DNA of 64,000 bases, taken from contig VGFC01000004.1 in assembly GCA_016869045.1 (NCBI GenBank), positions 40 to 64,039 of the forward strand. Reading direction: 5' to 3'. Both the position numbers and the translations under genes were made by a program. This stretch comes from Armatimonadota bacterium. Its GTDB lineage: Bacteria > Armatimonadota > Zipacnadia > Zipacnadales > VGFC01. Below, piece by piece: positions 1-64,000 of the stretch (positions are counted from its first letter, which is position 1; every line of letters starts with the position of its first letter). The notes below the pieces were generated by a model. It was given only the letters and a program-made list of their open reading frames with translations. It had not been told where the DNA came from and did not search any database.

Positions 1-1
1 C

Positions 2-2041
2 GCGGTCACTGGACCGCAGGGCTGCGTGATGTACCCGGGGCTGGACAACTACGACCCGCGCCGGGGCACGGTCGAGTTCTGGGCGCAGTCGCGCGCCGAG
101 GCACCGATCTGGACGGACGGCAAGGAGCACTGGTTGCTGGTCCTCTACCCAGAGCGCGCGGGCGCATCCCCGCGTTACGGGGTGGCCCCGTACTTCGTGG
201 TCCTGCGGAAGATGGCGGATGGCACGCTCGACTTGCGCGTGGTGAACGCCTCGGTGGCGCCGTACGCCGCGGCGGTGAGTCTCCGGGCGGCCCGCAGTTG
301 GTCGGTGAGCCTGCCTGCCGATGGCCTCGCGCCGGATGGCTGGCACCACCTTGCCGCCTCGTGGGACCTGGAGGGCCCCGGCCGGGCATGGCTACTCGTG
401 GACGGACAGGGCGTGACCGCTGAGCTCGGCCTGCCGGCGAACCACCTTGCGCCCAATCCGGGCGGGCTCATCGTGCTCGGCGGCATCTGGGGCCTGCCGG
501 GCGACGGAGTCGAGAGCTCAGGCTGCAGCCTGGATGACCTGCGCATCCAGTCCTCCACCGTCGCAGCACGGCTCGAGGGCGCGAGTCCACCGCCAGACCA
601 GACCTTGGACGAAGCCCGGCTGATAGCCGACGAGGACTCGGCAAGAGCCATGCTCGACCAGCTCCTGAAGCTGCAGTTCCACGGCGGCTGGGGCGCCAGC
701 TATCACTGGCCGACGTACACCCCCTCGGGCTGGGGCTTCATCGGGCGAGGCGTGGACATGTGGTTCCCGCACTCGGCCGAGGCGGGCCAGGCGCTCCTGC
801 GGGGCTGGATGCTCTGGGGCGATGACCGCTACCTCGATGGCGCCATCGAGGCCGCCGACATGTTCTGTCAGACCCAGATGGAGAACGGCTCGTGGGCGTA
901 TCACTACACCTACAGCCGCGGCGAGTTCCAGCGCTGGGGCGACCACGCGTACATAGCCCAGTCGATGCAGAGCAACCAGATCCGCTTCCTGTGCCTGATG
1001 AGCAAGCGGTTGGGCTACGAGCGCTACGAGCAGGCGATCCGCAAGGCCGGCGATTGGATGGTCTCCATCCAGTTCCCCAGCGGCGCCTGGGGCTGGGAGG
1101 CCTACCCGCTCGGGCAGACGGGCCCCTACGGCCATCCGGCCCTCAACGATGCCGTGACGCCCCAGGCCATGTACGACCTGTTCGTCATCTGGTGCGCGAC
1201 CGGGGACGACAAGTACCTCCAACCGATTCTGCGCGGCGCCGACTGGGTCATCGAGGCCCAGGCCGACGCGCCCACCTACGGCTGGGCGGACCAGTACAAC
1301 GAGAAGAACGAGTTCATCTGGATGCGCAACTTCGAGCCCCCGGCGGTCTCCATGCAGGCGATCAGCTCCGCCACGTGGGGCCTGTGCCTGGCCTATGACC
1401 TCTCCGGTGACCCCAGGTACCTGGAGCCACTGAAGAAGGTCCTCGAGTGGATGGACACCGTACCGGAGGATCAGCGCGGCTGGCTGTGGTACGACCCGGC
1501 GACGAGTGGCCCGGTCGTGGCCTACAACAACGAGATGCTCCCCGTGACGCACCCGAAAGCCATCGCGGAGATGATCCCGCGGTTGGACGCGCACTACGGC
1601 ACCAAGTACCCCTGGCAGGCCGACCGCATCCGCAATGAACTGAAGTACCGGGAGAACGGACCGGTGTACTGCGACTGGCACGGGTGGTGGCGGCCCCGCA
1701 AGGAGTTCGCTCAGCCGCGAACGGCGGCCGAGTTCGCCGAGGCGTTCAAGGCCGACCGTGCGAAGGGCGCCCGGGAGCAGGTTCAAGCCTGGGCCGCGGG
1801 CAAGCCGCTCGGCGGCATCCTGGGCGGGAGCGTCTCGGACGGCCGGACCTTCGAGATCGGCAACGCCATCCGCTACTGCGAGCAGCTCCTCACCGAGAGC
1901 GAGAACGCACGGGTCGGCGTCGGCGACCTGCCGGTTGAGAGCATCCCGCTCTACTATCGCGGCGGCAGCAACAACTGGACCTACATGGAGCCCCAGCGGG
2001 ACTACTTCGCGACACCTCTGGGCGCGACGGGAGGGGGATGA
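2..2041 (+). CDS. 5'-partial secreted polysaccharide-lyase-like protein: ConA/LamG-like beta-sandwich followed by an (alpha/alpha)-toroid domain resembling the PL10 pectate lyase family; frame is open to the window edge
   Basis: 671-aa ORF whose frame has no stop back to base 2. N-terminal half has LamG-like composition (…GWHHLAASWDLEGPGRAWLLVDGQ…). C-terminal half has repeated aromatic GW/WG motifs (AWGWEAYP, YGWADQYNEKNEF, WGLCLAYD) typical of alpha/alpha toroid lyases. Confidence 0.35.
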   Translation, partial: AVTGPQGCVMYPGLDNYDPRRGTVEFWAQSRAEAPIWTDGKEHWLLVLYPERAGASPRYGVAPYFVVLRKMADGTLDLRVVNASVAPYAAAVSLRAARSWSVSLPADGLAPDGWHHLAASWDLEGPGRAWLLVDGQGVTAELGLPANHLAPNPGGLIVLGGIWGLPGDGVESSGCSLDDLRIQSSTVAARLEGASPPPDQTLDEARLIADEDSARAMLDQLLKLQFHGGWGASYHWPTYTPSGWGFIGRGVDMWFPHSAEAGQALLRGWMLWGDDRYLDGAIEAADMFCQTQMENGSWAYHYTYSRGEFQRWGDHAYIAQSMQSNQIRFLCLMSKRLGYERYEQAIRKAGDWMVSIQFPSGAWGWEAYPLGQTGPYGHPALNDAVTPQAMYDLFVIWCATGDDKYLQPILRGADWVIEAQADAPTYGWADQYNEKNEFIWMRNFEPPAVSMQAISSATWGLCLAYDLSGDPRYLEPLKKVLEWMDTVPEDQRGWLWYDPATSGPVVAYNNEMLPVTHPKAIAEMIPRLDAHYGTKYPWQADRIRNELKYRENGPVYCDWHGWWRPRKEFAQPRTAAEFAEAFKADRAKGAREQVQAWAAGKPLGGILGGSVSDGRTFEIGNAIRYCEQLLTESENARVGVGDLPVESIPLYYRGGSNNWTYMEPQRDYFATPLGATGGG

Positions 2042-3276
2042 CCGTGGGCAAGACCATCCTGATGATCGGCGCGTTCGACACCAAGGGCGCGGAGTACGCC
2101 TTCCTGCGAGAGCGAATCCTCGCGCAAGGACACGGGGTACTGACCGCCAACACGGGAGTGCTGGGCTCCACGAGCGTGTTCCCGGTGGATGTCGAGGCAG
2201 ACGAGGTCGCTGAAGCGGGTGGCGCCAAGCTGTCTGACCTCCGCGAGCGCCACGACCGCGGCGAGGCGATGAAGGCCATGACGGCCGGGGCGCCCGTCGT
2301 CGTCCGGAGGCTGTTCGACGAGGGCTGCTTGGACGGCATCATCGGCATGGGCGGCACGGGTGGCTCGACGGTCGTGGCGGCAGCCATGCGCGCGCTGCCG
2401 GTAGGCGTGCCGAAGGTCTGTGTCTCCACCGCGGCCTCGGGGGACACCTCAGCCTACGTCGGCACCAAGGACGTGACGATGATCCCCTCTATCGTCGATG
2501 TGGCCGGGGTCAACCGCATCTCGCGCATCATCTTTGCCCGCGCGGCCGGCGCGATCTGCGGCATGGTCGCGGCGGAGGTGACGCCAGTCGCGGAAGACCG
2601 CCCGGTGATTGCCGCCTCGATGTTCGGCAACACCACGGAGTGCGTGAACGCGTGTGCGAAGGCGCTGGAGGCCGAGGGCTACGAGGTCCTCATCTTCCAC
2701 GCCACCGGCGCCGGCGGACGGACGATGGAATCCCTCGTGCGTGAGGGCCTGGTCGATGCGGTGCTCGACATCACGACCACCGAATGGGCCGACACCGTGT
2801 GCGGGGGCGTGTTCGACGCCGGGCCGGAGCGCCTGAGCGCGCCCGGCGAGATGGGCGTGCCGCATCTCATCGTGCCCGGCTGCGTGGACATGGCGAACTT
2901 CGGCCCGCTCGACACGGTGCCCGCGAAGTACCGGGACGCGGATCGCCTGCTCTACGAGTGGAACCCGTCGGTCACGCTGATGCGGACGGATGTCGAGGAG
3001 AACCGCCTGATGGGCGCGGTCTTCGCCGGGAAGGCCAACGCCGCGAAAGGCCCGGTGGCGCTCCTGGTCCCTCTGCGCGGCGTGTCGATCCTCGACGGCG
3101 AGGGGCAGCCGTTCTGCGACCGCGAGGCCGATTCCGCCATGTTCGATGTCCTCCGCGAGAACCTGCGCAGCGACATCCCTTACGCTGAACTGGATGCCAA
3201 CATCAACGACGCGGCGTTCTCCAGCCGCGCGGTCGAGATGATGCTGGAGCTGATCGCCCGCAAGCGAGGTGCATGA
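2038..3276 (+). CDS. UPF0261 family protein (Tm-1-like N-terminal domain; putative nucleotide-binding)
   Basis: 412-aa ORF beginning MTVGKTILMIGAFDTKGAEYAFLRE, the hallmark N-terminus of UPF0261. Its usual partner, a PEP-hydrolase-like TIM barrel, is encoded 700 bp downstream. Confidence 0.7.
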   Translation: MTVGKTILMIGAFDTKGAEYAFLRERILAQGHGVLTANTGVLGSTSVFPVDVEADEVAEAGGAKLSDLRERHDRGEAMKAMTAGAPVVVRRLFDEGCLDGIIGMGGTGGSTVVAAAMRALPVGVPKVCVSTAASGDTSAYVGTKDVTMIPSIVDVAGVNRISRIIFARAAGAICGMVAAEVTPVAEDRPVIAASMFGNTTECVNACAKALEAEGYEVLIFHATGAGGRTMESLVREGLVDAVLDITTTEWADTVCGGVFDAGPERLSAPGEMGVPHLIVPGCVDMANFGPLDTVPAKYRDADRLLYEWNPSVTLMRTDVEENRLMGAVFAGKANAAKGPVALLVPLRGVSILDGEGQPFCDREADSAMFDVLRENLRSDIPYAELDANINDAAFSSRAVEMMLELIARKRGA

Positions 3277-3692
3277 TGGGCTGTGACGAGAAGCTCGTGT
3301 TCGTCGAAGAGGCCGACGTGGAGACACAGGTCTTCGACTGGGGCCGCCTGTCGTGGCTGAGCGAGCCGCGCGTAACCGCCGCCGAGCGCTTCAGCGCGGG
3401 CGTCGTGAAGCTCGAGCCGGGCGGGGGCCACGACCGCCACAATCACCCGGGCGTTGAGGAGATTCTCTACGTGATCAGCGGCAAGGGCTGGCAGGTTGTC
3501 GATGCGCCGAGCGGCCGGCAGGAGCGCGAGATCGGGCCCGGCGTCCTTGTCCACATCCCGCCGGACGTGTACCATTCCACTGTGAACACCGGCGAGAGGA
3601 CGATGGCCATCCTGGCGATCTACGCGCCGCCCGGCCCCGAGGCGGAGCTGCGAGCCATGCCGGGCGTCATCATCGAGCCGCCACAGCGGTGA
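3273..3692 (+). CDS. cupin domain protein
   Basis: 139 aa with a cupin motif (GGGHDRHNHPGVEEILYVISGKG…HIPPDVYHS). Start overlaps the upstream stop (ATGA). Confidence 0.6.
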   Translation: MMGCDEKLVFVEEADVETQVFDWGRLSWLSEPRVTAAERFSAGVVKLEPGGGHDRHNHPGVEEILYVISGKGWQVVDAPSGRQEREIGPGVLVHIPPDVYHSTVNTGERTMAILAIYAPPGPEAELRAMPGVIIEPPQR

Positions 3693-3715
3693 GGGAGGGG
3701 CCGGGGAGGTGTGGA

Positions 3716-3937
3716 ATGACCGACTACCACATCAACATCTTCTACAGCGACGAGGATGGCGGCTACATCGCTGACATTCCCGACCTGGAGCACTGCTCAG
3801 CCTTCGGCGACACGCCCGAGCAGGCGCTGGCAGAGGTCGCGAGGGCCAAGGCAGCTTGGCTGGAGGCCGCGCGCGCGGCCGGCAAGCCCATACCAGAACC
3901 CCGCTACCGTCCTCTCATCTACCAGGTCGCCCATTGA
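3716..3937 (+). CDS. HicB-like antitoxin family protein (UPF0150), apparently orphan
   Basis: MTDYHINIFYSDEDGGYIADIPDLEHCSAFGDTPEQALAEVARAKAAWLEA matches the HicB N-terminal RNase-H-like fold. GGGGAGG RBS lies 7 nt upstream of the ATG at 3716. No HicA-sized partner ORF nearby. Confidence 0.5.
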   Translation: MTDYHINIFYSDEDGGYIADIPDLEHCSAFGDTPEQALAEVARAKAAWLEAARAAGKPIPEPRYRPLIYQVAH

Positions 3938-3995
3938 GCCAGTCCGACGCTGAGTTCTGCCGGCGTTCGGCAGCCCAGGAACGGAGGGATACCCC

Positions 3996-4832
3996 ATGTC
4001 GTTCACTCGCTCCGAAGTCCTCGCCCGTCTGCGCAAGAGCATCGACGCCGGCGTCCCGATCATCGGCGCGGGCGCCGGGACCGGGATCAGCGCCAAGTTC
4101 GAGGAGGCCGGGGGCGTCGATCTCATCATCATCTACAACTCCGGCCGCTACCGCATGGCGGGGCGCGGATCGCTGGCGGGCCTGATGCCCTACGGCGACG
4201 CGAACGCCATCGTCATGGAGATGGCCGGCGAGGTGCTGACCATCGTCGAGGACACGCCGGTCCTCGCAGGCGTATGCGCCACCGACCCCTTCCGCCAGAT
4301 GGACAAGTTCCTGCAGGAGGTCAAGGCCATCGGCTTCGCGGGGGTGCAGAACTTCCCGACAGTCGGCCTCATCGACGGGCTCTTCCGCCAGAACCTGGAG
4401 GAGACGGGCATGGGCTACGGGCTGGAGGTGGAGATGATCCGCCTCGCCCGCGCGATGGACTTGGTGACCACGCCCTACTGCTTCAACGCCCACGAGGGCC
4501 GGCTGATGGCCGAGGCGGGGGCCGACATCGTCGTCGCCCACATGGGCCTGACGACCAAGGGCTCCATCGGCGCGACGACGGCGGTGACCCTCGAAGAGGC
4601 GCCCGCCAGGGTGCAGGAGATCGCCGACGCCGCGAAGGCCGTGAACCCGGACGTGATCGTCCTGTGCCACGGCGGCCCGATCTCCGAGCCCGAGGATGCC
4701 GAGTACGTGTTGCAGCGCACTCAGGGCGTCCACGGTTTCTACGGCGCATCGAGCATGGAGCGCCTGCCCGTCGAAGTCGCGATCACCGAGCACATGCGCA
4801 AGTTCAAGGCCGTGAGGTTCCGCACGCCATGA
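3996..4832 (+). CDS. phosphoenolpyruvate hydrolase-like TIM-barrel protein (Tm-1 C-terminal-domain-like)
   Basis: 278 aa, [68 protein letters not shown]. Conserved partner of UPF0261 genes. Confidence 0.65.
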
Positions 4833-6034
4833 CCGCACGCCAACGCTTCCAGGCGATCATCCGGCACGAACGCCCCGATCGGCTTCCCTACACCTTCGGC
4901 GGGCCGCGCGCCTCGACGTTCGCGGCCTGGCGCAAGCAGGGCCTCTCCGAGGAGCAGCAGGCGAACTGGCATCGGTTCGTCGGCGAGGACGGCGCCACGG
5001 GGATCGGCACGCTGGACTGCGGTTGGCGCCCGCCCTTCGAGGAAGTCACGCTGGAGATCGACGGCAACAAGCGCATCTGGGTCGACTCGTGGGGCGTCAA
5101 GCGCCTGGACGCCATCGCGCAGCCGACCGAGGGGTTCCAGACCCGCAAGTACATCGAGTTCCCGGTGAAGTGCCCGGCGGACTTCGAGGCGATGAAGCAG
5201 CGCTTCGACCCTCACGATCCCGCGCGCACCGCGAACGAGGATTGGCGCAACCACCTCGAGCGGTGCCGCGATTCAGCGGTGCCCGTCATGGTGACCGTGC
5301 CCGGGCCGTACTGGCGCACGCGCGACTGGTGCGGGTTCGAGGGGCTGTCGCTGATGGTCTACGACCAGCCGGCGCTCGTGCACGAGATGTTCGAGTTCTG
5401 GACCTGGTTCCTCATGGAGCTGCTCGACGAGCCCCTGAAGCACATCGAGGTGGATGAACTCATCACCAATGAGGACATGGCCTTCAAGGGTCAAGCGATG
5501 CTCTCCCCGGCCAAGATGCGCGAGTTCCTCGTGCCGTGCTACCGCAAGCTGTACGAGTTCCTCAAGGAGCGCGGCGTGCGGGCCGTTGTGATGGACTGCG
5601 ACGGCTACAACAACCAGATCCTCGATACGATGTACCCGGAGTGTCTCGATGGGATTCAGCCCATCGAGATCGCCGCGGGCAACGAGCCCGAGGAGATTCT
5701 GGCGCGCTATCCCGGCATCTTCATCCACGGCGGTATCGACAAGCGGGAGTTGCGCTTCAGCCGCGAGCAGGCGCGCGCCGAGGTGGCTCGCCGTTTCCGC
5801 ACCGCCCACGAGCAGGGCGGGTACATCCCGCATGTGGACCACGGCGTCCCGCCCGACATCCCCTTGCGCAACTTCCTGTACTACGTCGAGCTGGCGAAGG
5901 GCTTCGCGCGCGGCGAGGACCTGGAGACCTACAAACCGCCCTGCGAGCTGGAGCAGCAGCTTGGCCCGATCGAGGAGATGTTCGACCCCCGCCGGGCAAT
6001 CGCCCTGGCCTATGCCGACGACGACGAGCACTGA
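4829..6034 (+). CDS. uroporphyrinogen-decarboxylase (URO-D) superfamily protein (MtaA/CmuA-like methyltransferase or decarboxylase)
   Basis: ATG at 4829 overlaps the upstream TGA. About 401 aa with URO-D-like conservation to the C-terminus (…[26 protein letters not shown]…). The longer track ORF from 4274 is an out-of-frame artefact over the upstream gene. Confidence 0.55.
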
Positions 6035-6059
6035 AGGGAATGCGGGGACATGACCCACC

Positions 6060-6121
6060 GGGAATTGAGGGACATGACCCAATTCGGTCGTATCGAATTG
6101 GGATCGTGTCCCTCAATTCCC
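6060..6121. repeat. near-perfect 27-bp inverted repeat (GGGAATTGAGGGACATGACCCAATTCG / CGAATTGGGATCGTGTCCCTCAATTCCC) with flanking short direct repeats
   Basis: Read directly. Arms are reverse complements with 2-3 mismatches and a 7-nt loop. GGGACATGACCCA occurs twice and CCGAACTCCC twice. Sits between the URO-D-like stop (6034) and the GT4 start. Confidence 0.6.
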
Positions 6122-6163
6122 CCGAACTCCCGGCCGAACTCCCGCCCCAGAGAGGACCCGCGA

Positions 6164-7252
6164 TTGAGAGTCGTCCTTGCGGCGCTGCATTTCATCGATT
6201 ACACCGTCCACCTCGCGAACGCGATGGCGAAGCTCGCGGACACGACGCTGGTCATCGCGCGGCGGAAGGCCGAGCACATCCTCGGCGCCATCGATCCCGC
6301 GGTCACGCGCCACGAGGTCGATCTCCCGCGCGTGATGTCGCTCGGCGGGTACCTGTGGGGACGGAAGCTGGCGCGCGACATCCTCGCGATGGCGCCGGAC
6401 GTCGTCCACATGCAGGAGGTGAACCCCTGGTTCGACCTCCAGGCGCCCTGGATCGCAAAGCGGGCGGCGCTGGTGAACACGGTGCATGATGTCGAGCGCC
6501 ATCCGGGCCACCGGCAGGCGAAGCGCGTGCCCTTCATCCGGCGAATGGCGCGGCGGGCGGCGCACCGCCTCATCGTGCACGGGCAGGCGCTCAAGCGGAT
6601 GATGGTCGAGGACGAGGGCGCGCCCGAGAGCAAGGTGCATGTCATCCCCCACGGCAACTTCCTCCACTACCTCACCTGGGGCGACGCGTCGGTGCCGGAG
6701 GAGCCCGACACGGTCCTCTTCTTCGGTCGCATCTGGGAGTACAAGGGCCTGGAGTACCTCATCCGCGCGGAGCCGGCGATCTCGCAGGCAATCCCCAACC
6801 TGAAGATCATCATCGGCGGACAGGGCGAGGACTTCGCCCGCTACCGGGCGATGATGGTTCACCCGGAGCGCTTCGAGGTGCACAACGAGTTCGTGAGCCG
6901 CGATCTGTCGGCCGACCTGTTCCGGCGCGCCAGTGTCGTCGTGCTCCCGTACACGGAGGCCTCCCAGAGCGGCGTCCTGGCGTTCGCGTACACGTTCGGG
7001 AAACCCGTGGTGGTGACGAACGTCGGCAGCCTGCCGGAGGTGGTGGACCAAGGGGAGACGGGCCTTGTCGTCCCACCGAGGGATGAGGAAGCCCTCGCGA
7101 AGGCTGTCGTGGCGATTCTCGACAACCCCGAGAAGCGACGAGAGATGGGCCGCAAGGCTCACGGGAAGGCGACGACCGATCTGTCGTGGGAGAGAATCGC
7201 CGAGCGGACGCTGGCCGTCTACCGGGAGGCCGTCGCGGCGCGCCGTCTTTGA
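6164..7252 (+). CDS. glycosyltransferase family 4 (GT-B fold)
   Basis: C-terminal GT4 signature (…VLPYTEASQSGVLAFAYTFGKPVVVTNVGSLPEVVDQGETGLVVPP…). Proposed TTG start at 6164 has an AGAGGA RBS 8 nt upstream; the track ORF start (6050) lies inside the inverted repeat. Confidence 0.7.
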   Translation: MRVVLAALHFIDYTVHLANAMAKLADTTLVIARRKAEHILGAIDPAVTRHEVDLPRVMSLGGYLWGRKLARDILAMAPDVVHMQEVNPWFDLQAPWIAKRAALVNTVHDVERHPGHRQAKRVPFIRRMARRAAHRLIVHGQALKRMMVEDEGAPESKVHVIPHGNFLHYLTWGDASVPEEPDTVLFFGRIWEYKGLEYLIRAEPAISQAIPNLKIIIGGQGEDFARYRAMMVHPERFEVHNEFVSRDLSADLFRRASVVVLPYTEASQSGVLAFAYTFGKPVVVTNVGSLPEVVDQGETGLVVPPRDEEALAKAVVAILDNPEKRREMGRKAHGKATTDLSWERIAERTLAVYREAVAARRL

Positions 7253-7265
7253 GCCGGTGAAGCCA

Positions 7266-7296
7266 GAACGAGGAGCGGATCGACCGCTCCCCGTTC
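7266..7296 (+). terminator. GC-rich stem-loop downstream of the GT4 gene (gaacgaggagcgg-atcgac-ccgctccccgttc)
   Basis: 13-bp near-perfect stem read from sequence, 14 nt after the stop. No U-tract, so intrinsic-terminator status is uncertain. Confidence 0.3.
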
Positions 7297-7547
7297 TCTC
7301 ACGACTTCGGTTGTCGCCGGAAGGCAATGGCGCCCTCCCGGGCCCTGCTACGGCGTACGCTGCGTGTAGCCCGTGGAGTTCCTGGCTCCCGGGGGTCTCC
7401 TGGGCGCGGTGCGCGCCCGATCACCGACCGATCCGAGTCACAAGGTCCACGTCACACGTCCCAGACGATCACTCTCCCCTACTTCGGCGTCCTCCCAGGA
7501 GTTCCTGCCGGCCCGCGAAAAAAAAGGTGCGCCGGGGTGCCCGCCCC

Positions 7548-8210
7548 TCACCGGCCGTCCGGCGACTCCGGCTTGAAGGGCACGGGCGGCTCGCCCTGGC
7601 GGCCGAGTTCCTCCACCACTTCGCTCTGGCTGAGGAACGGGAAGGCCGACGGGTCGCCAGCTGGCGGTACTGACGCCTTCGGCCGCGGGTCGCCCACACG
7701 GGAGCGCAGGCCGGCGAGAATCGCCGCGATCACCGCGAGGACCAGCCCGGCAGTCCACTGCCGGCAGATCAGCAGGTAGAGAGCGATGAAGCCCACAGCC
7801 GTCGCGCCTAGCACCAGTGCAAGCGCCAGGTAGTCCGGTGGGTCTGCCGCGGTGTCGTACGGGTCCCACTGCTCCTCCGGCCACTCGATCTCGCGGTCAG
7901 ACCGCAGGAAGAGCGCCGCCCGCACGAACGCGTTCCACGACGCCGGCGACAGGCTGCCCGACCCCACATTGGGGAAAAGGCCAGCGCCTTCACCGACGGG
8001 GCCTCGCAGTGTGTACTCCGGAAACTCCTGCCACAGCCGGACGACCACCGCCAGGACCGCCGGATCGGGGTGCCCTGCCTCCTTCGAGGCAGTCGCGAAG
8101 CGCCTGAACCCACGCCCAAGCGCCGGCCCGTCGATCGGGTCGCGGAGGAAACCCTCGATCCACGTCGCCAACAGGTCACGCAACTCGCGGTTGACCATTG
8201 CAGCCCCCAC
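7548..8210 (-). CDS. hypothetical protein with one predicted TM helix
   Basis: 220-aa ORF, last gene of a long minus-strand operon. Hydrophobic segment ALALVLGATAVGFIALYLLICRQWTAGLVLAVIAAILAG. Confidence 0.35.
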   Translation of the reverse strand: MGAAMVNRELRDLLATWIEGFLRDPIDGPALGRGFRRFATASKEAGHPDPAVLAVVVRLWQEFPEYTLRGPVGEGAGLFPNVGSGSLSPASWNAFVRAALFLRSDREIEWPEEQWDPYDTAADPPDYLALALVLGATAVGFIALYLLICRQWTAGLVLAVIAAILAGLRSRVGDPRPKASVPPAGDPSAFPFLSQSEVVEELGRQGEPPVPFKPESPDGR

Positions 8211-8242
8211 AACCGCCCCTACAAGGAGGTTGCCGGACGGCC

Positions 8243-9223
8243 TCAGAGCGCCACGACCCTCGCCGTCCTCGCCGATTCCAGCAACCCGCAGATCGCCGCC
8301 ATGTTGCCGAGGCTGTCCTGACGGGACAGGATGGGAGCCTCCCCCTCCGTGACCACGCGCCCGAAGTGCTCGACCTGCAGGACGTACGGGCTGGCGCCGG
8401 CGATCTCGATCTCCTCGCGACCGGAGGCGTCGTGGACGACGATCTTCGACGCATCGCCCGGCTTCCAGGGCACGGGCACTTCGATCCGGCCCGTGCTGCC
8501 GACGATCTCGGCGCTGCTACGGCCCGCGTGCTGGACGCCGACATCGAACTGCGCGTGGATGCCGCCCTCGAAGATGAGCGTGCCTGCGAAGCTCTCATCC
8601 ACGCCGCTGTCCTCGCCGAACTTCGCGGCGGCGAAGACGGCCGTCGGCTCGGCACCCGCGATGAAGCGCGACAGGTTGGTGCAGTAGCAGCCGACATCCA
8701 TCAGGGCGCCGCCGTGGAGGGGTCCGCTGAGTCGGATGTTCGCGGGGTCGCCGATGAAGAAGGAGAAGGTCGAATGGACCAGCCGCAGCTCGCCGATTCG
8801 GCCCGAGTCCACGATCTCCTTCAGCTTCGCCGTCTGCGGATGGCAGCGGTACATGAAGGCTTCCATGAGCCTCACGCCGTTCGCGTCCGCGGCCGCGAAC
8901 ATGCGCTGCGCCTCCTCGACCGTGACGGACAGCGGCTTCTCGCAGAGGATGTGCTTCCCGGCCTCGGCGGCCCTGACCGTCCACTCGCAGTGCAGCGAGT
9001 TTGGCAACGAGTTGTAGACGATCTCGACCTCGGGGTCGGCGAACAAGTCCTCGTAGGACCCATGCGCTCTGGCCGCGCCCTTGTCGTCAGCGAAGGCCTT
9101 CGCCCGGTCCGGATCGCGGCTGCCGACCGCAACCAGCTCCGCCGCGTCCGCCGCGTTGATCGCGTCCGCCAGCACCTTCGCAATCATCCCCGTGCCGATG
9201 ATGCCCCAGCGGGCCTTCAGCAT
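8243..9223 (-). CDS. Gfo/Idh/MocA family NAD(P)-dependent oxidoreductase
   Basis: Start MLKARWGIIGTGMIAKVLADAI (Rossmann GxGxxG), then EKPLSVTVEEAQRM and MEAFMYRCHP family motifs. Start moved to the internal ATG at 9223 because the upstream extension is low-complexity Gly/Arg. Confidence 0.7.
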   Translation of the reverse strand: MLKARWGIIGTGMIAKVLADAINAADAAELVAVGSRDPDRAKAFADDKGAARAHGSYEDLFADPEVEIVYNSLPNSLHCEWTVRAAEAGKHILCEKPLSVTVEEAQRMFAAADANGVRLMEAFMYRCHPQTAKLKEIVDSGRIGELRLVHSTFSFFIGDPANIRLSGPLHGGALMDVGCYCTNLSRFIAGAEPTAVFAAAKFGEDSGVDESFAGTLIFEGGIHAQFDVGVQHAGRSSAEIVGSTGRIEVPVPWKPGDASKIVVHDASGREEIEIAGASPYVLQVEHFGRVVTEGEAPILSRQDSLGNMAAICGLLESARTARVVAL

Positions 9224-9244
9224 GCTCCCCTCCAACGCCCGAAT

Positions 9245-9290
9245 AGCCAACCCGAAACTCGCAACCCGGAACCCGAGACTCCCTACCCTC
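9245..9290. repeat. family C short repeat (aacccgaaactcgcaacccggaacccgagac)
   Basis: CCCGAAAC-type heptad-like repeats in the spacer between the eda stop and the Gfo/Idh/MocA start. Confidence 0.4.
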
Positions 9291-9921
9291 CCCGTGCCGC
9301 CTTGACGGCCGCCACGAACTTCGCCGCCAAGTCGGTCAGCACGTCCCATTTGGCCTCCGCCATGGCGTCCTTCGGGGTCATCGCGCTTCCCACGCAAAGC
9401 GCCGCGGCGCCTGCCCTGATGAAGTCACCCGCCGTGTTCAGGTCCACGCCGCCGGTCGGGACGAGCCTCACCTGCGGGAGCGGCGCGAGCACATCCCTGA
9501 AGTAGCCCGGCCCCACGACGCCGGCCGGGAAGACCTTCACCAGGTCGGCGCCGGCGCGCCAGGCCGCGAGGATCTCGGTCGGCGTGAGGGCGCCCGGGAT
9601 GACGGGCTTGCTGTAGGTCCGGCACATCTCGATGACGCCGAGGTCCAGCGTCGGACCAACCACGAACTCCGCGCCTGCCAGGATGGCCGCCCGGCAGGTC
9701 TCGGCATCTAGCACCGAGCCCACGCCGATGACCGCCTCGTGCCCGAAGCGCCGCGCGGCCTCGCTGATGACAGCCAGGGCGTTCGGCGTCGTCATCGTGA
9801 CTTCGATGCACTCCACGCCCCCGGCCTTGATGGCCTCCACCACGCTGATGAGATGCTCCGAGCTCTTCGCGCGAATGACGGCCGTGATTCCCGAGTCGAG
9901 GATCCGGCTGAGTGTGTCCAT
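9283..9921 (-). CDS. eda: 2-dehydro-3-deoxyphosphogluconate (KDPG) / 4-hydroxy-2-oxoglutarate aldolase
   Basis: 212 aa, class I aldolase TIM barrel: …VIRAKSSEHLISVVEAIKAGGVECIEVTMTTPNALAVI…VGSVLD…VKVFPAG…. Confidence 0.7.
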   Translation of the reverse strand: MDTLSRILDSGITAVIRAKSSEHLISVVEAIKAGGVECIEVTMTTPNALAVISEAARRFGHEAVIGVGSVLDAETCRAAILAGAEFVVGPTLDLGVIEMCRTYSKPVIPGALTPTEILAAWRAGADLVKVFPAGVVGPGYFRDVLAPLPQVRLVPTGGVDLNTAGDFIRAGAAALCVGSAMTPKDAMAEAKWDVLTDLAAKFVAAVKAARGG

Positions 9922-9984
9922 GGTGCGCCTCCGGAGGGTCGTCGCATGTGGGGCGGGAGTTCGTGGACCAGGATGGAACGCCCT

Positions 9985-10764
9985 TCACTCCAGGCAGTGG
10001 GGCACGATCTCCGCAAGGGTCAGCAGGTCGAGCTGGTTGTGGCGGATGACGACCTCCAGGAGCCGAGCGTCTTGCGATCGGACGAACTCCTGGTAGCGAC
10101 GGGGAATCTCGGCGCCGGGGATGTCGTCCTCGCGCGTGCGCCCACACAGCATCGTCTCCAGCGTCTGCAGCCGGCAATCCGGGAAGCGCCCGCGGAACCG
10201 CCGCCGCGCCGGTTTCAGAAGATCGACGTGCTCGGCCGCCAGCAGCCAGTCCACGGCGTGGTAGATGGCCCGCTCTTCGAGCAAAGGCAGATCGAAGGTC
10301 GCCCCATTGTAGCTGAACAAGATTTCTATCCCCCGCAGCGCGGCCAGCGTCTCGGCGAGCAGGGGCGCTTCCTCAGGGAAGTCGCGGGCGAGGATCTGGG
10401 TCAGCTCAAGACCGCCCTGATTCCGATGGAGGATGCCCACCAGGAACACCGGCATCGAAGACAGGCCGAGCGTCTCGATGTCGATGAACGCAGCCGATGG
10501 GCCGACTGCAAGTGGCTGCACGCCGCCGATCTCCGGGCGCATCACGTAGCATGTGCCGAAGTCGTTCTCGACGACCTCGCCGGGTAGGAGCACCTCGACC
10601 GGCACGGGTGCGCCGGGCAGGCTGTCGCTCGACCGGTCGGGTTGCGGGGCGGAGGGGGCCTCTTGCGGGGGCTGGCTTTCCGGCTCGGCGGCCGTTGGGC
10701 CATCGGACGGCAACCGGCGGCGCAGGGCCGAGAGCTTCTTGCGCGTCTCTCGCGAGAAGAGCAT
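9985..10764 (-). CDS. RNase H-like 3'-5' exonuclease domain protein (YprB/RNase_H_2-like)
   Basis: AAFIDIETLGLSSMPVFLVGI…LFSYNGATFDLPLLEERAIYH matches the DEDD-like predicted exonuclease fold. Confidence 0.5.
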   Translation of the reverse strand: MLFSRETRKKLSALRRRLPSDGPTAAEPESQPPQEAPSAPQPDRSSDSLPGAPVPVEVLLPGEVVENDFGTCYVMRPEIGGVQPLAVGPSAAFIDIETLGLSSMPVFLVGILHRNQGGLELTQILARDFPEEAPLLAETLAALRGIEILFSYNGATFDLPLLEERAIYHAVDWLLAAEHVDLLKPARRRFRGRFPDCRLQTLETMLCGRTREDDIPGAEIPRRYQEFVRSQDARLLEVVIRHNQLDLLTLAEIVPHCLE

Positions 10765-10768
10765 GGCG

Positions 10769-12505
10769 CTACTCCGCGGCCAGGCTCGAGAGCTGGTCTA
10801 CGGCCTTGCGGTCGGTGTCGAGGGCCTCCCCGGCCATCCTCACCGCCGCCAGGGCGGCGTCCCGGTAGCCGGGCTGCGGGACGCCCGGCTGTGCGCCCTC
10901 GGGGGGACGCGGGAAGCCGTCATGCAACTGGGCGAGCTTGGCGGCCAGCGAGCGGTACAGGGCGGCGGCCGTCCGCGCGTGCGAACTCATCGCGCCGGGG
11001 AGTTCCCCCGCACGCTGCTCCAGGAACTGGGCCGCCGCGGTCCGGCTATCCCGCAAGGTCATCAGCGGTCCGTCGGCCCAGGAGGCCAGATCGGCCGCAT
11101 CCTCAGGAACGGTCTCGGTAGCGTGGGCCTGCAGATCCTTGACCAGGGCGTCATAGCCGGCAGTGCCCCCTGGCGACCCGAAGATCGCCGGACGCTGTAG
11201 AAGCAGCGCGACGCCGCGACGCGAGGCCGCGCGCACCAGGTCGGCCGAGGTTGCCTCGGTCTTGCGCGGCCCCAGTGCGAACTGATAGAACGAGTCGAGT
11301 GCCCCGCCCGCCTGGTCCGTGGCCGCCTTCCAGCGGCCGGCGAACTCCTCGAAGCCCTGGGTCCGCTCGCCGCCGCCGGGCCGCACGTAGACGAACTGCT
11401 TGCTGCCCCGGTCATAGCCGATGACGACGACCCAGTCGCCGTCGGTGTGCGGCACCATCGTCGGCTTGCCGCGGTCCACCGCCTGGCAGAGGCTGAGCAT
11501 GGCCTCTTCGGCGGTGCTGCTGGAACTCTCCAGCGACGAGAACCCATAGGCCGACGCACTCGCCTGGAGTGGGTTGTCGGCGAACACGGCCGACCCGAGG
11601 CTGCGGTTCTGCGGGTCATAGACGAACTGAAAGGCCGTGCCTGAGACCGCCATCAGCGTGTTGAGGTCGGCGCTAGTCCCGCGGTGCTTCAGGAGAACCG
11701 CCAGCGCGTCGAGGGTCACTGCCTGCACGCCGCCGCCCTCATGGGCGAAGGCGGGGACGCCGTCGATTCGCCTCTTGGGGAGCGGCGCTGTCGCCGGCTT
11801 GCCCTTCGGAGAACCGCCGCGAGCGTAGTAGAACCACCCGATGCGCTGGTAGGCGTCAACCGCGCTGGTCGTCTCCGGGAAGTTCTTGCGGACGCTCTCC
11901 CACTGCTTCACGGCGGCTTCGTCATTCTTGTCGATCTTCTCGAAAGCCCGCCCGAGGATCAGTTGGGCCTGCGCGCACTGGTTCGGCTGATCGGGGTACT
12001 TCTCCAGGATGCTCTGGCAGACCGACTTCGTCTCGGGTCGGCCCGCCTCCAGGAGCGCCAGCGCGAGTTGGATCCGCGCCCGGGCGCAGCCCGAGCGGCT
12101 TTCGGGGTGTTCGGCCTCCAGACGGTTCACCGCGGTCCTTATGAGCTGGACGTTCTTCGCTGCCCGCCCCATCGACGCGATCCACTGGAGGGCGTTGTCG
12201 GCATACGTGCTCCTCGGATGGCGGTCGGCAATCGTCTGGTAGTGCACCAACGCCTTCTGGGGGTCGGCGAGGTAGATCCGGTACAGTGAGGCCAGCTCGA
12301 AGTGCGCGGCTGCCGCCACCGGGTGATTGGGGTGCTTCTGGACCAACTGCTCGTAGCGGGCGGCCGCCAGATCGGGCTTGTTCTGAAGGCGCAGGGCTTC
12401 CGCGATTCGGAACTGGCGCCGCGCGCGGTCACTGCACCCGGAGACCAGAAGGGTCCCCAGAGCCGGCAAGAGCACCCAGGCTGCCCACGCCGCTCGACGC
12501 CTCAT
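10769..12505 (-). CDS. TPR-repeat lipoprotein with C-terminal BtrH_N/DUF4872-like (peptidase C39-fold) domain
   Basis: Signal plus lipobox (LLVSGCSD). N-terminal TPR repeats. C-terminal 300 aa align by eye with the two stand-alone paralogs at 17193 and 40855 (motifs AVSGTAFQFV and DWVVVIGYDRGSKQFV). Confidence 0.5.
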   Translation of the reverse strand: MRRRAAWAAWVLLPALGTLLVSGCSDRARRQFRIAEALRLQNKPDLAAARYEQLVQKHPNHPVAAAAHFELASLYRIYLADPQKALVHYQTIADRHPRSTYADNALQWIASMGRAAKNVQLIRTAVNRLEAEHPESRSGCARARIQLALALLEAGRPETKSVCQSILEKYPDQPNQCAQAQLILGRAFEKIDKNDEAAVKQWESVRKNFPETTSAVDAYQRIGWFYYARGGSPKGKPATAPLPKRRIDGVPAFAHEGGGVQAVTLDALAVLLKHRGTSADLNTLMAVSGTAFQFVYDPQNRSLGSAVFADNPLQASASAYGFSSLESSSSTAEEAMLSLCQAVDRGKPTMVPHTDGDWVVVIGYDRGSKQFVYVRPGGGERTQGFEEFAGRWKAATDQAGGALDSFYQFALGPRKTEATSADLVRAASRRGVALLLQRPAIFGSPGGTAGYDALVKDLQAHATETVPEDAADLASWADGPLMTLRDSRTAAAQFLEQRAGELPGAMSSHARTAAALYRSLAAKLAQLHDGFPRPPEGAQPGVPQPGYRDAALAAVRMAGEALDTDRKAVDQLSSLAAE

Positions 12506-13368
12506 AGGTTCGTCAGTTCCTCCAACACGAGGCAGACCTCTTCCATGACGGTACGGTTCGCCCCGCGCTGCTCTTCGGCCTCGTGCGCGCAGAAGTCGAT
12601 CAGGTCCAGCGCCTGAACTCTTCGCTGGATGCGGGCGGTCTGCTCGGCCTGTACGCCTGCCGGCATGTTGGCCAGCTCCTCCAGAATGAGGCCGACCTCT
12701 TCGTACTGCCGCGCCTCCGCCGGCTGCCGCTCAGCGACCTCGAAGGGCGGCGCCACGATGTCCCGGTAGCGCGGGACGAGGTCGCCGGCCACCACCCGGT
12801 TGCGAAGGCAACGCGCCAGGAAGTCCTCCGTAGAGGGGTGAGAGGCGCCGACGACTGCGGCGACGGCGCCCACGAGCAAGGCCAGGGCGACGGCGCTCGG
12901 CAGGAGGATCGTTCGCTGCCGGCTCGCCCGGCGGTCGGCCGTCTCCCGGCGAAGGCGTTCGCCGTGTTCGGCGAGGCGGTCCGTCACAGGAAGCAGCGCG
13001 GCGGAAGGCGCTTCGAGGAACGCGCTGCTCTCCGAAGCCAGATGATGCGCGGAGGCGATGGCCCGTTCGACAGCCTCCTCGGGGGCGGTCTCGGCCAGCC
13101 GCTCCTGGCAGACCTCCAGGATCAACATCGCCAGGTCGGGCCGCCGCCGGGCCGTCCCCAGCGAATCAAGCACCGCGTCCCAGCACTCGCCGAAGCGAGC
13201 CGCGGCCGCCGCCTCGTCCGCGGTCACCTGCGCGCAGGCGGCCCACACCAGTGAGGCATAGCGGTGCACCAGGCCCCGCAAGGCCTCCAGCTCCCCCCGG
13301 CGGGCGCGCGTCAGCAAAACGCGCTCGGCGCGCTGGTCGGAGGCAGGCTCAGTCTCAGGCGCAACCAT
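12502..13368 (-). CDS. hypothetical membrane protein with sigma-70 region-2-like N-terminus (possible anti-sigma/regulatory protein)
   Basis: N-terminus LLTRARRGELEALRGLVHRYASLVWAACAQV resembles ECF sigma region 2; central TM segment ILLPSAVALALLVGAVAAVV. Overlaps the downstream gene by 4 nt. Confidence 0.3.
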   Translation of the reverse strand: MVAPETEPASDQRAERVLLTRARRGELEALRGLVHRYASLVWAACAQVTADEAAAAARFGECWDAVLDSLGTARRRPDLAMLILEVCQERLAETAPEEAVERAIASAHHLASESSAFLEAPSAALLPVTDRLAEHGERLRRETADRRASRQRTILLPSAVALALLVGAVAAVVGASHPSTEDFLARCLRNRVVAGDLVPRYRDIVAPPFEVAERQPAEARQYEEVGLILEELANMPAGVQAEQTARIQRRVQALDLIDFCAHEAEEQRGANRTVMEEVCLVLEELTNL

Positions 13369-13393
13369 GGCCTCTCCGCAGGACGCCGCGGCC

Positions 13394-14074
13394 TCAGCCG
13401 CCGGAGGACTGGAACAACGCGTCGCTCAGGCCCGTGTTGACCCGGTAGCCCGTCAAAGTGATCGTGGCTTCCGCCCCCTTGCCGCCATCCGCTCGGGGCA
13501 CGTTGGGCGCCCGGCAGGTGATGATCGACGGCATCCAATAGCGGCCCCCGACCAGCGTGTGCTGCCAGTCCAGGGTCAGGTGCGTCTGCTGGCCCTCGAC
13601 GACCTCCATGCGCTGGATCGTCCACCGGCCCCCGTCGATGGTCACCAGCACCCGCCCCTGCTCGTCCTGCTCTTTCGGCTTGATCTTCAGCGTGTAGAGC
13701 GGCACACCGTTCACCGTCTTCGTGCCAACCAGGATGATCTCCGCGTCTTCCTCGATCCGTTTGGATAGGTTCCCGAAGGTGAACGCATCCCTCGGCACGA
13801 TCACCAGGCTCTTGCTCTTGATGCTCACCTTGTCGGGGCGCTTGAAGTACACAGTGAAGGTCGGGATCTCGTCCGGAGCCCCCGCGAAGCTGCTCCGCAC
13901 CTGCACTTGGGCGGTGTAGTCGTTGACTTCGGCGCTCAAGTCGAGCGCGCGACGGAGGACCTCGTTCGCGGTCGGAGCGGCCCAAGCCGCACCTGCCAGG
14001 CAGGCCGCCCCGAGGGCCGCGAGGGCGCACCACGCTGCCCTGCCAGGCCCCCGGCGAGGTGTGTTCGTCAGCAT
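13394..14074 (-). CDS. LolA-like outer-membrane lipoprotein carrier fold protein
   Basis: Signal peptide (AWCALAALGAACLAGAAWAAPT), then a beta-rich sequence typical of LolA/DUF4292. Sits downstream of the ABC ATPase/permease. Start moved to the ATG at 14074, whose stop overlap with the permease is ATGA-like. Confidence 0.45.
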   Translation of the reverse strand: MLTNTPRRGPGRAAWCALAALGAACLAGAAWAAPTANEVLRRALDLSAEVNDYTAQVQVRSSFAGAPDEIPTFTVYFKRPDKVSIKSKSLVIVPRDAFTFGNLSKRIEEDAEIILVGTKTVNGVPLYTLKIKPKEQDEQGRVLVTIDGGRWTIQRMEVVEGQQTHLTLDWQHTLVGGRYWMPSIITCRAPNVPRADGGKGAEATITLTGYRVNTGLSDALFQSSGG

Positions 14075-14943
14075 TTGATCTCCCTCCGCCCCATGATCAC
14101 GATGGCCCCCAGGAGGCCCGTCGCGGCATAGCCGGAGACCCAGAGAACCGCCTTCCGGATCTCGGCCCAGTCCGGGGCCTTGTCGAGGACGTGTTCGAAG
14201 GCGGCCATGTGGGTGGTCAGCAGATACGGCTGGATCTTCTCCAATGACTCGAAGGGCATCACGGCGACCATGCCGCTCAGCAGCAGGAAGCCGACCGTGA
14301 TTCCCGCCGCCGTGGCGCCCCGACCGACCGCACAGGACATGCACAGCGCGATGGAGGCGATGGCGATCATCGACAGCCCTTGCAGCAGGTAGGCGAAGGT
14401 CAGGTTGCGGATCGCCTCGAGTTCAGGCACAATCTGGAAGCCTCCGCCTCGCTGCATGTCGATCCAGACGAGGTCTCCGCCACCGAGGAAGATGTAGCCG
14501 ATCCCCAGTCCCGTCGCCCCGAGGAACAGCGTGAGGCTCACCGCATGCGTCGAGTTCACCAGCCACTTGGCGAGGACCACGTACGTCCGGCGGACAGGCC
14601 GACACAGCAGCGTCCGTAGCGTGCCCGACGAGTACTCCGTGGCGACCGCGCCCCCCGCGGCCATCGCGACCATCGCGGCCAGGAACACGTACACCGGCAG
14701 CTTCGCGAACAGGATCGCGCGCGGCACGAAGGCCGCCGTCATGATCTTCCCCGAGACGATGAAGTCGCCGCCCAGGGAACGCTGGATCTCGGCCTTGGCG
14801 CGCCGCTCGTGGTTGCGGGCATCCTTGGCGGCGGCGTAGACCACCAGCCCCGACAGCCCAAGCAGCAGCACGAAGCCCGCATACGTGGCGCGGTGACGGT
14901 AGAACTTGCTGAACTCAACCCGTAGGGCCGCCCACATGCCCAC
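14068..14943 (-). CDS. ABC-2 family transporter permease
   Basis: 291 aa with six predicted TM helices and ABC-2 topology. Overlaps the ATPase gene by 29 nt. Confidence 0.6.
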   Translation of the reverse strand: MGMWAALRVEFSKFYRHRATYAGFVLLLGLSGLVVYAAAKDARNHERRAKAEIQRSLGGDFIVSGKIMTAAFVPRAILFAKLPVYVFLAAMVAMAAGGAVATEYSSGTLRTLLCRPVRRTYVVLAKWLVNSTHAVSLTLFLGATGLGIGYIFLGGGDLVWIDMQRGGGFQIVPELEAIRNLTFAYLLQGLSMIAIASIALCMSCAVGRGATAAGITVGFLLLSGMVAVMPFESLEKIQPYLLTTHMAAFEHVLDKAPDWAEIRKAVLWVSGYAATGLLGAIVIMGRREIKC

Positions 14944-15847
14944 TCTCCGCCATGAGGGTGAGGTAGATCTCCTCCAGTGAGGAGCGCGCCGGGGTCAGCG
15001 CCGACACACGCAGGCCCGCGCCTACCAGGTCGTGATTCAGGTCGGCGATCAGGTCGCCGCTCAGCGTGACTCGGATCCAGCTATCTCGGACTTCAGTCCC
15101 GGTCACGTACGGAAGCGTCCCCGCGACCTGCACCGCGCGGGACAGGTCGTCCACTTGCACATCGGCCTGCGCCGTCGAGCGCGCCAGCAGGTCCGCGACC
15201 TTGCCGCGCCGGATCAGCTTGCCCCCGGACACCACGCCCACGTCGGTGCAGATCAGCTCCACCTCGTGCAGCAGGTGGCTGGAGAGGAAGATCGTCATGT
15301 TCTCATCGTCGCGGAGGTGTCGCATGAGTTCGCGGACCTCGACGAGGCCCTGCGGGTCGAGGCCCGTGGCCGGCTCATCGAGGATGATCAGTTCAGGCTT
15401 GGGCAGCAGGGCCTGCGCAATCCCCAGCCGCTGCCGCATACCGTGCGAGTAGCCCCCGACGCGGTCGTGCTGCCGGTCACTCAGACCCACAAGCTCCAGC
15501 GTCTCGTCGATCCGCTTCCGCTCGCAGCCCCCCGACAGGCGCGCGAGCAGCTCCAGGTTGCGCCGCCCTGAGAGGTAGTCGTAGAACGCCGGCGACTCCA
15601 CCATCGCGCCGACCCGGTCGCCCACCCGCAGGCGCTCCCCGGGCAGGCGCGCGCCGAGAACCCACGCCTCCCCGCCCTGCGGCCTCAGTAGGCCCAGCAG
15701 CAGGCGGATCGTCGTGCTTTTCCCCGCGCCGTTCGGGCCCAGGAAGCCGAAGATCTCCCCAGGCCCAACCTCCAGGTCGAGCCCATCGACCGCAACCCGC
15801 TTGCCGAAGCGCTTGGTGAGACCGGATGTTCGGATCACGGGTTCCAT
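14915..15847 (-). CDS. ABC transporter ATP-binding protein
   Basis: Walker A GPNGAGKST, Q-loop, signature LSGGCERKR-like, Walker B IILDEPATGLD, H-loop SSHLL. Confidence 0.85.
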   Translation of the reverse strand: MEPVIRTSGLTKRFGKRVAVDGLDLEVGPGEIFGFLGPNGAGKSTTIRLLLGLLRPQGGEAWVLGARLPGERLRVGDRVGAMVESPAFYDYLSGRRNLELLARLSGGCERKRIDETLELVGLSDRQHDRVGGYSHGMRQRLGIAQALLPKPELIILDEPATGLDPQGLVEVRELMRHLRDDENMTIFLSSHLLHEVELICTDVGVVSGGKLIRRGKVADLLARSTAQADVQVDDLSRAVQVAGTLPYVTGTEVRDSWIRVTLSGDLIADLNHDLVGAGLRVSALTPARSSLEEIYLTLMAESGHVGGPTG

Positions 15848-15912
15848 CAGGTCATTCGTCCGGTCGGCGGAGAGTGGTCAGGCTGCCGGATTATACCACG
15901 GGTCGGAGTTGC

Positions 15913-15941
15913 TTGACAGGCCCCCGTCCGTGGGATAGCAT
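15913..15941 (+). promoter_or_regulatory. candidate sigma70-type promoter (TTGACA-17 bp-TAGCAT) upstream of prs
   Basis: TTGACA at 15913-15918, 17-nt spacer, TAGCAT at 15936-15941. Lies in the divergent region between the ABC operon and prs. Confidence 0.25.
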
Positions 15942-16066
15942 ACGGGTGCGGGAGGGGCACCGCGCGGGCCTGTGTTTGTCGGCCCGCGCCCTCTTGTTAC
16001 TGCCCCCCGTTGAGCTTCGGTCACCGGACCGGCGTCGGCACGCTCCCCAGGAAGGAGGCAGTCACG

Positions 16067-17050
16067 TTGCCGCAATACTCGAAGCGATGTCTCTTCGCGG
16101 GCACGGGTGCTCAGCGACTCGTCGAGGCCGTCGCCAAGCACCTGAGCCGCATCAACCGGAAGCCCCAGAGCGTCTCCCCGGCGCTGGTCGGCAAGTGGGC
16201 GAACGCCGAGACGCGCGTTCAGCTCCAGACCAACGTTCGCGGGGCGGACGTCTTCATCTTCCAGTCCTTCGCCGACCAGGTGAACGACCGCATCATGGAG
16301 CTGATGCTGCTCGTGGACGCGGCCTTGCGCGCCTCGGCCGACCGCATCACCGTGGTCGCGCCGTACCTCCCCTACTCGAAGCAGGAGAAGAAGGTCCGCG
16401 GCCGCGAGCCTATCGCCGCGAAGGTCCTGGCGAACATGCTGCGCGCCGCCGGCGCCAACCGCGTCATCTCCGTGGACCTCCACGAACGCGCCATCCAGGG
16501 CTTCTACGACATCCCCTTCGACCACCTGACCGCGCTGGGCGTCCTCGCGGAGCACCTCGCGAAGCTCGGGTACAACCGCAACGACTCGGTCGTCGTTGCA
16601 CCGGACGAGGGCGCCATGGAGAAGTCCATGGCTCTTGCGCAGATGCTGGGTGTGGACGTTGCCGTCGTCCTCAAACGCCATCCCGAGGAAGACCCGGAAT
16701 CGGTAGAGACCGCAGCGTTCATTGGCAACGTCAAGGGGCGCCGCGCGGTCATCTGGGACGACATGATCCTGGGCGGCTCCACGCTCGTGAACGCAGCGGA
16801 AGAGGTCCTGAAGGGCGGAGCCAAGGAGGTCGTGGCTTGCATCACCCACGCCATCCTCTGCGGCACCGCCGTCCAGCAGATCGAGGCCTCCAAGCTCTCC
16901 AAGCTGATCGTCAGCGACACGACCGCACCCGAACGCGCCTACGCCAGCGAGAAGATCACGGTCGCGAGCATCGCGGGCCTCCTGGCCGAGGCCATCGACC
17001 ACATCCACCGCAACCTCAGCGTGAGCGAGCTGCTGCCCGACGAGGTCTGA
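16067..17050 (+). CDS. prs: ribose-phosphate pyrophosphokinase (PRPP synthetase)
   Basis: Full-length PRS motifs (…DLHERAIQGFYDIPFDHL…, PRPP-binding VIWDDMILGGSTLVNAAE). Proposed TTG start at 16067 has a GGAGG RBS 7 nt upstream; the track start at 16010 is also TTG. Confidence 0.85.
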   Translation: MPQYSKRCLFAGTGAQRLVEAVAKHLSRINRKPQSVSPALVGKWANAETRVQLQTNVRGADVFIFQSFADQVNDRIMELMLLVDAALRASADRITVVAPYLPYSKQEKKVRGREPIAAKVLANMLRAAGANRVISVDLHERAIQGFYDIPFDHLTALGVLAEHLAKLGYNRNDSVVVAPDEGAMEKSMALAQMLGVDVAVVLKRHPEEDPESVETAAFIGNVKGRRAVIWDDMILGGSTLVNAAEEVLKGGAKEVVACITHAILCGTAVQQIEASKLSKLIVSDTTAPERAYASEKITVASIAGLLAEAIDHIHRNLSVSELLPDEV

Positions 17051-17079
17051 CGGCGCGTCCGAGAAGGGGTGGAGCCGTT

Positions 17080-17166
17080 GGGACTGTCCCAGTTTTCGGC
17101 AGCCTCACCGCCGAAAACGGGACTGTCCCCTGTTGGCGGTGGCCTCCTCTGGTTCCCTCTGAGTCC
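17080..17166. repeat. family D element copy 1: GGGACTGTCCC - hairpin (gttttcggc/gccgaaaac) - GGGACTGTCCCCTGTTGGCGGTGG…CCCTCTGAGTCC
   Basis: Read directly, immediately 3' of prs. The flanks match the copy at 39123-39210; the internal hairpin does not. Confidence 0.6.
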
Positions 17167-17192
17167 GTCGGCCGATAGGCCGGGGTCTGGAC

Positions 17193-18299
17193 ATGCCAAC
17201 GCTGCTCGGTCTGGCCGCCATCGCGACCTCCGTTGCTCGGGCAGGAGGTGAGACCGTGGTCGTCGAGGGCGTTGATCACTACCGCGTCTGCGAGCCGATG
17301 TTCGAGGGCCTCCGCATCGTCCTCGCGCAGCGCGGCGAAACCTACTCACCCGCATACATCCAGGGCCTCTCCGGGGCGGCCTTTCGCATCGCGGGCATCT
17401 GCCCCTGTGCGCCGACGTGCAACGGCGCGATGGGCCCTCAGGACCTCCTGAAGCTCCTCGGCTACGACTTCGAGGAGTGCACGCTGACCGGCGAGGGCCT
17501 CGACCCCGAGCGCGACGTGCCGAAGGTCGTCGAGCGCGTCACGCAGGAGATCCGCGCGGGGCGGGCGGTGCTCGTATGGCACGCCTTCACCAACGCCGAG
17601 TGGGATGTGGTCAGCGGCTTCGACGACGAGAAGGGCGAGTTCATCGGCTTCGGTTCGTACACTGCGGGCAAGCCGGATGTCTGGCGGGCCGCCCAGACGC
17701 GCATGGCCAAAGCGGTCGAGATCTGCCCGGCGTACGGGGCGCTGCTGATCGGCAAGAAGACCGGCGAACTCGACGCACGCGAGGCTGAGTTGGCGGCGCT
17801 CGAGGAGGCCATCCGCGACTGCCATGCGCCGCGAGACGCCGAGTTGGACAACGCCGGCGACAAGGAAGCGCCCTGGAAGTTCCGCAAGGGGAAGGCCTGC
17901 TACGACGCGTGGGTCCACAACTACCGCGCCAACCCGCAGAAGGTCCCGGAGGCAGGGGACCGGTACTGCCTCGGCGTCTACCGCAGCACGCACCGCATGG
18001 CCGCCGACTTCCTGCGCGAGATCGCGCCGAAGTACCCCCGGGCTGCCGGCCACTTCGGGCAGGCCGCCGTCCTGTTCGACGAGGAGGCCGACGCCCTCGA
18101 CCGCTGCTACGAGAAGCTATGTGGTGGCTGGGAGGGCTGGCAGGAGCCGAACCCGGGGAAGGCGGAGAACATGGCGGAGGCGCTGCAGGTAGCCCGCAAG
18201 CGCTACGGCGCAGCCGTCAAGGAGATCGAGCGGGGCCTTGGCGAGATCGACCCCGAGCGCGTCGAGCAGGCACACCGCCCGCCGCCTACGGCCGGTTGA
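17193..18299 (+). CDS. BtrH_N/DUF4872-like (peptidase C39-fold) domain protein, function unknown
   Basis: 368 aa; Cys-containing N-terminal motif (ICPCAPTCNGAMG), then GLSGAAFRIA and VLVWHAFTNAEWDVVSGFDDEKGEFI. Paralogous to 40855-41763 and to the C-terminus of the TPR lipoprotein. Confidence 0.45.
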   Translation: MPTLLGLAAIATSVARAGGETVVVEGVDHYRVCEPMFEGLRIVLAQRGETYSPAYIQGLSGAAFRIAGICPCAPTCNGAMGPQDLLKLLGYDFEECTLTGEGLDPERDVPKVVERVTQEIRAGRAVLVWHAFTNAEWDVVSGFDDEKGEFIGFGSYTAGKPDVWRAAQTRMAKAVEICPAYGALLIGKKTGELDAREAELAALEEAIRDCHAPRDAELDNAGDKEAPWKFRKGKACYDAWVHNYRANPQKVPEAGDRYCLGVYRSTHRMAADFLREIAPKYPRAAGHFGQAAVLFDEEADALDRCYEKLCGGWEGWQEPNPGKAENMAEALQVARKRYGAAVKEIERGLGEIDPERVEQAHRPPPTAG

Positions 18300-19029
18300 C
18301 GTAGAGGTCCCCAAACGGCCGATGGGACTTCGGTCGCAGAACGGTGAAGGGCTCCGACAGAATCTCCCCCAGCGTGAAGCCGAACGCCTCCGCAAACGCT
18401 TCCAGGTCCTTCTCGATCGCCTTCATCTCCCCGGCATCCGCCTCGGCGACCGCGATGTGCTCGGTCGAGACGTGGTACGGATCGTACGCACCGCGCAGGT
18501 AGATCTGCCCGCCGTGGATGCCGGTCCCGCAGTAGTCGCCCACCAATGGCTTCCCGTCGCGCTCCATGCCCAGCAGCACCAGCGTCCCGCCCGCGAGGTA
18601 CTCGCCAAAGAAGTCGCCCGCCGTGCCCCCTGCCACGATGACCGGCGACTGGGTCTTGTACGCCTTCATGTGGATGCCCACGCGGTACCCCACATGGCCC
18701 TTCACATGGACGCTCCCACCCCTCATGCCGTAGCCCACGACATCCCCCGCATCCCCATGCACGAACAGCCGCCCCGCATTCATCGTGTTCGCGCAGCCAT
18801 CCTGCGCGTTGTTCATGACATGCACCGTCGGCCCATCCATGAAGGCCGCCAGGTCGTTGCCCGGCACGCCGTTTACCTCGACCGTCACATCGTCGCCGCG
18901 CAGTCCGCCGCCGATGTAGCGCTGACCGTTGACGTTACGCAGCACGATCCGCGTCTCGCCCCGGCCGACCGCCTCGCGAATCTGCTCGTTAAGCTGCTTG
19001 TAGTACACGCCTCGTGCGTCGATCTCCAT
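18286..19029 (-). CDS. glutamate synthase alpha-subunit C-terminal (GXGXG) domain protein (split/archaeal-type GltS)
   Basis: Repeated GxGxG-like glycine beta-helix motifs (VEVNGVPGNDLAAFMDGPTVHV…VHGDAGDVVGYGMRGGSVHVKGHVGYRVG). Confidence 0.7.
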   Translation of the reverse strand: MEIDARGVYYKQLNEQIREAVGRGETRIVLRNVNGQRYIGGGLRGDDVTVEVNGVPGNDLAAFMDGPTVHVMNNAQDGCANTMNAGRLFVHGDAGDVVGYGMRGGSVHVKGHVGYRVGIHMKAYKTQSPVIVAGGTAGDFFGEYLAGGTLVLLGMERDGKPLVGDYCGTGIHGGQIYLRGAYDPYHVSTEHIAVAEADAGEMKAIEKDLEAFAEAFGFTLGEILSEPFTVLRPKSHRPFGDLYVNRP

Positions 19030-19036
19030 CCGAACC

Positions 19037-19145
19037 TCACGTCTCAGGTCGCGTGTCTCGTGTCTCGCGTTTCAGGTCGCTGCCGCGCCTTGCTGGCGCC
19101 CCCTGCCGTGCAACCCGAAACCCGAAACTCGAAACCCCAAAACCA
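19037..19145. repeat. family C intercistronic module (gtctcaggtcgcgtgtctcgtgtctcgcgtttcaggtcgc … aacccgaaacccgaaactcgaaacccc)
   Basis: Direct and inverted short repeats between the GltS FMN-domain gene and the GXGXG-domain gene on the minus strand. Confidence 0.5.
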
Positions 19146-19148
19146 GCC

Positions 19149-20666
19149 TTACTCCCCCGCGTGCTTCACTCCCAGCACGTCGAGGCTCTCCTTCGTCAGG
19201 TTGACGCCGCGCAGGCGATCGCGCGAGCCGCGCAGCGATTCTACCGCATTCACGCCCAGCGCGCCGAGTATCTCCTTGAGTTCCTCGGTCCAGCCCTCCA
19301 GTAGGTTGGCGGCCATCTCGGCGCGCACGGACGGGTCCAGGCGCCGGGTCAACTCCGGCCGCTGGCTGGTGATCCCCCACGAGCAGTTGCCCGTGTGGCA
19401 CTGCTGGCAGACGTGGCAGCCCAGCGTGATGAGCGCCGCGGTGCCGATGGCAACCGCATCCGCGCCCAGGGCGATGGCCTTCGCCACGTCGGCCGACGAG
19501 CGGATGCTCCCCGCGCAGATGATCGAGGCCTCGTGGCGGATGCCGTCCTTTCGGAGGCGCTCATCCACCGCCGCCAACGCGATCTCGACGGGGATGCCCA
19601 CGTTGTCGCGGATGACCGTCGGCGCAGCGCCCGTGCCGCCGCGAAAGCCGTCCAGGTAGACGTAATCGGCGCCCGCCCGGACGATCCCCGAGGCGATGGC
19701 CCCGACGTTATGCACCGCCGCGATCTTCACGCCGACGGGCTTCTCGTACTCCGTGGCTTCCTTCAGGGCGTAGATGAGCTGCCGTAGGTCCTCGATCGAG
19801 TAGATGTCGTGGTGCGGCGCGGGAGAGAGGGCGTCCGAGCCGATGGGAATCATGCGGGTGCCCGCGATGTCCGAGGACACCTTGCGTCCGGGTAGGTGCC
19901 CGCCGATCCCGGGCTTCGCGCCCTGCCCGATCTTGATCTCGACCGCCGCCGAGTTCCTCAGATACCCCTCATGCACGCCGAACCGACCCGACGCGCACTG
20001 GACGATGGCGCAGTCCGCGTAGTCCTGCAGGTCCTCGTGCAGGCCGCCCTCGCCCGTGTTCCATAGCGTGCCGATCTTCTTCGCGGCCATCGCCAGTGAC
20101 TTCTGCGCGCTCAGGCTGATCGAGCCCAGCGACATCCCGGCAAAGATGATCGGCGTGCTGATCCGCAGTTGCGGCGCGATCTTCGTCTTGAGCTTCGGCT
20201 TGCCGTCGGGGCCTGTCTCCACCTCGATGCGCTCGGGCTTGCGCCCGAGGTACGTGCGCAGCTCCATCGGCTCGCGCAGCGGGTCGATCGAGGGATTCGT
20301 CACCTGGCAGGCATCGAGCAGCAGGTTGTCCCACAGCACGGTCCACGGGCGGTCGTTGCCCATCGCGCTGAGCAGCACGCCGCCGCTCTCCGCCTGCCGC
20401 ACGATCCGCTTCTGCATCGCCGGGCTCCACACATCGTGGCCGGCCTGCGCGTAAGGCCGCTCGTGGATTTGGATGCACTGCTGGGGGCAGTGATCCGTGC
20501 AGAAGTGACACGCCACGCATGGGTTCTCGCCCGGCATGACCCGGTCGGTGAACTCCAGCGCGTTGAAGCCGCAGCCCATCACACACCGCTTGCACTTGAT
20601 GCAGCGGTCGTGGTGGACGACCTGCACGAACTCACCGGGTACGGTCGACTTCGTTGCCAGCCTCAT
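19149..20666 (-). CDS. glutamate synthase FMN-binding domain protein with N-terminal 2x[4Fe-4S] ferredoxin domain (archaeal-type GltB core)
   Basis: CIKCKRCVMGC and CVACHFCTDHCP clusters, then the GltS FMN domain (…GEGGLHEDL…KIGQGAKPGIGGHLPG…DGFRGGTGAAP…). Confidence 0.8.
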   Translation of the reverse strand: MRLATKSTVPGEFVQVVHHDRCIKCKRCVMGCGFNALEFTDRVMPGENPCVACHFCTDHCPQQCIQIHERPYAQAGHDVWSPAMQKRIVRQAESGGVLLSAMGNDRPWTVLWDNLLLDACQVTNPSIDPLREPMELRTYLGRKPERIEVETGPDGKPKLKTKIAPQLRISTPIIFAGMSLGSISLSAQKSLAMAAKKIGTLWNTGEGGLHEDLQDYADCAIVQCASGRFGVHEGYLRNSAAVEIKIGQGAKPGIGGHLPGRKVSSDIAGTRMIPIGSDALSPAPHHDIYSIEDLRQLIYALKEATEYEKPVGVKIAAVHNVGAIASGIVRAGADYVYLDGFRGGTGAAPTVIRDNVGIPVEIALAAVDERLRKDGIRHEASIICAGSIRSSADVAKAIALGADAVAIGTAALITLGCHVCQQCHTGNCSWGITSQRPELTRRLDPSVRAEMAANLLEGWTEELKEILGALGVNAVESLRGSRDRLRGVNLTKESLDVLGVKHAGE

Positions 20667-20686
20667 CTTGGCGCCTCAACCGTAGC

Positions 20687-20746
20687 GTCGTAGGTCGGGA
20701 TTCCAATCCCGACACTGCCTTTCTCAACACAATCCGTGCTGCGCCC
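20687..20746. repeat. family B partial copy (right half: cgtcgtaggtcgggattccaatcccgacactgcctttctcaacacaatccgtgctgcgccc)
   Basis: Shares the internal hairpin GTCGGGATtCCAATCCCGAC and the right terminal repeat TCAACACAATC with the full copies at 30672 and 59041. Confidence 0.6.
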
Positions 20747-20755
20747 AAACGCGCC

Positions 20756-21853
20756 TCAGCTCGTCACACTCTCATCGAGCCATCCGATGACCGGATGCCC
20801 CGCCTGCGGCGTCCAGACCCGGTCCGGCGACTCGCACATGATATGGATCGCCGCTTCCTCGCTGGAGATGAAGAGCATGTCGTCCTTCTCCGCCGCCACC
20901 ATCGGACGGAGCTTGATCCGGTCGTTGAACCCCACCAGGCCGCGCGAATGCCCGAACAGGATCGCGAACGGCCCGTTGACGGTCGCGGGCGCGTAGGTGA
21001 TCCGCAGGGCTTCGAGCAGTTCGGCCTCCTCCGGGTCCATGTCCGGGCGGTCAATCGTCTTCCAGAACGGCGGGGCGAGCACCTCGCACGCCATCTCGAT
21101 CGACAGCCCATGGCGGCGGATCAGCAAGTCCAGCAGGTACACCATCACCTCGGTGTCGGTCTGCAACGTGCACTTGTAGTCGAACTGCTCGAGGTACCTC
21201 CGGTTGATTCCGTACGACGAGATCTCGCCGTTGTGGACGACCGAGTAGTCCAGCAGGCAGAACGGATGCGCGCCGCCCCACCACGCCTGCGTGTTGGTCG
21301 GGAAGCGACCGTGGGCGGTCCAGATGTAGCCCTCGTACTCCTCCAGTCGGTAGAACCGCCCGATGTCCTCCGCGAAGCCCACCGCCTTGAAGGCGCCCAT
21401 GTTCTTCCCCGAGGAGAAGATGTACGCGCCCTCGATCTCGTCGTTCACCCGCATGACCGTCTTCATCACCGTGTCGGCTTCGCCTTCGGTCTCGCTGCGG
21501 GTGCTGCGAGGCGTCGCGAAGTACCGCCACAGGTTCGGCGCGTCGCCGATCCCCTCCGTCGGGCGCGTGGGGATGAACTCCGAGTGGGCGATGCTGAAGT
21601 GCCCCCGCAGCAGGTCCTCGGTGAGGTCCTGGGCCTGATCGCTGTAGTACATCGTGTGCAGGGCGTAATGATCGGCGTAGTCGGGGTAGATGCCGTATCC
21701 GGCGAAACCGCCGCCCAGGCCGTTGCCGCGATCGTGCAAGTTGGCGATGGCCCGGATCGGCACCTCGCCCGAGACCTTGCGGCCCCGGCGGCTGATCAGC
21801 CCGGCCAGGCCGCACCCCGAGATCTCCTTGGACCAGTCCCAGCGATGCCTCAT
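20756..21853 (-). CDS. class-II glutamine amidotransferase domain protein (GltS N-terminal domain, stand-alone)
   Basis: N-terminal nucleophile Cys in …ISGCGLAGLISRRG…, then Ntn-hydrolase GATase-II motifs (…YIWTAHGRFPTNTQAWWGGAHPF…HNGEISSYG…). Confidence 0.8.
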   Translation of the reverse strand: MRHRWDWSKEISGCGLAGLISRRGRKVSGEVPIRAIANLHDRGNGLGGGFAGYGIYPDYADHYALHTMYYSDQAQDLTEDLLRGHFSIAHSEFIPTRPTEGIGDAPNLWRYFATPRSTRSETEGEADTVMKTVMRVNDEIEGAYIFSSGKNMGAFKAVGFAEDIGRFYRLEEYEGYIWTAHGRFPTNTQAWWGGAHPFCLLDYSVVHNGEISSYGINRRYLEQFDYKCTLQTDTEVMVYLLDLLIRRHGLSIEMACEVLAPPFWKTIDRPDMDPEEAELLEALRITYAPATVNGPFAILFGHSRGLVGFNDRIKLRPMVAAEKDDMLFISSEEAAIHIMCESPDRVWTPQAGHPVIGWLDESVTS

Positions 21854-21866
21854 GCGGAATGCTCCG

Positions 21867-21985
21867 AACGACGGTTACAGGTCTCGGGTTTCGGGTCTCG
21901 GGTTACGGACACAGCCACTCCAACTGCCGCTCCGCCGGCGCCAAGTCCCGGCGGCAACCCGAAACTCGAAACCCGAAACGGCCTC
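21867..21985. repeat. family C intercistronic module: GTCTCGGGTTTCGGGTCTCGGGTT …51 nt… AACCCGAAACTCGAAACCCGAAAC (long imperfect inverted repeat)
   Basis: Read directly. On the minus-strand mRNA it lies just 5' of the GATase start codon. Confidence 0.55.
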
Positions 21986-23303
21986 ACTTGCCCTCGGCGA
22001 GCACTGCCTGCAGCTCCTCGACGCCGCTGTCCGACACCTCCGGCAGCCCGAGCTTCTGGCGCTGGGCCTTCGAGGGCTTCGTGAGCTTGCCGGTCTTCTT
22101 GAAGGCCTCCAGCCCGGACAGGATGGCCTTGGGTGCCAGCCCGCGCTCGATGGCCAGCCGCTTCAGGGCGCGCATCGGCTCGATCATCCCGAACCGCTGG
22201 AAGCAGCGTTCGTGGCACTCGTAGCACTCCAGGCACCGCCAGATGTGCTCGTGCCCCAGCACCTCCTCGACGCGCCCCTCGACGATGGCCTGCATCAGAT
22301 CGAACGCGCTGTACGCCTCGTCCGTGCGATGGGCGGCGCAGACATCGCTGCAGGCCTGGCACTCCAGGCACTTCCGGAGCGCGACCATGTCCACGCCCTC
22401 CAACACGCCCGTCACGCGCTCCGCCCGCGCAACCCACCCCCGGGCCGCCTCCTCCATCGGCACGCGGTGCATGCCCAGGGCCAGCTCCTCCACAGGGATG
22501 CCCATCGACAGCGCGATCAGCTCCATCAGGTAGGCTACCGGCGTCTCGAACTCCTCGCCCTCGCGCCGAAAGCCGTATTGCTGGATGTCGTACTGCATGA
22601 AGCACGCCGGGCAGCTCACGCACAGGCAGTCCACACCCACCTCCCGCAGCTCCGCCAGCTTGTCGCGGGTGAGCTTCGCCCCCTCCTCCACCAGCCCCGC
22701 CGTGTTCTGCGTGCCGCCGCAGCACATCAGCTTCGTCTCGTAGTCCACCGACTTCGCGCCGATGGCCTCGACGATCGCGTCGAACTTCCGCGGGTTCAGC
22801 GGGTCGTCGGCGTTCACGTCCACGCTTGGCCGCGACTGGTGGCAGCCCGCGTGGACCGCCACGCGCAGCCCGGCCAGCGGCAGCGTCACGTGCTTCCCAA
22901 GGTACTCGAGCCCGATCTCGTCGTGCAGGAGATCCAGCAGGTGGAAGACCCTCACCGCGCCGCGGTACGTCCGCCCGACGCGTGCCAGCCGCCGGTTCAC
23001 TTCCTCCCGCAGGTCGCGGTGCAGCCCCAGCTCCCGCGCGGCCCCCGCCAGCGACCCCACGCAGCCGTTGCACGGGCTGAATAGGTCCACACCCGCCTCC
23101 TCCGCGATCGCTAGGTTGCGGGCGGCGGTGACCAGCCAGTTCAGCTCCGACTCGTTCTTCACTACCGACTTCTCGGGGCAGCACGTGAGGCCGTCCAGGT
23201 CTACGAACTCGAACCCGAGGCGATCAAGCACGAGCCGCGTGCTCTTCTCCATGAAGGGGAAGCGCCCGGCGATGAAGCAGCCCCAGAACGCTCCGAGACC
23301 CAT
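21984..23303 (-). CDS. heterodisulfide-reductase-like Fe-S protein: HdrB-type CCG domains fused to an HdrC-type 2x[4Fe-4S] module
   Basis: Two CCG-type cysteine-rich domains (…LTCCPEKS…, …KLMCCGGTQNT…CVSCPACFMQYD…), then CxxCxxC…CP ferredoxin motifs (CLECQACSDVC, CLECYECHERC). Start placed at ATG 23303 (MGLGAFWG…); an alternative ATG at 23252 (MEKST…). Confidence 0.55.
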   Translation of the reverse strand: MGLGAFWGCFIAGRFPFMEKSTRLVLDRLGFEFVDLDGLTCCPEKSVVKNESELNWLVTAARNLAIAEEAGVDLFSPCNGCVGSLAGAARELGLHRDLREEVNRRLARVGRTYRGAVRVFHLLDLLHDEIGLEYLGKHVTLPLAGLRVAVHAGCHQSRPSVDVNADDPLNPRKFDAIVEAIGAKSVDYETKLMCCGGTQNTAGLVEEGAKLTRDKLAELREVGVDCLCVSCPACFMQYDIQQYGFRREGEEFETPVAYLMELIALSMGIPVEELALGMHRVPMEEAARGWVARAERVTGVLEGVDMVALRKCLECQACSDVCAAHRTDEAYSAFDLMQAIVEGRVEEVLGHEHIWRCLECYECHERCFQRFGMIEPMRALKRLAIERGLAPKAILSGLEAFKKTGKLTKPSKAQRQKLGLPEVSDSGVEELQAVLAEGK

Positions 23304-23728
23304 CGGTCCCAGCCTTTCCTCGCCTACAGGCCGTCCGGCCGGGTACGGGATGTTCGTGGCCGGAGGGGCAGAGTAACGGATTCCGTTCTCGCGCGTCAAG
23401 TGGCGCGCGGTGTTTCTCGGCTCGTATAGCGCGTCTCGGACCCCGAATCCGGCCAACACAGGCCCACCGCGCCCTGTTCCGGCCGCTTCGCCCAGCGGGC
23501 GCTCGCCCTGCCGGGGGCTTTCCGGTTGGCTTCCGGTCGAGGCGCCCGGAGTGTCGCGGTTGGGTACGTCGCCCCGCCTTCGGGGACCAGGAGAGAGGGC
23601 CGCCGGGCGGTACAGGCGGCAACGGGGCGGCAAATCCTGGGGGGCGGGGGCCAAGGAAGAGCCGGCGCCTCATCAGGGAGCCGAGGCGCCGGCTGTTTGC
23701 TGCTCGCGAAGGGAGAGGCCCGAACGGC

Positions 23729-24823
23729 CTAGCTGTTATCGGGCTTGGGCGGGTCGGTCGGGTCGCCGGGGTCGCCCGGGTCGGTCCACTTCGTCAGGTC
23801 GAAGTCCACCGTGGTGGTCTGGTTCTTCTCGATGGTCACGTCCTGCCCTTGCCAGTCCCATCCGTCGGCCCAGCACTCGATGAAGTGGGTCCCGATGGGC
23901 ACGTTCAGCGAGTAGTGGCCTAGCGCGTCGGTGAGCGTGTTGAAGACCTGGATCTCAATCCACGGAGGAGGACAGGCGCCGTCCGCGCACGGCATTCCTC
24001 CGCCGCCACCGGGGCGCGTCTGCAGCCACTTCTCGACGCCGAGCATCGGCACCGGGACCGGCCACGGGCTGCCCGTGGTGAGCGTGATGTGCGCCCCCTC
24101 GATGGGAGCACCCTCACCGGTCACCAGCCCCTCCACCGTCCCCACGCCCTGCTCGGGCGCCGGGTAGACGCGGAAGTCAGCGACGGCCGTTGAGCCCGCA
24201 TCCACCCACACGTACTGGATCTGCGGATCGTAGCCGGGCACGACCACGGTCACGTCATAGGAGCCCGAGGGCACGGCCTCCATCAGGTACGAACCGTTCG
24301 CGTTCGTGAAGGCGCTGATGACGATCTGGTCCGGGTCGCCGGTTCGGCCCACGCCAATCGGCTCGTTATCCCCGGGCTGCGGCTCCACCCAGTTGATGGC
24401 GGAGGTCGCGATCACCTCGACCCCCTTGACCGCCTCGATGGTCCCGTCCTGGAGCACCTTGGTGACGATGCCCGCGATCTGTCCGCCCAGCGTGGGCGCT
24501 ACATCACCGATCGCCGTGCTCTGGCCTCGGCGCACCACGACGGCCCTATAGGCGCCCTGCATCCCGCCCGGGCCGACGAACCCGATCGTGTGGTTCCCTG
24601 GGGGAACGTTCGGCACGGTGAAGTCGCCGCTCGCGTTGGGGCGAGCCGTAACCGGCTGTCCATCGACGGTGATCGTGTACTGCGGTGCATTGTTGGCGCC
24701 GGCCAGCCGACCGGTGATCTGCCCCGCGTTGTTCGGTGGCGGGTTCGGTCCGCCTCCGCCGCCGCACCCGATCACAAGACACACCAGCAAGACGCCGACG
24801 CAAATCAGTGCAACCCTTCCCAT
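23729..24823 (-). CDS. secreted lipoprotein with carboxypeptidase-regulatory-like (CarboxypepD_reg) beta-sandwich repeats
   Basis: Signal plus lipobox (LVIGCGG); repeated NASGDF/NANGSY beta-sandwich motifs; Gly/Pro-rich. Confidence 0.45.
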   Translation of the reverse strand: MGRVALICVGVLLVCLVIGCGGGGGPNPPPNNAGQITGRLAGANNAPQYTITVDGQPVTARPNASGDFTVPNVPPGNHTIGFVGPGGMQGAYRAVVVRRGQSTAIGDVAPTLGGQIAGIVTKVLQDGTIEAVKGVEVIATSAINWVEPQPGDNEPIGVGRTGDPDQIVISAFTNANGSYLMEAVPSGSYDVTVVVPGYDPQIQYVWVDAGSTAVADFRVYPAPEQGVGTVEGLVTGEGAPIEGAHITLTTGSPWPVPVPMLGVEKWLQTRPGGGGGMPCADGACPPPWIEIQVFNTLTDALGHYSLNVPIGTHFIECWADGWDWQGQDVTIEKNQTTTVDFDLTKWTDPGDPGDPTDPPKPDNS

Positions 24824-24913
24824 GTGAGTCCCTCACTTCCCCTGCGGATTGGTGAGATGGGAGACCTCTCTGCGCTTTGGACGCATCGCCGAGCGCTCCT
24901 GTTCCATCACGCG

Positions 24914-25591
24914 TCAGCCGTTTTCACGCGCCAGTGCCAGAGCCTCCACCCGCGCAAAGGGGATATCGGCCAGGCTCTTGACCACTATGTTCGCCGCCGC
25001 CAGCTCTTCACCTGCTACGGTGCTCGTGACCGCGATGCACGGACAGCCCGCGGCCCGCGCCGCCTGGACCCCTACCGGCGCGTCCTCGAAGACCACGCAC
25101 CTCGCCGGCGCGAGGCCCAGCCGCTCGGCCGCGAGGGCGTAGATCTGTGGGTCTGGCTTCTTCCGGGTCACATCGTCACCCGTGATGACGACGTCGAACC
25201 ACTCCAGCTTGAGGCCCGTGCCCTCGATCACCGGGAACTGCTTCGCCTTCTGGCCCGACGTCGCGATGGCCAGCCCAACCTCCGGGCCCTCCCGGGCTGC
25301 CTTGACCAACGCCGGCACCCCGGGTGCTGCGGGAAGCGGCTCGGACTCCAGCAGCGCGAAGAAGCACTCCGCCCGCCGCAAGACCGCCGCCTGCGTATCG
25401 ATCGTGACACCGTACTTCTCGGCGACACCCTCCACGTACCGCTCATCGCCGGTGCCCACGAACGGGCGGAAGTCCTCCGGCTGCACCGCCACGCCGTAGA
25501 GCTGCCGGAACATCTCGACGCTCGCCTTCGCGTTCAGCGCCTCCGTGTCGGCGATCACGCCGTCTACGTCGAAGACCAGGGCCCACTGCAC
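24914..25591 (-). CDS. HAD-IA family hydrolase (beta-phosphoglucomutase-like phosphatase)
   Basis: Motif I FDVDGVIADTE, motif II TSG, motif III K…, motif IV FEDAPVGVQAARAAG. Confidence 0.7.
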   Translation of the reverse strand: MQWALVFDVDGVIADTEALNAKASVEMFRQLYGVAVQPEDFRPFVGTGDERYVEGVAEKYGVTIDTQAAVLRRAECFFALLESEPLPAAPGVPALVKAAREGPEVGLAIATSGQKAKQFPVIEGTGLKLEWFDVVITGDDVTRKKPDPQIYALAAERLGLAPARCVVFEDAPVGVQAARAAGCPCIAVTSTVAGEELAAANIVVKSLADIPFARVEALALARENG

Positions 25592-25803
25592 GGGAGATGC
25601 ACCGCCTCAGGTTCGGAGGATGGCCCTCCACTTCGCCGCCCGGCCCGCAGTTCCTGCCCCCGGCCCGCCGCCGGGCGGGAACATGGGGGTATGCCTGTTG
25701 CGTTGGAGGCGGTAGACGAAGAGGGTGCTGGTGAAGGCGCGAGCCGGCCGTTCCCAGTCGGCTTTCGCTCGTCTGATTCTGTGTTCGCAGGGAAGGAATC
25801 GCG

Positions 25804-27297
25804 ATGCGCGGGTGGCCGGTCGTGTTGGTCGCGGCAGTCCTGATACTCACGTTGCCCTTGGTCCTGGCGGGATGCAAGGGGCAGACCGAGAAGCCGTCAA
25901 CCGAGACGGCCTCCTCCGAGACGGACGAGCACGAAGGCCATGACCACGAGGCCGAAGCCGCGAAGTCCCCTGGTGAGGAGGGCAAGGAGGAGGCGAAGAA
26001 GCCTTCGGCGGCTGCCAGCGCCGTCCTGAAGGACCTCACCTCCGACGACGACTCCCTCCGAATCTCGGGGCTTCAGCGGGTCGCCAAGCTGGCCGCCGGC
26101 GAGGAGCGCGACCAGGTCCGAGACCAGGTCCGCGAGCTCGCCGTCGGCCGGGACATGAGCGCCGAGGTGCGACAGGCGGCGATCGAGGCCTGGTCACCGT
26201 GGGCCACGGAGGACCCCCAGCCTCTGTTCCTGGCCGCCGACTCCCCCCATGCGCCCGTGCGGATGGCGGTCGCCGTCGCGCTGCGGAAGGTAGGCCGCCC
26301 GGACGTGCTGGAGGTCATCGAGAAGCTCAAGGCGGACCCGGACAGCACGGTGAAGGCCGCCGCCGCCGAGACGTACGCGGGCTTCATGCGACAAGCCGAC
26401 ACCGATCAGTCGATCGGCCTGCTGATCGCCGACCTGGGTCACCCGGACGGCGACCGCAGCGCACAGGCCGGAATGACCCTCGAGCAGCGCGGCCGCGAGG
26501 ACCGGCGCGTGATCCCGAAGTTGGTGCAGGCCCTCCGCACGAGTCCCGACCCCGCCAAGCGCCACAGCTGCGCCGTGGTCATCGCCCTCGCCTCGGCCGG
26601 CACGCATCCGGGTCAGAAGCGCTTCGCCTCAACCGTCAACGCCACGTTCCGGTCGGATGCCACCCCCGCTCCGGTCTACGTCGAGGGAGCCCCTGCCCTG
26701 ATCGAGGCCCTCGAGAAGGACCCGTCCCCCATGGTTCGCGAGGCGGCGGCGTTCGGTCTCGGAGTGCTCGGCGTCCCGCAGGGCGCGAAGCCGTTGGGCC
26801 GCGCGCTGAGCGACCCGGACCCCTACGTCCGGCGAAGGGCGGCGGCCGCACTCATCGTCGTGCCGCCGGACGAGGTGAAGGACCAACTTCTGCGCGCCGC
26901 CCGCCGCGACCCGTCGCCTGAGGTGCGCCGCTTCGCCGTCGAGGCCATGGCCGGCCTCAAGGGCGATGACGCCGCAATGACGGTGGCGACCTGCCTGCGG
27001 GACCCGAATCCCGACGTCCGTCTCTATGCGTGCGAGGTGCTGAAGAAGATCGGGACCCGCGCGCAGACCCAGGCGCTGCTCTGGATGTTCGAGGACCCGG
27101 ACGAGGATGTCCGCTGGAAGGCCGTTGCCGCGGTCGCCGAGTTCGCCGATCCCGCAGCGAAGAGCCAGCTCATTGCCGCCCTCAACGATCCGTCGCCGCG
27201 CGTCGCCCTCGCCGCCGAACGCGGGGTCCATCGTCTCGGCATCGGCGCCCGCGTCCTCACCAAGGAAGAGCGCGCCGGCCTGGGACCCAAGCAATGA
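25804..27297 (+). CDS. HEAT-repeat (PBS-lyase-like) lipoprotein
   Basis: Signal plus lipobox (LVLAGCKG), then about 10 HEAT-like repeats (…DPSPEVRRFAVEAMAGL…, …DPNPDVRLYACEVLKKIG…). Confidence 0.6.
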   Translation: MRGWPVVLVAAVLILTLPLVLAGCKGQTEKPSTETASSETDEHEGHDHEAEAAKSPGEEGKEEAKKPSAAASAVLKDLTSDDDSLRISGLQRVAKLAAGEERDQVRDQVRELAVGRDMSAEVRQAAIEAWSPWATEDPQPLFLAADSPHAPVRMAVAVALRKVGRPDVLEVIEKLKADPDSTVKAAAAETYAGFMRQADTDQSIGLLIADLGHPDGDRSAQAGMTLEQRGREDRRVIPKLVQALRTSPDPAKRHSCAVVIALASAGTHPGQKRFASTVNATFRSDATPAPVYVEGAPALIEALEKDPSPMVREAAAFGLGVLGVPQGAKPLGRALSDPDPYVRRRAAAALIVVPPDEVKDQLLRAARRDPSPEVRRFAVEAMAGLKGDDAAMTVATCLRDPNPDVRLYACEVLKKIGTRAQTQALLWMFEDPDEDVRWKAVAAVAEFADPAAKSQLIAALNDPSPRVALAAERGVHRLGIGARVLTKEERAGLGPKQ

Positions 27298-27318
27298 GCT
27301 TCGCACAAACACGGGAAT

Positions 27319-27378
27319 AGTGGGGCGGGCATTCTTGCCCGCCAAGGGGCCCCGGCGGGCAAGAATGCCCGCCCCACT
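27319..27378. terminator. perfect 25-bp inverted repeat (AGTGGGGCGGGCATTCTTGCCCGCC / GGCGGGCAAGAATGCCCGCCCCACT) with a 10-nt palindromic loop, downstream of the HEAT gene
   Basis: Arms are exact reverse complements. It lies 22 nt after the stop and is followed by GTTTCC. Candidate strong transcription terminator or protein-binding palindrome. Confidence 0.5.
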
Positions 27379-27419
27379 GTTTCCGTATCTCTGAGGGACC
27401 CAAGTAGGAGGGCCTTCCG

Positions 27420-28178
27420 ATGGCCGGTAGTCGGCTAACGGCCGCCGCCCGGTACTTCCGGACGGCGGTCGATCTGCTTCAGAGGATCGCGGACGACCAG
27501 GCCGACGCGATGGAGCAGGCCGCGCAGAAGATCGCCGGCGTCGTGCGCCGCAGTCGGCTCGTCCACACCTTTGGCTGCGGCCACTCGGGCCTCCTCGCTC
27601 AGGAGATCTTCTACCGCTCGGCGGGCCTGATGCTCGTCAACTACGTCCACGCCCCCGGCCAAACCCTCGACGTGCGGCCCGTACGGATTACCAGCCATTT
27701 CGAGCGCCTGAGCGGCTACGCGGAGATCCTCGCCGCCGGCCAGGACATCCTACCCGACGATGTCGTCATCGTCATCTCCAGCTCCGGTCGCAACGCCGCC
27801 CCCATCGAGTTCGCGATCGAAGCGAAGCGCCAGGGCGCCCTCGTGATCGCCCTCACCTCCCTGATGATCGCCGCCTCCGGCGTGAAGAGCCGCCACGCGA
27901 GCGGCACCCTCCTCCACGATCACGCAGACCTCGTCTTGGACAACCACCTCGACCCGGGCGACGCCATGGTGGACCTGGACAACTTCGCCCAGCGCGTCGG
28001 CCCGATGTCCACTGTCCTCGGCGCGGCGATCCTGCAGGCGGTCGTGGCCCGCGCCATCGAGATCCTGGCCGACGAAACAACGGACCTGCCGGTCTTCATC
28101 AACGCCAACGTGGACGGCGGCACCGAGCACAACGAGCGGTGGATCGCCCGCCTCTCCGGCCAGGCGAGACATCTGTAA
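27420..28178 (+). CDS. SIS (sugar isomerase) domain protein, UPF0309-like
   Basis: VHTFGCGHSGLLAQE…VIVISSSGRNAAPIEFAIEAKRQGALVIALTS is the SIS phosphosugar-binding fold. Confidence 0.6.
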   Translation: MAGSRLTAAARYFRTAVDLLQRIADDQADAMEQAAQKIAGVVRRSRLVHTFGCGHSGLLAQEIFYRSAGLMLVNYVHAPGQTLDVRPVRITSHFERLSGYAEILAAGQDILPDDVVIVISSSGRNAAPIEFAIEAKRQGALVIALTSLMIAASGVKSRHASGTLLHDHADLVLDNHLDPGDAMVDLDNFAQRVGPMSTVLGAAILQAVVARAIEILADETTDLPVFINANVDGGTEHNERWIARLSGQARHL

Positions 28179-28225
28179 CAGGCAAGCAGGAGACTCGCGC
28201 GGGTCCGTCGAACCACCCACAAAAC

Positions 28226-28342
28226 GGGAATCCGCGATTCTCGTCCGAGCTGTTCCCGTGTAGGGGCGCGATTCATCGCGCCCGCCCATGTAGGGGCGCC
28301 ATTCATGGCGCCCAAGAACCGATACCGCGGATTCTCATACAG
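28226..28342. repeat. family A element copy 1 (MITE-like: GGGAATCCGCGATTC… two hairpin units …CAAGAACCGATACCGCGGATTCTCATACAG)
   Basis: Units tgtaggggcgcgattcatcgcgccc and atgtaggggcgccattcatggcgccc, each a 7-bp-stem hairpin with TTCA loop; ends are an imperfect inverted repeat (GAATCCGCG…CGCGGATTC). Lies upstream of the AOR gene. Confidence 0.7.
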
Positions 28343-28380
28343 ACCCCCGACCACCACGGATCGGCGAAAGGGGAAGCGTC

Positions 28381-30258
28381 ATGGCGATCAAGGGCGTGCT
28401 ACACCGACTGGCCTTCGTGGACCTGAACACCGGCACGGTGACCTACGAGGACCCGGGCGACGAGCTGTACGAGAAGTACCTCGGCGGCTACGGGCTCGGC
28501 GCATACATGCTCTACACGCGGCAGAAGCCCGGCCTCGACGCGCTGGCGCCCGAGGCCATGCTCGGTCTGCTGACCGGCCCGCTCACCGGCACCGACGCGA
28601 TCACCGGCAACCGCTTCATCGCCGTCGGCAAGTCGCCCAAGACGGGCACCTGGGGCGATGCGAACTGCGGCGGGTACTTCGGCCCGGCCCTCAAGGAGGC
28701 GGGCCTCGATGGCGTCTTCTTCACGGGAGCAGCCAAGGACCCGGTCTACGTCCTCGTGCAGAATGGCGAGGTGACCGTCGAGTGCGCCGCTGACTACTGG
28801 GGGCTCGACAGTGTCGAGACCGAGGCGAAGTTCCAGGCGGCCTACGGCAAGCGGGCGCGTGTGGCGTGCATCGGGCCTTCGGGCGAGCGCGTGAGCGCCC
28901 TGGCCGCGATCATCAACGATGGCGGGCGCGCCGCCGGCCGCTCGGGGCTCGGCATGGTCATGGGCTCCAAGAAGCTCAAGGCCGTCGTGGCCGTCCCGTC
29001 AAGCCCGGTCGAGGTCGCCGACGCCGATGCCCTGAAGGCCGTTCGCCAACGCGTGCTGGGTGAGTACTACAAGGCGGGCAACCCGGCCTACGAGCTGTTC
29101 AGCAGCTACGGCACCTGCGGAATCACCGCCGGCTCGGTCCAGAAGGGCGACGCGCCGATCAAGAACTGGTCGGGCACCGTGCACGACTTCCCCACCGCCG
29201 AGAAGATCAGCGACGATGCGGTCATCGCCACCCAGACCCGCAAGTACGGCTGCTGGCGCTGCCCCCTTGCTTGCGGCGGGCACGTGAAGGTGGCGGAGGG
29301 CGCCTACGAGGTCGAGGGGCACAAGCCCGAGTACGAGACGCTCGCGGCCTTCGGCGCCATGTGCCTCAACGACAACCTCGCCTCCATCACGGTCTGCAAC
29401 GACATCTGCAATCGGATGGGAATGGACACCATCTCGGCCGGCTGCACTGTGGCCTTCGCCATTGAGTGCTACGAGCGCGGCATCATTACTAAGGAGGACA
29501 CGGGCGGCCTGGAGCTGACCTGGGGCAACCACGAGGCCATCGTCAAGGTCACCGAGCAGATGGGCGACGGCACCGGCTTCGGCGGCATCGTGCTGGGCGA
29601 TGGCATCAAGACCGCCGTAGGCCGGATCGGCCCGGAGGCCGAGGTGGCGGCCATGCACTGCGCCGGCGAGGAGCTGCCGATGCACGACCCGCGCTGCAGC
29701 CCCGGCATCGGCGCCAGCTTCGTGATCGACGCAACGCCGGGCCGTCATACGCAGTACGGCAGCTGGCTCGACGAAGCCGCCTTCCTCCCGCCGGACCTCG
29801 GCCAGCCCCTCCACGCCGACAAGTATGTCTACAACGGCAAGGGCGAGAACGGCGCCTACGTCAGCCGTTGGGGGCACGTCGTCAACGCTTCGGGCCTCTG
29901 CATGTTCGGCTGCACCGTGACCCCGGCGCCCGCCGTGCCCGAGTTCCTCACCCACGCCATGGGCGTCGAGTACACGATGGACAAGGTCCAGGAGGTCGGC
30001 GGCCGGATCGGCGCCCTCCGCATGGCCTTCAACATCCGTGAGGGCGTCCGCAATCCGCTGGACTTCAAGCTCCCGCGCCGCGTGCTGGGCGACCCACCGC
30101 TGGAGCAGGGCGACACCGCCGGCGTCACGGTGGACAACATCGTCGAGATCAAAGACTACTGCGCCGCGATGGGCTGGGACCCGGAGACCGGCGTGCCCAG
30201 CCGGGAGACGCTCGAGGGGTACGACCTGGGCTTCGTCGCGAAGGACCTGCACGGGTAG
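28381..30258 (+). CDS. tungsten-containing aldehyde:ferredoxin oxidoreductase (AOR family)
   Basis: 625 aa with AOR_N and AOR_C domains throughout: …NRFIAVGKSPKTGTWGDANCGGYFGPALKEAGLDGVFFTGAA…; Fe-S and pterin motifs including GCWRCPLAC. Confidence 0.85.
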   Translation: MAIKGVLHRLAFVDLNTGTVTYEDPGDELYEKYLGGYGLGAYMLYTRQKPGLDALAPEAMLGLLTGPLTGTDAITGNRFIAVGKSPKTGTWGDANCGGYFGPALKEAGLDGVFFTGAAKDPVYVLVQNGEVTVECAADYWGLDSVETEAKFQAAYGKRARVACIGPSGERVSALAAIINDGGRAAGRSGLGMVMGSKKLKAVVAVPSSPVEVADADALKAVRQRVLGEYYKAGNPAYELFSSYGTCGITAGSVQKGDAPIKNWSGTVHDFPTAEKISDDAVIATQTRKYGCWRCPLACGGHVKVAEGAYEVEGHKPEYETLAAFGAMCLNDNLASITVCNDICNRMGMDTISAGCTVAFAIECYERGIITKEDTGGLELTWGNHEAIVKVTEQMGDGTGFGGIVLGDGIKTAVGRIGPEAEVAAMHCAGEELPMHDPRCSPGIGASFVIDATPGRHTQYGSWLDEAAFLPPDLGQPLHADKYVYNGKGENGAYVSRWGHVVNASGLCMFGCTVTPAPAVPEFLTHAMGVEYTMDKVQEVGGRIGALRMAFNIREGVRNPLDFKLPRRVLGDPPLEQGDTAGVTVDNIVEIKDYCAAMGWDPETGVPSRETLEGYDLGFVAKDLHG

Positions 30259-30272
30259 CGGCAGGTGCTCGA

Positions 30273-30548
30273 ATGTCGGTAACGGTGCGCGTTCCACCGT
30301 ACTGGAGGCGACACACCGGCCGCAGGGCCGATGTCTCCGCCGAGGGCGCGACGGTCGGCGAGGCCCTCGCGGATGTCGTGCGGCAGCATCCCGAGCTGGG
30401 CCCGCTCCTCTATGGGGACGACGGGGAACTTGCTGCCGGCCTCTCCGTGTTTCTGAACCGTGAATCGATCACCCGGCGAGATGGTGAGCGCACCCCCGTC
30501 TCGCCGGGCGACTCTCTCATGGTTGTGCTTGCCATTGCGGGAGGGTGA
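30273..30548 (+). CDS. MoaD/ThiS-family sulfur-carrier-like protein (C-terminal GG)
   Basis: 91-aa beta-grasp-sized ORF ending …MVVLAIAGG; 15 nt downstream of the AOR stop. Confidence 0.55.
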   Translation: MSVTVRVPPYWRRHTGRRADVSAEGATVGEALADVVRQHPELGPLLYGDDGELAAGLSVFLNRESITRRDGERTPVSPGDSLMVVLAIAGG

Positions 30549-30560
30549 ACCTCAGCCAAA

Positions 30561-30819
30561 CAGGAATCCGCGATTCCCGTCCGAGCCGTTCCCATGTAGG
30601 GGCGCGATTCACCGGCCGTTGTTGTGTAGGGGCGCGATTCATCGCGCCCGCCCATGTAGGGGCGCCATTCAGATTGTGTTGAGAAAGGGCCCCGTCAAAG
30701 GAAGAACCCTCTCCTACGCGCTCTACGTGGCTCGTAGGTCGGGATACCAATCCCGACAATGCCTTTATCAACACAATCTTCATGGCGCCCAAGAACCGAT
30801 GTCGCGGACTCCCATACAG
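30561..30819. repeat. family A element copy 2, interrupted by a nested family B MITE
   Basis: Left end CAGGAATCCGCGATTCCCGTCCGAGCCGTTCCC plus hairpin units; right end CAAGAACCGATGTCGCGGACTCCCATACAG. The third hairpin unit ggcgccaTTCA|…|TTCAtggcgcc is split by the insertion. Confidence 0.7.
30672..30778. mobile_element. family B MITE (107 bp; TIRs GATTGTGTTGAGAAAGG / CCTTTATCAACACAATC; internal hairpin GTCGGGATACCAATCCCGAC) inserted in a family A hairpin loop with a 4-bp TTCA target duplication
   Basis: Read directly. TTCA at 30668-30671 and 30779-30782 flanks the insert. Removing the insert restores the canonical unit ggcgccattcatggcgcc. Confidence 0.7.
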
Positions 30820-30855
30820 CCGGATGCCCCTCACACAACCACCCGGAGCCGACCC

Positions 30856-32301
30856 ATGAGCAGCATGTGGGCAGTCGTCGCGACGCCCGCCCGACGGATG
30901 GCGGGCGTTCTTGCCATCGCCGCCTTGGCCACCGGCCTCGGCCACGCCGCCGATGAGGAGACCTGCGTCACCTGCCACGAGCAGGCCACGCCCGGCATCG
31001 TCCTGCAGTGGCGCAGTTCGGAGCACGCCAAGGTAGGCGTGCAGTGCTCGCAGTGCCATGCCGCCAAGGCCGGTGAGCCTGACGCGTTCGACCACTACGG
31101 CGAGACGGTCGCGATCATCGTCTCGCCCCAGGACTGCGGGCAGTGCCACGCCAGGGAATTCGCGGAGCAGAAGGGCTCGCACCACGCGAAGGCCGGGGAG
31201 ATTCTCGGCTCGCTCGACAACCTCCTGGGCGAGGTCGTCGGTGGCGAGCCCGCGGTTAACGTCGGCTGCCGGCAGTGCCACGGGTCCATCGTGAAGGTCG
31301 ATGCCAAGGGGCAACCGACGCCCGGCACGTGGCCGAACACGGGCATGGGCCGGATTAACCCCGACGGCTCGCGCGGCTCCTGCTCGGCGTGCCATGCGCG
31401 ACATGCGTTCAGCGTGCGCCAGGCCCGGCAGCCGGAAGCGTGCGGCAAGTGCCACCTCGGCCCGGACCACCCCCAGATGGAGGTCTGGGAGGAGTCGAAG
31501 CACGGCATCATGTACCGCGCCACCCGCGAGGAGCTGAAGCTCGATGCGGACCCCTGGCGAGCCGGCAAAGAGTACTTCGTCGGCCCGACCTGCGCCTCGT
31601 GCCACATGAGCGCAGCGGGAGAGCAGCCGGTCACCCACGATGTCGGCGAGCGCATCTCCTGGACGCTCCGCCCCGCGATCTCCGCGAAGCTCAACCTCAT
31701 CGTGCTGGAGAACGGAGCGCAGGTCGATGTCCTCGGCGACGACCCGCAGCTCCCGAAGGTCGGCGACAGCTACACGCCCCCAGGGAAGGAGGCCCAGAAG
31801 GTCCGCGCGGTGCTCAACTGGCAGGCGCGGCGCGAGCGGATGCAGGATGTCTGCCGACAGTGTCACGCCGTGCCCTTCGTGCAGCAGGCCTACGCTCAGT
31901 TCGACGAGGCCGTCATCCTGTACAACGAGAAGTTCGCGAAGCCCGGCAAGGCCCTCATCGACGACCTCCGCAAGGCCGGGAAGATCACGCCGGTGGACTT
32001 CGACGACCCGATCGAGTGGACGTGGTATGAGCTATGGCATCACGAGGGTCGGCGGGCGCGCCACGGCGCAGCGATGCAAGGCCCTGACTACGCGTGGTGG
32101 CACGGCATCTACGACGTGGCCAAGACGTTCTACCAGCACCTCCTCCCGCAGGTCCGGGAGGTAGCCGGACCGGAACTCGCGGACGAGCTGCTGAAGCGGG
32201 ACGTCTACACCGTGCCCGGACACGAGTGGCACCGCGATGGCATGAGCAAGGACGCGCTGGAGAAGATGCAGCAGTTCTACCGAGAGCGCTACGGCCAGTA
32301 G
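30856..32301 (+). CDS. octaheme c-type cytochrome, hydroxylamine-oxidoreductase (HAO/eHao) family
   Basis: ATG at 30856 (MSSMWAVVATPARRMAGVLAIAALATGLGHA signal). Eight CxxCH motifs (CVTCH, CSQCH, CGQCH, CRQCH, CSACH, CGKCH, CASCH, CRQCH) in about 480 aa plus …WHHEGRRARHGAAMQGPDYAWWHG…. The track ORF start at 30460 lies in repeat DNA. Confidence 0.55.
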   Translation: MSSMWAVVATPARRMAGVLAIAALATGLGHAADEETCVTCHEQATPGIVLQWRSSEHAKVGVQCSQCHAAKAGEPDAFDHYGETVAIIVSPQDCGQCHAREFAEQKGSHHAKAGEILGSLDNLLGEVVGGEPAVNVGCRQCHGSIVKVDAKGQPTPGTWPNTGMGRINPDGSRGSCSACHARHAFSVRQARQPEACGKCHLGPDHPQMEVWEESKHGIMYRATREELKLDADPWRAGKEYFVGPTCASCHMSAAGEQPVTHDVGERISWTLRPAISAKLNLIVLENGAQVDVLGDDPQLPKVGDSYTPPGKEAQKVRAVLNWQARRERMQDVCRQCHAVPFVQQAYAQFDEAVILYNEKFAKPGKALIDDLRKAGKITPVDFDDPIEWTWYELWHHEGRRARHGAAMQGPDYAWWHGIYDVAKTFYQHLLPQVREVAGPELADELLKRDVYTVPGHEWHRDGMSKDALEKMQQFYRERYGQ

Positions 32302-32321
32302 CCGTTTGGAGGGGCCGCATA

Positions 32322-32345
32322 CGAGTCCCGCCCTGGCGGGACGGA
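32322..32345. terminator. stem-loop GTCCCGC-CCTG-GCGGGAC between the convergent HAO-family gene and the SBP gene
   Basis: 7-bp perfect stem read from sequence, 24 nt after the HAO stop and 18 nt from the minus-strand SBP stop. Possible bidirectional terminator. Confidence 0.35.
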
Positions 32346-32362
32346 GTATCCGGCCCAAATCC

Positions 32363-33703
32363 TCACGGCTTGTGAGCCGCCCGGTACTGGTTGATTCGGC
32401 GCGCAGCGTCGCGGCAGCCCTGGGCGGCGCTCTTCCTGCCGATCCAGATGTTGTCCAGCTCGTTCTGGTACAGCTCCCGGATCTCCGCCCAATCGGGCAC
32501 GTTCGGCGGATCGACGCCGTAGCTCAGGGCCTCGGCAAACACCCTCCGCCCCTGCCCGGTGTCCCCCTTGACGTATGGCCCGTTGATGACGGATAGCCGC
32601 GAGGGCATCTTCTCCAGCTTCTCTGCCATGAACTGCTGCGACGCCGCGCTCATCAGGAACTCGAACAGCTTCCAGGCCGCGTCCGGGTGCTTGCTCTGCG
32701 TGCAGATCGCGTAGTTCTCGGTGCCCAGCATCGTGGCCCGCCGCTTCTTCATCGGCAGCGGCGCGACGCCCCACTGCAGGCCCTGGCTCTGCGTGGCTTC
32801 GCTCAGCGCCTGGATGTCCCACGGGCCGGTCATGTACATCCCGATCCTCCCGCTGCTGAACTCCTCCCGCCCCTCGTTACGCTCCTTCGGTTGGGACTGG
32901 GGTGTCACTCTATGGACCTGCAGCAGGTCGGCCACGAACTTCACCGCCTCGATGTCCTCGGGCGAGTCCAGTGTGCACTTCGAGCGGTCGCGGCTGAAGA
33001 TGTCGCCCCCGTTCTGCCAGAACCACGGGTACAGCCGTGCCTCCCAGAAGTCGATGAAGCACCCCCACTGATCGGTCGTTCCATCGCCGTTCGTGTCCCG
33101 CGTGAGCTTCCTCGCGGTCTGCAGGTATGCGTTCCAATCCCACGGCTCCTGCTTGTCGGGGTAGGGCACGCCCGCGGCGTCGAACAACGCCTTATTGTAG
33201 AAGAGCGCGTACACCGACGTGTAGCGGGGCAGCGAGTACAGCTTGCCCTTGTGCCGGCACAGGTTGAGCAATCGCTCGTTGAAGTCCGACACCGACAGGT
33301 CTTGGGATTTCGCCAGGTAGTCGTCCAGCGGCAACAGGGCGCCCTTGCTCGCCAGCGGCACGAAGTACGCGCCGTGTATCGAAACCAGGTCCGGCGCCAC
33401 CTGGGCCGCGATCGCCCCCTGCAGCTTGGCCATGGGCTCCTTGCTCCCGGCGGCATTCTGCAGCTCCACGCTGATGTCCGGGTTCGCCTTCCGGAACTCG
33501 TCCAGCAACGCCTCGTTCGCCTCCTCCTCCGCCGCCTCCGTCCACGTGTACATGGTGATCTCAACGCCGCCGGACTTCCCCTGCGGCGCCGAGGTCGTCC
33601 CCGCCTTCTCCTCTTTGACGACAGTACACCCAACCACGAGAGCAACGGACAGGGCGACAACACCCAGAACCGTGCAGTGCTTCAACGCGGGACTTCCTCT
33701 CAC
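32363..33703 (-). CDS. ABC transporter substrate-binding protein (family 1 / carbohydrate-type)
   Basis: Signal plus lipobox (VGCTV), then sugar-SBP composition (…MYTWTEAAEEEANEALLDEFRKANPDISVELQN…YSLP…). No cognate permease or ATPase is adjacent in this window. Confidence 0.7.
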   Translation of the reverse strand: MRGSPALKHCTVLGVVALSVALVVGCTVVKEEKAGTTSAPQGKSGGVEITMYTWTEAAEEEANEALLDEFRKANPDISVELQNAAGSKEPMAKLQGAIAAQVAPDLVSIHGAYFVPLASKGALLPLDDYLAKSQDLSVSDFNERLLNLCRHKGKLYSLPRYTSVYALFYNKALFDAAGVPYPDKQEPWDWNAYLQTARKLTRDTNGDGTTDQWGCFIDFWEARLYPWFWQNGGDIFSRDRSKCTLDSPEDIEAVKFVADLLQVHRVTPQSQPKERNEGREEFSSGRIGMYMTGPWDIQALSEATQSQGLQWGVAPLPMKKRRATMLGTENYAICTQSKHPDAAWKLFEFLMSAASQQFMAEKLEKMPSRLSVINGPYVKGDTGQGRRVFAEALSYGVDPPNVPDWAEIRELYQNELDNIWIGRKSAAQGCRDAARRINQYRAAHKP

Positions 33704-33916
33704 GCGACAGCGCTACGCAGAACGCGCGGATTATAGCACCGCGCCGCCCCCCACACAACGGCGGGGTCACATCTTTAAATTTTAATCTTCTGCCGCTGTC
33801 GGGGTTGGGGCAGCGAACGCGAGACGTCGCTCGGGGCGTTCGGACTCGCTCTGGAGGGCTCGCAGCTGCGGAGGGCGAATCAGCGAGGCCGACCGCTCAT
33901 CGCCAGGAGGCTCCTC

Positions 33917-34750
33917 GTGTCTCACGTCGCACCACAGATGCCGTCCGTGCCGTTCGGCCCGGTTCAGGTATCCCGGCTGGTACTCGGCGCCAACCCGATC
34001 AACGGCGGCTCCCACCTGTCCGGCTTCGTGAACCGCCAGATGAAGCGCTACTTCACGGAAGAGAACATCCTGGCGCTGCTACGCCGGTGCGAGGAGCTGG
34101 GCGTCAACACCTGGCAGTCCGGCGAGGTGAACCTCGACCTGTGGCGGCGCTACCGCGAGGCCGGCGGCGAGATGCACTTCCTCGCGCTCGCCGCAGACAG
34201 CCCGGCCGATCCCGAGCAGGTAACGCGCCTCGCGCAGGCAGGCGTGCTCGGAATCGCGCACCACGGGGAGGTCACGGACAGCCTGTTCAAGACCGGACGT
34301 CTGGCGGAGGCGCGCCAGTTCTGCAAGACCCTCCGCGACGCCGGCGTGCAAGTGGGCGTCTCGACCCACATGCCGGCCGTGGTGGAGACCATCGAGGAGC
34401 AGGGCTGGGACATCGACTTCTACATGACCTGCGCGTACGAGCGGCACCGGACCCGCGAGGAGCTGCTGGAGCTCCTCGGCCACGTGCCGATCCCTCTGCG
34501 CGAGGTGTACCTGGAGTCCGACCCCCCACGCATGTACGCAGCCATGCGCAGCACTCCGAAGCCCTGCCTCGCCTTCAAGATCCTCGCCGCCGGTCGCCTC
34601 AGCGACTCAGCCGAGCAGGTCGAGGCCGCCTTCCGCTCCACCCTCGAGGGAATCAAGCCCCAGGACGCGGCGATCGTGGGGATCTACCCGGAGTACCGCG
34701 ACCAGGTCGCCGAGGATGTGGCGCTGACGATTCGCTACGGGGCCCCGTGA
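33917..34750 (+). CDS. hypothetical protein (possible TIM-barrel enzyme; no confident family)
   Basis: 277-aa ORF, GC-rich third positions throughout, no recognisable motif. Upstream AT-rich patch 33770-33790 (atctttaaattttaatcttc) could hold its promoter. Confidence 0.3.
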   Translation: MSHVAPQMPSVPFGPVQVSRLVLGANPINGGSHLSGFVNRQMKRYFTEENILALLRRCEELGVNTWQSGEVNLDLWRRYREAGGEMHFLALAADSPADPEQVTRLAQAGVLGIAHHGEVTDSLFKTGRLAEARQFCKTLRDAGVQVGVSTHMPAVVETIEEQGWDIDFYMTCAYERHRTREELLELLGHVPIPLREVYLESDPPRMYAAMRSTPKPCLAFKILAAGRLSDSAEQVEAAFRSTLEGIKPQDAAIVGIYPEYRDQVAEDVALTIRYGAP

Positions 34751-34758
34751 CCGCCCGC

Positions 34759-35577
34759 CTACAGCCCCAGTTCCGTCCGCGCGTAACGCACGCCCTGCTC
34801 CACCGCCTCATGCTCCCGCTCCCACGTCTCCTGCGCGGAAGCCCCGGCCGGAACCAGGCTCTCGAGCTGCACACTCGCCTGCGGGGCTTGTTCGTGCAGC
34901 AGGGCCACGATCTCCCGCAGCGGCACGATGCCCTCGCCGAGGGGCACGCCGTGCATCAGCGCTGTGTCCGCCTGGAGGGTGATCGTCGCGTCCTTCAGGT
35001 GGACCATCAGCACGAGGGGCGCGAGGTTGCGAGCCGCCGCCAACGGCTCCTCCAGCACCGCCAGCGAGTTGCCCGTATCGAAGCAGAAGCCCAGGTTCGG
35101 GCTGCCGACTCGCGCGGCGATCTGAAGCAGCTCCTCCGACCGCAGCTCCATGTGGTTCTCGATGGCGACCTTCAGCCCGAGTTCCTCGGCGAACCGCATC
35201 GTCTCGCGTAGGTTGGCGACCGCCGCATCTGCTTGCACCTGCACGGGCGGCTCGTAGCGGCTGCGGCTGACGAACGTACGCAGCACCGGCGACCCGAGAA
35301 CCGCCGCCGCCTCCAGCCACGGCCTCAGCGTCCCGAGGTCGGTTCCCATGTAGCCCAACTCCAGAGCCAGACCGCGCTCCCCTGCGACCTCACGCACCCG
35401 CTGCAGGTGCGCCTCCTCCAGCGACCCAACATGCCCCGCGTCGATGTAGACGGCCTCTAGCCCGAGCCCCGACGCGCGTTCGAGCACGTCGAAGATGTCG
35501 AACGCCTCCGGCACCCCGGGCTGTCCGGCCAGCCCGAACGAGTGATGGTAGCTGTAGGAACCGAGCCCGAACCTCAT
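34759..35577 (-). CDS. sugar phosphate isomerase/epimerase (xylose-isomerase-like TIM barrel)
   Basis: MRFGLGSYSYHH…AIENHMELRSEELLQIA…GFCFDTGN… (AP-endonuclease-2/XylA-like metal ligands). Start trimmed to ATG 35577; the upstream 35 codons lie in family A repeat DNA. Confidence 0.7.
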   Translation of the reverse strand: MRFGLGSYSYHHSFGLAGQPGVPEAFDIFDVLERASGLGLEAVYIDAGHVGSLEEAHLQRVREVAGERGLALELGYMGTDLGTLRPWLEAAAVLGSPVLRTFVSRSRYEPPVQVQADAAVANLRETMRFAEELGLKVAIENHMELRSEELLQIAARVGSPNLGFCFDTGNSLAVLEEPLAAARNLAPLVLMVHLKDATITLQADTALMHGVPLGEGIVPLREIVALLHEQAPQASVQLESLVPAGASAQETWEREHEAVEQGVRYARTELGL

Positions 35578-35626
35578 CGGCGCCCCTCCCTCGTTGCCCT
35601 GCAGCGTGGAAAGCACCGCCCCCGCC

Positions 35627-35708
35627 GTGTAGGGGCGTGATTCATCACGCCCAAGCGTAGGGGCGCCATTCATGGCGCCCAAATGTAGGGGCGCGATTCA
35701 TCGCGCCC
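35627..35708. repeat. family A hairpin array copy 3 (three units: …gcgtgattcatcacgcc…, …gcgccattcatggcgcc…, …gcgcgattcatcgcgcc…)
   Basis: Intercistronic between the isomerase and the Gfo/Idh/MocA gene. Each unit is a perfect 7-bp stem with TTCA loop. Confidence 0.7.
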
Positions 35709-35731
35709 CTCCTCGCCTCTCACACGCCCGC

Positions 35732-36805
35732 TCACACGATCTCGTCCGTGTACACCACCCGGCGCTCGCGGTATGACCGGTAGCCTGCGAGGTACGACCG
35801 CACGGTCAGCAGGTTGTCCTCGCCGCTGGAGATGTGCGGTCGGTCGTCGGTGATGGCGTCCATGAGGTCGCCCATGGTCCCCAGGTAGCTGTCGTTGCGC
35901 ACGCGGTCGTCGGGCAGCGTCAGGTCCCACTCAATCCACTCCTCGCCGAAGTCCTTCGAGAGCAGCCTGATCGTCGAGAACGGGTGCCCCTCAATCGCGC
36001 CCTTCGTGCCCTCGATTCGGAAGCGCCAGTGCCCGCTGCCGTGGACGGTCGTCTGGTTCAGCGCGAGGCACGCTACGGCTCCGCTCGGGAAGGTGACGCT
36101 GAACGACATCGCCATCGGTCCCCGGAAGTTCTGGCCGGGCCGACGCGTTCCGGTGCAGTAGACGCTCGCGGGCGTTTCGCCCGTCCAGAATCGCAGGAAG
36201 TCGAAGTGGTGCGCTCCCCACTCGATGTTCATGAAGTCATCCAGCCCCGCATTCCACCGGCGGTCCGGCATGACGTGCCAGTAGATGTGATCCTGGTTGC
36301 CCAGCATCTCCTCGGAGAGGTAGTACACCTCGCCGATCAGCCCCTGCCGGATCAGCTGCCACGCCGCGCGGAACACGTTTAGCCAGCGATAGTGCGAGTT
36401 CACTCCGAGCTTCACGCCGGCGCGGTTGGCGGCGGCCACCATCGAGCGTCCCTCGTCCAGCGAGCGTGCGAAGGGCTTCTGCACGAGGAGGTGCTTGCCG
36501 GCTTGCGCACAGTGCTCGACGATCTCCTGCCGACCGAAGGCCTGCGTGCTCAGGTCGATGATCTCGACCTCCGGCAGTTCGAGCATCTCACGGTAGTCGA
36601 GGAAGCCTCTCTCGATCTCGAACCTGTCGCGGACGAAGTCCAGCTCCTCCTGCTTCAGGTCGGCCACGGCCACGACGTTCAGGCCACACGCGCGGTAGGC
36701 GGGCAGGTGGTAGTTCTTCACCACCCATCCGCAGCCGATGATCCCGATTCCGTAGTCGGTCTTCTTCGGGTGTGGGCGGACGTCCAGGTCAGGCTTCGCA
36801 GCCAC
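35732..36805 (-). CDS. Gfo/Idh/MocA family oxidoreductase
   Basis: GIGIIGCGWVVKNYHLPAY Rossmann start, EKPFARSLDEGRSM family motif, C-terminal alpha/beta domain. Confidence 0.75.
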   Translation of the reverse strand: MAAKPDLDVRPHPKKTDYGIGIIGCGWVVKNYHLPAYRACGLNVVAVADLKQEELDFVRDRFEIERGFLDYREMLELPEVEIIDLSTQAFGRQEIVEHCAQAGKHLLVQKPFARSLDEGRSMVAAANRAGVKLGVNSHYRWLNVFRAAWQLIRQGLIGEVYYLSEEMLGNQDHIYWHVMPDRRWNAGLDDFMNIEWGAHHFDFLRFWTGETPASVYCTGTRRPGQNFRGPMAMSFSVTFPSGAVACLALNQTTVHGSGHWRFRIEGTKGAIEGHPFSTIRLLSKDFGEEWIEWDLTLPDDRVRNDSYLGTMGDLMDAITDDRPHISSGEDNLLTVRSYLAGYRSYRERRVVYTDEIV

Positions 36806-36894
36806 GGGGCAACCGCTCCCTTCCGCGCGGGCTGGGTTCGAGCCGGCATCCGGCGGTTCGTCAGGGGAAGGCGGCTAGCCTCTCTGGGGGCACG

Positions 36895-39003
36895 TCACGC
36901 GGGGGCTGGGGCCGGTCGAGCGTCGCGAGAGGGCTTGCTGCGAGCTGCGAGCGCGCTGTCGATGGGTTCCTGCATGCGCTCCCAGACGCCGCGCACCGTC
37001 TCCACCTCGTCCGAGCCGACCTCCGTGGGCGAGTACGCGGCCTTCACGTACAGCCCCGTGAGGTCGTCCGCATCGGGGCGCGGCATCCCACCGATGTACG
37101 CCGGAAGCGCGCGGCAGAACTCATAGGGCGTCTGGTTGTCGGCCCGCGCGTAGCCGATCAGGTCGGCGAAGGCCTGGAACGCGGCGTAGACGTGCCGCAC
37201 GACTTGCGCAGGCGTCAGCGACTCGGCGAGTACGCGGTCGGCGAAGATGTCCGCGAAGGGGTCCTCGGGGAGGCCGTCCTCCTTCAGCTTGATCCGCGGC
37301 CGCCAGCCGAAGAGGCGCGCGAGGAATGCGAGCGCCGCAGCCACGGCAGCGGCCACCCGCGCCCACGCATCGCGCATCCCCTCCTTCGTCGCCTCCCACA
37401 GCGCGCCCAGCCACCCGCGGAAGGACGGGAGGTTCTTCCGGTTCTTGTAGGCCCGGTAGATCAGGTAGGCCAGGAGCAGCAGGAGCAGCAGCAACAGGAG
37501 CAGGATCAGCAGCCAGAGCAGCAGTTGCTTCAGCAGGTCGATCGCGCCGGAGGCGCCTCGCTCGTTCTTCCCGCTCGGCTGGGCCTTCTCTTCGCCCGTC
37601 CCCGCGCCGCTCGCGTCAGCCTTGCTCTCGTCGTCCCCGCGGCCCTGGTTGCTCGCGCCGCCGCCTTCCGAGGGCCGCTCCTCTTTCTGATCCTCCCCGC
37701 TCTGTTGGCCGTCCTGGCTATCGCCCTGCTGCTCGGCGCCGGACTTGCCGGAGGCTCCCTCGCCGCCCTGTCCCCCGCTTGAGCCGGTGCCGGCCTCGCC
37801 GCCTACGTCGCCGCCCGAGCTGCCCGATCCCGCGGCGGTCTCCCTGCCGGCCTTCTCACCGTTGGAGCCGCCCGTGGGAGTCGGATTGTCGTCCTCCCCC
37901 GCCTTCGCGTGCTTGCCCGCCTCGGCCCCTTCCGCGCCGCTCGAGGAGCCTTGGTCCTCGTCGGCCCGGTGGTCGCCGCCCGCGTCGGCGCGCGGCTTCC
38001 GCGAGCCCCAGGCCGGCCCGTTGTTCCACGGCGTCTCCGGCGGCTCCCGCCAACCGCTGAGGCCCCGCGCGACCCGCTCCCTCGCACGCTCCACCGCATG
38101 GACTCGCGGCAAGAGCGCCGCCATGGCCAGGATGACCGCCACGATGGCCATGCTCGCCGCAGCCCACACCGGCGTGATGGTGGTCGCCACGCGGATGCGA
38201 CGCTTCCGCGCGGACATCCGCAGCGACGACAGCGACGTCAGCGCCAGCAGCACCAGCGCGAAGAACGAGTAGGACACCATGCACAAGAAGGCGTGGCGCC
38301 GATGCGACTCCGACGAGGCGCCGACGAGCTGCTGGCCGAGCGCGAAGATAATGAGCGCCGCCAGCGAGGTCCACATCAGCACCCAACCCGGGTGGCGGGG
38401 CGTGTCGCCGCGATCGGTCTTCTTGCGCTTGGGCCGCGGGCGCGCCGCAGTCAGCAGGCCTCGGTCCTCCATGACCTCGTAGTTCTCCTCCGCCGTGCAC
38501 GCACGCGTCACCACTCCGGCAATCCACCAGATCACGCCGACCAGCGCGTAGTTGAACACGAGCGCCACGACCTGGCTCGCCGTGTCCGACGAGCCCACGA
38601 ACGAGCCGGAGTACATCGTCACATGGAAGACGAACAGGATCATCGCCAGCGCGAGGCCCAGCATGTACGGCAAGGCCAGGATGTGCGCGCCGTACCGGCT
38701 TCTCATGCGGGTGGTGAGAATCGTGCCGAGCAGGAACCAGAAGCAGACCCAGCGCAGCCCACTCACGCCGCGGTCCCCGATGGCCCCGCGCAGGTCGATC
38801 AGGTAGTAGAAGAAGCTGGCGAGCAACCCGAAGACGGCAACGGGGATCAGGACCTCCGTCAGCCAATCGAACGAGGGCTGTGCAGGCGGCGCCTCGATGG
38901 CTTCCGCCTCAGGCGGAGCCTCAGCCGGAGGCGGCGTCGGCCGCGGCGGCGGGGGAGCCGCGCTCGGCCGCTCGGCGGGTGGTCGGAAGTCCCAGGCGTC
39001 CAT
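36895..39003 (-). CDS. multi-pass membrane protein with long acidic Gly/Ser/Glu low-complexity linker, poly-Leu TM and DUF4129-like C-terminal domain
   Basis: 702 aa: N-terminal Pro-rich region, at least 6 TM helices, a 170-aa G/S/E/D/Q-rich disordered region, an L11 run (LLLWLLILLLLLLLLLLLAYLIY), and a C-terminus with PYEFCRAL… as in DUF4129. Confidence 0.4.
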   Translation of the reverse strand: MDAWDFRPPAERPSAAPPPPRPTPPPAEAPPEAEAIEAPPAQPSFDWLTEVLIPVAVFGLLASFFYYLIDLRGAIGDRGVSGLRWVCFWFLLGTILTTRMRSRYGAHILALPYMLGLALAMILFVFHVTMYSGSFVGSSDTASQVVALVFNYALVGVIWWIAGVVTRACTAEENYEVMEDRGLLTAARPRPKRKKTDRGDTPRHPGWVLMWTSLAALIIFALGQQLVGASSESHRRHAFLCMVSYSFFALVLLALTSLSSLRMSARKRRIRVATTITPVWAAASMAIVAVILAMAALLPRVHAVERARERVARGLSGWREPPETPWNNGPAWGSRKPRADAGGDHRADEDQGSSSGAEGAEAGKHAKAGEDDNPTPTGGSNGEKAGRETAAGSGSSGGDVGGEAGTGSSGGQGGEGASGKSGAEQQGDSQDGQQSGEDQKEERPSEGGGASNQGRGDDESKADASGAGTGEEKAQPSGKNERGASGAIDLLKQLLLWLLILLLLLLLLLLLAYLIYRAYKNRKNLPSFRGWLGALWEATKEGMRDAWARVAAAVAAALAFLARLFGWRPRIKLKEDGLPEDPFADIFADRVLAESLTPAQVVRHVYAAFQAFADLIGYARADNQTPYEFCRALPAYIGGMPRPDADDLTGLYVKAAYSPTEVGSDEVETVRGVWERMQEPIDSALAARSKPSRDARPAPAPA

Positions 39004-39122
39004 GTCGGGGCGGCGGACTCCTGTGCGCAGGTCCCAGGCTCAGACTAAGGACGACCGAACCTGGCCGTTCCCTACAGTATACACCAGAACCGCCCGCGTC
39101 TACACGCCGAAGTGCGGCGTCA

Positions 39123-39210
39123 AGGACTGTCCAAGTCTCGATCCCACAGGGATCGAGACGCAGGACTGTCCCTTGTTGGCGGTGGGGTCCTGGAACTCCC
39201 TCTAGTCTCC
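39123..39210. repeat. family D element copy 2: AGGACTGTCC - hairpin (gtctcgatccc/gggatcgagac) - AGGACTGTCCCTTGTTGGCGGTGG…CCCTCTAGTCTCC
   Basis: Read directly. Same conserved flanks as copy 1 at 17080-17166 with an unrelated internal hairpin. Overlaps the last codons of the downstream secreted-protein gene. Confidence 0.6.
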
Positions 39211-40845
39211 CGGTGCCTGCCGTGTGACGATGGGAACATACCCTACCTCGAAGCCCCGCGGCGGGGTCACGATCAGCCTCGGGTCGATTCCCGCCAGCCT
39301 TCCGCGTGCGGGCGGCGCGAGGTAGTCGCGGTCCTTCTTCCAGCTCCGATGGATTCTCTCGACCCGGGCCTGCATGTCCTCTCGCTCCGCGGGCGTCAGA
39401 TCGGCGTTGAGCAGTGCCGGCTGGTCCGCGAACCGGTACCAGTAGTAGGTCACCACGCTCCCGTCCCCGAGGCGCGCCTCGAAGGGTCCTGCAACCGGGC
39501 CGGGCCTCTTCCAGCAGCTGTTCGGATCGTCGGGCGTGACGTATGCCTCGGGCTGGGGCTCGGCGGGCCGGTCGAAGCGCACCTGGGCCAGACCCGTCTC
39601 GGCCGGCACGTCCTCGGCCCGAACCGGGACCCACTCTGTCTTCTTGCCGTCGTTGACCAAGTGGTAGTACTGAGGCAGCGTTGCCAGCAGACCGTCCTTC
39701 GAGCCGCTCCTGGAGACCAGTTCGTAGTTCCACCGGTATCCGAAGGTGGTGGGGTCCGGCGCCTGGGGAGTCGCAAAGGAAGTCCAGGCGACGGGCCTCC
39801 TCTCCTCATTCGGTGTGGACGGGGCGTAGATTCTCCAGGTTGCCCCTCCGCCTCCGCTGAAGGTGTGCAGAACGGCTCCCTGCGGATCGATGGCGCCGCT
39901 GGCCTCGGGCCCGCCCTCAAACCACGCCTTCACGCCGTCCCATAGCGCAGCCTTGTTGTAGGACGTGACATGGTGAACGACGACCGAATCGCCCTCCGGC
40001 CCCCGGGGGAAGGAGGTTGGGGCGATCCGCGCCCACGTCTCGCCCTTGGCGTCGACCGCCTGGACGCTGGGGATGTACTGGGTCTCCATCTGCAGCGCCC
40101 TGTTGGGCTCGGAGGGACGGCTGTCCAGCAGCATCCCGGCCAGGCGAGGCTCCGGCACGGTGGAACGCGACCAGAAACAGGGCAGGAAGAAGGCGACCGG
40201 ACCCTTGAAGTTCCGCGTGTTCAGGAACAGCGTCCAGCACTGGTCGCCCGTCGGGACGTCCTTGCCGTCCGTGGTGGACTTGGCCTTCGTGAGCGGAAGC
40301 GGGAGGTACCCGTAGCCGAACAACTCGCCGCAGGTACCTTGCGCCAGGTTCAGCCCATCCGGCGGCCAGAGCACCCAGGGACTGAGCTGGGCCACTCCGT
40401 AGAGGCCCGTCGGGTTGTCCCAGTCCCGGCCCTTGCCCGCTCCGGGCCCGTTGGCCCATTCCACGAAGTTCAGGGCCACGCCGCCCATGATGAACTTCGG
40501 CGTCTCCGTGGCGAAGCGCGTGTCGCGCCACCACCCCAGGCCGCCCTCGATGTCGGAGTACGCGTTCTTGGGCGCCGGACCGTCGTACTGGGCGAACATC
40601 CATGTGCCGGGTAGACCGGTCTGGAACTGATGCCCCGGATACGTCTTCAGCAGCGGCCAGGCCGCCACGTACATCGAGAACCCGGCGTTGTACGTCTCCG
40701 GGACTCTCTCGTTCGGCACGAGCAGGTACCCGGCCATCTCGCCTTCCTCGATCCTGCCGTCGGTCGCGAACACGGAACCTTCGGGCCAGACGCATGCGAC
40801 CGCCAGGCAGGCGATGAGCAGCTCGACGAAACTCCTTGTCACCAT
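39202..40845 (-). CDS. secreted hypothetical protein (signal peptide; function unknown)
   Basis: 547-aa ORF, N-terminal MVTRSFVELLIACLAVACVWP; Trp/Gly-rich, no recognisable catalytic motif. Confidence 0.35.
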   Translation of the reverse strand: MVTRSFVELLIACLAVACVWPEGSVFATDGRIEEGEMAGYLLVPNERVPETYNAGFSMYVAAWPLLKTYPGHQFQTGLPGTWMFAQYDGPAPKNAYSDIEGGLGWWRDTRFATETPKFIMGGVALNFVEWANGPGAGKGRDWDNPTGLYGVAQLSPWVLWPPDGLNLAQGTCGELFGYGYLPLPLTKAKSTTDGKDVPTGDQCWTLFLNTRNFKGPVAFFLPCFWSRSTVPEPRLAGMLLDSRPSEPNRALQMETQYIPSVQAVDAKGETWARIAPTSFPRGPEGDSVVVHHVTSYNKAALWDGVKAWFEGGPEASGAIDPQGAVLHTFSGGGGATWRIYAPSTPNEERRPVAWTSFATPQAPDPTTFGYRWNYELVSRSGSKDGLLATLPQYYHLVNDGKKTEWVPVRAEDVPAETGLAQVRFDRPAEPQPEAYVTPDDPNSCWKRPGPVAGPFEARLGDGSVVTYYWYRFADQPALLNADLTPAEREDMQARVERIHRSWKKDRDYLAPPARGRLAGIDPRLIVTPPRGFEVGYVPIVTRQAPGD

Positions 40846-40854
40846 GACCGCACC

Positions 40855-41763
40855 TCATCCCATCGCGGTAGACGTCTGCTCGACCCGCGCAATGCACGCC
40901 CCCTCGCGCTCCGCGGCCTCGGCCAACAGCTTCACCCTGGCCTCCGCCTCCAGCTCCTTGCTGGCACACCGCTCCAGGAGACCGGCGATCGCAGCGTACT
41001 CCTCGGCCAGCCCCACGGCCTCCGCGCCGGACGGCAGCAGAGCGGCGACCTCCCGGAAGTAGTCCGCGGCACGCGCGCGGCACTCCGCCCACACCGTCCC
41101 GTTCCACCAGTTCCCGTGGCTCGCGCCCTGGCCCGCTTTGACCGCCGCCGACCAGTTCGCGTACCCGTCGGGCCCCATGCCATAGTGCTCGCCCGTGTGG
41201 GCCTTCGCGTTCCGCCACAAGTCCACCGCGTAGCGCAGGCTGTCCGCAACGGCCTTGCGCAGGTCCGCGGGCTCGCAGCGGTGCAGCACGTGGAAGTCGA
41301 CATGGAACTTGTCGCCGAGTTCGGCCCACGTGCCGAATGCCAGGTGCTTCGGCGGGAAGTCGTGGCCGGGCCAGGGCTGGGTGGTGAGGAAGCCGGTGTC
41401 GTCCCAGCCCATGATGAGCTGGTTTTCCATGTTCACGAGCATGCAGGGCGCGCCCGCCCCGAGGCTCTCCCGGAGGCGGCACTCGACGGTCGCGCGCTCC
41501 TCGGCCGTACTGCCGCCGTGGAAGAACCCGAGCGGCTCCCGATGCAGGCCCACGTTCTCCAGTAGAGCGTCCAGCGGACGCGCGTCCCAGCAGTACGGCC
41601 CGCTGGGGCACAGCTCCCTGTGGATGTTGAGCACGAAGGCGTGCCCGCTCGCGCCGTAGAGAACCGCGTCCCAGACGGCGAGGCCGTAATGGTCGAGCGC
41701 TCCCCGCAGAGCGCCCATCATCGTGCAGTTGAACGGCGCCTGCCTGAGGTTCTCAAGCTGCAT
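40855..41763 (-). CDS. BtrH_N/DUF4872-like (peptidase C39-fold) domain protein, function unknown
   Basis: NCTMMGALRGAL…GASGHAFVLN…CMLVNMENQLIMGWDDTGFLT and a C-terminal helical domain, paralogous to 17193-18299. Confidence 0.45.
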   Translation of the reverse strand: MQLENLRQAPFNCTMMGALRGALDHYGLAVWDAVLYGASGHAFVLNIHRELCPSGPYCWDARPLDALLENVGLHREPLGFFHGGSTAEERATVECRLRESLGAGAPCMLVNMENQLIMGWDDTGFLTTQPWPGHDFPPKHLAFGTWAELGDKFHVDFHVLHRCEPADLRKAVADSLRYAVDLWRNAKAHTGEHYGMGPDGYANWSAAVKAGQGASHGNWWNGTVWAECRARAADYFREVAALLPSGAEAVGLAEEYAAIAGLLERCASKELEAEARVKLLAEAAEREGACIARVEQTSTAMG

Positions 41764-41821
41764 GGCCCCTGCTCCTTCCTTGCCTTGGGACTCCCTGACG
41801 TGTCATCGTAGGCCCACGTAT

Positions 41822-41905
41822 CTCGTAGGTCGGGATTCCAATCCCGACACTGCCTTTCAACACAATCCGTGCTCTGCCCACGGCCGGGCGCAGCACGCTG
41901 CGCCC
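41822..41905. repeat. family B partial copy plus flanking hairpin (…gtcgggattccaatcccgacactgcctttcaacacaatc cgtgctctgccc … gggcgcagcacgctgcgccc)
   Basis: Right-half MITE-B sequence and the same CGTGCTCTGCCC extension and second hairpin as the full copy at 59041. Confidence 0.55.
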
Positions 41906-44905
41906 CTACTTCAGCCTCCACAGCCGCGTGCTTTCTCCCCCCATCTCGACCCGGAACTCCGTCGCCTCCTCCGCAATCGTCTCTCCGCTGAAGAGGTCCG
42001 TGACGGTCGCCCGCTTCGGCAGCCGAACCGTCCGCGTGCCGGCGTTGTCCACGAACAGCGACAGCAGGCTCGCGTTCGCATAGACCGTGTCATCGCCGTC
42101 CACGTAGATGTGCACGCCGGCGTCGCGGGCCAGCTTGCGCAGCAACCGCGCCGGCAGTACCGGCGCCGCCGAGAAGATCGAAGTCCAGCCATCCATCTGT
42201 TTGACCACCAGGCCCGCGCGCTCGCTGCCCGCGAGCTTCCCGAGCACCTGCGCCTCGGGATCGTCCGCCCACACGACCGGGGCGAAGGCCTGGTCTGTCC
42301 CGTATGCGCTGCCATCCGCGAGCGCCACCTTCAGCGGCGCCGCCTCCTCGCTGAAGCGCAGGCGGATGCCCGTGAGGTCGAGCATCGACCGCTCGTCGAG
42401 CTTCCCGCCGCGCACGAGCCCCGGCGCGTAGAGCCACAGAGCCGTCGCGCCGTTGCGCTTGACGACCGTCTCGATGGCCGCGCGCTGCTCGCCCGTCGGC
42501 GCCCACGCATTCGCCAGGATGTACAGTCGCTGCGGCGGCATGTCCGCCAGGTCGCTCAGGTCGTAGTACCCGAACGGCGCGCCGCACCGGCCTAGCTGCG
42601 GGAGCTGGTGCAGCATGAACCAGTCGGTCACGCCGTTGTGGCTGCGCAGGTACCCGAGGCTTTGCGGATCGACGATGAACGCGATCTGGCTGACCGGCCG
42701 GCGATCCCACGCGACCGTCTCATCGGCGATCGCCTTCATCTGCCCGATGTCCTTCAGGATGCGCGGGTCGTCGTACCAGCCGCCGCCCATGTCGAACCAC
42801 CACTTGCCGCACGCGTTCGAGATGACGTTCGCAAACTCGCGCTGCTGCATCGCGAGGCTGCCCTCGTACGTGTCCTGCTTACCCCACTCACCCTTCTGGC
42901 CGCCGGTCAGCCACGTGCGGATGTCGTTCTCGTCGAACCACATCTTCCCGTGCAGCTTCACCGAGTCCGTGAGCGACATGAAGTGGCTGAAGCCGCCCGC
43001 CAGATTCCGGAACGCGTAGCTCGTCGGGCTGGTCAGGAAGTCCACGTCCGGCGACTGCCAGACCTTGAGCGGCGCGAGGTGCCCCGCGTTCTGCTGGCGC
43101 TGCTCGAAGAGCTGCAGCACGTATCCGTAGAACGTGCCAAACAGCGTTTCGCCGTTCGTCGCCTGCTTCACGACACGCGCGAAGTAGTCGATCGTCTCGG
43201 CCGTGAGGTCAGACAGGAAGAGCTGGAAGTCGATGACATCCCGCGCGGAGGTCGGATCGCGGAACGCCCCGTGCTCCGTCGCGACGCGCTTCTGGTAGCG
43301 CGGAATCGCCGCCGTCGCCAGCGTGACGCCCGCCTGCCCCCACGCCTGCTGCAGGGCCGCATCCGTCCCGTACTTCGCCGTGAGCCACTGGCGGAAAGCC
43401 TCCACCGTCGGCTTGCTGTAGTCGCAGTACTTGCCCTCGTTGGCGCCCCAGTACATCCACTCCTCGGTGGTCCCGCTCGCGACGTGGTACCCGATCACCC
43501 GGTCCGCGTAGGGCGCCTGGCGGATGTGCTCGATGTACCTGGTCAGCGCATACGCGGTGTCCGTGCGCCAGACCTCCGACGCCCAGGACGGGCACGGCTT
43601 CCGCTCCGTCTCGTAGAAGAGCTTCGACTCGCCCTCGCCGTCATCGTAGAGCACGAGATGGTCGGGATGCAGCTTGTCCCACCAGTCCGGCGAGTTCACG
43701 TAGACCCGCGGGAAGATGTACGCGTTCGGGTCCGCCTCCAGGATCTTCAGGATCTGCTCGTCGAGCTGGCTGAAGTCGAAGTGGTCGCCCGGCTCCAGCC
43801 ACGCCTGCCGCGCGAAGCCCTGCCACGTGTGGCGGCTGCACGTCGAGGGGAACGAGTAGATGTGCACCCCGTGCTCGCCGACCTGCCCGTAGTACTTCGA
43901 GTTCGGGTTGTACGTCATGTAGACCATCGCCGAGTTCGGCTTCCCGTCGATGAACAGCGTCGGCGCGCCGTTGTGCATCTTCACCTTCGCGACAACGGGC
44001 TTCGGTGTGCGCTGGTTCATCTTCACCGTTCCGATCACCCCATCCGTGCGGTCCTTGTACACGACATCCGCGAAGCCCACGCGCAGCTGCACCTCATGCG
44101 GCCCGCCCCAGGCATAGCGCGGAATGCGAAGCTCTGTGCTGACCTCTACCTCGGCCCCGACCGGCCACTCGGCCGGCCGCGTCGCGGTGGTCACCGCCTG
44201 CTCCACCATGGGTTCGCCGTTGCGTAGCAGCCGCAGCGCAACCTCCGCGTCGGCCGGCAGCGCATCCGCCGCCTTCACCCGCAGGCGCAGCGGAACCGTC
44301 GCTCCCGCCTCGGCGCGCTCCGGTAGTTCCACCTCGCTGACGCTCACGAGTGGCGGTTTCGGCCGCTGCACGCTCAGCTCACCGAGGAAGACCTCGTACT
44401 TCACATCCGCCTTCACATCGAACGCGATGATCGCGAGGTACTTCGCGGGCCAGTTGAACGCACCGTCCGGGTCCTTCGACCATCCCGCGAGCGCGAACTC
44501 GCTCCACGGCCAATCGACTCGCTGCCACTTCCCGTCCGCCTCCAACCGCACCGGCTTGGGCGTGTACTCCGCATTCCCCCGGTCGGCGATCTTCACCGAC
44601 AGCGTGAATGGCGCGTCCGTGTTCCGGATCAGCAGCGAGAGCGTCTCAAAGGGCCGCTCGATCTCGCGCCGCCGGAAGATGTCGTTGAACCCGAACCCCG
44701 GCTTCATCGTGAAGGCCCAGCGCGTCACGTCTCCGCGCTCCGGGTCCTTCGCGTCCTCCAGGCTCCACTCCGTCATTTCGCTGCGCAGGCGCGCCTCATC
44801 CCGCGCAAGGTCGAAAGCCGCAGACGGATGCCCGGGCCACAGGACCTCGGTGCGCATCTCCTGGGTGCTACCTGAGCAGGCCAGCAAAGCCAGCAACGCC
44901 AGCAT
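41906..44905 (-). CDS. large lipoprotein, putative glycoside hydrolase (clan GH-A/GH42-like TIM barrel with N-terminal beta-sandwich domains)
   Basis: Start MLALLALLACSGST (lipobox). A central region with GH-A-like strand motifs (…YIFPRVYVNSPDWW…, …EEWMYWGANEG…) weakly suggests a TIM-barrel hydrolase; family is not certain. The N-terminal 34 track codons lie in family A repeat. Confidence 0.35.
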   Translation of the reverse strand: MLALLALLACSGSTQEMRTEVLWPGHPSAAFDLARDEARLRSEMTEWSLEDAKDPERGDVTRWAFTMKPGFGFNDIFRRREIERPFETLSLLIRNTDAPFTLSVKIADRGNAEYTPKPVRLEADGKWQRVDWPWSEFALAGWSKDPDGAFNWPAKYLAIIAFDVKADVKYEVFLGELSVQRPKPPLVSVSEVELPERAEAGATVPLRLRVKAADALPADAEVALRLLRNGEPMVEQAVTTATRPAEWPVGAEVEVSTELRIPRYAWGGPHEVQLRVGFADVVYKDRTDGVIGTVKMNQRTPKPVVAKVKMHNGAPTLFIDGKPNSAMVYMTYNPNSKYYGQVGEHGVHIYSFPSTCSRHTWQGFARQAWLEPGDHFDFSQLDEQILKILEADPNAYIFPRVYVNSPDWWDKLHPDHLVLYDDGEGESKLFYETERKPCPSWASEVWRTDTAYALTRYIEHIRQAPYADRVIGYHVASGTTEEWMYWGANEGKYCDYSKPTVEAFRQWLTAKYGTDAALQQAWGQAGVTLATAAIPRYQKRVATEHGAFRDPTSARDVIDFQLFLSDLTAETIDYFARVVKQATNGETLFGTFYGYVLQLFEQRQQNAGHLAPLKVWQSPDVDFLTSPTSYAFRNLAGGFSHFMSLTDSVKLHGKMWFDENDIRTWLTGGQKGEWGKQDTYEGSLAMQQREFANVISNACGKWWFDMGGGWYDDPRILKDIGQMKAIADETVAWDRRPVSQIAFIVDPQSLGYLRSHNGVTDWFMLHQLPQLGRCGAPFGYYDLSDLADMPPQRLYILANAWAPTGEQRAAIETVVKRNGATALWLYAPGLVRGGKLDERSMLDLTGIRLRFSEEAAPLKVALADGSAYGTDQAFAPVVWADDPEAQVLGKLAGSERAGLVVKQMDGWTSIFSAAPVLPARLLRKLARDAGVHIYVDGDDTVYANASLLSLFVDNAGTRTVRLPKRATVTDLFSGETIAEEATEFRVEMGGESTRLWRLK

Positions 44906-44960
44906 GTGTGCCGTCACTCCTCCCACGCGGGGCTCCGTGGTTCCCGTCCTCGCCGCCCTC

Positions 44961-45014
44961 ATGTAGGGGCGCGATTCATCGCGCCCAAGTGTAGGGGCGC
45001 CATTCATGGCGCCC
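44961..45014. repeat. family A hairpin array copy 4 (two units)
   Basis: atgtaggggcgcgattcatcgcgccc aagtgtaggggcgccattcatggcgccc, between the beta-helix gene stop and the GH-like gene start. Confidence 0.7.
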
Positions 45015-47211
45015 GAGGCTCGCCACCGCCGGTTCCTACCCAGCGCTCCGGCAGAATCCCGAACCCATCAAACCAGTACTGCTGCCCCTGCTTCCCGTTC
45101 CCGTTGGTGTAGAAGCGGAACATCTGGAGCAGCTTCACATCGGGGAAGACCTCGCGCACCCACCGCGCGTCGATCTCGACCTCGTGCCACTGGTCGTCGT
45201 CGGTCAGCGTGACCTTGCCGAGGTCCTTGTAGTTGCCCACATTGCGCGTCGCCGTGCCGCCAACGCACACCGCGCCCTGGCCGTGGTTCGTGCTCTTGAA
45301 GGCGTGGAGCCACAGGCCCACCGGCACGCCCGCAGGGATGCGGTAGGCGAAGCGCACGGTCGGGAAGCGGTCGATGTCCCACCAGGGCGGGCGGATGTCA
45401 CACGAGAGAATGGCGCCATCCCTCTCCGCGTAGACGCGCATCGAGCGCTTGCCGCTGGAAGCCGTCGTATCGTCGATCCGCGCATTCGTGTTCTGCTGGC
45501 GGCTGAAGTTCCAGAGGTAGAACCAGTTCTCCAGGTCCTCCGGCTCGAAGCCGACGGCAACGGTGGGCTTCGTCGCCGTCTCCATCGTCTCGATGCGCAG
45601 GCCGCCGGGGATCGCCGGGCCCGCGTACCACTTCTGCTTCTCCGCGCCGCGCTCGTACGCGCCGAGGTCCGGCGCTTTGCCGACGTACGGCAGCGCGACC
45701 CCGTCGCCCTTCTGCCACGTCGCGTCGCGGTCGAGCGTGAGGATGTTCGCCTCGATATCGGCCTTCACGACGACCGCCTGCTGCTTCTTCGCGCCGATGA
45801 AGACGAGGTCACCCGTCTCGCCCGGGATGCCGAAGCCGTCGTAGAATGGCCGCGCATCATCGACCGGCACTTCGCGCCCCGAGCCCGCCTCGCGAGTTAG
45901 CGCCAGCGGCTCTCCTGCATCGAGACACGGGCTGCCCTCGCGCAGCCGGTAGTCATCCTTCGCCGCATCGACGAAGAGCGGATCGGCATCCAGGTTGCCG
46001 GCGAACTGCGCGGGCTTCTGCGCATCCGCCTCCGCGGCCGTCATCGTCAGCCCGTCCCAGGTCGAGACGCCGGGGAACTTCCAGTCATAGCGCACCGTCT
46101 TGTCGCCGGGTCTGCTGCCGAAGAGCACGTTCGAGCGGAAGATGTTGTCCTCCGCGATGTTCGAGTAGAGCAGCAAGGAGAGGCCGTCGCCGCCCGAGTC
46201 GTTGCCTGCAAACACGTTGTTGCGGAACACGTTGCCCGCCACGTAGTGCTGCTCAGGCTTCTCGCTCAGGTCGATCATCTCGTAGCCGTACTCGAGGTTG
46301 CGGTACCACGTGTTGTAGTACAGGTGCGAGCGCAGCATGCCCCACGGCTCGTTGGTCTCCCACTTGTACGAGTTGATGACCAAGGGCCCGTACCAGTTGC
46401 GGTAGATGACGTTGTGCCGGAAGATCGAGTCCACGACAAACAGCTTCGCGCGCCCGTCCGCCGAGCCCGACCCATCGAACCCGTTCGTGATGACGCAGCG
46501 CTCCATCAGCAGCCGCGGCGTCGAGAAGCACTCGAAGTTCCGTCCCCACCGGCAGTCGAAGATGCACTCCCGCACGACGTTGTACGGGCAGTCGAACCAC
46601 AGGCCGAAGGGCCGATGCCCGGCGCGGCTGATGTGGATGCGGTAGAAGAGGTTGTGGCTGCAGTCGAAGTTGTTCCACATGTCCCCGCCGACGTGCCCCC
46701 ATTCGCCGAGGGCGAGCGTCCGGAGGCACTCCAGGTTCTCGTAGCGGTTGTAGTGGCACCCCTTGCACTCGATCGGGCTGTAGACGCCCGTGGCCTGCTC
46801 CATGTGGCAGTTGGCGATGCCGCAGTGGCTCGCCGAATCGAGCTTCATCCACCCTCCCGCCGTCGGCAGGAGCGACAGCCCGTCGATGGTGATCCAGTTC
46901 CGCTCCTTGAGCCGGACGCAGGTCGCGACGTCGTCGCTCGATTTGCCGCCCGTGACCACCGCCTTCAGCGGAGATGCTGCGCGGTACGTGATCCGCTTCC
47001 CCTCGGCGCCCGAGTTCGCCGGCTCAATCACGCCGGGGTACTCGCCATCGAGCAGCACCACCGTATGGCCCGGCTGCAGCGTCGCATTGGCCTTCGCGAG
47101 CGTCTCCCACGGCTGGGCGCGCGTGCCGGCGTTGGCGTCATCACCGGAGGGTGAGAGGTAGTACTCAGTCGCGGTGGCCACCGAGGCGAGGACGAGGATG
47201 AGGGTAAGCAT
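45004..47211 (-). CDS. secreted right-handed parallel beta-helix repeat protein (pectate-lyase-fold carbohydrate-active enzyme)
   Basis: Start MLTLILVLASVATATEYYL (signal). Repeated NxxFxxN/HN beta-helix rungs (…FRHNVIYRN…, …VFRNNVFAGN…, …NIFRSNVLFG…); C-terminal beta-sandwich. Confidence 0.5.
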   Translation of the reverse strand: MLTLILVLASVATATEYYLSPSGDDANAGTRAQPWETLAKANATLQPGHTVVLLDGEYPGVIEPANSGAEGKRITYRAASPLKAVVTGGKSSDDVATCVRLKERNWITIDGLSLLPTAGGWMKLDSASHCGIANCHMEQATGVYSPIECKGCHYNRYENLECLRTLALGEWGHVGGDMWNNFDCSHNLFYRIHISRAGHRPFGLWFDCPYNVVRECIFDCRWGRNFECFSTPRLLMERCVITNGFDGSGSADGRAKLFVVDSIFRHNVIYRNWYGPLVINSYKWETNEPWGMLRSHLYYNTWYRNLEYGYEMIDLSEKPEQHYVAGNVFRNNVFAGNDSGGDGLSLLLYSNIAEDNIFRSNVLFGSRPGDKTVRYDWKFPGVSTWDGLTMTAAEADAQKPAQFAGNLDADPLFVDAAKDDYRLREGSPCLDAGEPLALTREAGSGREVPVDDARPFYDGFGIPGETGDLVFIGAKKQQAVVVKADIEANILTLDRDATWQKGDGVALPYVGKAPDLGAYERGAEKQKWYAGPAIPGGLRIETMETATKPTVAVGFEPEDLENWFYLWNFSRQQNTNARIDDTTASSGKRSMRVYAERDGAILSCDIRPPWWDIDRFPTVRFAYRIPAGVPVGLWLHAFKSTNHGQGAVCVGGTATRNVGNYKDLGKVTLTDDDQWHEVEIDARWVREVFPDVKLLQMFRFYTNGNGKQGQQYWFDGFGILPERWVGTGGGEPRAP

Positions 47212-47227
47212 GTTGTGAGGCGCCTCC

Positions 47228-47365
47228 CTGGGACCGCGCGCACCCTTGCGCGCCTGCGGTGGCAGCCGTGGCCGTCCACCTGGGACCGCGCGCACCCTTG
47301 CGCGCACTGCTGTCGCACCATCGCCGTCGTAGGTCGGAGCGCCGCTCCGACACGCCGCCTACGGC
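47228..47365. repeat. 26-bp direct repeat (ctgggaccgcgcgcacccttgcgcgc, twice) plus a family-B-related hairpin (cgtcgtaggtcggagcgccgctccgac)
   Basis: Read directly in the spacer between the beta-helix gene start and the heparinase-like gene stop. Confidence 0.45.
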
Positions 47366-50274
47366 AGCAACTCCCGCCACGTCGGCATGTGGCAGCGCAC
47401 GGTGACGTATCCGTCCTTCGTCTCGAACCCGACGGACTCCCCGTTCACCGTCACCCGCCGGACCGACCCGGGCGGATGCTCCGCGCAGCGCAATGTGATG
47501 TCCTGCTCGCCACCCACGAGTGGCGCCGTGACCCACAGGCGTAGCTCATCCTTCTCCTGGGCCAGCAGCAAGTTGGCCGGCGCGGTGCACTCGACACACA
47601 GCTCTCCCTCGCAGTCGAGTCGGGTGAAGCTCACAAGCAGTAGTCCGTCCAGGGTCTCGTCGCCCGTGCCGAGATCGAGGAGCATGGCCACCTGCGCATT
47701 CGTCTCCGCGTCCTCGAACTGGTGCGTGCCTGGTCCGTGCGCGACCATGACCGCGTCGCCGAGGGAAGCAGCGAAGCCCTCTCCCAACACCTGCGCATAG
47801 TCGATGGGCGGAGCCTCCCCGGTTCCCGGCCATAGTATGGCCAGCACGTCGGTCTCAGCGACCCCAGGCAGCGTCGCCTTCAGCCGCTTCTTCGTCTCAC
47901 CCTTGCCGCCGTCGGCGGTGTGGTCGGCGACCTCGCACGTGAGGCCCTTGGGATAGAGGATCTGCAGCCGCAGCCTCGCCTCGCCCTTGGTGATGTCCCA
48001 GGCTTGGTCCCCCGCCGGTGTCCACTCCCCATCGCAGTGGTACAGCCAATCTATCGTGCTCGGCTGCTTCGCGGCGATGTGGTCGTGCACGAGCACGTAC
48101 GAATCGTCCACGTACAGGAGCGTGCGGGTGAATCGGTCCAGACCCTCGTAGGCCGCGCCCGCCTCGCCCTGCACGATGCCGCACCCCGGCGCCGCGAAGA
48201 ACTCCGTGATCTGCGCGCGCCCGCCCATGTCGGCAATCGGCTGCGTCCAGCCCTGCGCCTCGCCGATCTGCCCCTTGCCGTTGACGAGGATCGTGTTGTG
48301 GTCCTCGGTCTGCTTCCTGGTGTGGGCGTAACTCGCGTCCATCGCGAAGAACTGACCCTTCCAGTAGAGCATGAAGCTGTTCGCGTCCGGGTGGTCGTGG
48401 GCCACGTTCACGTAGTGCGGCTGCTCGAAGGACGTGCGGTACTCGTTCAGCGCGTGCCCGCCGTACGGGCCGCACTTGAAGAACGCCGCGAGCGCGTTCG
48501 GGTCGGTCCAGCTCGACCGGAACGCCGCGATCTCGACATCGGGGAAGTACCGCCAGGTCGGGTAGTCCTCGACCTTCGCCGGCTGCAGCTTGTCATCGAA
48601 GAGGAGGCAGTTCCAGTTCTGGTAGTCGTAGCTCGCCGGCGCGGCCTCGTAGTTCGCCATGTGCAGCGCCTGCGCGAAGCCATCGCCGAACAGGCTGGCG
48701 CAGAGGAAGTGGTAGTGGTTGAACCAGCCCACATCCCGCCCGCCGTCGGCGTAGTCCCAGACGGCCTTGCCGCCGGGCAGCACCATGTGCGCGCGGAAGT
48801 GCGGCAGTTCACGGATGCCCGGCTGGTTAGTCAGCAGATCGACGGTCGTGCAGCGCCTCAAGGCCCAGAGCCACGGGACGAGATACTGCGTGCCGAAGGC
48901 CTGGTACCCGGCCGCTTCGTGGTTCGAGCCGTCTTCCGGCAGCCACTTCACGATCTCCTCCGCCTTCCGAATCGCGTAGTCGAGGTGACCGTCGATCTCC
49001 GGCACATCGCCGTACAGCGCGAGGCTCGCGAGCAGCAACCCGGCCATGCGATGCCACAGGTGGTTGTTCTGCGGGTCCTGCTGCCAGTAGTGGTTGCCGG
49101 GGGAGTTCTGCATGAAGCCCTTGTCGTAGAGCCGCTGGACCTGCAGCCACAGCTTGTCCTGCACGAAGCGCCGTTCCTCATCGGTGAGGTCCTTGTAGAC
49201 CACGTCGTAGCCGATGGCGCAGCCCGCGAGCACGTTGGCCGCGCCCATCCCTGTATCGACCTCGCCGCCCGTCTGGAAGTGCCGCGACCGGCACATCGCC
49301 AGCAGCAGCCCCTTCGTCGTCTCGCGGTAGCGGAGATCGTCCGACAGCTCCGCCAGGAACGCGATCGTCGGCATCTTCCACCAGCCCCACCGCTGCGCAT
49401 CTGTGTCGTTCTTCAGCCAGGGCTCGTCTTCCGGGACAGTCAGCGAGGCGAGCCCATACTGCACCGCCGCATCGAGGAACCGCTTGTGAGTGGTCCGGCA
49501 GCGCGCCCGCAGCGCGGGCAACTCCGCCCGCGTGAAGAACAGCCGCGGATGCTGGCCCTTCATCTCCGGCCGGAAGGGGATGGCAAACTCCCCCGGCAGC
49601 GGCTTGCGCTCGATCACCCCCGGCTTCATCTCCCCCTCGATGGTCACCGAAATGTCGTCCACGATGGCCGCGTCCGGGAAGTTCTCCTTGCTCCCGTAGA
49701 TGACAACCGAGGTGAAGCCCGAGGGCATTTCCGCCGATTCGTAGTGCACACCCCGGTCGTCGAGCTGCACCTCCATCCCGCCATCCGCGAGCACCTTGAA
49801 GGTCCACTTCCGCCAGCCCGCCTTCACCTGCCCGCCGGCCCACAGCCGACTCGGCCAATCGCCCGTCACCGCGTTGATGTAGCCATAGCCCGTGTTCCCC
49901 GCGAGGTACCGCGCGTAGATGCGCCCGTACACTACGTCGCCGCCGTCCTGATCGCGCAGACCCACCAGCGGCCCGAAGGCATACTGCTTCTCATCCTGAA
50001 GCTGCGTGCCCGCGTCGTAGTACCAGATGGTCACGGTGCCGTACGCCGGCTTCTCGCTCACCGGGATCACCACGACGCCCTTCGGCTCCACGCGCAGGGC
50101 CCTCTGGCCGCCATGCACGGGATCGCCGACGACCGAGGCGTCCCCGGTCGTCTGCGCGTTGGCGGGCAGGCCGGCCTCGAGGTCGAGCGTAACCGTGGCC
50201 GCCGGAGTCTGGGCGTGCGACACGGGCGCCCAGGGAAGGGCCATGAGAAACGCAAGGGCACCGGTGAGTGCCAT
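47359..50274 (-). CDS. heparinase II/III-like polysaccharide lyase (alginate-lyase-type alpha/alpha toroid plus Hepar_II_III beta-domain), secreted
   Basis: Signal MALTGALAFLMALPWAPVSHAQTP; toroid motifs (…NHLWHRMAGLLLASLALYGD…); C-terminal …VNVAHDHPDANSFMLYWKGQFFAMDASYAHTRKQTEDHNTILVNG… typical of heparinase II/III. Confidence 0.55.
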   Translation of the reverse strand: MALTGALAFLMALPWAPVSHAQTPAATVTLDLEAGLPANAQTTGDASVVGDPVHGGQRALRVEPKGVVVIPVSEKPAYGTVTIWYYDAGTQLQDEKQYAFGPLVGLRDQDGGDVVYGRIYARYLAGNTGYGYINAVTGDWPSRLWAGGQVKAGWRKWTFKVLADGGMEVQLDDRGVHYESAEMPSGFTSVVIYGSKENFPDAAIVDDISVTIEGEMKPGVIERKPLPGEFAIPFRPEMKGQHPRLFFTRAELPALRARCRTTHKRFLDAAVQYGLASLTVPEDEPWLKNDTDAQRWGWWKMPTIAFLAELSDDLRYRETTKGLLLAMCRSRHFQTGGEVDTGMGAANVLAGCAIGYDVVYKDLTDEERRFVQDKLWLQVQRLYDKGFMQNSPGNHYWQQDPQNNHLWHRMAGLLLASLALYGDVPEIDGHLDYAIRKAEEIVKWLPEDGSNHEAAGYQAFGTQYLVPWLWALRRCTTVDLLTNQPGIRELPHFRAHMVLPGGKAVWDYADGGRDVGWFNHYHFLCASLFGDGFAQALHMANYEAAPASYDYQNWNCLLFDDKLQPAKVEDYPTWRYFPDVEIAAFRSSWTDPNALAAFFKCGPYGGHALNEYRTSFEQPHYVNVAHDHPDANSFMLYWKGQFFAMDASYAHTRKQTEDHNTILVNGKGQIGEAQGWTQPIADMGGRAQITEFFAAPGCGIVQGEAGAAYEGLDRFTRTLLYVDDSYVLVHDHIAAKQPSTIDWLYHCDGEWTPAGDQAWDITKGEARLRLQILYPKGLTCEVADHTADGGKGETKKRLKATLPGVAETDVLAILWPGTGEAPPIDYAQVLGEGFAASLGDAVMVAHGPGTHQFEDAETNAQVAMLLDLGTGDETLDGLLLVSFTRLDCEGELCVECTAPANLLLAQEKDELRLWVTAPLVGGEQDITLRCAEHPPGSVRRVTVNGESVGFETKDGYVTVRCHMPTWRELLP

Positions 50275-50317
50275 CGGACACCTCCAATCGAGGGGAATCG
50301 CCAGCCATTCGCCTGCC

Positions 50318-51598
50318 CTACCCGCGCAGCCACTCGTAGGTGACGTAGGCCATCAGGACCACGAAGACCAGCCGGTAGGGCCGCTGCCATCGGGTCACCG
50401 CACGGGACCACTCCCAGACCGCAAGGGCCGCGATCGCGGGGGCGCCTGCGCCGGGCAGGTACAGCTTGTAGGGGAACAAGTCGTAGGTGTACGCATGCGC
50501 GATGGGAGCATACATGATGGCCATCCACGCCACGAAGCACGCCACCAGACGCCACTGTCCGCGCACCAGGACGTAGGCGCTCCCCCAGAAGGCCCCCGCG
50601 TGCAGCAGCGCGTCCCAGAACGAGGGAGTCAGCACCACCCAGCCGGAGGGCGGCATGGACGGCAGGCCCCAGGTTGCGGTCCACGGCGTCACAAGCATGA
50701 AGCGCACCGGCAGATACCAGAACCGGGGCCGATGGATCATGGCGGCCATGTCCTGGTTGAAGAAGAACCCGCGCACCTCGAACCGCCAGGCAAGATACAG
50801 GGCCACCACCACGCACATGCCGAGTAGCGGCCAAATCGACCGCCTCCATTCCGACCGCGGCCTCGTCAGGACCATCCACGCGACGAGGAGGGCGGGGAGC
50901 ACGAGCGCATGCTCCTTGGCCAGGAGCGCCGGCGCGAGCAGAGCCACCGACAGGACCGCCCGGCGCCGCGGCGCCGCCGGGTCGGCCACCCACCCAAGGA
51001 ACAAGTAGGCCGACAGGTACCCACAGAGCGCGACGAGCAGGATGAAGCGCTCGGGGTAGTATAGCACGGTGATGCGGTTCTCCGGCGCAGCGGCATAGAT
51101 CAGGCCGGCCACGGCGCCCAGCGCGCGGCTGCAACCCAGGCGCCCGAGCATCAGCCCGAAGGCGACGCAGCTCGCCGCGAACACGAACAGGTTCGTCAGG
51201 CGGTAAGGGAAGGCGACCGTCGGGTCATGGGCCTGCCTTTCGAGGTCCTCCGTATCGAGGCTCCCATCGGCGCCGTACCGGACGTGCGGCCGGTCCCACA
51301 GCGCGCGGTCGATGAAGAGGCTCAGGAAGCCCAGGGGCCGAAAGCAGGGGTAGCTTGTGCCCGCCGACGTGCACCACCGGCCGAGGTCGTCCCAGTTCAG
51401 GGGACCCAGCTGACGGATGTAGACCGACTCGTCGAACCCATCCGGCCGTGAGTACAGGCGCGGGCCGTAGATCGCGAACGCAAGGCCCACTACGGCGGCG
51501 GCCCACAGACACCCCGCCGCAACGCGGTGCCGCTCGTCGGCCAGCCGGCCGCAGAGCTGCTCCCACGTTCCCTGCAGCCTCGCAAACCCAACCGGCAT
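50318..51598 (-). CDS. integral membrane GT-C-fold glycosyltransferase-like protein (PMT/ArnT-like)
   Basis: About 11 predicted TM helices; first periplasmic loop carries a DE motif (RPDGFDESVYIRQLG) as in GT39/GT83. Confidence 0.4.
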   Translation of the reverse strand: MPVGFARLQGTWEQLCGRLADERHRVAAGCLWAAAVVGLAFAIYGPRLYSRPDGFDESVYIRQLGPLNWDDLGRWCTSAGTSYPCFRPLGFLSLFIDRALWDRPHVRYGADGSLDTEDLERQAHDPTVAFPYRLTNLFVFAASCVAFGLMLGRLGCSRALGAVAGLIYAAAPENRITVLYYPERFILLVALCGYLSAYLFLGWVADPAAPRRRAVLSVALLAPALLAKEHALVLPALLVAWMVLTRPRSEWRRSIWPLLGMCVVVALYLAWRFEVRGFFFNQDMAAMIHRPRFWYLPVRFMLVTPWTATWGLPSMPPSGWVVLTPSFWDALLHAGAFWGSAYVLVRGQWRLVACFVAWMAIMYAPIAHAYTYDLFPYKLYLPGAGAPAIAALAVWEWSRAVTRWQRPYRLVFVVLMAYVTYEWLRG

Positions 51599-51616
51599 GG
51601 TTCGCTCCCCGGTGGG

Positions 51617-52867
51617 TCACCGCTTCGTGATGCTGTCCGACGTCTTCACATTGGCCGCGGAGTCGTACGTCCACCCGCTCTTGGAGAGGCTGTCTACGGT
51701 GAAGGTGAACGTGCCGGCGGACCGGGTCTTCGCCGAGCTCAGCGTCACCTGCCCCGACGAGTCCGTCGTCCCCGACACCGTGCCCGTTACCACGCCGCTC
51801 CAGCGGCCGGCGACCAGCACACCGGACACGGGAGCGCCGCCTGCCTCGGCCACCGACACCGTCGCCGTCGCGTTGGTGAAGGAGCCCCTGGTCTGAAGCC
51901 CCATCGTGATGCCGCCCACGTGCATGGCACTGGCGGGCGTGGCGCCCACCGTGAAGGCGAACTGGTCGTCGCTCAGTGCGTGGGCCCAGAACCCCCCGTC
52001 GGCGTAGTTCGTCTGGCCCCAGGGGTACTGCGACGCCAGTGCCGGCGGCACGTTGTGGAAGGACTCCTCTGTCAGCAGAAGCCGACAGCGGTAGCTCCCG
52101 CCGGGCAGCGTCACCTGGCCGGGTTGCGGGCGATTGGGCTCCCCTTCGGCGTACACGCTGGTCGTTGCGGCACTGAAGGGCGTGCTGTAGACGTCCGACC
52201 TATACGTAACGGTATGCTCACGCGGCGCGCCGTCGTTCGCAGTGGGGGTTCGCTGGTCCGTTCGCCAGAGCACATGGAAGCTGCTGTCCAGGTGAATGTC
52301 GCGCAGGGCATTGCCGCCGATGTCGGTGATGAAGAAGTCGAACAGCAGGTACCCCAGAACCCAGTGCCCCCGGTGTCGGCTCAGTTGGTTGTCGGCCACG
52401 TTCCACCCGCAGGTGTTGCACCACCATCGGCCCACGCTCCCGATCTGCTTGTTCGACCAGTTGGGCGGATCGGCAAGGTCGGTCCCGCTCCAGGGGTAGG
52501 GCTTCACGGGCATGCCCTCCAACTTCACCTGGTACGCGAAGTGCGGGCGGAGACTGGCCGCGGTGAGCGTTCCCGCGAGTGTCGTCGCGCCTCCGGAACC
52601 GGACGTGAACGTAACCAACGCCGGCGGCGCGTAGCACTCCGCACAGGACCCGTCACCCGGGCTGAAGAGGTACGGGTGATCGAGGATGTCCCGATAGCGG
52701 TAGTACTGCCCCGCGGGCGGGTACGGCCCGATGCTCAGGGCGTGCACCAATGACCCACCGGGGGGGACGGGCCCGGTTGACGAACCGCAACCGCTCACCC
52801 CCCAGGCGAGCAAGCCGACGAGGGCAAGGCTGACACAGGCGGCCGTGATCGTCCGTCGCGTTCGCAT
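51617..52867 (-). CDS. secreted lipoprotein, function unknown
   Basis: Signal plus lipobox (LAWGVSGCGSS); Gly/Thr/Ser-rich C-terminal beta-rich region. Confidence 0.35.
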   Translation of the reverse strand: MRTRRTITAACVSLALVGLLAWGVSGCGSSTGPVPPGGSLVHALSIGPYPPAGQYYRYRDILDHPYLFSPGDGSCAECYAPPALVTFTSGSGGATTLAGTLTAASLRPHFAYQVKLEGMPVKPYPWSGTDLADPPNWSNKQIGSVGRWWCNTCGWNVADNQLSRHRGHWVLGYLLFDFFITDIGGNALRDIHLDSSFHVLWRTDQRTPTANDGAPREHTVTYRSDVYSTPFSAATTSVYAEGEPNRPQPGQVTLPGGSYRCRLLLTEESFHNVPPALASQYPWGQTNYADGGFWAHALSDDQFAFTVGATPASAMHVGGITMGLQTRGSFTNATATVSVAEAGGAPVSGVLVAGRWSGVVTGTVSGTTDSSGQVTLSSAKTRSAGTFTFTVDSLSKSGWTYDSAANVKTSDSITKR

Positions 52868-52910
52868 TGTCTGGCCTCCCGGCTTCGTGAGGTCGCGTTT
52901 GGTCGGTCGG

Positions 52911-54140
52911 CTAGAACGCCGCGGCCACCTCGAGACCGGACACGCCCACGGCGTTGTCGGCCTGTATCCGCCCCCACCCGGTGCCCGAGTCCCACCCGGC
53001 CGGACGCAGGTCCAGCGCGGTGTCGATCAGACGCTGGCGCACCTGGGCGGGCGTCCGCGTCGGATTGGCGGCCAGCAGGAGGGCCACCGTGCCGCTCACG
53101 TGAGGGCAGGCCATCGAGGTCCCGCTCTTGAGGCCGTACTGGTTGTTCAGGATGGTCGAGAGCACATCGACGCCCGGCGCCGCCACGTCAACCGCGGGCC
53201 CGGTGCTCGAGAAGCTCGCGCGTCGGTCCCGCTTGTCCGTCGCGGCGACCGCGATGACGCTGTCGTACTTCGCCGGATAGCCGACGGTGTCCGTGCCGGA
53301 GCCGTTGTTGCCCGCCGCAGCCACCAACACGATGCCGGCGTTGTAGGCGTTGTCGCACGCATCCTTCAGGAGCGTGGGTGGCGATGAGCCCCCCAGGCTC
53401 ATTGAGGCGACCTGCATCCCGTTCGTCACGCACCAGTCAAGGCCCGCGATGAGCCAGCTCCACTGACCGCTGCCTCCGCCCAGGACCTTCACCGCATACA
53501 GGTCGGCCTCCGGCGCCACACCGATCACGCCGATCTCGTTGTCCTCCGCCGCGATCGTGCCCGCGCAGTGCGTCCCGTGCCCGTTGTCATCCATCGGGTC
53601 GTTGTCCCCGTTGGCGAAGTCATAGCCCCCCGCCACGTAATTGGCCTTCAGGTCCAAGTGGTTGTAGTCGATGCCCCCGTCAAGCACCGCGACCTTTACG
53701 TTCGCGCCCTTGTTCGTCGGATGCACGAGTTCGGCATCGATCTGGTCCACGCCCCACGGCAGCTGCTCGCCGGACGGCGGCGGTTTCTGCGGCTTGCCGA
53801 GTTCCTCGCACTCACCGTCGGGCTCGACCCGCAGTACGTTCGGGTTGCGCTCGAGGGCCTCCAGTGCCTGTGGGGGAACGGAGGCCGCCATGCCCGGCAC
53901 GATCCGGTACGTCAGATGCACCTTGCCGCCGGCCTGTCTGATTGACTCGCGCTCCGCGGCGCCCGGGGGCGTCTTGAAGGTGATCAGGACCTTTGCGTTC
54001 CCGTCCGCATCGGTCGTGAAGTCCCGCGCCCCCTTGAACGCTTCGTCTCTGGGGGGCGGGCCGCCACTGCCGCAACCGTACAGCGCCAGCAAAGCAGCCA
54101 AGAGAATCGCCGTCGCCAACGCCAACCTGATCGCCCGCAT
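52911..54140 (-). CDS. S8 family subtilisin-like serine peptidase with N-terminal I9 propeptide
   Basis: Catalytic triad motifs VAVLDGGID (Asp), DDNGHGTHCAGTIAA (His), GTSMACPHVSG (Ser); lipobox LYGCGSG. Confidence 0.85.
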   Translation of the reverse strand: MRAIRLALATAILLAALLALYGCGSGGPPPRDEAFKGARDFTTDADGNAKVLITFKTPPGAAERESIRQAGGKVHLTYRIVPGMAASVPPQALEALERNPNVLRVEPDGECEELGKPQKPPPSGEQLPWGVDQIDAELVHPTNKGANVKVAVLDGGIDYNHLDLKANYVAGGYDFANGDNDPMDDNGHGTHCAGTIAAEDNEIGVIGVAPEADLYAVKVLGGGSGQWSWLIAGLDWCVTNGMQVASMSLGGSSPPTLLKDACDNAYNAGIVLVAAAGNNGSGTDTVGYPAKYDSVIAVAATDKRDRRASFSSTGPAVDVAAPGVDVLSTILNNQYGLKSGTSMACPHVSGTVALLLAANPTRTPAQVRQRLIDTALDLRPAGWDSGTGWGRIQADNAVGVSGLEVAAAF

Positions 54141-54190
54141 GTCGCACCTCTTCTTGGTTCGTGGTCACGCTACCCGCGTGTCGCGTCCCA

Positions 54191-54283
54191 GCCGTTCCCA
54201 TGTAGGGGCGCGATTCATCGCGCCCAAGTGTAGGGGCGTGATTCATCACGCCCAAGAACCGCTGTCGCGGATTCCCCCATACG
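54191..54283. repeat. family A element copy 5 (GCCGTTCCCA - two hairpin units - CAAGAACCGCTGTCGCGGATTCCCCCATACG)
   Basis: In the divergent region between the S8 protease and purL; same unit and tail as copies 1-2. Confidence 0.7.
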
Positions 54284-54424
54284 TTCGTCGTTGCCTCCGG
54301 AAGACCTGCACGATCTGCCTTGTCGCGACGCAGGACTCGGGGGGCTCCCTAGCGAAGCCTGCTCCGCGGGACGACGGCACAAGGGCCGGCGAGCCCCGCA
54401 AGCGTTGTCCACGGGAGACCTACG

Positions 54425-56782
54425 ATGCAGCTCGATGATCGACGCGTTCGCGTATCCGAACTCACCGACGAGCAGCTCGCTGCGGAGCTGAAGCAGCACG
54501 GCGTCGGGTTGACGCCGTTTGAGGCCAGGCGGATCGTGGAACTGATCGGCCACGACCCGACGCTCACGGAGCTGCACATCTTCAACGTCGAGTGGAGCGA
54601 GCACTGCTCGTACAAGAGCTCGCGGGCGACGCTGAAGGAGTTCCTGCCGACCGACGCCCCCAACGTGATCCTCGGGCCGCAGGAGGACGCGGGGATCATC
54701 GAGCTATGCCGGCACAAGGGCCGGCGCTATGGCGTCGTCATCGCGCATGAGAGCCACAACCATCCCTCGCAGGTCCTCCCCCGCGAGGGCGCGGCCACCG
54801 GCATCGGCGGGATCGTGCGCGATGTGGACTGCATGGGCGCGCGCGTGATCGCGACCGGCGACCCGCTGCGCTTCGGCAGTCTGCAAAGCGAGAACGTCGA
54901 GCGGACGCGCTGGATCGTCGAGGGCGTCGTCGAGGGCATCTGGCAGTACGGCAATGCCCTCGGCGTGCCGAACCTGGGCGGGGACGTCTACTTCCGCGAG
55001 GCCTTCGACGACAACTGCCTCGTCAACGTGGTCTCGCTCGGGATTGTCGCCGAGGAGGACATCATCCACTCCGCCGCTCCGCCCGAAGCCGCCCAGGAGC
55101 CTTACGACCTCATCCTCGTCGGCAAACCGACAGACGACTCCGGCTTCGGCGGCTCGGCGTTTGCCAGCAAGGTCCTCAGCGAGGAAGAGCAGGCCGAAGA
55201 CCGCGCTGCGGTTCAGGTGGACGATCCCTTCCTCAAGAACGTGCTCGCGATGCGCAAGGCCAACGAGGCGGTCCGCGAGGCGGCGAAGGCCCAGGGCTAC
55301 CCCATCGGCATCAAGGACCTCGGCGGCGGCGGCTTCGCCTGCGGTTCGTCCGAGATCACGGCCGCCGGTGGGTTCGGGGTGGACATCGACCTTGACGCGG
55401 TCCACGTCGGCTTGGAGAACCTCCACCCCGAGACCATCTGCTGCGCGGAGACCCAGGAGCGCTACGTCCTCGCTGTGCCCCGGCAGTTCACGCCCGAGGT
55501 CTTGCGCATCTACAACGAGGACTGGGACCTGCCGAACGTCTACGAGGGCGCCTGCGCGCGCGTGGTCGGCACGTTCAACGACACGCAGCGGTACGTCATC
55601 CGGCACCAGGGCAAGATCGTCTGCGACGCTCCCGTCGAGGCGGTGACCTCCGGCATCTCCTACCAGCGCGAAGAGAAACCTCGCGAGCCGCAGCTCGCCG
55701 AGCCCGACTTCGAGCAGCCGGCCGACCTCGCCGCCGCCTTGCTGAAGGTCCTCGGCCACGAGAACGTCTGCTCGCGCGAGTTCATCTACCGCGCGTATGA
55801 CACCGAGGTGCAGGGCAACGCGGTGATCCGTCCGGGCGAGGCGGACGCCGGCGTGTGCGCGCCGCTGGAGGGCAGCCGGGCGGGTGTCGCGCTGGCGATG
55901 GATGGGAACCCAGCGTACGGTGCGATCAGTCCATACTGGGCGGGTGCGAACGCGGTCGTCGAGGCGTGCCGTAACGTCGCTGCGGTCGGCGCCATGCCGG
56001 CGGGCCTCACCGACTGCCTCAACTACGGCAACCCCGAGACTCCCACCGCCTTCTGGGAGTTCCGCGAGGGCGTGAAGGGCATCGCGGATGCGGCCCGGCA
56101 GGTCGGGCTGAAGACCCATCCGGGCCAGCCGGTGCCGGTCGTGTCCGGCAACGTGAGCTTCTACAACGAGTCGGCGACCGGGCGCGCCGTCGAGCCGTCG
56201 GGCATCATCGCGTGTGTCGGCGTGATGGCCGACAGCTCGCAGGCCGTCACCATGCAGCTCAAGCACCCAGGCGACACGCTGTATCTCGTCGGCCCGCGCT
56301 ACGACGAATGCGGCGGCTCGGCCTACTACCAGGCGTTGGCACTGGGCCTCGGCGCCAACGTGCCCCACGTCCGCTGGGACGAGCAACGGGCGGCTATCTA
56401 CGGCGTCCTCGATGCCATCGACGCCGGGCTCGTGGCCGCCTGCCACGACATCAGCGACGGCGGTTTGGCGGTCGCACTCGCCGAGATGGCCCTCGGAGGC
56501 TACGCGAGGGGGAAGCTCGGGGCCGAAGTGGACCTCACTCCCCTGGGTGGTGACCTCCGCGCCGACACGCTGCTGTTCAGCGAATCCGGCGGCTTCGTCG
56601 CCGAGGTGAAGGCGGGCCGCGAGGCCGAGTTTGAAGCCCTCTTCGCCGGGCAACCGGTCACGCCCATCCGCATCGGCACGGTCACCCCCGAGTCGCAGTT
56701 CCGGGTCGCCGGCCTCCTGTCGGTCACGATCGCCGACATGGCCGAGGCCTGGACCACCGGCCTCGCCACGCGCCTCCGCTAA
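54425..56782 (+). CDS. purL: phosphoribosylformylglycinamidine synthase subunit PurL (FGAM synthase II)
   Basis: 785 aa with the PurL-specific N-terminus (…FNVEWSEHCSYKSS…), ATP-binding and AIRS-like domains throughout. Confidence 0.85.
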   Translation: MQLDDRRVRVSELTDEQLAAELKQHGVGLTPFEARRIVELIGHDPTLTELHIFNVEWSEHCSYKSSRATLKEFLPTDAPNVILGPQEDAGIIELCRHKGRRYGVVIAHESHNHPSQVLPREGAATGIGGIVRDVDCMGARVIATGDPLRFGSLQSENVERTRWIVEGVVEGIWQYGNALGVPNLGGDVYFREAFDDNCLVNVVSLGIVAEEDIIHSAAPPEAAQEPYDLILVGKPTDDSGFGGSAFASKVLSEEEQAEDRAAVQVDDPFLKNVLAMRKANEAVREAAKAQGYPIGIKDLGGGGFACGSSEITAAGGFGVDIDLDAVHVGLENLHPETICCAETQERYVLAVPRQFTPEVLRIYNEDWDLPNVYEGACARVVGTFNDTQRYVIRHQGKIVCDAPVEAVTSGISYQREEKPREPQLAEPDFEQPADLAAALLKVLGHENVCSREFIYRAYDTEVQGNAVIRPGEADAGVCAPLEGSRAGVALAMDGNPAYGAISPYWAGANAVVEACRNVAAVGAMPAGLTDCLNYGNPETPTAFWEFREGVKGIADAARQVGLKTHPGQPVPVVSGNVSFYNESATGRAVEPSGIIACVGVMADSSQAVTMQLKHPGDTLYLVGPRYDECGGSAYYQALALGLGANVPHVRWDEQRAAIYGVLDAIDAGLVAACHDISDGGLAVALAEMALGGYARGKLGAEVDLTPLGGDLRADTLLFSESGGFVAEVKAGREAEFEALFAGQPVTPIRIGTVTPESQFRVAGLLSVTIADMAEAWTTGLATRLR

Positions 56783-56783
56783 C

Positions 56784-56892
56784 CCCCATGTAGGGGCGCC
56801 TGCGCTAGCCCCCATGTAGGGGCGCCTGCGCTAACCCCCATGTAGGGGCGCGATTCATCGCGCCCACATGTAGGGGCGTGATTCATCACGCC
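56784..56892. repeat. family A array copy 6 (two variant units cccatgtaggggcgcctgcgcta(g/a)cc, then two canonical hairpin units)
   Basis: Immediately after the purL stop. Confidence 0.65.
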
Positions 56893-57066
56893 CCATGCCG
56901 TTTCGTCCTTGCATCCCGTCCTTGCATCCTCTCCGCCTGCGGCGGCCCTCTTGGCCCGCCCGGTTGTTTGCATCTGGCAAGGGTTTTTCTGAAACCTCGT
57001 ACAGACCACGCTGTCTACACCTCCAATCGGGAGTGTAACTGCTCCCGGGCTGAAAGGACTGGGTCG

Positions 57067-57828
57067 ATGAGAAAACCGGTCTTACCCGTTGTTGCTGCGA
57101 CGATGCTGCTTGTCGCAGGGTTGTCGTCTGCGTTCGCGCAGACCGCCCCGCCCGCGGTACGCATCGGCGTCGTGGACCTCGAGTTGGTCGGTCGCAAGTT
57201 CGATCGCAAGGCCAAGGAAGAGGAAGCGCTGACGCAGTGGTATGTCGGGAGGCAGAGCTTCCTGCAGGAGCTGGACAAGTACATCTTCTGCGTGGACGAC
57301 GAGTGGAAGCAGGTGCTCGCGCTCCTGGACACGCCCAAGGGCCAGCGCACCCCGGAGCAGGATGCCCAGTTGAAGGCCCTGCTGGATGAGGGCACCAAGC
57401 GGGAAACGCGGTACAAGGACCTCGAAGCCAAGCAGGCTCAGGGAGCCCTCACGAAGGACGAGGAGAACAGCCTGAAAGAGCTTCGTGAGACCCCGACGGC
57501 ACGGACCGCTGACCTGCGAAACCGTGCTGAGAACATCGAGAACGAACTCCAGCAGCGCATGGCCGCGATCCGCGAGGCGCTGATGAAGCCCGTTCGCGAC
57601 GCAGTGAACGCGATCGCGGCCGAGAGAGGCTTCGCGCTGGTCCTGGAAAAGGACTGGGTCTACTTCGGTGGCGAGGACATCACCGAGGACGTCATCAAGA
57701 AGGTGAACGAGATGGCGCCCCCTCCGGCGGGCACGGCCGTCCCACCCCAACCGGGCACGCCTCCGGCGGGCGGCGAGAAGCCCAAGGAGGGCGACGGTGG
57801 CAAGCCGCCGGGCGGTGGCAATCCCTAA
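57067..57828 (+). CDS. skp: OmpH/Skp family periplasmic chaperone
   Basis: ATG 57067 with an AAAGGA RBS; signal peptide, then IGVVDLELVGRKFDRKAKEEEAL… coiled-coil and a Pro/Gly-rich tail. Position upstream of lpxD fits the ompH-lpxD arrangement. Confidence 0.6.
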   Translation: MRKPVLPVVAATMLLVAGLSSAFAQTAPPAVRIGVVDLELVGRKFDRKAKEEEALTQWYVGRQSFLQELDKYIFCVDDEWKQVLALLDTPKGQRTPEQDAQLKALLDEGTKRETRYKDLEAKQAQGALTKDEENSLKELRETPTARTADLRNRAENIENELQQRMAAIREALMKPVRDAVNAIAAERGFALVLEKDWVYFGGEDITEDVIKKVNEMAPPPAGTAVPPQPGTPPAGGEKPKEGDGGKPPGGGNP

Positions 57829-58963
57829 GCCCTTCTGGGCTGCCGTGTTCTGCCTGGCGCCCTGTGCGCCGGCGGTGCTGACGGGGTGCTCGCGGTCGGG
57901 TGCGGTGACGGGTCGCGCGGGGCCCGAGGCCGTGCGGGTCTATCCCGCGCAGCTCATGTCGGAGCACCCGCTGTATCGCGAAGTAACGGAGTTGTCCGCC
58001 CGCATCGCGGCCGTCAATGCGCCGCCCGACCTGCGCGAGATGCGGGCGCTGATGTCCAGGCCCTTGGGCCGACAACTCCTGCGGCCACCGAGGGTGCAGG
58101 AGCCGGATCGCCTGCGGTTGACGGCGTGGGAGGCACAGACCGACGCGCAGTTGGCGGCGGAAGTCCAGGAGGCGGAGGAGTCCCTCGGCTTCTGGTCCGA
58201 GGCCGACCTGAGCAAGCGAGAGGCGCGCCTGTCGCGTGAGGTCGCGGACGCGGTGCGGCAGGAGCAGAACGAAGCCGAACTCGCGCGACTGCGGACGGAG
58301 ATCGGCGAGATCGAGCGCCGTCAGGGCGAGCTAGACGAGTTGCGCCGGCTTGCGATCTCCGAGGATCAAGAGGTGGCGGCGCGCGCCGTCGAACGGCAGG
58401 CCGCGCTGTGGGCGGAGATCGCGGCCAAAGCCGAAGCCGTCCAGCGCGAGGCAGACGCCAGGCTTCGCGAGCTCAGGGAGTCCGGCGAAGCCGACATGCG
58501 GAAGGCCCTTGCCGAGGCCCGTACCCGGGCGGAGGCGGAGCGAGCCGCCCATGCCAAGCAGCTTCGGGACGCCGGCGCACAGGTGAGGGAGCGGCTGCCC
58601 GAGGGCGTGCAGGCTGCCGCAACGCCGATCACACCCACCGAGGACGCGCAGAGCGTTCCTCCGGCGCCCGCGACGACAGAGCTGACGGCGCTTGTGGGGG
58701 AGATCGAGGCGGCGCAGCGGGCCGCGCGAGAACGGCGACTGAATCGGCTGGTGGCGGCGCGCGGGCGACTGCTCCGGGAGATCGCCCTCAGCACACAGAG
58801 CGCGGTACGCGCGGTCGCGATTCGCAACGGACTTGATGTGCGCTTCGGCCCGGACACGGACCCGGGCCTGCGAGACGCGACGGAGGACTTCCGGCCGCTC
58901 CTCCGCGACTATTGGGCAGCGCGACCGGCGATCTCCGGGGGCCCCACCGGCCCCCGCCACTGA
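57797..58963 (+). CDS. coiled-coil lipoprotein (possible second OmpH-like protein)
   Basis: Lipobox AVLTGCS; long E/R/A-rich coiled coil. Confidence 0.35.
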   Translation: MASRRAVAIPKPFWAAVFCLAPCAPAVLTGCSRSGAVTGRAGPEAVRVYPAQLMSEHPLYREVTELSARIAAVNAPPDLREMRALMSRPLGRQLLRPPRVQEPDRLRLTAWEAQTDAQLAAEVQEAEESLGFWSEADLSKREARLSREVADAVRQEQNEAELARLRTEIGEIERRQGELDELRRLAISEDQEVAARAVERQAALWAEIAAKAEAVQREADARLRELRESGEADMRKALAEARTRAEAERAAHAKQLRDAGAQVRERLPEGVQAAATPITPTEDAQSVPPAPATTELTALVGEIEAAQRAARERRLNRLVAARGRLLREIALSTQSAVRAVAIRNGLDVRFGPDTDPGLRDATEDFRPLLRDYWAARPAISGGPTGPRH

Positions 58964-59029
58964 AACCGTCGTCATGTACGGGCGCGATTATGGTCATGCA
59001 CAATGTGATTAGGCGGGCGTCGTTGTAGG

Positions 59030-59208
59030 GGCAGAGCGTGGATTGTGTTGAAAAAGGGCTGCGTCGAGGAAGCACGCCTCTCATACGCGCCGTACGCGGC
59101 TCGTAGGTCGGGATACCAATCCCGACACTGCCTTTATCAACACAATCCGTGCTCTGCCCAGGTGTTGCTGAACGGACGGCATGGGCAGAGCACGCTCTGC
59201 CGCTACAA
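59030..59208. mobile_element. family B MITE full copy 2 (core 59041-59147) with extended inverted flanks GGGCAGAGCGTG/CGTGCTCTGCCC and a trailing hairpin GGGCAGAGCACGCTCTGCC
   Basis: TIRs GATTGTGTTGAAAAAGG / CCTTTATCAACACAATC; internal hairpin GTCGGGATACCAATCCCGAC. Upstream (58981-59020) is a degenerate family A unit (gtacgggcgcgattatggtcatg). Confidence 0.65.
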
Positions 59209-59331
59209 CGACCCGACGATGTCAGGTTATTTCGTGCATGACCATCATCACGCCCGACGCCGTGCGTCTGATACACCCTCTGAGGCCGCACGCAGATCGT
59301 GGACGAACATCGGGAGGGGCGAGATCCTGAC

Positions 59332-60366
59332 ATGACCATCCCACTAGCAGACATCGCAGCAATGGTCAACGGTAGCCTCACCGGCGACGGGCGCACGCTC
59401 ATCGTGGGCGTGGGCAGCCTGGAGACGGCGCGGGAAGGTGAGATCACCTTCATCGACAAGCCCGAGCTCCTCTCCGTGGCCGACGTCAGCCCTGCGGCGG
59501 CGCTGATCGCGCCGGCCAACGCGCCGCGCGGCAGGAAGCCCATGATCCTCACCGAGGATCCGCGCCTGGCCTTCAGCAAGGTCCTGGAGATCTTCGCCCC
59601 CAAGCGCAACGTCTACCGCGGCGTGCATCCGCGGGCGGTCGTCGGCGAGAACGTGACGCTGAGCGAGAACGTCAGCATCGGCGCTCACGCCTACGTGGGC
59701 GACGGAACCACGCTGGAGGCCGGGGTCATCATCTACCCCAATGCGTACGTGGGCGACAACGTCACTCTGGGCGCGGGCACGATCATCTGTCCCCAGGTCT
59801 TCGTGGGTGACCGCTGCGTCCTGGGCCACCGAGTCGTGGTCCATGCCGGCGCCTCCATCGGCGGGGACGGCTTCGGTTACGTTCAGGAGGGCGGCAAGCA
59901 CCGCAAGATCCCGCAGATCGGCGTCGTCATCATCGGCGACGACGTCGAGATCGGCGCCAACTCCACGGTCGATCGCGCGACGCTGGGCGCCACCAAGATC
60001 GGGCGCGGCACCAAGATCGATGACCACGTACACATCGCGCATAACGTCGTCATCGGCGAGGACTGCCTGCTCTGCGGCCAGGTCGGCATCTCCGGCTCGG
60101 TGACGGTGGGCGATCGCGTTATCATGGCCGGCCAGGTCGGCGTGAACGACCACATCACGATCGGCAGCGACATCATCATCGGCGGCCAGGCCGGCGTGTT
60201 CAGCGACCTACCCGAGCCCGGCTACTACTCCGGCTATCCGGCCAAGCCTCACAACCACTCGCTCCGCGTGTTGGCGGCCACCCAGAAGCTCCCCGACATG
60301 GCCAAGCGCCTGAAGGCCGTCGAGCGCCTGCTCGAAGAACTCCAGGCTGACGCGTCGAAGGACTAA
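59332..60366 (+). CDS. lpxD: UDP-3-O-(3-hydroxyacyl)glucosamine N-acyltransferase
   Basis: Left-handed beta-helix hexapeptide repeats along the length and an LpxD-type N-terminal domain; ATG 59332 with GGGAGGGG RBS. Confidence 0.8.
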   Translation: MTIPLADIAAMVNGSLTGDGRTLIVGVGSLETAREGEITFIDKPELLSVADVSPAAALIAPANAPRGRKPMILTEDPRLAFSKVLEIFAPKRNVYRGVHPRAVVGENVTLSENVSIGAHAYVGDGTTLEAGVIIYPNAYVGDNVTLGAGTIICPQVFVGDRCVLGHRVVVHAGASIGGDGFGYVQEGGKHRKIPQIGVVIIGDDVEIGANSTVDRATLGATKIGRGTKIDDHVHIAHNVVIGEDCLLCGQVGISGSVTVGDRVIMAGQVGVNDHITIGSDIIIGGQAGVFSDLPEPGYYSGYPAKPHNHSLRVLAATQKLPDMAKRLKAVERLLEELQADASKD

Positions 60367-60432
60367 CCGCCCTCGCCGTCGAACTACGGCACCATCGCGC
60401 CCAAGCGGGGTCCCGCGGTTCCTCTTGCCGTC

Positions 60433-60514
60433 ATGTAGGGGCGCGATTCATCGCGCCCATGTGTAGGGGCGTGATTCATCACGCCCAAATGTAGGGGCGC
60501 CATTCATGGCGCCC
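60433..60514. repeat. family A hairpin array copy 7 (three units)
   Basis: atgtaggggcgcgattcatcgcgccc atgtgtaggggcgtgattcatcacgccc aaatgtaggggcgccattcatggcgccc. Confidence 0.7.
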
Positions 60515-60589
60515 GAGGGTCCGTATCGTGGGTTCCTGTCTTGGCGGAGGCCCCAATCGGGCCTCCGCTTCGGTAAACCGACACCACAG

Positions 60590-60990
60590 GCCAGCACCAT
60601 GACCTCGCGCACCACGCTCGCCGTCTTGGAGGACAGGCATTCTTGCCTGTCCCAGCCCGCCGCGTTGGAGGACAGGCATTCCTGCCTGTCCAAGCCCCCC
60701 GCGTTGGAGGACAGGCATTCTTGCCTGTCCAAACCGCACCCGGAACGTTGGGGACTGACGACGAAACCCAGCCCCATCGGGTTTCGTTGTCTGTCCCCGA
60801 AGTTGCCTTTCGCGTTCCGTCACTACCCCCGACGAGCCGACACCATGACCTCGCGCACCACGCTCGCCGTCCTGGAGGACAGGCATTCTTGCCTGTCCAA
60901 GCCCGCCGCGTTGGAGGACAGGCATTCTTGCCTGTCCGAGCCCGCCGCGTTGGAGGACAGGCATTCCTGCCTGTCCACTTGCCTGTCCAG
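60590..60990. repeat. duplicated module: 31-bp leader (caccATGacctcgcgcaccacgctcgccgtc) plus 3 x 38-bp repeats, each holding the perfect 22-bp palindrome GGACAGGCATTCTTGCCTGTCC; copies at 60590-60730 and 60837-60990, separated by 107 bp carrying a 9-bp-stem hairpin
   Basis: Read directly; six palindromes in total with unit spacing 38 bp. The array is in frame with the downstream secreted-protein ORF (peptide repeat ALEDRHSCLSKPA). Confidence 0.7.
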
Positions 60991-62782
60991 GGTCTACCGA
61001 CTGTGCCTTGGCCTACTGGCACTGACCCTCGCCGCCGCCGGGAGCGCCGATCGCCGCCTGGACTTCGCCGCTCGCGAGCGCGCGGAGGGCCCTCTGCGGA
61101 TCGGGGAAGTGACGGGCGGCGGGCAGGTGCTCATCCGCCTGCGGAGCAAGGCCGGGTCCGTCCTCCCGCGCGCCCAGAAGGCCGCCGAGGGCCTGCAGAA
61201 GGCCGCGGTTGCAGGCCTCTCGCCTCCCGCCCTGACCGTGGTGGTCGGGCCCGACGGCTCGTCGATCCTCAAAGGCGATGGGCAGGAGATTGTCACCGCC
61301 GACAAGGAGACGGCGCAACTCTCCTCCACGACCCCGACGGCTCTGGCCGCGAGCTGGCAGAGCGCACTCAACACGGTGTTCCGCGAACCCTACCTGGTTC
61401 TGTCTGAGCCGGACGGCCTCCAGGTCCCCGTGGACGAGGCGCGCTACGTCGCCTACGGCGGGCCGCTTGGGAAGCACCTCTCGGCAACCTCCGGCGACGA
61501 GGCCGTGGCGCTGGCGAAGCTGGAGCCGACGAACCGCCGCCTCAAGGTCTACGGGGCCGGTCCGGGTGACACCGCGGTCGCGCTGAAGGCGGGCGCCCTC
61601 AGCCTCGGCCTCCCGGTGCAGGTCCGCTTCTGGGCCGCGAAGATCCTCCCAACCGCCGTGGCGGAGCTAACCGGCAGCGGGCAGGACGGGCACACCGCAA
61701 CCAGGGTTGCCGTCAACGCCGCCCTCGCCGCCGCGCAGCCTCAGCCCGGCGCCACCGTCTCCGCGATCTCCACCGACCGCGAGGGGCCGCTGTTCCGTGT
61801 CGGTGTCCTGGCCACCGGCCAGGACTGCATCGACGCCAAGAGGCAGGTCGAGGTGACACTGAAGTGGGTCACGCCGCCGACCCTCGAGCCGGTGGACGTG
61901 TTCGTGAGCAACTCCCCCGAGCGCATCGTCGCCCTCGGAAGCCTCATGCGCGAGCAACTCCTCCCGGACCGTGCGGCGCGCTTCTTGTACCATCACGTCA
62001 ACTCGACGGAGCAGACCGTCCTCTTCGTTGCCCGCATCGCGAATGCGGGGCCCGGACCCGCCGCCGCGCACGTGATCCTCGGCGAGTCCGGCCCGGACAA
62101 GGACGAGTTGGGCGTCGGCCACGCCGCGGCCGCGCGGTTCTGGAGGGAGCAGCGGACCGGGAGCGGCTACGTCCTGCAGGTCCCGCCGATGACTGCCTCC
62201 GACATCGTGCGCACGCCCGTCGGGCGCGAGGCCATCGTCAGCGGCCTGGCCCAGATCACCCCGCTCTCGTCATCGCCGCTGCTCCTCGAAGTCGCCGCCG
62301 TGCCGGTCGGCCACGAGACGGAGTGGGTCGAGCCCCTCCGGCCGGAGGACTACGCCTCGCCCAAGTTGACGACCTTCCGCTTCGGTGCGCGCAAGGCCGT
62401 CGAGCTGAAGCACGAGATCGGCGGGGCGTGGACGTTCTTCAGCCTGGGCAAGGAGGGCTCGACGAACGAGGCCGGCACGTACCTGGCCGGCGACTACGGC
62501 GTCCTGCACGAGATCGACCTCGAACTCACGAACGCCCGTGAGCAGACCGGCTTCGCGGAGATGGAAGTGCGCGCGAGCGGCGGCGTGATGCGCGGGCTGT
62601 TCCTGATCGACAACGTCCTCCACGAGACCGGTCTTCTGGTCGGCACCCAGCAGGAACGGGTGCTCAAGCTGGAGGTCCCCTCCGGAGCGACGCGTCGTGT
62701 CCGCATCGAGACGATTCCGGAGTCCGCCTCCAACTACCCGGTGCACCTGATCGTCCACTCGCGGCTGCGGAACGTGCCATGA
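60845..62782 (+). CDS. hypothetical exported/membrane-anchored protein (start uncertain: ATG 60845 or 60598, both inside the palindrome array)
   Basis: Hydrophobic segment LCLGLLALTLAAAGSA right after the array, then about 590 aa of Ala/Gly/Val-rich globular sequence with no confident family match. No in-frame start codon lies between the array and the hydrophobic segment. Confidence 0.4.
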   Translation: MTSRTTLAVLEDRHSCLSKPAALEDRHSCLSEPAALEDRHSCLSTCLSRVYRLCLGLLALTLAAAGSADRRLDFAARERAEGPLRIGEVTGGGQVLIRLRSKAGSVLPRAQKAAEGLQKAAVAGLSPPALTVVVGPDGSSILKGDGQEIVTADKETAQLSSTTPTALAASWQSALNTVFREPYLVLSEPDGLQVPVDEARYVAYGGPLGKHLSATSGDEAVALAKLEPTNRRLKVYGAGPGDTAVALKAGALSLGLPVQVRFWAAKILPTAVAELTGSGQDGHTATRVAVNAALAAAQPQPGATVSAISTDREGPLFRVGVLATGQDCIDAKRQVEVTLKWVTPPTLEPVDVFVSNSPERIVALGSLMREQLLPDRAARFLYHHVNSTEQTVLFVARIANAGPGPAAAHVILGESGPDKDELGVGHAAAARFWREQRTGSGYVLQVPPMTASDIVRTPVGREAIVSGLAQITPLSSSPLLLEVAAVPVGHETEWVEPLRPEDYASPKLTTFRFGARKAVELKHEIGGAWTFFSLGKEGSTNEAGTYLAGDYGVLHEIDLELTNAREQTGFAEMEVRASGGVMRGLFLIDNVLHETGLLVGTQQERVLKLEVPSGATRRVRIETIPESASNYPVHLIVHSRLRNVP

Positions 62783-63783
62783 GGCTGCGCGACACGAGTG
62801 AGGGTGAGTTTCTGCGCGCCGTCCGCCAGACGCTGGGCGGCGCCGGGGGCCGAGTGTGTCTGGGGATCGGGGACGATGCCGCAGTCCTCGACTGCCCGCC
62901 CGGGCGCTCCCTGGTGCTCACCTGCGACGCCGCGGTTGAGGGCCGTCACTTCCGCCGCGAGTGGTTCTCTCACCGCGAGATCGGCGAGCGCGCCGTGCGC
63001 TGCGCCCTCAGTGATCTCGCCGCCATGGGCGCCGAACCCGTGGCGGTGCTGCTCACCCTGATCGTGTCACCCGAGGAGGATGAAGTGGCGGCCCGAGCGG
63101 TGGTCGAGGGCGCGGCCGCGGCGTCCGCGGAGTTCGGCGCGCGCCTGGCCGGCGGCGAGACCGTCGGCGCTCAAGGTCCCCTGGTGCTCGACGTGGCGGC
63201 TGCCGGCCTGGTACGCACGGGGCGGGAGTTGCGCCGCTCCGGGGCGCAGCCCGGCGACGTCATCGCGGTCAGCGGGACCCTCGGCGACGCGGCCGCCGGC
63301 CTCGCCGCGCTCCGCGCCGGTCTTGGTGGCCCCGAGGCGACAGCGGTGATCCGTCGCTACAAGGTCCCCCAGCCCCAAGTAGCTCTCGGCGTCTTGCTGG
63401 CCCAGTGCGACGGCGTGCACGCAGCCATCGACATCAGTGATGGTCTCCTCATGGACGCGGGTCACATGGCCGAGCAGAGCGGGGTAGGCATCGAGCTGTT
63501 CGCCGACGCTCTCCCCCTCTCCCCCGCCTGTGAAGCGGTCGCCCGGGAACTCGGGGTGCAGCCCTCGGCATGGGCCCTTGGCGGCGGGGAGGACTTCGAG
63601 CTGCTAGTTGCCATATCGCCCCTGGAGTTCGGGAGAGTGCACCATCGGGCCAAGCAGGACTGTGCACTTGAGCTACTCGGCATCGGGCAGGTGACCGAGG
63701 GGCACGGCGTCCGCCTCACAGGGCCTGACGGAACGGACCTCGCCTCGCCCGCAGCGGGCTGGGACCAGTTCCGCTCATCGTAG
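62779..63783 (+). CDS. thiL: thiamine-monophosphate kinase
   Basis: AIR-synthase-related fold with ThiL motifs (…IGDDAAVLD…LVLTCDAAVEGRHF…DLAAMGAEP…ISDGL…GGEDFELL…). Start overlaps the upstream stop (ATGA). Confidence 0.75.
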   Translation: MRLRDTSEGEFLRAVRQTLGGAGGRVCLGIGDDAAVLDCPPGRSLVLTCDAAVEGRHFRREWFSHREIGERAVRCALSDLAAMGAEPVAVLLTLIVSPEEDEVAARAVVEGAAAASAEFGARLAGGETVGAQGPLVLDVAAAGLVRTGRELRRSGAQPGDVIAVSGTLGDAAAGLAALRAGLGGPEATAVIRRYKVPQPQVALGVLLAQCDGVHAAIDISDGLLMDAGHMAEQSGVGIELFADALPLSPACEAVARELGVQPSAWALGGGEDFELLVAISPLEFGRVHHRAKQDCALELLGIGQVTEGHGVRLTGPDGTDLASPAAGWDQFRSS

Positions 63784-63791
63784 TCCTTCAC

Positions 63792-63970
63792 ATGTAGGGG
63801 CGCGATTCATCACGCCCAAATGTAGGGGCGCGATTCATCGCGCCCAAGTGTCGGGGCGTGATTCATCACGCCCAAATGTAGGGGCGTGATTCATCACGCC
63901 CAAATGTAGGGGCGCGATTCATCGCGCCCAAGTGTAGGGGCGCGATTCATCGCGCCCTATTGTGTAGGGG
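63792..63970. repeat. family A hairpin array copy 8: six tandem units plus a truncated seventh, running to the window edge
   Basis: Units of 27-28 bp with no spacers, alternating gcgcgattcatcgcgcc / gcgtgattcatcacgcc / gcgcgattcatcacgcc variants. Confidence 0.75.
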
Positions 63971-64000
63971 TTAACATGAAACGGTCCGCCGTTGGGGAAG

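Follow-up and report, generated by a model that had tools for sequence, protein, structure and literature searches.

The 64,000-nucleotide stretch of DNA analysed here (the window) contains at positions 30561-30819 a short repeat whose last hairpin is interrupted, precisely in its four-nucleotide loop, by a second element. This locus raises the question of what the inserted element is, how it came to lie in the loop and whether the hairpin was chosen for its sequence or for its symmetry. The AOR protein adjoining the locus has its nearest relatives in Candidatus Zipacnadales, phylum Armatimonadota. We refer to the interrupted repeat as family A and to the inserted element as family B.

Insertion of family B into a REP-like hairpin

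The features of the locus are as follows.

30561-30819, plus strand: family A composite, consisting of a head, three REP-like units and a tail
30656-30671, plus strand: left half of the interrupted REP-like unit (GTAGGGGCGCCATTCA)
30668-30671, plus strand: left TTCA of the target-site duplication, which is the hairpin loop
30672-30778, plus strand: family B MITE copy 1, subfamily B1, 107 bp, identified from the sequence read, the terminal inverted repeats (TIRs) and the site catalogue
30672-30688, plus strand: left TIR GATTGTGTTGAGAAAGG, a 17-mer with any base at position 12 that also bounds IS1182-family insertion sequences
30734-30757, plus strand: internal GTAG-headed hairpin with an 8-bp stem and a 4-nt loop
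30762-30778, minus strand: right TIR, reading GATTGTGTTGATAAAGG on the minus strand, located by the 17-mer search
30779-30782, plus strand: right TTCA of the target-site duplication
30779-30790, plus strand: right half of the interrupted REP-like unit (TTCATGGCGCCC)

Read directly, the locus runs from gtaggggcgccaTTCA (30656-30671) through GATTGTGTTGAGAAAGG...CCTTTATCAACACAATC (30672-30778) into TTCAtggcgccc (30779-30790). The unit split by copy 1 is GTAGGGGCGCCA-TTCA-TGGCGCCC, with TTCA present on each side of the element, and when copy 1 and one TTCA are taken out the result is GTAGGGGCGCCATTCATGGCGCCC, which was found intact in the window at 28290, 35657, 44991 and 60491. A preliminary description of this DNA, made from the letters alone, had proposed a 107-bp element inside a family A hairpin loop with a TTCA duplication, whose excision together with one TTCA restores the canonical unit, and the direct reading agrees with it in each of these respects. 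The two further structures that it had named were also observed: the 17-bp TIRs, which agree at 16 of 17 positions, and the internal hairpin, which reads GTAGGTCGGGATACCAATCCCGAC. Five occurrences of the TIR 17-mer, with at most three mismatches allowed, were counted in the window, where chance alone would give 0.03. No Rfam family matched the element or the locus, either at the gathering thresholds or by E-value, and no promoter or terminator was detected in scans of the copy 1 locus.

The preliminary description had also allowed for the junction being an assembly chimera, that is, a repeat-induced artefact. Chimeras do form in these repeats: the end of L116 (9054-9332, compared with L145 64-342) was observed to leave the window locus within the A+B repeat and to continue as the L145 locus, an assembly chimera caused by the A+B elements. 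Both junctions of copy 1, however, were found base for base the same in L117, an independent assembly from another sample, which runs through them into unique flanking coding sequence identical to that of the window. The left junction was reproduced in L116 and L115 as well, and therefore the junction in the window is not an assembly chimera. As dozens of independent sites have the same architecture, an artefact at copy 1 is scarcely credible.

Family A and the REP-like hairpins of the host

The head of family A carries a TIR, GGAATCCGCGAT, at 30563-30574, followed by REP-like units at 30596, 30626 and 30656, and its tail carries on the reverse complement the mate TIR GGAGTCCGCGA at 30802-30812, with 10 of 11 positions matching. 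An uninterrupted paralogue is located at 28231-28338. Family A is a MITE-like shell in which its own TIRs surround two to three REP-like units. The units are 24-nt, G+C-rich, extragenic imperfect palindromes headed by GTAG, with a 4-nt loop on an 8-bp stem, arranged in tandem arrays of 28-bp period and elsewhere as inverted pairs. Twenty-two intact GTAG units were counted in the window, and among the 174 loci scanned the family A units were confined to contigs of the host organism. We also noticed a strand bias, with 20 of the 22 intact units lying on the plus strand of the window. Other repeats noticed in the window are two blocks of tandem 39-bp repeats in a long ORF (60551-61016) and runs of CCCGAAA-like heptamers (9247-9286, 19110-19135 and 21954-21979).

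These hairpins resemble those of REP/REPIN-RAYT systems, which are likewise short G+C-rich GTAG palindromes, extragenic, of high copy number and arranged in arrays and inverted pairs, and a RAYT-like gene with sibling REPs on either side is present in the host. The RAYT-like ORF (L120 5193-5879, minus strand, 228 aa) has HUH-like (HLH) and YWEH motifs, and its best match is NF047646 (REP-associated tyrosine transposase) with E = 8e-16 and 58 bits, which is below the cutoff of 80. In contrast to REP/REPIN systems, family A forms mostly tandem, one-strand arrays of 28-bp period within a shell that has its own inverted repeats, and the REPs flanking the RAYT-like gene are of the GTAGGGGCGGAC class (GGCGGAC class) and not of the family A class. 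The loop of one of these flanking hairpins contains a family B copy. The family A hairpins are REP-like, while their link to a RAYT is only partly shown. As a separate observation, the RAYT-like gene contains a REP pair in frame within its own coding sequence (VGADPRVRP...WVRPY).

The internal hairpin of family B, GTAGGTCGGGAT.CCAATCCCGAC, was observed to occur alone with short conserved flanks and without TIRs in L119, L151, L130/L163 and L150. In L119, a hemW/hemN-like ORF (4443-5576, minus strand) has such a lone B-type hairpin in frame at 4967-4996, and the same in-frame hairpin is found in L151, which comes from a different sample series (Ga0233423).

Other copies of family B in the window

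Family B is a small, non-coding, multi-copy element of 107 bp that is represented in the window by four copies or fragments. Besides copy 1, the relevant features are the following.

59041-59147, plus strand: family B copy 2, subfamily B2, in the loop of GTAGGGGCAGAG-CGTG-CTCTGCCC
59037-59040 and 59148-59151: CGTG duplication of copy 2
59183-59206, minus strand: intact hairpin, same type as the host of copy 2; a paralogous unit holds a B1 element in L123, L125 and L133
20681-20734, plus strand: family B right-end fragment, followed by CGTGCTGCGCCC (hairpin right half)
41816-41867, plus strand: family B right-end fragment, followed by CGTGCTCTGCCC (hairpin right half)

Copy 2 is identical to copy 1 at 96 of 107 positions. 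The preliminary description was right that a second full copy is present here but wrong in placing it in a different context, as copy 2 also lies in the loop of a GTAG hairpin (gtaggggcagagCGTG / B / CGTGctctgccc), of another sequence and with CGTG duplicated. Both right-end fragments lead directly into CGTGCT(GC/CT)GCCC, the right half of the copy-2 hairpin class. All four family B right ends in the window (two full copies and two fragments) abut a hairpin loop, and the loops of the 22 intact units make up about 88 of the 64,000 bases. L123 and L125 were considered as the occupied allele of the empty hairpin at 59183-59206, which was ruled out because their outer flanks differ, making theirs a paralogous copy.

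Copy 2 is itself contained in another small element, family C, at 58990-59245 of the window. Family C has 12-bp TIRs (ATGGTCATGCAC and GTGCATGACCAT) and lies exactly between the TT and the CA of a REP loop (gtacgggcgcgaTT / ... / CAtcacgccc), without a target duplication. It contains two inverted GGCAGAGC hairpins, one of which hosts copy 2, and further copies of family C were noticed in L125.

Target sites of family B in the metagenome

A scan of the metagenome with the B core returned 48 contigs, all but two of them from the Ga0194110-Ga0194113 series, and Ga0194111-113 are the three sample sets that also carry the AOR locus of the window. The site catalogue was anchored on the TIRs and comprises 28 distinct full-length sites of the host organism, as tallied from the listing. 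The TIRs are conserved in all full-length copies. A perfect 4-bp duplication was observed at 21 of these sites, whereas three of four bases agree at two sites and at most two of four at the other five. By sequence, the perfect duplications are TTCA/TGAA (14 sites), TCCA (2), CGTG/CACG (2), ATGG (1), GTAT (1) and TCCC (1). The most plausible reading of the seven sites without a perfect duplication is that they hold older copies or arose by recombination between copies. At four B cores (L154 2749, L123 3424, L128 1493 and L124 4691) the flanks are not direct repeats; as an example, the copy in L154 lies between TTCA (left) and TGAA (right). The flanks at these four look like the result of recombination or inversion between B copies.

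The flanks of family B form the two halves of one GTAGGGGC-type hairpin at 24 of the 28 sites, and at one more site they form an imperfect palindrome without the GTAG head. The duplication is centred on the hairpin dyad or at most one base off it, and both arms are retained. Relative to B, the hairpin points one way at 14 sites and the other way at 9. The arms vary by site (ggcgcca, ggcacga, ggcgcga, ggcagag and ggcggac), with left and right arm varying together at each site, and therefore the arms are part of the target and not of the element. Insertion was observed to tolerate different arm and loop sequences. Two sites with a perfect duplication lie outside recognisable hairpins, namely the TCCC site and an ACTC site on a diverged copy that is not among the 28, and so the hairpin preference is strong and not absolute. 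The preliminary description had suggested that a catalogue of target sites might reveal a preference for TTCA and hairpin loops. The loop preference is borne out by the 24 of 28 sites but TTCA itself is not required, as TCCA, CGTG/CACG, ATGG and GTAT are also used: the preference of family B is for the hairpin dyad, not for the TTCA sequence.

The hairpin halves could alternatively be the outer part of an element with a longer TIR, so that no insertion into a pre-existing hairpin took place. The flanks are indeed mutually inverted, and copy 1 and its flanks together form a single long hairpin when folded (-43.8 kcal/mol, z = -10). Against this, the arms change with the site, in agreement with the hairpin class found there; a GTAG head is present at only one flank, which may be either flank of B; the four bases adjoining B are direct and not inverted repeats; and the units obtained by reconstruction do not differ from intact units that are abundant. 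We consider a longer TIR highly improbable and regard the hairpin as the target.

Two family B subfamilies were distinguished, which are identical to each other at 96 of 107 positions. At 14 sites or more, the copies are identical to either subfamily at no fewer than 104 of 107 positions (at least 97%), and perfect duplications are present at 11 of the 14 sites with near-identical copies. Near-identical copies at so many sites indicate recent transposition of family B. The earlier proposal of recent transposition with a 4-bp target duplication therefore stands; it had named the lack of 4-bp repeats at other copies as evidence against itself, and the 21 perfect duplications among 28 sites show the opposite.

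A 64-bp element at L126 (11877-11940) has family B TIRs around an unrelated core without a GTAG hairpin. It is located in a REP loop, between a TTCA and a TCCA. Because this element shares only the TIRs with family B and also lies in a hairpin loop, the TIRs and not the core define mobility. The same element bears on whether a RAYT, instead of a DDE transposase, mobilises family B in a REPIN-like manner through the internal GTAG hairpin, which we consider very unlikely. The idea draws on the presence of that hairpin in B and its occurrence alone without TIRs, including in frame in ORFs, and on the RAYT-like gene flanked by REPs in this organism. Single-strand transposition of the Y1/HUH (IS200/IS605) type, however, is not known to leave a target-site duplication or to need TIRs. 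Family B has both, unlike Y1/HUH products, and its sibling in L126 inserts likewise without any GTAG hairpin.

Assignment to the IS1182 family

A DDE transposase of the IS1182 type is suggested by the ends of family B. The family B 17-mer GATTGTGTTGANAAAGG, in the terminal form GATTGTGTTGA(G/A)AAAGG, bounds at least ten elements of 1512-1573 bp in Alpha- and Gammaproteobacteria. These relatives were taken from a scan of a genome collection with the 17-mer, among the matches listed, which were mostly chance single matches and did not include the host genome. One of the elements, in L058, contains an ORF (483-1607) that reaches 319 bits, above the cutoff of 270, against NCBIfam NF033551 ('IS1182 family transposase') and also carries Pfam DUF772 and DDE_Tnp_1; the proteins of the other nine 1.5-kb elements are 52-89% identical to it. 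The L058 element has GGCT duplicated, and perfect 4-bp target-site duplications were observed for at least 14 full-length or MITE-size (138-219 bp) elements with the 17-mer among the matches listed. Since its 17-mer ends and 4-bp duplications are as in IS1182-family elements, family B is an IS1182-derived MITE. A tblastn search of 513 kb of host contigs, a partial sample biased towards B, with the L058 transposase gave nothing below E = 0.68. A weak transposase match in L119 was rejected as it falls inside a lepA-like gene.

The targets of the proteobacterial elements (14 sites, L001-L114) have a symmetric consensus, G(-10) N C(-8) N G(-6) ... GGCC ... C(+9) N G(+11) N C(+13), and their symmetry is strongly enriched (5.9 against 3.6 complementary pairs of 14). 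Perfect stems at these 14 sites are of the same mean length as at random positions (2.9 in both cases, P = 0.71). Hairpin targeting as a trait of the whole TIR group was dropped for this reason, the proteobacterial sites having only a degenerate symmetric consensus.

Published IS1182-family elements share several of these features. ISPse1 of Paracoccus was experimentally trapped with a 4-bp direct repeat, according to the passage describing that insertion (PMC3281130), and one of two ISMac2-related MITEs of 160-169 bp in Methanosarcina acetivorans is listed with a direct repeat of 4 bp in the entry given for it (PMC3852290). As far as these passages go, family B is like such insertion sequences and MITEs in the 4-bp duplication and the MITE size class, and it shares the 17-mer with IS1182 elements. 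It differs from them in its host, which belongs to the Armatimonadota, and no autonomous partner was seen in the host contigs. The near-exclusive use of REP-like loops is a property of family B that the passages on ISPse1 and the ISMac2-related MITEs do not mention (PMC3281130, PMC3852290).

History of the locus

Relatives of the host were compared at the gap between ThiS and the cytochrome gene. Those with an AOR 84-86% identical have a gap of 40 bp with neither A nor B, and those with an AOR at least 90% identical have a spacer of 118-147 bp of unrelated sequence, again with neither A nor B. Judged from this comparison, the presence of A+B at the ThiS-cytochrome locus is specific to the host lineage. 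No orthologous allele with A and without B was found among the relatives in these two ranges of AOR identity. When the reconstructed empty sites with 250-bp flanks were searched by BLAST against all host contigs, paralogous repeat arrays were the only matches. The empty units observed are paralogous, namely 28231-28338 and the unit at 59183-59206 as compared with L123/L125. In L175, a co-occurring strain with an identical LpxD, the lpxD locus shows intact REP units at the place taken in the window by the nested element with copy 2, and a different, truncated B lies nearby. As L175 and the window differ at this locus, repeat content varies from strain to strain.

The family A subfamily that hosts copy 1, with its GCCCAT spacer, is also found in L145, where B again occupies the last unit. 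Over 197 bp, L145 and the window agree at 96% of positions, and a single base separates their B copies. The preliminary description had dated family B as later than family A at this locus. Because L145 has A+B in the same unit, the dating at the copy 1 locus is weakened and only partly safe; the A+B composite may have moved as one piece. B would then have entered family A elsewhere, and the composite would have been moved or copied to 30561-30819 by means of the family A terminal repeats. The shared unit and close similarity of L145 are consistent with such a move, and so are the terminal inverted repeats that family A owns (GGAATCCGCGAT and its tail mate) and the finding of the family C composite with B copy 2 inside at more than one locus. 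The copies are not equivalent, however, as family A has three units in the window and two in L145. Furthermore, B was found repeatedly and independently in this type of unit (L137, L146 and L154, with different outer flanks), and since B targets that type repeatedly, two hits in it are expected anyway. We regard a composite move as unlikely.

Proposed mechanism of target capture

Taken with the IS1182-identical ends, the evidence makes it very probable that family B is an IS1182-derived, non-autonomous MITE which was inserted by a transposase supplied in trans at the dyads of REP-like hairpins with duplication of the 4-nt loop. In the proposed mechanism, a DDE transposase of the IS1182 type, supplied in trans, would bind the 17-bp TIRs and integrate the element at the dyad axis of short G+C-rich palindromes, which would be the GTAG-headed hairpins of family A and of sibling classes. 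The target strands would be cut 4 bp apart, leading to duplication of the 4-nt loop with both arms kept. We infer that an IS1182-type enzyme acts in trans in the host and captures a twofold-symmetric target, which it may read in duplex form, as a symmetric site, or after extrusion as a hairpin or cruciform.

A more tentative suggestion is that the transposase might read a short palindrome by its shape or twofold symmetry and not by its sequence, in which case REP hairpins would serve as structure-defined landing pads. We bring this forward as a possibility because the dyads of at least five hairpin sequence classes are hit and because family C, an unrelated small element, uses the same loops without duplication.

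Palindromes are known as targets of some IS1182 members, among which IS1272/TnSha1 uses hairpin targets that have no primary sequence consensus (PMC4923244, PMC5678879). These staphylococcal elements are like family B in targeting hairpins with 9-12-bp arms and a 4-6-bp spacer, in both orientations and without a sequence consensus. IS1272 causes no duplication and removes or replaces part of the inverted repeat that it targets, whereas B keeps the arms and duplicates the loop (PMC4923244, PMC5678879). Target replacement of the IS1272 type was not observed for B, the arms being kept and the loop duplicated at 21 sites.

Other insertion sequences also use REP units, including IS1397 and ISKpn1, which belong to the IS3 family. 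These two, together with ISPsy8 and ISRm22, resemble B in entering REP units at a fixed point, and ISPsy8 and ISRm22 insert at the REP symmetry axis with direct repeats of 3 or 6 bp (PMC1525189, PMC3184786). ISPsy8 is an IS3-family and ISRm22 an IS4-family element (PMC1525189). These REP-targeting insertion sequences are autonomous, while family B is a non-coding IS1182 derivative with a 4-bp repeat. REP units are landing sites also for elements of the IS110/IS1111 type such as IS621, ISPpu9/10 and ISPa11 (PMC1525189, PMC11208160), which rely on an RNA-guided DEDD recombinase. Elements of the IS110 type have no identifiable terminal inverted repeats (PMC11187229), and direct repeats are absent for ISPa11 and of 2 bp for ISPpu9/10 (PMC1525189). 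In contrast, family B has TIRs and 4-bp duplications, which sets it apart from the bridge-RNA elements of the IS110/IS1111 type.

Significance

Family B combines three published behaviours, namely the use of REPs as insertion sequence targets (PMC1525189), the palindrome targeting of the IS1182 family and the 4-bp repeats of IS1182-derived MITEs. It is a clean natural example of a MITE that is near-exclusive for REP-like hairpin loops, and it comes from a little-studied phylum, the Armatimonadota. Such nested repeats cause breaks and wrong joins in metagenome assemblies, of which L116 is an example, and as they differ between co-occurring strains they could serve as strain markers.

In addition, family B links loop targeting to the IS1182 family, whose palindrome targeting is documented. 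Two variants are now seen within this family: the hairpin survives insertion of B, with its 4-nt loop duplicated, but is replaced by IS1272 without any duplication, and this contrast is useful for dissecting target capture. If shape recognition is true, the more than 25 natural sites of family B would offer a direct way into the question of how a DDE transposase recognises a target in cruciform or hairpin form.

Follow-up and report, generated by a model that had tools for sequence, protein, structure and literature searches.

A duplicated array of REP-type palindromes at the start of a putative secreted-protein gene in an uncultured Armatimonadota bacterium

The DNA analysed here is a 64-kb stretch (the window) of a 68% G+C contig from an uncultured Armatimonadota bacterium. 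Between lpxD (59299–60366) and thiL (62779–63783) it contains a gene whose maximal open reading frame spans 60506–62782 (758 aa) and whose stop codon overlaps the start of thiL. The protein is recorded at NCBI as MBM3471849.1 ('Armatimonadetes bacterium'), and the available start calls differ: JGI places the start at ATG 60599 (727 aa) and NCBI places it at ATG 60845 (645 aa). No match to the protein sequence was found in Pfam, NCBIfam or the PDB, and a confident AF2 model compared by Foldseek returned generic beta-sandwich matches only (TM ≤ 0.16). The product is a conserved, beta-rich secreted protein. We found 21 homologs, and the 16 full-length sequences (587–631 aa) that were aligned besides the 727-aa JGI version of the window protein all have a short N-terminus, then a hydrophobic signal-peptide core, then a conserved ADRLL.F.ARER motif. 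In the window, the signal-peptide core RVYRLCLGLLALTLAAAGSA is encoded at 60989–61048 (+ strand). It is homologous to all ortholog N-termini, and the N-terminal helix is modelled with low pLDDT. The conserved mature protein, encoded at 61049–62782 (+), begins with DRRLDF at 61049. Counted from CTG 60983, the N-terminus would read MSRVYRLCLGLL, which has the form of a textbook signal peptide.

The region upstream of the signal-peptide core carries six copies of the palindrome GGACAGGCATTCYTGCCTGTCC, all on the + strand, at 60631, 60670, 60709, 60877, 60916 and 60955, where none was expected from 100 shuffles. As the original prediction had stated, the copies form two blocks of three. The repeat period is 39 bp, or 13 codons (TRF consensus 39 bp, 89–95% matches), and not the 38 bp first given. 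Nor are the palindromes perfect over 22 bp, as had been proposed; in each, the two 9-bp arms of an inverted repeat enclose a 4-nt loop that is itself not palindromic and reads TTCT in four of the six copies and TTCC in the other two. The family form of the palindrome at this locus is GGAG-GACAGGCATTCYTGCCTGTC. Within a unit, a TTGGAGG head is followed by the 9-bp stem with its TTCY loop and a 12-nt tail, and the 17-nt segments that separate the palindromes are themselves repeated. Block 1 (60626–60731, +) has its palindromes at 60631–60652, 60670–60691 and 60709–60730, and block 2 (60872–60976, +), whose three units are in the frame of the gene, has them at 60877–60898, 60916–60937 and 60955–60976. 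Five of the six units contain an in-frame TTG (60626, 60665, 60704, 60911 and 60950), and the first unit of block 2 has CTG at this place. Directly after the last unit comes a half-copy, ACTTGCCTGTCC (60977–60988, +), which constitutes a seventh, partial repeat.

Each block is preceded by the same 31-bp leader, caccATGacctcgcgcaccacgctcgccgtc, at 60595–60625 (+, with ATG 60599) and at 60841–60871 (+, with ATG 60845). The two copies are identical, which agrees with the description given beforehand. The upstream copy lies in an ortholog-like native context of about 30 nt and a hairpin (60544–60568, +; 10-bp stem, no T-run) that is located between lpxD and the host gene and is kept in orthologous loci without the array. 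Segments 60590–60731 and 60836–60977 are 94% identical over 142 nt. The earlier proposal of a tandem duplication of the whole 5' module, start codon included, stands; the duplication in fact takes in part of the native 5'-UTR as well. The intervening spacer (60732–60840, +) forms an imperfect hairpin that is far larger than the 9-bp stem originally reported, with 26-nt arms (60744–60769 and 60779–60804) that are 85% complementary, a perfect core of 13 bp and a DNA fold of −23 kcal/mol. When the 104-bp spacer was compared by blastn with all fetched loci, it matched this strain alone (L008–L010), so we recognise no mobile element in it.

All six palindromes form hairpins in a 511-nt RNA fold of the region (−263.8 kcal/mol, z = −10.9). 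A single palindrome folds as DNA with −10.8 kcal/mol (z = −5.5), and its 9-bp stem and 4-nt loop are those of a short, G+C-rich REP stem-loop. The same arrangement recurs in three other contigs (L008, L009 and L010) that were assembled independently, and L008 differs solely by a 9-bp duplication in the spacer. We therefore consider the structure to be real, and an assembly artefact is ruled out by the agreement of the four assemblies, among which the number of units does not vary.

The window is rich in REP-type hairpins. One of them, GTAGGGGCGYSATTCATSRCGCCC, occurs 22 times, always on the + strand; its copies are clustered at a 28-bp period and include compensatory stem variants. Two more families with a cGTAG head are also present. 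Three GTAG-headed copies of GTAGGGGCGYSATTCATSRCGCCC, again with a 28-bp period, lie just 3' of lpxD (60435–60514, +), which is an ordinary extragenic placement. The core GGCATTCTTGCC does recur, as had been noted, at 27319–27378, where an inverted doublet (REPIN-like) of a sister REP, GTGG-GGCGGGCATTCTTGCCCGCC, lies 22 nt after a stop codon and has a DNA fold of −38 kcal/mol. The doublet has the same loop as the array palindrome and differs from it by compensatory changes in the stem; the variant at 27324, GGCGGGCA/TGCCCGCC, is of the compensatory type by which REP sub-families are recognised. This inverted form was not encountered at the array, where all six copies are head-to-tail.

A search for further sites of the palindrome had been suggested, and such sites exist, albeit not elsewhere in the window: within these 64 kb the GGAG-headed sub-family is confined to the host-gene locus, and it was found in many other genomes and on contig L112. 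L112 derives from the sample that also yielded L009 and represents the same genome or a sister genome; the GTAG-headed REP that is the hallmark of the window occurs on it five times. On L112 the GGAG-headed REP occupies two ordinary intergenic sites, one with a tandem pair after a TGA stop codon and the other with a single copy before an ATG with a Shine-Dalgarno sequence. One copy on this contig reads GTAGGAGGACAGG. The single intergenic copy is followed by a tail, ACTACTTGTCTGTCC, that resembles the half-copy at the end of the array.

A reference scan of one genome per species located the exact 25-mer GGAGGACAGGCATTCYTGCCTGTCC in 91 or more genome stretches, which belong to several phyla and have flanks specific to each genome. 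At least 25 loci with the 25-mer occur in the isolate Aquisphaera insulae. The Armatimonadetes MAG VGFB01 has it at 21 or more loci or contigs, many of them with inverted doublets 49 nt apart; the contig names of this MAG bear the neighbouring Ga0194126 sample number. Among the matches listed are also an Ignavibacteria MAG with megabase contigs, Pirellulales, Thermoguttaceae, Phycisphaerales, several Acidobacteriota and single contigs of further phyla. On 21 metagenome contigs the palindrome is repeated in tandem and in one orientation, 2 to about 10 times per array and at periods of 34–44 bp; most of these arrays are GTAG-headed, and several lie immediately 3' of stop codons. Sister copies keep the head and the loop, and their stems differ by compensatory pairs (GACAGGCA/TGCCTGTC, GACAGACA/TGTCTGTC and GGCAGACA/TGTCTGCC). 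Clusters of this REP are mostly extragenic, with only 2 of 117 appearing to be intragenic in a census that used codon-position GC, as open-frame length alone misleads in high-GC genomes (it flagged the intergenic L112 segment 4452–4516). The palindrome string had no match in a full-text search of 8 million papers and is absent from those supplements of Di Nocera 2013 (PMC3733652) that were covered. No Rfam family matched any part of the window at its gathering threshold.

An association of the palindrome with RAYT genes was seen in other genomes only. Four open reading frames flanked by it pass the NCBIfam model NF047646, 'REP-associated tyrosine transposase' (curated cutoff 80 bits), with scores of 93.3 bits (L054, Aquisphaera), 84.4 bits (L069, Ignavibacteria), 85.0 bits (L100, Pirellulales) and 84.2 bits (L119), the last of which also matches Pfam Y1_Tnp. 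REPs occur on both sides of the RAYT gene in L054, L069 and L119, and L100 has the same palindrome upstream and a stem-variant copy downstream. The flanking copies are GGAG-headed in L054, L069 and L100 and GTAG-headed in L119. The RAYTs found beside this palindrome are merely 50–55% identical to that of L119. In two additional loci, L115 and L117, RAYT genes are indicated by tblastn only. A tblastn search of the 64-kb window with a RAYT query gave no match.

Based on their sequence, dispersal and company, we identify the palindromes as REP elements. They are short, selfish, hairpin-forming repeats that belong with the GTAG-tagged super-family but have a GGAG head, and repeats of this kind are mobilised by RAYTs. 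The GGAG head is found in all six window copies and in all 111 copies that were retrieved with the GGAG pattern, and it departs from the strict GTAG tag. We therefore file the palindrome as a tag variant of the super-family and not as a strict member, since degenerate tags (GYAG, GYRG, GTRG, GTMG and GTGG) have been published (PMC3733652) and since SELEX with the Marinomonas REPtron Mb strongly enriched only the final two tag positions.

Orthologs of the host gene preserve states with zero units and with one unit. In the first of these (P0003 on contig L007, 85% protein identity), the start ATG-MTSCTTL runs directly into the signal peptide; the locus reads ATGACATCGTGCACCACGCTGAAGCACCGACTG and MTSCTTLKHRLCLGLL, the latter corresponding to ATG ACA TCG TGC ACC ACG CTG AAG CAC CGA CTG TGC. 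In the second (P0002, 86% identity, six contigs L001–L006), the same ATG and first codons are followed by a 45-bp in-frame insert with one GGAG-headed REP, MTSHTTPAVSPLLEDRHSCLSGTHRLCLGLL, and then by the same signal peptide. In the window, ATG 60845 and the same first codons are followed by three 39-bp units, the half-copy and the signal peptide, which amounts to 126 extra bp, also in frame. The three proteins are roughly equidistant (86, 85 and 83% identity). Upstream of the insertion point, all three lineages have kept the native ATG together with its context, ATGACNTCGNNCACCACGC at the second leader copy being kept in both the zero-unit and the one-unit orthologs. Because the ortholog series shares this ATG and the first codons, the leader can be understood as a junction at which the gene's own 5' end runs into the 5' flank of a REP unit. 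From about 60805 to its 3' end, the spacer can be aligned with the 5'-UTR that is native to the orthologs (gcctttcgcgttccgtcactacccccgacgagccgacaccATG versus gcctccgc-ttcggtgaaccgacaccacgagccgagaccATG), which indicates that a local duplication carried along part of the 5'-UTR, the ATG and three units.

We propose that a single REP inserted itself at the 5' end of the secreted-protein gene, where it came to lie between the native ATG (MTS.TT) and the hydrophobic core of the signal peptide, probably in the common ancestor of the window lineage and the L001 lineage. A single insertion in that ancestor is the simplest history, although loss of a unit in L007 may be an alternative. In the window lineage, the REP and 17 bp of flanking DNA would then have been amplified head-to-tail to three copies. 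The fixed spacing of the palindromes follows from tandem amplification of a single 39-bp unit, and this period kept the reading frame. Afterwards, a local duplication of about 246 bp placed a second set of the three units upstream of the gene, together with the ATG and part of the 5'-UTR. In the interval 60300–61100 we detected neither a sigma-70 promoter-like site nor an intrinsic terminator. As the stop codon of the gene also overlaps thiL, the REPs probably sit within an lpxD-gene-thiL operon transcript, and the upstream block would most likely be a passenger duplicate on that transcript. The main expected effect of the array would be strong mRNA and single-stranded DNA hairpins at the start of the gene.

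Whether the array is translated cannot be read from its openness. It is indeed open and in frame with the gene, as the original prediction had it. However, the 39-bp unit, read by hand, is free of stop codons in all six frames, and four other open reading frames (109–254 aa) cover a whole three-unit block: 60643–61407 (+), 60448–60777 (−), 60479–60964 (−) and 60504–61022 (−), the last two of which span both blocks. An open frame is therefore uninformative here. Codon-position GC gives GC3 values of 0.83–0.96 over the array, and these are not counted as coding evidence because they reflect repeat composition in a unit that is open in six frames. Block 1 with the spacer is not coding-like (GC3 0.62–0.67, versus about 0.9 in genes).

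More is learned from the start codons. Between the last unit and the signal peptide there is no ATG, GTG or TTG in the gene frame, which upholds the earlier claim that no start lies between the array and the hydrophobic segment, but in-frame TTGs do lie inside the units. After TTG 60950, the only start-like codons in frame are CTGs, and the next canonical start is a GTG inside the conserved mature domain. Because canonical start codons lie only before or inside the array, ATG 60845 is most likely the functional start, or else the TTG of a later unit may serve. Translation probably includes the last unit at least, and probably the whole of block 2 from ATG 60845, in line with the NCBI call. The suggestion that the array is a coding repeat that can expand and contract is thus borne out in outline, by the in-frame ortholog series and by the lack of a canonical downstream start. 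Some initiation may also occur at ATG 60599, which is in frame and has the same immediate context. The GGAGG of each unit had been taken for a potential ribosome-binding site. It is the family head tag, a variant of GTAG, and no gene-frame start codon lies 5–10 nt downstream of it.

Preservation of the frame is the other observation from which we infer translation through the units. The inserts are in frame in two lineages and the period is a multiple of three, for which the chance is about 1/9 to 1/27, a figure that lends modest support; arrays elsewhere have periods of 34–44 bp and show no multiple-of-three constraint. A GTAG head in the register of the array would yield an in-frame TAG, and a GGAG head does not. 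This is compatibility with the reading frame and not adaptation, because GGAG is the usual family head in several genomes. An independent in-frame case is found in L065, where an inverted REP doublet lies inside the open reading frame of a glycyl-radical enzyme, between the PFL-like part and the Gly_radical domain. This doublet encodes VDRQECLSS...LEDRHSCLSS, with the same LEDRHSCLS peptide as the array. The peptides that the array would encode, if translated, include MTSRTTLAVLEDR and LEDRHSCLSK. One to three REP units, read as LEDRHSCLS.PAA repeats, would lengthen the n-region of a cleavable Sec-type signal peptide and would be removed on export, which would explain why the insertion is tolerated. 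The predicted n-region of 47 residues, with seven acidic residues, would be unusual for a Sec signal peptide. We regard this explanation as a whole (REP identity, N-terminal insertion, 39-bp amplification, duplication and likely read-through translation) as probable.

The alternative that survives best, although we judge it unlikely, is that the array is an untranslated structured leader. The units would then lie in the 5'-UTR, translation would begin at a non-canonical codon such as CTG 60983, to give MSRVYRLCLGLL, and the hairpins would act on RNA stability, on ribosome access or as a split Shine-Dalgarno sequence that brings GGAGG near the start. Many N-terminal REPs are probably extragenic, with translation starting 3' of them (Di Nocera 2013, PMC3733652). 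REPs are known to work as RNA elements. CTG 60983 is in frame and located 6 nt past the stem, looping out the 22-nt hairpin would place GGAGG at a normal Shine-Dalgarno distance, and the native start lacks a Shine-Dalgarno sequence. However, CTG starts are very rare in bacteria, and the native ATG and its context are kept upstream of the insert in three lineages. An untranslated leader would also need no preservation of the frame. Yet the one-unit insert of L001 is in frame as well, and the sole alternative start further downstream in that gene, a TTG, falls midway along the hydrophobic core.

A bolder combination, which we consider improbable, would have the mobile REP remodel the translation start of the gene, and would have one REP-RAYT pair, with the 22-nt palindrome unchanged, spread across at least six phyla. 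In this case a looped-out hairpin may put GGAGG beside the in-frame TTG of the next unit or beside CTG 60983. If true, a gene whose native ATG has no Shine-Dalgarno sequence would have acquired new starts driven by one, and the number of units and the second ATG would modulate its expression as well as how long the n-region is.

Very unlikely is a selected coding repeat, in which the 13-residue LEDRHSCLS.PAA repeats would function as an N-terminal module of variable length, for instance in targeting, retention or antigenic variation. The region is open with a 39-bp period in frame, and the lineages differ in the number of units (0, 1 and 3). The peptide, however, is a translated REP that is mostly non-coding elsewhere, and its unit is open in all frames. 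Located upstream of a cleavable signal peptide, the repeats would be removed, and their number is constant in four assemblies of this population. Where units differ from each other, the changes mostly alter the encoded residue or fall in the loop, and they give no hint of purifying selection.

An operator or iteron array, with sites for a dimeric transcription factor or an initiator and perhaps a regulon that includes 27319, was favoured by the inverted repeats at fixed spacing near a gene start and by the related core at 27319, but we give it almost no credence: the identical 25-mer recurs over many unrelated loci and phyla with unrelated flanks, mostly after stop codons, beside RAYT genes and often in long tandem arrays or inverted doublets; the orthologous genes manage with one unit (L001) or none (L007), so that the sites are not conserved among orthologs; the spacing is that of a tandemly duplicated 39-bp unit in which the DNA between palindromes is repeated too; and there is no adjacent regulator gene and no promoter-like site at 60300–61100. 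With the REP identity established across phyla and together with RAYTs, no grounds are left for the operator, iteron or regulon idea. Two other repeat classes were also rejected. The 17-nt segments between palindromes are repeated and are not the unique spacers of a CRISPR array, and a type III toxin-antitoxin RNA repeat array is excluded by the downstream gene, which encodes a conserved secreted protein with orthologs that lack the repeats.

Read as a REP insertion, the locus is a clean and comparatively resolved case in which a REP lands in a coding sequence, expands codon-wise and drags a start codon into a duplication, while orthologs preserve the zero-unit and one-unit states. It also has value for annotation, as REP arrays in high-GC genomes yield many spurious or over-extended open reading frames and the JGI and NCBI starts disagree here. 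The presence of the palindrome with RAYTs in Planctomycetota and Ignavibacteria, and its recurrence in Armatimonadota, Acidobacteriota and other phyla, is relevant to the question of how such systems spread. The locus reveals no new regulatory system.

The closest known systems are the GTAG-tagged REPs and REPINs with their RAYT (TnpA-REP) transposases (Nunvar 2010, PMC2817692; Bertels & Rainey 2011, PMC3116915; Di Nocera 2013, PMC3733652; Corneloup 2021, PMC8266576). The elements described here share with them a G+C-rich stem-loop of 20–40 bp, a 4-nt head tag, high-copy dispersal, compensatory stems, inverted doublets, copies after stop codons and tandem clusters reiterated with flanking DNA, and the RAYT genes flanked by the same palindrome in L054, L069, L100 and L119 resemble REPtrons. 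They differ in the GGAG head, found in this genome and several others, in the head-to-tail arrays, an arrangement said to be under-represented, and in that one palindrome is common to several phyla; the window itself has no RAYT. In contrast to operator and iteron arrays, with which it shares regularly spaced inverted repeats near a gene start, the array has repeated inter-site DNA and no adjacent regulator gene, and its sites recur across genome and phyla and are absent from orthologous promoters.

Rickettsia palindromic elements offer a parallel in that functional genes tolerate selfish palindromes which add a peptide in frame. RPE-1 units are considerably longer than the 22-nt palindrome. 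The hosts of RPEs are obligate intracellular Alphaproteobacteria, whereas here a 22-nt REP grows in 39-bp steps within a signal peptide. In-frame insertion of these Rickettsia elements into protein-coding genes is mentioned by Di Nocera 2013 (PMC3733652).

The nearest counterparts are the intragenic REPs catalogued by Di Nocera 2013 (PMC3733652), who described clusters tandemly reiterated with flanking DNA, some encoding 43–82 aa, and intragenic REPs in excess at N-termini. As in those cases, the units lie inside open reading frames, encode tens of residues and carry the same ambiguity of translation. Here, the ambiguity is narrowed by the conserved upstream ATG, the lack of a canonical downstream start and orthologs with 0, 1 and 3 units, and the start codon has been duplicated along with the array. 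The locus is thus best classed among the REP clusters that the GTAG super-family forms, and within these among the intragenic, N-terminal ones already recorded in that work (PMC3733652). What is new is modest: a GGAG-headed variant, a codon-sized head-to-tail amplification in a signal peptide with a 0/1/3 series among orthologs, the co-duplication of a start codon, and the same 22-nt palindrome accompanying diverged RAYTs in several phyla.

The array of GGAG-headed REP palindromes lies at the 5' end of a gene whose mature part (61049-62782) encodes a conserved secreted protein of 600 aa, for which we found 21 homologs; those listed under a named organism all bear the label Armatimonadetes or Candidatus Zipacnadales. 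No sequence match to the protein was found in Pfam, NCBIfam or PDB. AF2 models it confidently (pLDDT 90.6), with several beta-sandwich-like domains, and a fold search with this model returned no convincing match (TM at most 0.16). The gene order OmpH-hypothetical-lpxD-X-thiL, where X is the host gene, is retained in every longer contig from close relatives, and the lpxD-X-thiL core is visible in the shorter ones. The stop codon of the host gene overlaps the thiL ATG.

About 30 nt 5' of the native host-gene ATG sits a hairpin with a 10-bp stem (GCGGAGGCCC-loop-GGGCCTCCGC; window 60544-60568). It recurs in the orthologous loci that have one palindrome unit (L001, 2938-2962) and none (L007, about 278-302), so that the three lineages share it; the stem is the same throughout and the loop varies. 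A T-run is lacking, and the terminator scan makes no call there. Judging from sequence, a possible role for this hairpin, which lies between lpxD and the host gene, is in the processing or stability of the mRNA. Within the array, the spacer between the two blocks differs between the window (60818-60835) and an independently assembled contig of the same arrangement (L008, 4228-4246), the latter having a 9-bp tandem duplication (cgtcactac, encoding RHY) that represents a population variant. The duplication keeps the frame from ATG 60599, a single observation with a chance expectation of 1/3.

REPs overlap open reading frames elsewhere as well. In the window, GTAG-headed REPs fall within the 5' ends of three maximal ORFs: 44963-45014 in ORF 41906-45007 (minus strand), 30626-30649 in ORF 30460-32301 (plus strand), and 35629-35680 in ORF 34759-35682 (minus strand). 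These ORFs are probably over-extended calls, not coding REPs, an annotation hazard that is also met at the array itself. On contig VGFB01000533.1, an inverted REP doublet (1243-1312) lies in frame within a glycyl-radical enzyme ORF with PFL-like and Gly_radical domains, where it encodes ...VDRQECLSSDSTGEPLEDRHSCLSS...; as read from the sequence, this adds an independent example of read-through of the array's REP, here within a conserved enzyme. A tandem REP pair on Ga0194111_10022583 (2599-2664) is likewise in frame, within an 895-aa ORF, at the boundary of a radical-SAM part and a DUF2344 part. This pair may have fused two genes, or may occupy a natural linker.

The 22-nt palindrome of the array occurs in at least six phyla and flanks genes for REP-associated tyrosine transposases (RAYTs) in Planctomycetota, one Ignavibacteria MAG and unassigned metagenome contigs (L054, L069, L100, L115, L117 and L119). 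Relative to the L119 RAYT, those of L054, L069 and L100 share only 50-55% protein identity, and the L115 and L117 matches are weaker (29-34%, tblastn). The presence of one palindrome beside such divergent RAYTs and in so many phyla points either to transfer between phyla or to a single REP-RAYT pair that has been conserved for a very long time. We found no description of RAYT loci sharing one palindrome across phyla in the searchable literature.

Further REP families are found at 20694-20713, 30738-30757, 41829-41848, 59107-59126, 47333-47351 and 41886-41905. They comprise four copies of cGTAG-GTCGGGATWCCAATCCCGAC and one of cGTAG-GTCGGAGCGCCGCTCCGAC, all in plus orientation, and a single GGGCGCAGCACGCTGCGCCC-ctac palindrome with its tag on the minus strand. 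Two copies of GTGG-GGCGGGCATTCTTGCCCGCC form a REPIN-like inverted doublet (27319-27378), which lies 22 nt past the stop at 27297, folds as DNA at -38 kcal/mol, and has the TTCT loop in common with the GGAG-headed REP. GTGG has previously been described as a variant of the head tag in Opitutus terrae REPs (PMC3733652).

The dominant family in the window is GTAGGGGCGYSATTCATSRCGCCC, with 22 copies in clusters of one to six at a 28-bp period (28260-28313, 30626-30649, 35629-35712, 44963-45014, 54202-54253, 56842-56893, 60435-60514 and 63794-63957). Three stem variants are related by compensatory pairs (GCGCG/CGCGC, GCGTG/CACGC and GCGCC/GGCGC). GTAG is on the plus strand in every copy (22/22), including those beside minus strand genes, and between 4 and 52 kb of the window the plus strand has a negative GC skew. 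Taken together, the uniform orientation and the skew suggest that insertion of these REPs is linked to the replication strand, as in IS200/IS605 elements.
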